A stretch of DNA of 64,000 nt from Macrostomum lignano (lineage: Eukaryota). Shown one piece after another: positions 1 to 64,000 of this stretch (positions are counted from its first letter, which is position 1; each line of letters begins with the position of its first letter). A model generated the notes under the pieces. It ran no database searches. It worked only from the letters and a program-made list of their open reading frames with translations, and was not told where the DNA came from. The position numbers and the translations under genes were made by a program. The DNA lies in contig NIVC01000114.1 of the NCBI GenBank assembly GCA_002269645.1, forward strand, positions 1-64,000. The letters are read 5' to 3'.

Positions 1-1607
1 TAGCCTCCTTAATCCTTAAACTTTATTTTATTTGGTTACATTTGTTTGTTTGCAAACGGCATTGTGTAATGTTTGTGTTGATGTGTTTGTCAATGATTTT
101 CAAGCACTCTTAGCATAAACTGAACCAATTTCACCTGTTTAGCAGTAAGCTCTAATCTGATTTTAGGCAGCCAGAAATTGCATTTCTTCGTCAACTTTGT
201 GGAAACTTCACTCTCGGAAGGGCGTCGTTATTGTCTCTTTAACTGAAAATGTACTTCAGCTAAACCTCACCTGCCGCTCAAAAATACATTTGTCTAGTGT
301 CTTTGCCCATTGTGTTGTCTAATAATTAATGGTCATTAATCCTATATTCATAATCCAACTGATTAATGCATTAAGTTGACTCACTTTGCCCAGTTCCGGT
401 TGTCATAATCATACACATTATAATGCATACAAATGTTTCAATAACACGAATGAAGAAGCTTCAAGTAGGCAATGTGTTGACTTTGTGCGCTTTTCAATTC
501 GCGGCTTTTTGAGTCCATTCCAATCGTTACCAACTTTATCTGCTGTTATTTATCTACATGTATAACTACTAATACCGATATCCATATGCCAAACCAAATT
601 ATTGATAAAGTTTAATAATTATATTTGTATAATGAAGTATCATTGCCGGTCAAGAGTCAGGTTAAATTTGTGAATAATTGCGCACTACACATACTATTTA
701 TTAGTAAGTAGTTGTTGCGCTAAATTTCTCTAATTTTTCTGTTTGCGTTTTTTATTAATAATTTCTTTTGTTTTCTTGCGGCTTCGCACCAAAACTCTGA
801 CTATGCTACTATAGTGGCACTCGTACTAGTAGTATGATTAGCGAGGCGAATCGTTCGCATTTATAAACATTAATTTTGTCATTTCGAATCGGGGAATTGT
901 TTGGCTTAGGATTCATTGTTTGCTTTGGTGCTTTTAATCACCTTTGTACGTGTTAGTTGTCCAACTCCTTACTGTCGTGGGGGTACACAACTAATATCAG
1001 TTGATTATAATTATAAATATAGATTTAGAATAGAAAAAAAATATTATACAGCATGAGCTTAACCAGTTTTGCTAATAACTTTGGTTTCAATTTCTTTCCT
1101 CTCTATATATCTGTCAAAATTGATAACCAACAATTTGCTGTTTCAAGTTGGACTCACTCCGGTGCCTGTACTGTACATGCTGTACTAATGTAGGAATACA
1201 CGAGCCATTCTGCATATTTGTCATTTATTCTAACCTGTAGTGGTCGCTCGGATACTGATTGCTGTGCACAAGTTTAACATCTTTTTTCATCGTGTTTAAA
1301 AACAAAACAATGCCGACAAAGTGTGCACTGTTGTGTGTTATTATATTTTATTTATTAGTAATGAGAAAATAGTGCGATACATCATTTAGAACTGGATACC
1401 AGTAGCCAACAAGTTATAATTTGGCACGCTGCAACTTTATAAACTACATTTTTATAAATATATGCATCGCACACCCACTGTAGGGACTCCACTATCTCTG
1501 TGTTATTGTCTTTCTTATGTTTGAATAGAAAATATTCGTTATTTGCTTTGTCTTTTGATTTATTTGGATTCGTCAAATTGCTGCTTCAACTTTGACAATA
1601 TCAATAA

Positions 1608-2140
1608 CACTTCTCTCCAAGATCTGATTCTTTTCTGTCCCAGATCTGACTCTTCTCTCCAAGATCTGACTCTTTTCTGTCCAAGATCTGACTCTTCTCT
1701 CCAAGATCTGACTCTTCTGTCCAAGATCTGACTCTTCTCTCCAAGATCTGACTCTTCTGTCCAAGATCTGACTCTTCTCTCCAAGATCTGACTCTTTTCT
1801 GTCCAAGATCTGACTCTTCTGTCCAAGATATGACTCTTTTCTGTCCAAGATCTGACTCTTCTCTCCAAGATCTGACTCTTCTGTCCAAGATCTGACTCTT
1901 CTCTCCAAGATCTGACTCCTCTGTTTTCCAGATTGACTCTTCTCTCTTCCATATCTGACTCTTCTCTCTCCCATATCTGACTCTTCTCACTTCCATATCT
2001 GACTCTTCTCTCTCCCATATCTGACTCTTCTCTCTCCCATATCTGACTCTTCTCTCTCCCATATCTGACTCTTCTCACTTCCATATCTGACTCTTCTCAC
2101 TTCTATATCTGACTCTTCTCACTTCCATATCTGACTCTTT
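1608..2140. repeat. Minisatellite, ~21-23 bp unit (ccaagatctgactcttct.. grading into ccatatctgactcttctc..)
   Basis: Direct tandem copies; the 3' half has the same unit as the 3950-5520 array. Confidence 0.9.
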
Positions 2141-2469
2141 TAGCCAAAGTCTACCTGGCGAGGTGTGAATTTCACACTCGGTTCAAAATTTCGCATTTCG
2201 AATCGAAGTACAGAATCAGAACACGATGAAAATTTTCGAGCATGGACTTTAGGTTTCGAGCTTATTTAAAGGAAGTAAATGAATAAGTGTACACAGTATG
2301 TTATCAGTATGAGGTCTCATCCCGAAATGCATGTGCTCCCTGAATTCTCCTCGTTTGGGGATCTTTATTGTGAGTTTTGTGATCTATTGTGATCTTTATT
2401 TTTTTTGTATTTCTATCTATGTGACTCATGATTTCAGAAAAATTACAGCTGAACAGGTCGATTTTCATC

Positions 2470-2625
2470 AATCAGATCAGAAATTTTTCAATTGGTATAT
2501 ATTGTGACTATACATCTATAAGAAATTGCTTGATGCTATGTTAGAGGATTAAATTAATGCGAGCACTCCAAAAACATGCCTTTTGCAAAGGTCAAACTGG
2601 ATTTTCGACTTGAAATGCATTTTGT
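2470..2625 (+). repeat. Dispersed repeat fragment, copy 1 (copy 2 at 63145-63280)
   Basis: Shares gatcagaaatttt, aagaaattgct(t/c)gatgcta and caaaaacatgc..ttttgcaaaggtcaa....ttttcgacttgaaatgcatt with 63145-63280, same orientation. Confidence 0.7.
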
Positions 2626-2771
2626 ATTGGTAGATTATGCATTGTAGCCGTTGAATTCCAGTGCGCTGCCGCCTAGCTGCCACCGCAGCTCCGACTGTCT
2701 GGGTTGCGTCTTCCGCGTCTTTGAGCCGGATGGGCTGAAGTTCTGTGCCCGCTGAAGTGGCGAGCATGTAG

Positions 2772-3030
2772 TGAGGTTGAGTGGGTCTCGATGAAACTGT
2801 GAGGCTCAGCAGTGGGTCTGGATGAAGCTGTGAGGCTGAGCAGGGGTCTGGATGAAGCTGTGAGGCTCAGCAGAGGGTCTGGATGAAGCTGTGAGGCTCA
2901 GCAGTGGGTCTGGATGAAGCTGTGAGGCTGAGCAGGGGGTCTGGATGAAGCTGTGAGGCTCAGCAGTGGGTCTGGGTGAAGCTGTGAGGCTCGGCAGTGG
3001 GTCTGGATGAAGCTGTGAGGCTCAGCAGAG
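2772..3030. repeat. Minisatellite, ~31-32 bp unit (gaggctcagcagtgggtctggatgaagctgt)
   Basis: About 8 tandem copies. Confidence 0.9.
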
Positions 3031-3408
3031 CCGCTGTACACACTGCATGAGTGTTCATGTTTATGAGTGCGGTGACAGCACGGAGTCAGCGGAGCGGGCA
3101 GAATTGCCTCAACAGCGCTGGTTGTGGGGCGGTTGGCGGCTGGCTTTACGGAGGGTAAATTTGCGTTAATTTTACGAGTTTGTTAATCGAAATCAACCTA
3201 CCTGCAAGTGGCCTAAAAATTTAACTTCAAGATTAACACTGATCGTTTTCAATTGGGGAGTAACAAATCTAATAATATTTCCAATGACAAGCATCCAGTG
3301 TGCGTAGGATCTGTATCCAATGGCAGGAAAGCAACTGGTATAGAGACAACAATTAAGGATCAATGAAATCACAGTATAACTTCCACAGTGAAAGTTAGCG
3401 ATAAAGAT

Positions 3409-3850
3409 ATGTCGTTAGAAACTCTTTGTTGCTTATTTTCTGTTGCACTCTTGTCTGTGGAGCTCCTGCATGGCCTCAACTCCGAGCCCGCTGGGTTTTT
3501 TTAAGTTCGGCCCGCACGCCACGAAACCGGCTGTGCCCGCGTTTGTGCAGAAGCCGGGTGAGTTGCCGCTGCAACTGTGCACCGACACCTGCAAGTGCGG
3601 CCGTTTCTGCTGCTTCGGCGCTCAGTTCGGCGAGTACTGCTTCTGCGGCTCGGCCTACGGCTCTGTCGGAGTCGCTCCTGCCTCCCAATGCAATTTCCAA
3701 TGCGTCAGGAATGCATCGCAGGTGTGCGGTGGTCGCGATAGAAATTCAATCTATGGAATCATCTGCCCGAAATGTAAGCGAATGCCATGTTTATCAGATA
3801 GGAAAAGAAGCGCTTGCCTAAGTGGTGCATTGTCAGGCTCAGCAGTATGA
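3409..3850 (+). CDS. Secreted WSC-domain (carbohydrate-binding) protein; frameshifted at T7 3496-3502 (assembly error or pseudogene)
   Basis: ATG 3409 gives signal-peptide-like MSLETLCCLFSVALLSVELLHG-LNSEPAGFF, then TAA at 3502. The +1 frame continues FKFG...LCTDTCKCGRFCCFGAQFGEYCFCG...QCNFQCVRNASQVCGGRDRNSIY, a typical WSC cysteine pattern (Q.G..CFCG, C...C.......CGG....S.Y). Removing one T fuses the two frames. A gtaagc donor at 3774 may mean the real gene splices on; the 3' end is uncertain. Confidence 0.7.
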
Positions 3851-3869
3851 CACAGGAAAATCTCGCATC
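3800..3869 (+). repeat. Left arm of ~70-bp inverted repeat (right arm 6060-6130)
   Basis: aggaaaagaagcgcttgcctaagtggtgcattgtcaggctcagcagtatgacacaggaaaatctc is the reverse complement of 6060-6130 apart from a 2-bp indel and an edge mismatch. Confidence 0.85.
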
Positions 3870-3949
3870 TTTCTGAGTGAAGAGTCTCTTCAGAGTGAAA
3901 AGTCAGATATGGAGAGAGAGGGAGTGAAAATCTCTCCCGTATCTAAATC

Positions 3950-5520
3950 TTCACTCTCTCTCCCATATCTGACTCTTCACTCTCCCATATCTGACTCTTC
4001 ACTCTCTCTCCCATATCTGACTCTTCACTCTCCCATATCTGACTCTTCACTCTCCCATATCTGACTCTTCACTCTCCCATATCTGACTCTTCACTCTCCC
4101 ATATCTGACTCTTCACTCTCCCATATCTGACTCTTCACTCTCCCATATCTGACTCTTCACTCTCCCATATCTGACTCTTCACTCTCCCATATCTGACTCT
4201 TCACTCTCCCATATCTGACTCTTCACTCTCCCATATCTGACTCTTCACTCTCTCTCCCATATCTGACTCTTCACTCTCCCATATCTGACTCTTCACTCTC
4301 CCATATCTGACTCTTCTCTCTCCCATATCTGACTCTTCACTCTCCCATATCTGACTCTTCACTCTCCCATATCTGACTCTTCACTCTCCCATATCTGACT
4401 CTTCACTCTCCCATATCTGACTCTTCACTCTCCCATATCTGACTCTTCACTCTCCCATATCTGACTCTTCACTCTCCCATATCTGACTCTTCACTCTCCC
4501 ATATCTGACTCTTCACTCTCCCATATCTGACTCTTCACTCTCCCATATCTGACTCTTCACTCTCTCTCCCATATCTGACTCTTCACTCTCCCATATTTGA
4601 CTCTTCACTCTCCCATATCTGACTCTTCTCTCTCCCATATCTGACTCTTCAGTCTCCCATATCTGACTCTTCACTCTCCCATATCTGACTCTTCACTCTC
4701 CCATATCTGACTCTTCACTCTCCCATATCTGACTCTTCACTCTCCCATATCTGACTCTTCACTCTCCCATATCTGACTCTTCACTCTCCCATATCTGACT
4801 CTTCTCTCTCCCATATCTGACTCTTCAGTCTCCCATATCTGACTCTTCACTCTCCCATATCTGACTCTTCACTCTCCCATATCTGACTCTTCACTCTCCC
4901 ATATCTGACTCTTCACTCTCCCATATCTGACTCTTCACTCTCCCATATCTGACTCTTCACTCTCCCATATTTGACTCTTCACTCTCCCATATCTGACTCT
5001 TCACTCTCCCATATTTGACTCTTCACTCTCCCATATCTGACTCTTCACTCTCCCATATTTGACTCTTAACTCTCTCATATTTGACTCTTCACTCTCCCAT
5101 ATTTGACTCTTCACTCTCCCATATCTGACTCTTCACTCTCCCATATTTGACTCTTCACTCTCCCATATCTGACTCTTCACTCTCCCATATTTGACTCTTC
5201 ACTCTCCCATATTTGACTCTTCACTCTCCCATATTTGACTCTTCACTCTCCCATATTTGACTCTTCACTCTCTCTCTCCCATATCTGACTCTTCACTCTC
5301 TCTCTCCCATATCTGACTCTTCACTCTCCCATATCTGACTCTTCACTCTCCCATATTTGACTCTTCACTCTCCCATATTTGACTCTTCACTCTCCCATAT
5401 TTGACTCTTCACTCTCTCTCTCTCCCATATCTGAGTCTTCACTCTCTCTCTCCTATATCTGACTCTTCACACTCTCTCTCTCTCCCATATCTGACTCTTC
5501 ACTCTCACTCCAATATCTGA
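3950..5520. repeat. Minisatellite, 22 bp unit (ccatatctgactcttcactctc)
   Basis: About 70 near-identical tandem copies; one inverted unit sits at 3892-3922. Confidence 0.95.
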
Positions 5521-6059
5521 ATTAATTAGTGACTTAATCTGCGAATATGGACAGACCAGACGGTAAACCTTAATTTTGTCCTTAATCTGATTTGTGCAAA
5601 GACGCATAAACATAATTGTCTATGTTTTAAGATAGCTAGATAATAATAATAAGCTCTTAGATCTTGTTAATATGCAGCTATAAAAATTGACGGGTGCAGG
5701 ATATTCGAAAAAGTTGAAGTGGAAAATCTGTTGGCACGCCATGGTACAGTCCACAAGAATGAGCGTTGCGTGGCTAAGGAGCCATAACTACATTGCCGTT
5801 TAGTGCATTGGTTGCCGCATTCAAATCCCGCTATATAGAGAGCCCATTTTTAGTTTTGTTGGATCTGGCAGACAAAACAACAGACCATGCATGTGCAATC
5901 TTTTTAATGGAAATGATTAGTGACCCCTACTATCTGCATCAATTAAAATCACCCTTCCCATTCGAAAAATATATTTTTCTCTTAAGTAAATCCGTTGCGC
6001 TTGTAGAAGCTTTTTCAGCAGTTTTTTTTAATGATGGATTATAATCGAAGGTGCGAAAA

Positions 6060-6130
6060 ATGTGAGATTTTCCTGTGTCATATACTGCTGAGCCTGACAA
6101 TGCACCACTTAGGCAAGCGCTTCTTTTCCT
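6060..6130 (-). repeat. Right arm of ~70-bp inverted repeat (left arm 3800-3869)
   Basis: Reverse complement of 3800-3869; the ORF track shows the same peptide RKRSACLSGALSGSAV on both strands. Confidence 0.85.
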
Positions 6131-6984
6131 GTTACGCATCGCTGTGTTAATTAAAAGTCAACAAAACCAACTGAATATTTCATAGATCAATCAGTATTTC
6201 TAACCAAACCCATCTAGGAGGCTTACCTATCGGCTTAATTTGTTATTAATGAATTTAAGAAGAGGTTTGATGGCTTGACAAGACGCATTTTATTTCAATT
6301 TGCCTACAGTCTCATTGTATTTTTATCATTATATTTCGGAAATATATCGAAATATATTAAATTTCGATCGTAAAATGTTAATATTTCTACTCACAGTAGG
6401 CTATCCAGATCAGTCAGAAACTAAATAATTGCATATCAATTGGGCAGCCCTAAGTACAATGTTACTGTGTGGCCTTAAAGCCCCTCCAATTTTTTTGCTC
6501 TCCTATATATTTTACGCCTGCTTTTGCACTGTGTCTGAGGGCCTCCGCCTCTATATCTTTGCAGTCTGCAGATGCTGCCAGGCCCACAGGGGGAGGGGGT
6601 AGAAGCTAGGGGGCATTTGACGTCATCAAACCGCGCCTTAATTCGCGCGGTACGTACTTTTTTGTGCAGAGTAACTGCCTATACGACTAGTACTGCGTGT
6701 CTAATCGGCTGTAGGAGGCCGTTTGCAGACTTTTGAAGATTGCGATAGCGATTAATACAGTGTACTTTAACCAGCAGTTCTAATTCTTTTAAATTAACCT
6801 TAGAAAAACTAACGGATCAGATTACGTAGTGTAGGATTTTACCAGTTGTTCCAGAGGTACACAGGGTGTACATACATGTACTGTACATGTAGTTCTAGCT
6901 CGCATCTTATTAGTTAGATTTTTTTGCTAACATGCAAGTACATAAGCGCACATGTGCTGTAACTTACCACGTGTCTCTTCTTTT

Positions 6985-7955
6985 CGGGGACAGAGGCGCC
7001 AACCATCAGGGACAGAGGGGCCAACCTTCAGGGACAGAGGCGCCATCAACCATCAGGGACAGAGGCGCCAACCTTCAGGGACAGAGGCGCCATCAACCAT
7101 CAGGGACAGAGGCGCCAACCTTCAGGGACAGAGGCGCCATCAACCATCAGGGACAGAGGCGCCATCAACCATCAGGAACAGAGGCGCCATTAACCATCAG
7201 GAACAGAGGCGCCATCAACCATCAGGGACAGAGGCGCGCCATCAACCTTCAGGGACAGAGGCGCCATTAACCATCAGGAACAGAGGCGCCATCAACCATC
7301 AGGGACAGAGGCGCGCCATCAACCTTCAGGGACAGAGGCGCGCCATCAACCATCAGGGACAGAGGCGCCATCAACCATCAGGGACAGAGGCGCCATCAAC
7401 CATCAGGGACAGAGGCGCCATCAACCTTCAGGGACAGAGGCGCCAACCTTCAGGGACAGAGGCGCCATCAACCATCAGGGACAGAGGCGCCATCAACCAT
7501 CAGGGACAGAGGCGCGCCATCAACCATCAGGGACAGAGGCGCCAACATTCGGGGACAGAGGCGCCAACCTTCAGGGACAGAGGCGCCATCAACCATCAGG
7601 GACAGAGGCGCCAACCTTCAGAGACAGAGGCGCCATCAACCATCAGGGACAGAGGCGCGCCATCAACCATCAGGGACAGAGGCGCCAACATTCGGGGACA
7701 GAGGCGCCAACCTTCAGGGACAGAGGCGCCAACCTTCAGGGACAGGGGCGCCATAAACCATCAGAGACAGAGGCGCGCCATCAACCTTCAGGGACGGAGG
7801 CGCCATCAACCATCAGGGACAGAGGCGCCATCAACCTTCAGGAACAGAGGCGCCATCAACCTTCAGGGACAAACGCGCCATCAATCTTCAGGGAAAGAGG
7901 CGCCATCAACCATCAGGGACAGAGGCGCCAACCTTCAGGGACAGAGGCGCCAACC
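6985..7955. repeat. Compound minisatellite (cagggacagaggcgcc + atcaaccat / aacctt modules)
   Basis: Mosaic tandem array; ORFs 6932 and 6952 are its translation. Confidence 0.9.
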
Positions 7956-9137
7956 TAACTGTATAATTTTTCCAGTTCTCAACCTTTGATTAAAACGATA
8001 ATTCAAAATGAAGACATTTAGCGGACATTTCTTGAAAATTGCTCATAAATGAAAGAGCATTTGCATGAAAATAAAAAACCCTGATAAAAATCTTTAATAA
8101 ACTTTTGTGTGCCAGTCCTGGACTTTGACAACTCGCCTGGAGGCCATGCTCTCCTCTCACCGAATCACCCCACCAAACAGATATTTCTGGCCGTATTGTT
8201 TTTGTCATTTTCTTTATCAAAAGAACCGTGGGAAACGGGGCCTCTGAATACAGCTTGCCTTAATGTCTCGCCTATTACTAATAAACAATTTTAAAGCTCC
8301 TGCTACTGCCTACTACAAATAACTGCCAACTGGTGCTACGGTCGAATAGTAGGCTAATAACCCATCCGGCCATCCGTGCCAGGCGATCAAACCAAAATCA
8401 GAGCAGACAAGATCAAAGACAGACAGCCAAGCAATTGCGCTTTCTTCCTCCGATAAGTCCCGACCTCCTCAACTCCCATTATGCCATGACAGCCCCCCTC
8501 CCTCCCTCTACCCCAGACAGACGCTCGCTTATCTTGGCGGCCAACACACTCAATTTTTAAAAAATCCTTTTGCCAAAGCTTATAACAGATAGAGTTTTTA
8601 TACAGAGTGCAGCCGAGCCCTCCCCGGGCTTTAGGGAAGCGCAAGTTTGGTTTAAGCAAACGGAGAAGGAGAACTGTCACGGGTGGGGTCGGGTCGGGTT
8701 TTTGGAGAAGATTGCCAGTTAATAATGAACAGCGGCCCAGATCTAACCCCCCTACGGAAAACTAACGTGCGGTCCCGAAATCAACCTCTACTCCTGACCC
8801 GCCCACAACCCCCGCCAAGAAGGGTGAGCGGGCGGCTATTTTTAGTTCATCCAGCCAGTTGCGTACATTGGCAACGACCTACTCCTCCCGCTTTGCCCTC
8901 TCACCCCACCACCCCACTGGGGGCCAACACGTCGCCGCCGAGTTCACTCCTTCGCGTCCAAACCCCCGACACTCTCCCCACCCCAATATCTCTCTCTCGC
9001 GTGCCAAAAAGCCCGTTTGGAAGTCAGCGGGGGCCACCACCCCATTTAGTTTAATGCACGCGACATTGCTGTTGGCCCTGTGGTGAACGGTGTGTGGGCT
9101 GGGCGCTGTTCATCTGTTCCCATACCGTTCCTACCAG

Positions 9138-9191
9138 CTTATTGCTGCTAGCACGCACGTTGAACTAAATTGTACTACCTTCAACAACAAA
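9138..9191 (+). other. Candidate 5' UTR exon of PDE8
   Basis: ctaccag acceptor and gtaagt donor; acceptors at 9750/9760 lie just upstream of the PDE8 ATG. No transcript evidence. Confidence 0.35.
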
Positions 9192-9775
9192 GTAAGTTAG
9201 TCTAGGAGTTATTAGGCGAGAAGAGAAAAAATCAAGTACGTTTTCGGACCAGATACTAAACGAGTATAACACAACTAACTTGACAACTTGAGCCTTGAGC
9301 TAGTTTGCAAAATAGCTAGTTTTTTTAACTGTCTGTATTGTCTTATTTTCGCTTATGACAATATACTAAAATATTTACTTGTTGTCGAGTCCCGCCCCGT
9401 AGTAAGGGCAAGGCCCAACAACTGGTTTTGATCGAGAACGAGCACCCGAGCACACGCAATGGCCTTGGAATCTGATTAAATAATTTTAAATTAGGGAAGC
9501 CGCTATTAGGAAGGCTTTTTATAGCTTGCTATTTTATTGCTTACCTTGATCAAGTCCTCCAAACTCCCTCGATTTTATTGCCCGCCACACCCCTTTAACC
9601 CCAGTCATTCAATATTTACCGGATTAGTGCTGCCATTGTGTGCAATCTAATCTAATCTACATAATCTTTGTTTTATTTGAGCCCAGCCCTAATAAAACTG
9701 AAACGAGTGCTACTGCTACGATAGTGGATATATATTTATTACCATATCAGCTTGGCTCAGCTAATTAAAAGCCAC

Positions 9776-38371
<28,596 letters not shown>

Positions 38372-38814
38372 CCTTCCTGCGCCGCTCGCTCTCTTTAGAA
38401 CTCATAATTTATTCGAGAATAGGTCATTTCTATCTATTTTTGTTAAACAATAGTAAAAGATGCTCTATATAGTATTTTTCGATACATATCGGCTGGATCA
38501 GATCTGGGTAATTAAACTTGTGTAAATGTCTGCCTAAAATTCGAGTCTGTTTCTGTAGGAAAAATCCACCCAATATTTAATTAATGAATTATGAAATTGG
38601 TCTCCCAGCTTTGATTTTGTTTTTTCTAAGTTTTCTGTTCTAGTTGATGCACATCTTATACCAAACCTGTCAATACTTTGTCCATCTTCGTTTCGTTTTG
38701 TCACCTGTAATAAATTGGCATGCGGCAAAATGCTTTTTTTAATCGGGCCAATAAATTTAAGCTTTCTAGTTTAATTATCAAGCTGACATTGAGGATTTTC
38801 TTAGGAAAATCTGT

Positions 38815-38850
38815 TATTTCCAGGAATCGAACTCGCGACCTGTCCAAGTG
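38815..38850 (-). mobile_element. tRNA/SINE B-box remnant
   Basis: Minus strand caggtcgcGAGTTCGATTCCtgg; no matching A box found. Confidence 0.3.
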
Positions 38851-40616
38851 TAAATAAATCTCCCAGTAACATATAAAGAATTTTGTTTTTGTCTGTAGTT
38901 GAGTCCAATTTTTGTTTGTATTGAAAGATAATTATCGAGAGTTCTTGGAACACGACTCATTACATCGTGCGTTCTTTTGAATAAAAATTTGTATTTTCTC
39001 TTCTATTTTTGATGGCTTCGCTACTATCAGTAGCTGAATTTGACAATTTAACTACATTTAGACTAAATCTTGAATAGTTTATTCCCTACTTCTTGGCTTA
39101 TTATTCGTTTGGCGAGCGAAAAACCAATGACTTTATTGTTCATTTTTGCTGGCGCGACCACATACCACTTGTAACAACTGCTGAATTATAATGAATTGTT
39201 CTTATCTGCTGGCTGTTTGCCCATATCTTTGTTCTTTCTTTGTAATGTTCTCCTCCCTGACATTTCCCAGGTTTATATTGTATTCAGACTGAGATTCGAA
39301 GAGCTAGCTATTACTGAATTATGATTTTGAGCTGAAGCCTCAAGTTCTATTTGTTTTGTATTTTTTCGTATTAATTCTACAATTGTATATTCTACTTTTG
39401 GTTGCCCATTCGATGTTATTCAAAATTCGTCTTGCTGAAATTGATCAGGGTGAACCTTGCCGCAAAATTAACTCCCCCGTTTACATGACAGCCACAATCA
39501 CAATTATAAACTGTCGATTATGATTTCTTTGTTTCATAAAAATTATATCGATTTATTACTATATTGATAATTATTTACGTTGGCGCGTTTAGCGTTCATG
39601 AAATATAAGCGCATTGGATAGATCGAGCAGGTGCAACCGTGCGCTTGCACTAATAGTACCTACCATACACACAAATAGACATTTTGTAGCTGCGTAGCTC
39701 AATTTTTTGCAACAAAGTCAGAAAATAGCCTGAATTTTCCAGTTCTTGGTTTTTTAAAACAACATAAATTTAGAACAGATAACTCAGTAGTAAGCAGTAG
39801 TATGAATAGCTATGATTTCTGCTAAAGTTTAAGATACTTGTATTCTTCGTACGTACGTATTACTCACAGTCACGCTGGCTTTTTCTATCCTCATAAGGTG
39901 TGAAGATTTCTAAAATCAAATCAATATTGCAACTATAGAACGTTCTGATTATGAGATAAGCGATATCTGGGAGTTCGACTTACTGCGTGGTAGAAGCTGC
40001 TTTGCAAAGTTATTTTTCGATACATATCGGGAAATATAATTTGTTGATTAGTTTCTAGCAATATTTTTGTTGAAAAAAGTGAAGTCATTCTTTTAAAATT
40101 GTATAAATTTATGCTTGTGTATTATTCATGCAACCATGGTATCATTTAGTCAGGACTAAATATTACTGAAATATTTATGTTAAAATTTAAAGGTTCACCA
40201 GAGAGGCTTGATAATTAATTTAAACTTTAAATAAATAGTAATAGACTTTATATTTGCTTGTATTTCTAATATCGTTTAGTAGTGTTTTTATTTGCGTTTT
40301 GCATTAATTAGTGTCGGTCTAATGATTTAATTGTTTATTCTCATAAATATAACTATAAGTCATTTATAATATAAATAATAAAATCATTTTATGGCTAAGT
40401 TTATTTTTTAGTTTTAATGACATGCTAACAATTGACAAGTGACTTTATAGAGATTTGTAAAATCTATGGCCACCCTCCAGCTAACGTTTGGTCGATTCGT
40501 TTGAAGTAATTTTTTGTTTTCATCTGGAATGTTGCACTTCAGGCTTTATTAAAAAAGTATTTGGAACTTTTGTATTTTTAATATGGCCCAGTGGCAAATG
40601 GGGACAAAACTGCAAA

Positions 40617-40912
40617 AAGGTTACAGTCCGTCTGTATTAGCTAGGCTACCTGCCGACGCCTATTCACGGGTGCGATCCCTCTACTGCTCGACGCGGAGAC
40701 TTTTGCCTGCTGGGTGTACCCCCTGGGCCGGTACGTCTCTCCTTGGCTAACCTGGCCGCCCCGGCCTCCGCCAGGGTGACCATGTTGACGCCAGGCTTAG
40801 AGTGGACACCTGATCAACATAGAGCGTCGACAGACAGGACTCCCAGCTTCAAGCCGTTCCGTTTCCCGGCCTCCAGGTAGCTGGATTACAGACGCACGCC
40901 ACTACGCCCGGC
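40617..40912 (-). ncRNA. 7SL: Signal recognition particle RNA (metazoan 7SL)
   Basis: The minus strand starts GCCGGGCGTAGTGGCGTGCGTCTGTAATCCAGCTAC (Alu domain, UGUNR motif). It continues GATCAGGTGTCC..CTAAG..GGCGTCAACATGGT, helix 6 with GGAG loop, ACCGGCCCAGG..AGCAGG (helix 8) and CAGTAG.GGGATCGC.CC.GTGAATAG, collinear with human 7SL over ~296 nt. A TTTTT Pol III terminator follows (40614-40618). Confidence 0.95.
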
Positions 40913-41050
40913 CATTCGTTGGGGTGTCAGAAGTGATATTTAAGGCAATATAGTAGTATAAATAGCGCTTTTCGATATATTTTATTTCGTACATGTGTCA
41001 TATTTTAAACAATGCGCACATATATTTGCAAAAATATATATTTGCCACAA

Positions 41051-41326
41051 AACAGTAATACGAGTCGATATATTCTGATTGGAAGACATAATTTTATCCA
41101 CTGCTTCAAAACGATTATATGATTCAAAAGTATTATCCCTGGGTTGGTTACTGATTGATTAGCTATTAATTACAAATAACAAGTATCAACAGTAATACGA
41201 GTCGATATATTCTGATTGGAAGACATAATTTTATCCACTGCTTCAAAACGATTATATGATTCAAAAGTATTATCCCTGGGTTGGTTACTGATTGATTAGC
41301 TATTAATTACAAATAACAAGTATCAA
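41051..41326. repeat. Exact 137-bp tandem duplication
   Basis: aacagtaatacgagtcgat...aagtatcaa starts at 41051 and again at 41188. Confidence 0.92.
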
Positions 41327-41784
41327 TAGTAAATTAAAAAAAATATTTGCGTTGGATGTTTGAGTTCACTCCTTAGACTGCATGTTTGTTGCACTTCGGA
41401 TATAATTTAGCATTAACTGATCAAAAACGAAGTGTGAAGTGGCTATTTTTATTTTATTTTATTTTTTTAAACACGAATGAATATAAAAATAAATTGTGGC
41501 AGCAGCTAAACATCTAAAAATACTGCACTGATTTTTAGTAATTTTAACTTTTTTTTAATGTAAGTGCTTAATTTTAAGAGAAGTTCGACAAATACAGAGA
41601 GGTTAAAATCGAATATTTATTTTTGCCGATATGTATCGAAGTATACAAAAGTAGTTGTAAAAATACCCTGAATTTGTGAAAAACTTTCTGGTCAATAAAA
41701 GACATTGTTGAATTATTCAAGGACTGATTTATGGCTACTTGACAGTTGACTCTAAGGTGCAATGGGGCTCTACCATGCACTTAG

Positions 41785-41945
41785 CAGGGGCGTTGCAGGG
41801 GGACAGGGGGCATCTCAATGCTTTATCCCCACCTAACCTAAACTTATTATGAACCGTTATGGAAATCAACAATTTTGGATTCGGGGCGCCAGAATCTATG
41901 GCGCCTTCTGCGCTAAAATGAGTGCCAGTGGCGCCAAAAATGACG
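41785..41945 (+). mobile_element. Possible DNA-transposon terminus (CAGGGGCGT...) with GGCGCC subterminal motifs
   Basis: caggggcgttgcaggggg start; a similar start occurs at 61921; no matching opposite end or TSD found. Confidence 0.3.
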
Positions 41946-42179
41946 GCTAAAAAACCGAAACTCACATAATGTAGGACTTCAGTCTAGTAGCATGAGGACA
42001 TTAAGACATGCATGTAACCAAGCAGAAACAAATAAAAATGCGAACACACTGTTTGAGTCTGCTACAGTATGTTAATACCCGAGCGTTATATAATTAACGC
42101 TCCCAATAAATACATGTACATCTTACGAGCGTAAGCCATAATTATTAACGTACGTAGCGTACATATGAAGGTTGCAAGA

Positions 42180-42203
42180 CAGAGAGACAAGACATGCAGA
42201 CAC

Positions 42204-42242
<39 letters not shown>

Positions 42243-42342
42243 AACACACGGACAGACACTAAGACAGACACTAAGACAGACACTAAGACAGACAGACACT
42301 AAGACAGACAGACAGACAAGACAGACAGACAGACAGACACTA

Positions 42343-42403
<61 letters not shown>

Positions 42404-42423
42404 CTAAGACAGACAGACAGACA

Positions 42424-42472
<49 letters not shown>

Positions 42473-42492
42473 CTAAGACAGACAGACAGACA

Positions 42493-42533
<41 letters not shown>

Positions 42534-42585
42534 CTAAGACAGACAGACACTAAGACAGACAGACACTAAGACAGACAGACAGACA

Positions 42586-42625
<40 letters not shown>
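42180..42625. repeat. (GACA)n microsatellite
   Basis: Interrupted tetranucleotide run. Confidence 0.95.
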
Positions 42626-42627
<2 letters not shown>

Positions 42628-42849
42628 CTAAATTAGAAACAGAGGGGCATTTTCCAACGGTTTCTCACTGCCACTCCATTCAATCAATCCAGCGCAAAAA
42701 ACAGCCACTCATCAAGCCCGCTATTATCAACTGCAAATTAATGGAAAAATGAAACTGCCCATAAAAATGAAGTGATAATTGTTTATGACGTGCGCATGCA
42801 GCTACGCACTGACAGGTGTAGCGTGTCCAGCGCGCTAGGTGCATTGGCA

Positions 42850-42950
42850 AGATTAAGGGATTAAAGCAACAGTTAGCTCTGTTCTGATTGGCTGCCACTC
42901 AAGCAGCCTGTTAGATGGTTATATGCAATGGGATTAAAGGAAAGGGATTA
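42850..42950 (+). promoter_or_regulatory. Cluster of GGATTA (K50 homeodomain-type) motifs upstream of the knottin gene
   Basis: GGATTA at 42858, 42931 and 42945, AGATTA at 42850, and a CCAAT box (gattgg) near 42886; 150-250 bp before ATG 43099. Confidence 0.3.
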
Positions 42951-43098
42951 ATGGGAACCATAGCTACAGCTACATGATTAAGGATTTGCAGCCGAAATCT
43001 ACTGGTAGAAATTCTAAACTGAACATTTCTTCTGTAGAACAATTTTCACCAAGAAAGTAAAATAAAAAAATTATAGAACATTTTGACACAACATCACT

Positions 43099-46000
43099 AT
43101 GACTGTTCAGCGTCTGCAATGCGTCGCGAAAGCTGATGGTCAGAAGCTGCTGTTTCTGCTGCTTTTGCTGACTGTTGCTGCCAGACTGCCGGGGCGGACC
43201 GCCGCCTATGCTGGAATTGCCGGTTCAGGAAAATTGTCGGTGAGTGAGGACTGGGTGAGGCTGAGTGAGGGCTGGGTGAGGCTGAGTGAGGACTGGGTGA
43301 GGCTGAGTGAGGACTGGGTGAGGCTGAGTGAGGGCTGGGTGAGGCTGAGTGAGGACTGGGTGAGGCTGAGTGAGGGCTGGGTGAGGCTGAGTGAGGACTG
43401 GGTGAGGCTGAGTGAGGACTGGGTGAGGCTGAGTGAGACTGGGTGAGGCTGAGTGAGGCTGAGTGAGGACTGGGTGAGGCTGAGTGAGGACTGGGTGAGG
43501 CTGAGTGAGGCTGAGTGAGGCTGAGTGAGGCTGAGTGAGGCTGAGTGAGGCTGAGTGAGGCTGAGTGAGGCTGAGTGAGGCTGAGTGAGGCTGAGGGAGG
43601 CTGAGTGAGGCTGAGTGAGGACTGGGACTTTAATATCAGTGCAATTGCAGAAGTCATTTCAGACATATTCTTCCAATTCTTAGTCAGCATGAAAGCAATG
43701 GCAAGCAAAATTTGATAATTGCTTCTGACACGAACAAGAGCAGCAGACTGCAGCCCAGTTGCTGCTCACAGCTTATAGCTACTAATATAATTATAGGGCC
43801 TATTTCGTGGACTCTCAGCAATTGTCAAGGGCCTGTAAGCTGAAGTGTGAAGCAGGAGCTGCAATTAAGCTTCCTACGTTTAAGTGAAACTTGACCTGAA
43901 GAAGGCGCTCTCGCTAGTTAATCATTTTAACAGCCCCTATTAGTTTGTCACCCTCACGCTTTCAATTCCGTCAGCCATTCTTGCTTGTAATTTTCTTGCC
44001 TGAGAGTTTTTTTTCCAAATTTTGTTGCATCCATGAGATACCATGAGCTTCGTTGCCTTGAAAAATGCTGAATTCGTGTCTGTTGGTGCTGAATTCGTGT
44101 CTGTTGGTGTTGAATTCGTGTCTGTTGGTGCTGAATTCGTGTCTGTTGGTGCTGAATTCGTGTCTGTTGGTGCTGAATTCGTGTCTGTTGGTGTTGAATT
44201 CGTGTCTGTTGGTGCTGAATTCTTGTCTGTTGGTGCTGAATTCGTGTCTGTTGGTGTTGAATTCGTGTCTGTTGGTGCTGAATTCTTGTCTGTTGGTGCT
44301 GAATTCGTGTCTGTTGGTGCTGAATTCTTGTCTGTTGGTGCTGAATTCGTGTCTGTTGGTGCTGAATTCTTGTCTGTTGGTGCTGAATTCGTGTCTGTTG
44401 GTGTTGAATTCGTGTCTGTTGGTGCTGAATTCTTGTCTGTTGGTGCTGAATTCTTGTCTGTTGGTGCTGAATTCTTGTCTGTTGGTGCTGAATTCTTGTC
44501 TGTTGGTGCTGAATTCTTGTCTGTTGGTGCTGAATTCTTGTCTGTTGGTGCTGAATTCGTGTCTGTTGGTGTTGAATTCGTGTCTGTTGGTGCTGAATTC
44601 TTGTCTGTTGGTGCTGAATTCTTGTCTGTTGGTGCTGAATTCGTGTCTGTTGGTGCTGAATTCGTGTCTGTTGGTGCTGAATTCTTGTCTGTTGGTGCTG
44701 AATTCGTGTCTGTTGGTGCTGAATTCGTGTCTGTTGGTGCTGAATTCGTGTCTGTTGGTGCTGAATTCGTGTCTGTTGGTGCTGAATTCTTGTCTGTTGG
44801 TGCTGAATTCTTGTCTGTTGGTGCTGAATTCGTGTCTGTTGGTGCTGAATTCTTGTCTGTTGGTGCTGAATTCTTGTCTGTTGGTGCTGAATTCTTGTCT
44901 GTTGGTGCTGAATTCGTGTCTGCTGGTGCTGAATTCTTGTCTGTTGGTGCTGAATTCGTGTCTGTTGGTGCTGAATTCGTGTCTGTTGGTGCTGAATTCG
45001 TGTCTGTTGGTGCTGAATTCTTGTCTGTTGGTGCTGAATTCTTGTCTGTTGGTGCTGAATTCTTGTCTGTTGGTGCTGAATTCGTGTCTGTTGGTGCTGA
45101 ATTCTTGTCTGTTGGTGCTGAATTCGTGTCTGTTGGTGCTGAATTCGTGTCTGTTGGTGCTGAATTCGTGTCTGTTGGTGCTGAATTCGTGTCTGTTGGT
45201 GCTGAATTCTTGTCTGTTGGTGCTGAATTCTTGTCTGTTGGTGCTGAATTCGTGTCTGTTGGTGCTGAATTCGTGTCTGTTGGTGCTGAATTCGTGTCTG
45301 TTGGTGCTGAATTCGTGTCTGTTGGTGCTGAATTCTTGTCTGTTGGTGCTGAATTCTTGTCTGTTGGTGCTGAATTCTTGTCTGTTGGTGCTGAATTCTT
45401 GTCTGTTGGTGCTGAATTCGTGTCTGTTGGTGCTGAATTCGTGTCTGCTGGTGCTGAATTCGTGTCTGCTGGTGCTGAATTCGTGTCTGTTGGTGCTGAA
45501 TTCGTGTCTGTTGGTGCTGAATTCGTGTCTGCTGGTGCTGAATTCGTGTCTGTTGGTGCTGAATTCGTGTCTGTTGGTGCTGAATTCGTGTCTGTTGGTG
45601 CTGAATTCGTGTCTGCTGGTGCTGAATTCGTGTCTGTTGGTGCTGAATTCGTGTCTGTTGGTGCTGAATTCGTGTCTAAGCTGCTTGCTGGATGTCGGAC
45701 GCTGCATGGACGCTCGCGACCCATCCACCCCAGATGGAAAAATTCTGTCTACGGCCACCGACATGCAAGACTTCCAACAACAAATCCAACACCTGCACCT
45801 CAGCTCTCAATTTGACTCAACCCCCCACCCCGCAGTGTGAAGGCGAGGGAGCGGTCTGCTTCACCCAGGCCGCCTGCTGTGAGAACTACAGCTGTTTGCG
45901 AGCTAGCCAGGGTGAGTCTGACAAATATTTATACACTGACGTAACCCGCACAGGCAACGAACCTGTTCGGTTCTCAGGATCCCGTGCGGTCTCGGGATCT

Positions 46001-49000
46001 GATGCTTGCGCACTGGATCGATAAATACAATTATAACTGGCGAGATGTTGTTTCAAATTTTCCTTTTGAGGCTAAAATAAAGTGGCGCCAAATCTCATAG
46101 AAATGGCGTCAAATATCAGGTAAAATGGCGCCAAATCTTACGTAAAGTGGCGCCAAATCTCAGGTAAAGTGGAGCCAAATCTCAGATAAACTGGCGCCAA
46201 ATTTCGAATAAAGTGACGCTAAATCTCAGGTAAAGTGGCGCCAAATCTCAAGTAAAGTGGCGCCAAATCTCAAGTAAAGTGGCGCCAAATCTCAGATAAA
46301 CTGGCGCCAAATTTCGAATAAAGTGGCGCCAAATTTCGAATAAAGTGGCGCCAAATCTCAAGTAAAGTGGCGCCAAATCTCAAGTAAAGTGGCGCCAAAT
46401 CTCAAGTAAAGTGGCGCCAAATCTCGAATAAAGTGGCGCTAAATCTCAGTTAAAGTGGCGCCAAATTTCGAATAAAGTGGCGCCAAATCTCAAGTAAAGT
46501 GGCGCCAAATCTCAAGTAAAGTGGCGCCAAATCTCGAATAAAGTGGCGCTAAATCTCAGTTAAAGTGGCGCCAAATCTCAGGTAAAATGGCGCCAAATCT
46601 CAGGTAAAGTGGAGCCAAATTTAAGATTAAAGTGGCCAAATGTTTTAGTTACAGATTCTCGGTCACAGCCCCATAACCAGCACTCCTAGAGATCCAGTTA
46701 GAACTTGTTCTTCAATTATCAATTTTTCGACTTGTCAGTCCAAGTAACAATGGGCGTGGCTGTTACGGTAAGCCAAATATTTGCTGAAGGAACAGTTTGC
46801 AATGCGAATTTCCATATCTCAATATCTTATTCTCTGGACAAGGTAAAGAGAGTCATTGTGTCTTCAGTACCTGTAGAAAATTATTTGCACACAATCAAGT
46901 ACACCGGAGGTTGGACCTGAGTCTGATCTTCTTCTGTTAGCTATTAGGCTACATATATTGCTTCAGATGAGACTAAAAGTTCTCAAACGCAATCGGCATG
47001 TTGTTTATTGTCTTTCATTCCAGTAAAAATATGTGGGCTAAGTTAGGGATGCACTATTGGGAGAGAGAATAGAGTAGACACAGAGAGTAGACAGAGAGTA
47101 GACACAGAGAGTAGACACAGAGAGTAGACACAGGGAGTAGACACAGAGAGTAGACACAGAGAGTAAACACAAAGAGTAAACACAGAGGGTACACACAGAG
47201 AGTAGACACAGAGAGTAGACACAAAGGGTACACACAGAGAGTAGACACAGAGAGTAGACACAGAGAGTACACACAGAGAGTAGACACAGAGTAGACACAG
47301 AGAGTAGACACAAAGAGTAAACACAGAGGGTACACACAGAGAGTAGACACAGAGAGTAGACACAAAGGGTACACACAGAGAGTAGACACAGAGAGTAGAC
47401 ACAGAGAGTAGACACTGAAAGTAGAAACTGAGAGTAGACACAGAGAGTAGACACTGAGAATAGACACAGAGAGTAGACACAGAGAGTAGACACGGAGATT
47501 AGACACAGAGAGTAGACACAGAGAGTAAACACAGAGGGTACACACAGAGAGTAGACACAAAGAGTAAACACAGAGGGTACACACAGAGAGTAGACACAGA
47601 GTAGACACAGAGAGTAGACACAAAGAGTAAACACAGAGGGTACACACAGAGAGTAGACACAGAGAGTAGACACAGAGAGTAGACACAGGGAGTAGACACA
47701 GAGAATAGGCACAGGGAGTAGACACAGAGAGTAGACACAGAGAGTAGACACAGGGAGTAGACACAGAGAGTAGACACAGGGAGTAGACACAGGGAGTAGA
47801 CACAGAGAGTAGACACAGGGAGTAGACACAGAGAATAGGCACAGGGAGTAGACACAGGGAGTAGACACAAAGAGTAAACACAGAGGGTACACACAGAGAG
47901 TAGACACAGGGAGTAGACACAGAGAATAGGCACAGGGAGTAGACACAGGGAGTAGACACAGAGAGTAGACACAGGGAGTAGACACAGAGAATAGGCACAG
48001 GGAGTAGACACAGGGAGTAGACACAAAGAGTAAACACAGAGGGTACACACAGAGAGTAGACACAGAGAGTAGACACAGGGAGTAGACACAGAGAATAGGC
48101 ACAGGGAGTAGACACAGAGAGTAGACACAGAGAGTAGACACAGGGAGTAGACACAGAGAGTAGACACAGGGAGTAGACACAGAGAATAGGCACAGGGAGT
48201 AGACACAGGGAGTAGACACAGAGAGTAGACACAGGGAGTAGACACAGAGAGTAGACACAAAGAGTAAACACAGAGGGTACACACAGAGAGTAGACACAGG
48301 GAGTAGACACAGAGAATAGGCACAGGGAGTAGACACAGGGAGTAGACACAGAGAGTAGACACAGAGAGTAGACACAAAGAGTAAACACAGAGGGTACACA
48401 CAGAGAGTAGACACAGAGAGTAGACACAGGGAGTAGACACAGAGAATAGGCACAGGGAGTAGACACAGGGAGTAGACACAGAGAATAGGCACAGGGAGTA
48501 GACACAGGGAGTAGACACAGAGAATAGGCACAGGGAGTAGACACAGAGAGTAGACACAGAGAGTAGACACAGGGAGTAGACACAGAGAGTAGACACAGGG
48601 AGTAGACACAGGGAGTAGACACAGAGAGTAGACACAGGGAGTAGACACAGAGAATAGGCACAGGGAGTAGACACAGAGAGTAGACACAGGGAGTAGACAC
48701 AGAGAATAGGCACAGAGAGTAGACACAGAGAGTAGACACAGAGAGTAGACACAGGGAGTAGACACTGAGAGTGGACACTGAGAATAGACACTGAGAGTGG
48801 ACACTAAGAGTAGACACTGAGAGTAGACACTGAGAGTAGACACTGAGAGTAGACACTGAGAGTGGACACTAAGAGTAGACACTGAGGACACTGAGAATAG
48901 ACACTGAGAGTGGACACTAAGAGTAGACACTGAGAGTAGACACAGAGAGTAGACACAGGGAGTAGACACAGAGAGTAGACACAGGGAGTAGACACAGAGT

Positions 49001-49465
49001 AGACACAGGGAGTAGACACTAAGAGTAGACACAGAGAGTAGACACAGAGAGTAGACACAGGGAGTAGACACAGAGAATAGACACAGAGAGTAGACACTGA
49101 GAATAGACACTGAGAGTAGACACTGAGAGTGGACACTAAGAGTAGACACTGAGGACACTGAGAGTATCTGCATCCCATCTCCCTCAGCCTCCTACGGCCG
49201 CTGCGCCCCCAACCAGGCAGACATGCGGCTGGCCGAGGACGCGGCCCTGACTGACTCGGCAGACGACAGCAGCGGCGCTTTCAGCTGCTCGAGCGACTCT
49301 GACTGCCCATCCGGTCAGTGCTGCAAAGCTTCGACATCGTCGCCTGTGCCAATCGGCGGGCGGATGTCGTGCGGAAACTGCGAACGTCAGAGCCGACTTT
49401 TGGAGAGCCTGTTTGAGCAATACTACAGCGAGTTCAAGCGGAGCGGCAAAGACGGAGACAATTAA
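43099..49465 (+). CDS. Secreted cysteine-rich precursor with inhibitor-cystine-knot module and second 6-Cys module, 164 aa, 3 exons
   Basis: Exons 43099-43239 (|gtgagt, phase 0), 45836-45911 (cgcag|...|gtgagt, phase 1) and 49188-49465 (ctcag|...TAA) join in frame: MTVQRLQCVAKADGQKLLFLLLLLTVAARLPGRTAAYAGIAGSGKLS-CEGEGAVCFTQAACCENYSCLRASQ-ASYGRCAPNQADMRLAEDAALTDSADDSSGAFSCSSDSDCPSGQCCKASTSSPVPIGGRMSCGNCERQSRLLESLFEQYYSEFKRSGKDGDN. AATAAA at 49542. Confidence 0.8.
43240..43625. repeat. Minisatellite, 21/10 bp (gtgaggctgagtgaggactgg; gctgagtgag)
   Basis: Starts exactly at the intron-1 donor. Confidence 0.95.
44068..45677. repeat. 21-bp minisatellite (ctgaattc[g/t]tgtctgttggtg), ~77 copies
   Basis: Three biallelic positions; an EcoRI site in every unit; source of four ~590-aa ORFs. 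Confidence 0.97.
46080..46637. repeat. Minisatellite, ~22 bp unit (aaagtggcgccaaatctcaagt)
   Basis: About 25 tandem copies. Confidence 0.93.
47065..49165. repeat. 13-bp minisatellite (gacacagagagta and variants)
   Basis: 2.1-kb array ending ~20 nt before the exon 3 acceptor. Confidence 0.96.
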
Positions 49466-49704
49466 AAGACATTTTGGAGTTCACTAATCCCGCTGCTATG
49501 CAAAACTAAATTGCAATAACTTGCAGTTATTTTGAGAATTCAATAAAACAGTATACTTACTAAAGAAATAAACTCGACATCTTTGGAGAAATTTACAACT
49601 GGCAATAAAAACATCGTTTTTTAAAAATGTCTTGTTTACGGAATTCTAGAAAATTTTATTGGCAATAGAAATTTGAATAGTTATCGGGCAGGTTTTCGGG
49701 TTAG

Positions 49705-50100
49705 TTTGAAGGCTGACTCTATGAGGGTTTTGAAAGCTGATTCTGGGAGGGTTTTGAAGGCCGATTCTATAAGGGATTGAAGGCCGATTCTATTTGAGGG
49801 TTTTGAAGACAGATTCTATAAGGGATTGAAGGCCGATTCTATTTAAGGGTATTGAAGGCCGATTCTATAAGGGTTTTGAAGACAGATTCTATGAGACATT
49901 TAAAGGCTGATTTTGGGAGGGTTTTGAAGGCCGATTTTGGGAGGGTTTTGAAGGCCGATTCTGTGAGGGTATTGAAGGGCAATTCTGTGAAGCTTTGAAA
50001 GGCCGATTTTATGAGGATATTGAAGGCAGATTCCATCATGCAAGGTTTTGAAGGCCAATTCTGTCAGGGTATTGAAGGCCGATTCTATGAGGGTCTTGAA
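49705..50100. repeat. Degenerate minisatellite (gagggttttgaaggccgattct)
   Basis: About 17 diverged copies. Confidence 0.85.
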
Positions 50101-50479
50101 AGTCAAAACTTTAGGTATTGGACAGCTCATAGTTGTTTGCTAAGTATTATTCAATATAGACCGGTACTTTTTTTAGTTTGCTTATGTGTTGGTTCGTGGC
50201 TGTGTTTTTTTGTGACACACGACATTCAAACACTCTGTCACATTAATAATAAATTAATTGGGCACTGCTGAATAATGCAGGGAACTGGGGCCTAAAGGAC
50301 TTGAGATTTTTTCCGCTTTTCTAGGACTTTATTAATACAAGTGCGGTGCCTTCTGAACGTGGGATGATCGGGTTGCAGGACCAGTTTGGTTTTGGTTTTT
50401 GGGCTGGTTTTGGTTTAGATTACTTTAGGTTTAGGTTCACAGCGAACCACACGGAATTGCCTTAAACCAAGGAGAAAAT

Positions 50480-51670
50480 CGCTATAAACTACAGGAAGAA
50501 TCCCCATAAAACTACAGGAAGAATCCCCATAAAACTACAGGAAATCCTCATAAACTACAGGAAATCCTCATAAACTACAAAGAGAATCGCCACAAACTAC
50601 AAGGAGAATCGCCACAAACTACAAGGAGAATCGCCACAAACTACAAGGAGAATCGCCACAAACTACAAGGAGAATCGCCACAAACTACAAGGAGAATCGC
50701 CACAAACTACAAGGAGAATCGCCATAAACTACAGAGAATCGCCATAAACTACAGAGAATCGCCAAAAACTACAGAGAATCGCCATAAACTACAGAGAATC
50801 ACCATAAACTACAGAGAGAATCACCATCAACTACAGAGAGAATCACAATAAACTACAGAGAGAATCGCCATAAACTACAGGGAGAATCACCATAAACTAC
50901 AGGGAGAATCGCCATAACTACAGGGAGAATCACCATAAACTACAGAGAGAATCACCATAAACTACAGGGAGAATCGCCATAAACTACAGAGAGAATCACC
51001 ATAAACTACAGGGAGAATCGCCATAAACTACAGGGAGAATCGCCATAAACTACAGGGAGAATCGCCATAAACTACAGGGAGAATCGCCATAAACTACAGG
51101 GAGAATCACCATAAACTACAGAGAGAATAACCATAAACTACAGAGAGAATCACCATAAACTACAGAGAGAATCACCATAAACTACAGAGAGAATAACCAT
51201 AAACTACAGAGAGAATCACCATAAACTACAGAGAGAATAACCATAAACTACAGAGAGAATCACCATAAACTACAGGGAGAATCGCCATAAACTACAGAGA
51301 GAATCACCATAAACTACAGAGAGAATCGCCATAAACTACAGAGAAAATCGGCATAATCTACAGAGAAAATCGCCACAAACTACAGGGAGAATCGCCATAA
51401 ACTACAGGGAGAATCGCCATAAACTACAGGGAGAATCACCATAAACTACAGGGAGAATCACCATAAACTACAGAGAGAATCACCATAAACTACAGGGAGA
51501 ATCGCCATAAACTACAGGGAGAATCGCCATAAACTACAGGGAGAACCGCCATAAACTACAGGGAGAATCACCATAAGCTACGGAGAGAATCGCCACAAAC
51601 TACAGAGAGAATCACCATAAACTACAGGGAGAATCACCATAAACTACAGGGAGAATCGCCACAAACTACA
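50480..51670. repeat. Minisatellite, ~20-22 bp unit (ccataaactacagggagaatcg)
   Basis: Tandem copies between the convergent genes. Confidence 0.95.
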
Positions 51671-52007
51671 TATCAACTTAAAAGCCAAAAATATCACCAA
51701 TTTAAATCCGCCAAGCCTTCAAACTAAAGCAAATGCATACATATTATGAGTGCAAGTCAATAAAAAGAAAGCGAGCTCTCAATTATATTGTTTAGCAAAA
51801 TTGCCAGCCAGCCTTGAAAAAAGACAACCTTCAAAAAAGGACATTCTCAAAATGCAACCAAATGTGTATATTATATATAGCCAAATATTGCTAAACTGTT
51901 GTAAATGAGATGAGAGGGATGAGAGGAGACGTGAGGAGCAAAGTGAGAACGGAGACTAAGAGAATCGGGTACAGTGCATTGAAGAATAAAAAGAGCACGA
52001 AAGTCAA

Positions 52008-52130
52008 CAAAAACGAAGAAAAATGCGCACAAAAAGGCAGAAAAAACGAAGAAAAATGCGCACAAAAAGGCAGAAAAAACGAAGAAAAATGCGCACAAAA
52101 AGGCAGAAAAACGTAGAAAATGCGCAAAAA
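52008..52130. repeat. 33-bp tandem repeat (~3.5 copies)
   Basis: aaaaacgaagaaaaatgcgcacaaaaaggcaga repeated; probably in the 3' UTR of the minus-strand gene. Confidence 0.85.
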
Positions 52131-52217
52131 TGGGCAACAAGAAACAGAGAAAACACTAGGTAACATATTTTTACCGCAAAGAACCAAAAAGTGAGACTTT
52201 AATGACCAAAAGCGTCA

Positions 52218-60542
<8,325 letters not shown>

Positions 60543-63144
60543 TTTTTATAATTTTGGTTGATATTTTCAATTGGTGCTTGTAGCAACTGATTAACAAAGA
60601 GTTGTCTGCTAAAATAAAAAATAATTGACTTTAGTGTAAAAGAAAAAAATATTTTGACTTTATTGATTTATATAAAATTTATATATTAATATAAGTAACA
60701 ACAATAGTATTGAGTGTTGACACAAAATTAATGACAATGATTAGGTCTTTTAGGATTTTATATATTTTTAGAAACTGATTAAAATTTGTTGACTATACCT
60801 AGAATTAAAGAAAAGAACAGGTTATTCTATATAAAAGTACTGCCTATTTAAGTAAAACAAACATTTCCTACTTAATTCTATTTGAAAAGTGCTTTGGTAT
60901 GCACAGCTTTAATTTAGGCCTATGAATATTTTCTTAATTCTAAGTGTATTTTCAAAGTTGCATAAAAAAGCACACTCCAAGACCTTATGATATTTAGTAC
61001 TATAACTGATATAGAATAAAATGATTAGGCTCTTGTCAATTTATTGCATCAGCCCAAGAGCTACAAATAATACTAGGCCTATAAAAATACACAACCCTTT
61101 TAATATGATAATTTTGTAGTTATTTAACTTTTTAATTTTAGTAGTATAAAAAATGCAATTTCCTAAAGCATAGGCCTACTAGATCCCAAGCTAAAATCTT
61201 GTATTTGTGTAGAACTAGGCCTATAATAATTCCTAAAGATACATTTTACAGTTAAGAATATCTATCAGTTATAGTAGTTTTTATTACAAACATTAACACC
61301 ATATTGATATAGATTATATTTAAATTATAATATCATTAAAAGAACAAGGATTCAATTTTGCAAGAGATTCATCACGCCAACTCGCAAGCAGAAGTAAAAA
61401 TCCTACTTTTGGTCGCACGTGTGGGCCCAGAATCCGAGTGCACATGGTGCGAATAAAGCGCATTATTAAAAAGTGAACGTTTTAGAATGATCAAAACCTT
61501 TTGTTTTTGCTTATCTACTATTTTCTTGTTAAATTTCCTTTGGTACAGTAACTAACTTTTTGATATTTGATTTTATCTTTTAATTTTTTTTCTTAGTTTT
61601 ACCTGCAGTGCATTACTTTTGCATTTGTTTTTTTTACAAAAGAATCATTAATTTTAAATAAATAATATTTCGATGAAAATATCTTCAAGAAAAATTAAAA
61701 ATTACTTTGAAAAGAGATCATACATAGCACTACTGGGGCCTACTATCACTGACAGTGACAGTCAGCTCGATAATATTACATGTCTAAGGATATTTAAGCT
61801 ATTTATATTCTTTTTAGCTTAGTACTTGATAACTTGTGACCAGGAAAGCATGGGGGCCATGATTTTTTGGCCTGTAACTACTATAAACTATGCTCTACTC
61901 TACAGCTCTAGGCCTACAAGCAGGGGCGTAGGGAGGGAGGGTAGGGGGATGTATCCCCCCGAAAAGCCTGACCAAAACTTTTTTGTTGCCATTTGTTGCT
62001 ATATGCTTCCATGTGACTCTGTCATAGCACTTTTATATTGGTGTATCCCCCCATAGAAAATTCACCTAAAATCTAATTTCTTATGATTTTAGAAATTTAT
62101 TTAGATATATTGAAGGAGCATAATGCCAAATTTCTTTTAAGCTCTTAATCTAATTTCTAAAAATTGGCATACTTTGAACAATGACATAGTAAAAGGCTAT
62201 GTTAGAAGGTTTCTAGTTTACAAGTATTTGTCTATTGTCCTATTGACAATTTATTTTTTCAAAAGATATGATGTATGATAATGATAATGATATCTAGATA
62301 TATATGTCTTACTAAACTAAACTAAGCATATGCTTTAATAGAATTAGGTCTATTGACACCATATATACAATAGCAATATAGATTAGGGCCTAGTTTATAG
62401 AATCCAAAATCTAAAAAAAAATTGCATTTTTGCAACTAGATTTTTGGCTTAAATTAAAAAATAAAGCTTTAAGATTATTTTCTTTATAAATATTAAGTTA
62501 TAAGGATTGTTTGGAAAGTCTGCAATCAAACATGCATATCTTTTTTGAGTCACTACTTTTGTACTTTATGCTGAAACTTTATACTATAGACAAATATTAT
62601 ATCCTAAATGTTTTAAAATAGGACACCTATACTTGTTTGAGCTAGGCATTTCTTTCTTGCAGTGTTTTTAGTCACATAGCCTACTAATTAATATTTTCAC
62701 TTTGTTGAATAACAAAAGCAAAAATGAAATTTATCATTTGGTTTTTGTAGAAGCAAATGAAGCAAAAAGCAGAAATTCTTTATAAGGTGCAAGCAATATA
62801 CAGTGAATATACACCATCAAAAACAATGGTTAATAAACAAGTGGGTCTAGCAGTTTGAAGATGTCTAGGAAACAGTTGATGACTTTCCATCAAGTGGCTA
62901 GGTTGCCACCATGGTCAATAGGTCAACATTGAGCTTGTGCTTTTTGCTCTAGATGTTGACCAATGAGCCACAGTGTGAGAGTTGCCTATCAATATTGTTA
63001 TCTCATTAATGGCCATTCACTCAATCTTGATGTATGTTGCATATTGTTGCTCAATCCTATATACTAAAAATGAAAATCTTGCTTGCTTGCTTGTAATCGA
63101 TTAGAGAAAAAATGGCTGGACCGATTTTGTTCGAACTTGCACTG

Positions 63145-63280
63145 TTCGATCAGAAATTTTCCCGTGACTGTACATGCATCGTGGCTAAGAAATTGCTCGA
63201 TGCTAAAGGCATTAAATATTCAAAAAACATGCTTTTTTGCAAAGGTCAAGCAAACTTTTCGACTTGAAATGCATTGTAAG
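63145..63280 (+). repeat. Dispersed repeat fragment, copy 2 (copy 1 at 2470-2625)
   Basis: See copy 1. Confidence 0.7.
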
Positions 63281-63664
63281 AATGCTAGAGAAAAAAATGA
63301 CTGGTTGAATTCTGATTCTGAAATAGATTGCATCATAACTGAATTGTAGCTCCGACTTGAATTGAAAATGCAGTGTGGAAGCGTAGCACCAGACTTGATT
63401 TAAATTGCGTAACCATATTGTTAACTGATACTGACTGACTGAGAAACTGATTATGTCATAACTGCTTCGTGTGATTTGCTCGATGCTTGGATTTTAAAGT
63501 GTTGAATTATATAAGTGCAAAATTTCATGTTATCAAAACGATGAGAGCTAGCCTAGAGGTGAACAGACTGAACTGCTAAATGCAGCGACGATGGTTCGAA
63601 TTTTCATAGAGTATAATTTTTTTAATTAAAGCTTTTCAACGTCAGGAAAACTAAAAGACTTTTT

Positions 63665-64000
63665 AAAAAGAAGCGTCATTTAAAAGATCATAGAAGCGTC
63701 ATGTAAACAATCATAGAAGCGTCATGTAAAAAATCGTAGAAGCGTCATATAAAAATCATAGAAGCGTAATTTAAAAAATCATAGAAGCGTCATGTAAAAA
63801 ATCGTAGAAGCGTCATATAAAAATCATAGAAGTGTCATTTAAAAAATCATAGAAGTGTCATGTAAAAAATCATAGAAGCGTCATGTGAACAATCATAAAA
63901 GCGTCATGTAAACAATCATAGAAGCGTCATGTAAACAATCATAGAAGCGTCATTTAAAAATCATAGAAGCGTCATGTAAACAATCATAGAAGCGTCATTT
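63665..64000. repeat. Minisatellite, ~22 bp unit (aaaaatcatagaagcgtcatgt), runs off the window
   Basis: Tandem copies to the window end. Confidence 0.92.

Follow-up and report, generated by a model that had tools for sequence, protein, structure and literature searches.

The prohormone-3/ITG-like peptide/space blanket (spab) proteins are regarded as an ancient protostome family for which, despite broad expression in insect brains, no receptor or function has to our knowledge been established in any animal. In Drosophila, spab is expressed in 20-25% of midbrain cells (PMC5927767), the oyster prohormone-3 gene is expressed mainly in the visceral ganglia, and an ITG-like peptide has been imaged in ant brains. 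Arthropod and annelid members harbor 16 cysteines arranged in three modules (6+4+6). The bivalve members from oyster and scallop retain 12 of the 16 (PMC8398477), so that not every member shows the 16-cysteine arrangement, and the ITG peptide itself is not carried by all members (PMC8398477). No flatworm member is mentioned in the literature that we searched. Here we analyzed a window of 64,000 nucleotides from the flatworm Macrostomum lignano (positions 1 to 64,000 of contig NIVC01000114.1, assembly GCA_002269645.1) and propose, with a probability of about 0.65, that the gene Mlig015013.g1 located in it encodes a divergent, 12-cysteine flatworm member of this family. An initial annotation made from the sequence had described the locus as a hidden toxin-like precursor of a family that it did not recognize, naming prohormone-3/ITG-like proteins merely as candidates to check. 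The locus turns out to be a gene that was already annotated, probably of a known kind, rather than a new class of toxin.

Splicing of the three exons (Table 1) gives an in-frame coding sequence of 495 nt, or 164 amino acids. Both introns are of the GT-AG type, with the donors TCG/GTGAGT and CAGG/GTGAGT and the acceptors CCCCGCAG/ and CTCCCTCAG/ (slashes mark the junctions).

Table 1. Positions of the features of Mlig015013.g1 in the 64,000-nucleotide window.
Feature	Position	Strand	Description
Exon 1	43099-43239	+	141 nt; CDS residues 1-47; start codon, signal peptide, conserved N-terminal segment YAGIAGSGKLS
Signal peptide (predicted)	43099-43206	+	
Intron 1	43240-45835	+	phase 0; 2,596 bp; 3' end immediately before the first cysteine codon
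Intron 1 array	43241-43626		10/21-bp unit
Intron 1 array	44066-45677		21-bp unit, 77 copies
Exon 2	45836-45911	+	76 nt; residues 48-72 and base 1 of codon 73; C48, C55, C61, C62, C67
Intron 2	45912-49187	+	phase 1; 3,276 bp; interrupts codon 73, i.e., C5+6 of module 1
Intron 2 array	46078-46636		22/110-bp unit
Intron 2 array	47071-49153		13-bp unit, 161 copies
Exon 3	49188-49465	+	278 nt including stop codon TAA; residues 73-164; acidic spacer, module 2, predicted helix 143-152, K156-R157, tail SGKDGDN, TAA
C78	49202-49204	+	landmark in exon 3
C106	49286-49288	+	landmark in exon 3
C137	49379-49381	+	landmark in exon 3
K156-R157	49436-49441	+	landmark in exon 3
Three AATAAA polyadenylation-like signals	49542, 49567, 49604 (span 49542-49609)	+	77-139 nt past the stop codon

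The GenBank entry [quoted passage not shown] matches the product from end to end with 100% identity and maps to the same contig at coordinates identical to those of the three-exon model; the Mlig annotation set to which it belongs is a genome-guided RNA-seq assembly (PMC5730564). The locus is an expressed three-exon gene of M. lignano. Only the shortness of the exons and the abundance of repeats around them could suggest that short open reading frames between satellites had been joined in frame by chance, and this reading, to which we give practically no credence, is already refuted: the identical deposited, RNA-based protein at the same coordinates, together with paralogues of 30-46% identity that have kept the three exons and the 12 cysteines, rules out a chance join, and the canonical splice sites and the polyadenylation signals after the stop codon speak against it as well. 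The in-phase union of three small exons into 164 residues that had been read from the DNA is thus the deposited model itself, and the gene cannot be called hidden, because it was already annotated.

The protein begins with a putative signal peptide with the hydrophobic core LLFLLLLLTVAA (residues 17-28), for which cleavage is predicted between A36 and Y37 from the small-residue rule for positions -3 and -1, a rule that fits all aligned paralogues, in each of which small residues at these positions are followed by a conserved F or Y. Module 1 (residues 48-78) contains six cysteines in a C-C-CC-C-C framework with short loops (C48-x6-C55-x5-C61C62-x4-C67-x10-C78), and is followed by an acidic spacer (residues 89-99), by the six cysteines of module 2 (C106-x5-C112-x4-C117C118-x15-C134-x2-C137) and by the amphipathic tail RLLESLFEQYYSEF (residues 142-155), directly after which comes K156-R157. 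These elements agree with the initial annotation, which had described a precursor that is secreted, carries two modules of six cysteines each and has a KR site towards its C-terminus; its proposal of a multi-peptide precursor is not supported, as the alignment of the Macrostomum paralogues reveals no conserved dibasic site between modules 1 and 2, and the two modules therefore probably remain one chain.

A search for paralogues, as that annotation had recommended, revealed at least five groups in Macrostomum, all with 12 cysteines, the three-exon structure and the conserved aromatic N-terminus; tblastn found no second family member within the window. Module 1 follows the pattern C-x6-C-x5-CC-x4-C-x10(-14)-C in all paralogues, and exon 2 measures 76 nt in four groups and 85 nt in Mlig019154. 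KR, RKR or KKR occurs near the C-terminus of most paralogues, and the tails beyond it (SGKDGDN, FG, SVNEN) are unrelated to ITGQGNRIF; the Mlig015013.g1 product contains no ITG-type peptide. Another sample yielded a transcript-like contig, free of interruptions, that encodes an orthologue of one paralogue at 59% identity. An apparent second copy of Mlig015013.g1, P0002, proved to be the same gene from an older assembly with a frame-shifted stretch, and is not an informative paralogue.

When the single sequence was searched with phmmer against 1.84 billion proteins, only Macrostomum relatives were matched and no prohormone-3 family member was found, the identity being too low for detection by single sequence. 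Profile comparisons with hhalign, in contrast, aligned the Macrostomum family with Platynereis prohormone-3 at 88% probability (E 3e-6), with Platynereis and Urechis together at 92% (E 7e-7) and with 22 arthropods plus both annelids at 86% (E 5e-6), whereas the 22 arthropods alone gave a weak 38%; the prohormone-3 profile signal comes from the annelid sequences. Using HMMER, the Macrostomum profile matched Urechis with E 0.0023 across two neighbouring modules whose order is conserved, and Platynereis with E 0.11, while a profile dominated by arthropods (120 arthropod sequences plus Platynereis) gave borderline E values of 0.07-27 (all at Z = 60,000). The hhalign score of 33.0 exceeded those of 150/150 full column shuffles (13.3 +/- 2.9) and also of 150/150 shuffles in which the cysteine columns were held fixed (15.7 +/- 3.5). 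Bit scores against prohormone-3 (14-20) are nevertheless no better than those against unrelated knottin, WAP and Dickkopf_N models and solved knottins (15-24), which indicates that a large share of the signal reflects properties common to small disulfide-rich modules. On this evidence homology to prohormone-3 is probable, not proven.

The arrangement of the protein is consistent with this homology. As in prohormone-3, a signal peptide is followed by a mature N-terminus that opens with an aromatic residue (cleavage A/WGG in arthropods, and ALG/WS in Platynereis according to the SignalP run of the authors who described it), by a first module with the C-C-CC-C-C framework, then by one or more 'CxxDxDC' modules, a short helical segment and, close to the C-terminus, a dibasic site. 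The spacing of module 1, C-x6-C-x5-CC-x4-C-x10-C, is exactly that of Platynereis, with which it also shares the motif 'CFT..CC..Y.C'; Urechis matches the first four gaps, and the arthropod module differs (C-x4-C-x6-CC-x4-C-x9/10-C). Module 2 aligns with the middle module of prohormone-3 at P 0.004 and with the third at P 0.05 and has no unique assignment, its residues pointing to the middle module and its cysteine framework to the third. Gene structure provides a further point of agreement: in four of the five Macrostomum groups (Mlig015013, Mlig022787, Mlig005172 and Mlig030832) an intron follows the first base of codon C5+6 of module 1, and in the fifth (Mlig019154), where the loop from C5 to C6 is longer, a phase-1 intron lies within that loop; the prohormone-3 genes of Daphnia pulex, Apis dorsata and Tribolium madens are likewise interrupted in phase 1 at codon C5+6. 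UniRef, moreover, already lists one of the paralogues as 'ITG-like peptide', and a set of 12 cysteines has also been reported for the oyster and scallop members. Conversely, the Macrostomum proteins have two modules with 12 cysteines against three with 16 in arthropods and annelids, lack both the WGGLFNRF-type N-terminal and the ITGQGNRIF-type C-terminal peptides, and form five paralogue groups as opposed to one gene. A resemblance of the tail motif 'QY.S..KR' to the hymenopteran 'QYTSGEKR' was dropped as evidence because the match was not significant (hhalign P 0.4, with 62/150 shuffles scoring as well).

If the prohormone-3 reading is correct, the precursor would lose its signal peptide, probably between A36 and Y37, and six disulfides would form across the two modules, with a connectivity that we infer from the framework present in the protein. 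The N-terminal module would be inhibitor-cystine-knot-like, and the second, a 'CxxDxDC...CC' module, would resemble the repeats of which the Dickkopf-CRD2/colipase-like part of prohormone-3 is made. A prohormone convertase may then cleave at K156-R157, yielding an acidic protein of ~119 amino acids (12.4 kDa) with both modules in one chain and a short, non-conserved C-terminal peptide. By analogy with the arthropod, annelid and oyster relatives, the mature protein may serve as an extracellular ligand that neurons or neurosecretory cells release.

The cysteine framework of module 1 is that of knottins, as had been proposed from the DNA, and by its sequence the module is knottin-like, sharing six cysteines and loop lengths with the remipede Xt3a (PDB 7rz3), the tachystatins and spider Toxin_12 proteins. 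Searched against the PDB sequences, the family profile matched the double-knottin 7rz3_A with E 3.5e-4 and tachystatins with E 0.2, while phmmer of the protein itself against the same sequences returned nothing. The AF2 model has a mean pLDDT of 58 (~70-74 within module 1), and its Foldseek list is dominated by knottins at the top (TM 0.6-0.73 over ~35 residues) but without a significant entry (best E 0.6). All Pfam matches of the protein, of its paralogues and of a wasp ITG-like precursor were below the gathering score or absent (e.g., Conotoxin_I2 with 14.7 bits against 27, and Toxin_12 with 16.8 against 21 in a paralogue); neither the Macrostomum family nor prohormone-3 has a Pfam model. 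In contrast to knottins that are freed as peptides of 30-40 residues, module 1 is embedded in a two-module protein of 119 residues, has no propeptide or cleavage site beside it and is interrupted by an intron; its Pfam scores are below threshold, and its knot is putative.

These likenesses raise the question of whether the family is instead peculiar to Macrostomum, a group of secreted proteins with knottin modules that lacks orthology to prohormone-3, resembles it generically or by convergence, and would supply gland-made defence, antimicrobial, prey-subduing or seminal-fluid components. The restriction of detectable members to Macrostomum and one further sample would be in keeping with such an origin, as would the expansion to at least five paralogue groups, which is frequent in secretory effector families, the matches of module 1 to the remipede venom double-knottin and horseshoe-crab tachystatins, which are at least as good as the prohormone-3 scores, the abundance of ITG-like proteins in Argiope venom (PMC7407881), and the inconsistency of the automatic UniRef names of the paralogues (Ixodegrin, WAP, prokineticin and disintegrin). 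Against it, however, speak a phase-1 intron within module 1 that is common to three arthropod prohormone-3 genes, the alignment of two consecutive modules to annelid prohormone-3 in unchanged order, a spacing of module 1 identical to that of Platynereis, and a similarity that outlasts shuffling with the cysteine columns fixed. We therefore regard this alternative as unlikely, although it is the one that deserves the most weight. Rather improbable in our judgment is a combination of both views, in which a prohormone-3-type knottin protein was reduced to two modules and expanded to five groups that serve as gland-secreted defence or prey-subduing peptides; such a recruitment would parallel the ITG-like proteins in orb-weaver spider venom and would make this the first effector family of knottin type to be described from a free-living flatworm. 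Of the toxin, defence or signalling roles initially suggested, signalling is plausible and a toxin function is not directly supported.

The initial annotation had also seen in the two modules the halves of a Dickkopf N-terminal domain in swapped order. Module 2 opens with C-x5-C-x4-CC and 'DxDCP.GQCC', as does the first half of colipase-fold domains (Dickkopf CRD2, colipase, prokineticin). A further possibility is that the protein derives, by reduction or permutation, from Dickkopf or from ligands of the prokineticin/colipase fold and acts on LRP5/6-Kremen or prokineticin receptors. Dickkopf_N (PF04706) gave a match restricted to module 2 with 12.8 bits, the gathering score being 25 (E 0.16; 0.026 in a paralogue), Dkk1, Dkk4 and Draxin occur among the non-significant Foldseek entries (Dkk1 and Dkk4 at E > 1), and the arthropod prohormone-3 profile matched Dkk1 CRD2 with E 0.0017-0.005, the corresponding structural model matching MIT1, Dkk1 CRD2 and colipase at a probability of 0.72-0.99. 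Arthropod prohormone-3 thus has the appearance of a fusion between a knottin module and a Dickkopf-CRD2/colipase-like domain. That signal, however, belongs to a ten-cysteine C-terminal domain in normal order, is confined to the arthropod relatives, and is at best half present in Mlig015013.g1, whose module 2 has six cysteines; the 6+6 cysteines contrast with the two ten-cysteine domains of Dickkopf, and the alignment to prohormone-3 requires no permutation. Moreover, the Macrostomum profile found no Dkk match among PDB sequences, the protein had no Pfam or PDB match to prokineticin, AVIT or colipase, every Pfam match lies under the gathering score, and a Dickkopf_N domain, an AVIT N-terminus and any significant sequence or fold match to these ligands are absent. 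A ligand of this class is very improbable, and the permuted Dickkopf_N fold is not supported.

Should the assignment to prohormone-3 be correct, the two-module members from M. lignano would add Platyhelminthes to the range of the family, and, being reduced, they would show which parts are dispensable, namely the ITG peptide and four cysteines. Stable transgenesis and RNAi are possible in M. lignano, making it a tractable system for studying the function of the family.

Lastly, the tandem arrays within both introns sum to 4,640 bp, in agreement with the 4.6 kb of satellites noted initially. Minisatellites are abundant across the entire window, and tandem repeats constitute ~15% of the M. lignano genome (PMC5730564), so that satellite-filled introns are ordinary in this setting.

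The Mlig015013 locus of Macrostomum lignano comprises three exons (see table) that join in frame into 495 nt encoding 164 amino acids, with introns of phase 0 and then phase 1 and AATAAA signals downstream of the stop codon. Its coordinates in the window, which covers the first 64 kb of the contig, are those in record NIVC01000114.1 (assembly GCA_002269645.1, Mlig_3_7). The initial annotation was reproduced in every structural element, from the exons, their in-phase join and the product length to the cysteine patterns, signal, acidic spacer, tail and KR site. The gene it had called hidden is real and already annotated, the product matching the GenBank entry 'hypothetical protein BOX15_Mlig015013g1 [Macrostomum lignano]' at 100% identity from end to end. 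Because the Mlig_3_7 gene set was built by genome-guided RNA-seq assembly using StringTie/TACO, with additional trans-splice and poly(A) evidence (PMC5730564), the junctions rest on transcript data, and that the gene is an artefact is exceedingly improbable. The UniRef sequence A0A1I8FQ11 (P0002), named 'Secreted protein' and derived from an older assembly, is Mlig015013 with a frame-shifted stretch; it differs only where it matches window positions 49265-49330, the same DNA being read in a shifted frame with loss of two cysteines, the likeliest source being an assembly indel in ML2, not an allelic difference. Mlig015013 was seen on a single contig only; the other paralogue groups described below occur in near-identical sets of two or three copies (g1-g3), in keeping with the neopolyploid M. 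lignano genome.

Features of the Mlig015013 gene (window positions) and of its protein (residue numbers).
Feature	Position	Strand	Details
Exon 1	43099-43239	+	GTGAGT donor
Exon 2	45836-45911	+	pyrimidine-rich AG acceptor, GTGAGT donor
Exon 3	49188-49465	+	pyrimidine-rich AG acceptor
Hydrophobic signal core	residues 17-28		
Module 1	residues 48-78		C48-x6-C55-x5-C61C62-x4-C67-x10-C78
Acidic spacer	residues 89-99		
Module 2	residues 106-137		C106-x5-C112-x4-C117C118-x15-C134-x2-C137
Tail segment RLLESLFEQYYSEF	residues 142-155		helix at 143-152 in AF2 model
C-terminus	from residue 156		K156-R157, then SGKDGDN

The paralogue search proposed in the initial annotation proved productive: exhaustive phmmer analysis of 1.84 billion representative proteins returned five matches, all from M. 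lignano, representing four further paralogue groups, Mlig022787, Mlig030832, Mlig031025/Mlig019154 and Mlig005172 (46%, 39%, 32% and 33% identity to Mlig015013, respectively). Their automatic UniRef names are inconsistent (Ixodegrin, WAP, prokineticin, disintegrin, 'ITG-like peptide'). Every family member has 12 cysteines with gaps of 6,5,0,4,10-14 / 5,4,0,14-20,2-8, a conserved proline in the signal c-region, a predicted mature N-terminus that is aromatic ('GF.GI..GG'), the module 2 motif 'D.DCP.GQCC' and an 'LF.QYYS'-type C-terminal segment followed by basic residues. All five paralogue groups are alike in their three exons, with the phase-0 intron 1 directly ahead of the first cysteine and the phase-1 intron 2 between cysteines 5 and 6. 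A transcript-like contig of 925 bp with no interruption (L006; Logan, run SRR28338164) encodes an orthologue of Mlig005172 (59% identity) that keeps 12/12 cysteines and both terminal motifs, placing the family in at least one other species. No dibasic site between modules 1 and 2 is conserved across the family alignment, and the two modules therefore probably stay in one chain, contrary to the multi-peptide precursor initially proposed.

The initial reading as a toxin-like precursor is only partly supported; Mlig015013 most likely encodes a new flatworm representative, reduced in form, of prohormone-3, a family already known yet functionally orphan. 'Prohormone-3' and 'ITG-like prohormone' are two names for one family, which came to light through the peptide ITGQGNRIF of the honey-bee brain, is known from arthropods, annelids and molluscs, and is classified as ancient within protostomes; NCBI now also calls it 'space blanket', from the Drosophila gene spab. 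No Pfam model covers it, and the literature surveyed reports no receptor or function for any member; we know of none either. In arthropods, as seen in wasp precursors and 120 arthropod proteins (P0022-P0141), a signal peptide is followed by WGGLFNRF... and by three modules of six, four ('C..D.DC') and six ('C-x5-C-x6-CC') cysteines in that order, then by a short helix and the ITG peptide flanked on both sides by KR. In oyster and scallop, only 12 of the 16 cysteines are reported (PMC8398477).

When compared by hhalign, the Macrostomum alignment gave 38% probability with 22 arthropods, 88% (E 3e-6) with Platynereis alone, 92% (E 7e-7) with Platynereis and Urechis, and 86% (E 5e-6) with all 24 sequences, the match spanning module 1 and continuing into the next module with order kept. 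At a search space of 60,000 proteins, the Macrostomum HMM matched Urechis prohormone-3 in HMMER with E 0.0023, and comparisons with Platynereis and an arthropod-dominated profile (120 arthropods plus Platynereis) were borderline (0.07-0.11). The hhalign score of 33.0 was reached in 0/150 full column shuffles (13.3 +/- 2.9) and in 0/150 shuffles with the 12 cysteine columns fixed (15.7 +/- 3.5), the latter indicating that non-cysteine residues add to the similarity. Platynereis module 1 has exactly the Mlig015013 spacing, C-x6-C-x5-CC-x4-C-x10-C, and shares the motif 'CFT..CC..Y.C' with Macrostomum. Independent of these scores, the prohormone-3 genes of Daphnia pulex, Apis dorsata and Tribolium madens are interrupted by a phase-1 intron at the codon six residues past cysteine 5 of module 1, the codon and phase of Macrostomum intron 2 (in four of the five paralogue groups), a coincidence with a chance of roughly 1-3% given ~90 possible positions within the module.

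The prohormone-3 matches score 14-20 bits, no more than sub-threshold Pfam matches do (Conotoxin_I2, Toxin_12, WAP, Dickkopf_N), and a solved remipede double-knottin, 7rz3_A, matched better (E 3.5e-4, 23.9 bits), so that some of the signal is shared by small disulfide-rich modules in general. Module 2 resembles the middle module of annelid prohormone-3 in its residues, its framework C-x5-C-x4-CC-x15-C fits the third (Urechis: C-x5-C-x4-CC-x13-C), and on sequence comparison it is not uniquely placeable on either. The likeness of the tail to 'QYTSGEKR' was not significant. As the generic signal, ambiguous module 2 and non-significant tail temper the homology, we put membership in the prohormone-3 family at a probability of about 0.65.

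AF2 with a seven-sequence alignment gave a weak model of Mlig015013 (mean pLDDT 58, modules ~70-74). The structural comparison suggested in the initial annotation gave no significant Foldseek match in the PDB, and knottin peptides led the non-significant list (TM 0.6-0.73, ~35 residues), which also held Draxin, Dkk1 and Dkk4. The arthropod prohormone-3 model is better (pLDDT 80-88 over the cysteine-rich part) and matches knottins and, at probability 0.72-0.99, MIT1, Dkk1 CRD2, Draxin and colipase; the arthropod sequence profile matches Dkk1 CRD2 at E 0.0017-0.005. These matches suggest that in prohormone-3 a knottin-like module precedes a 10-cysteine domain resembling colipase and Dkk CRD2, and the Macrostomum proteins appear to keep the first of these together with six cysteines of the second, as a remnant or a half of it. 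Prohormone-3 may be a fusion of a knottin with a colipase fold; kinship with Dickkopf-type ligands, as their protostome relative, is possible. The initial hint of a permuted Dickkopf_N therefore had a partial basis, but the likeness is to CRD2 in normal order, and that Mlig015013 is itself a true Dickkopf or prokineticin relative is very unlikely.

Alongside the observed gene structure, secretory-type N-terminus and C-terminal dibasic site, the 12-cysteine scaffold is shared by all paralogues and kept in a second species. Signal cleavage would fall between A36 and Y37, six disulfides would form, with a knot in module 1, and a convertase would cut at KR to yield an acidic two-module protein with a predicted size of 119 aa (12.4 kDa, pI 4.3). 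Relatives are expressed in or detected from nervous tissue: spab in 20-25% of Drosophila midbrain cells (PMC5927767), the oyster gene chiefly in visceral ganglia, the lobster gene in brain and eyestalk, and insect products by mass spectrometry in nervous tissue and corpora cardiaca. By analogy, release would be from neurons or neurosecretory cells. The main rival, a gland effector family specific to this lineage, is possible but on balance doubtful; in its favor are the restriction of the family to Macrostomum, its expansion to five paralogue groups and the finding that Argiope venom contains ITG-like proteins (PMC7407881).

The '4.6 kb of satellites' of the initial annotation agrees with four tandem arrays within the Mlig015013 introns that sum to 4,640 bp. 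Minisatellites are packed throughout the 64-kb window and tandem repeats constitute ~15% of the M. lignano genome (PMC5730564), so these introns are not special. TRF gave 64 rows for the window at score >= 300, with period units of 2 to 286 bp, rows of differing period overlapping to describe one and the same array, and the long 'ORFs' of the six-frame translation are nearly all repeats. The first minisatellite of intron 1 (43240-43630) starts right on the exon 1 donor and has the donor core within its repeat unit; GTGAG occurs 37 times in these 390 bp, as GTGAGT in the first instance only. Potential cryptic 5' splice sites are thus lined up in tandem, which suggests that the array may have grown out of splice-site sequence. 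Read beyond exon 1, the frame runs on without a stop for ~70 codons more, into this array. Upstream, ~4.7 kb from Mlig015013, ends a PDE8-like cyclic-nucleotide phosphodiesterase gene (~33099-38371, +; exons include 35981-36478 and 36867-37292) with a 778-aa product bearing PAS domains and PDEase_I. A 234-aa non-repetitive ORF at 59480-60184 (-), rich in lysine and serine and with no Pfam match, may belong, as an exon, to a neighboring or an unannotated gene.
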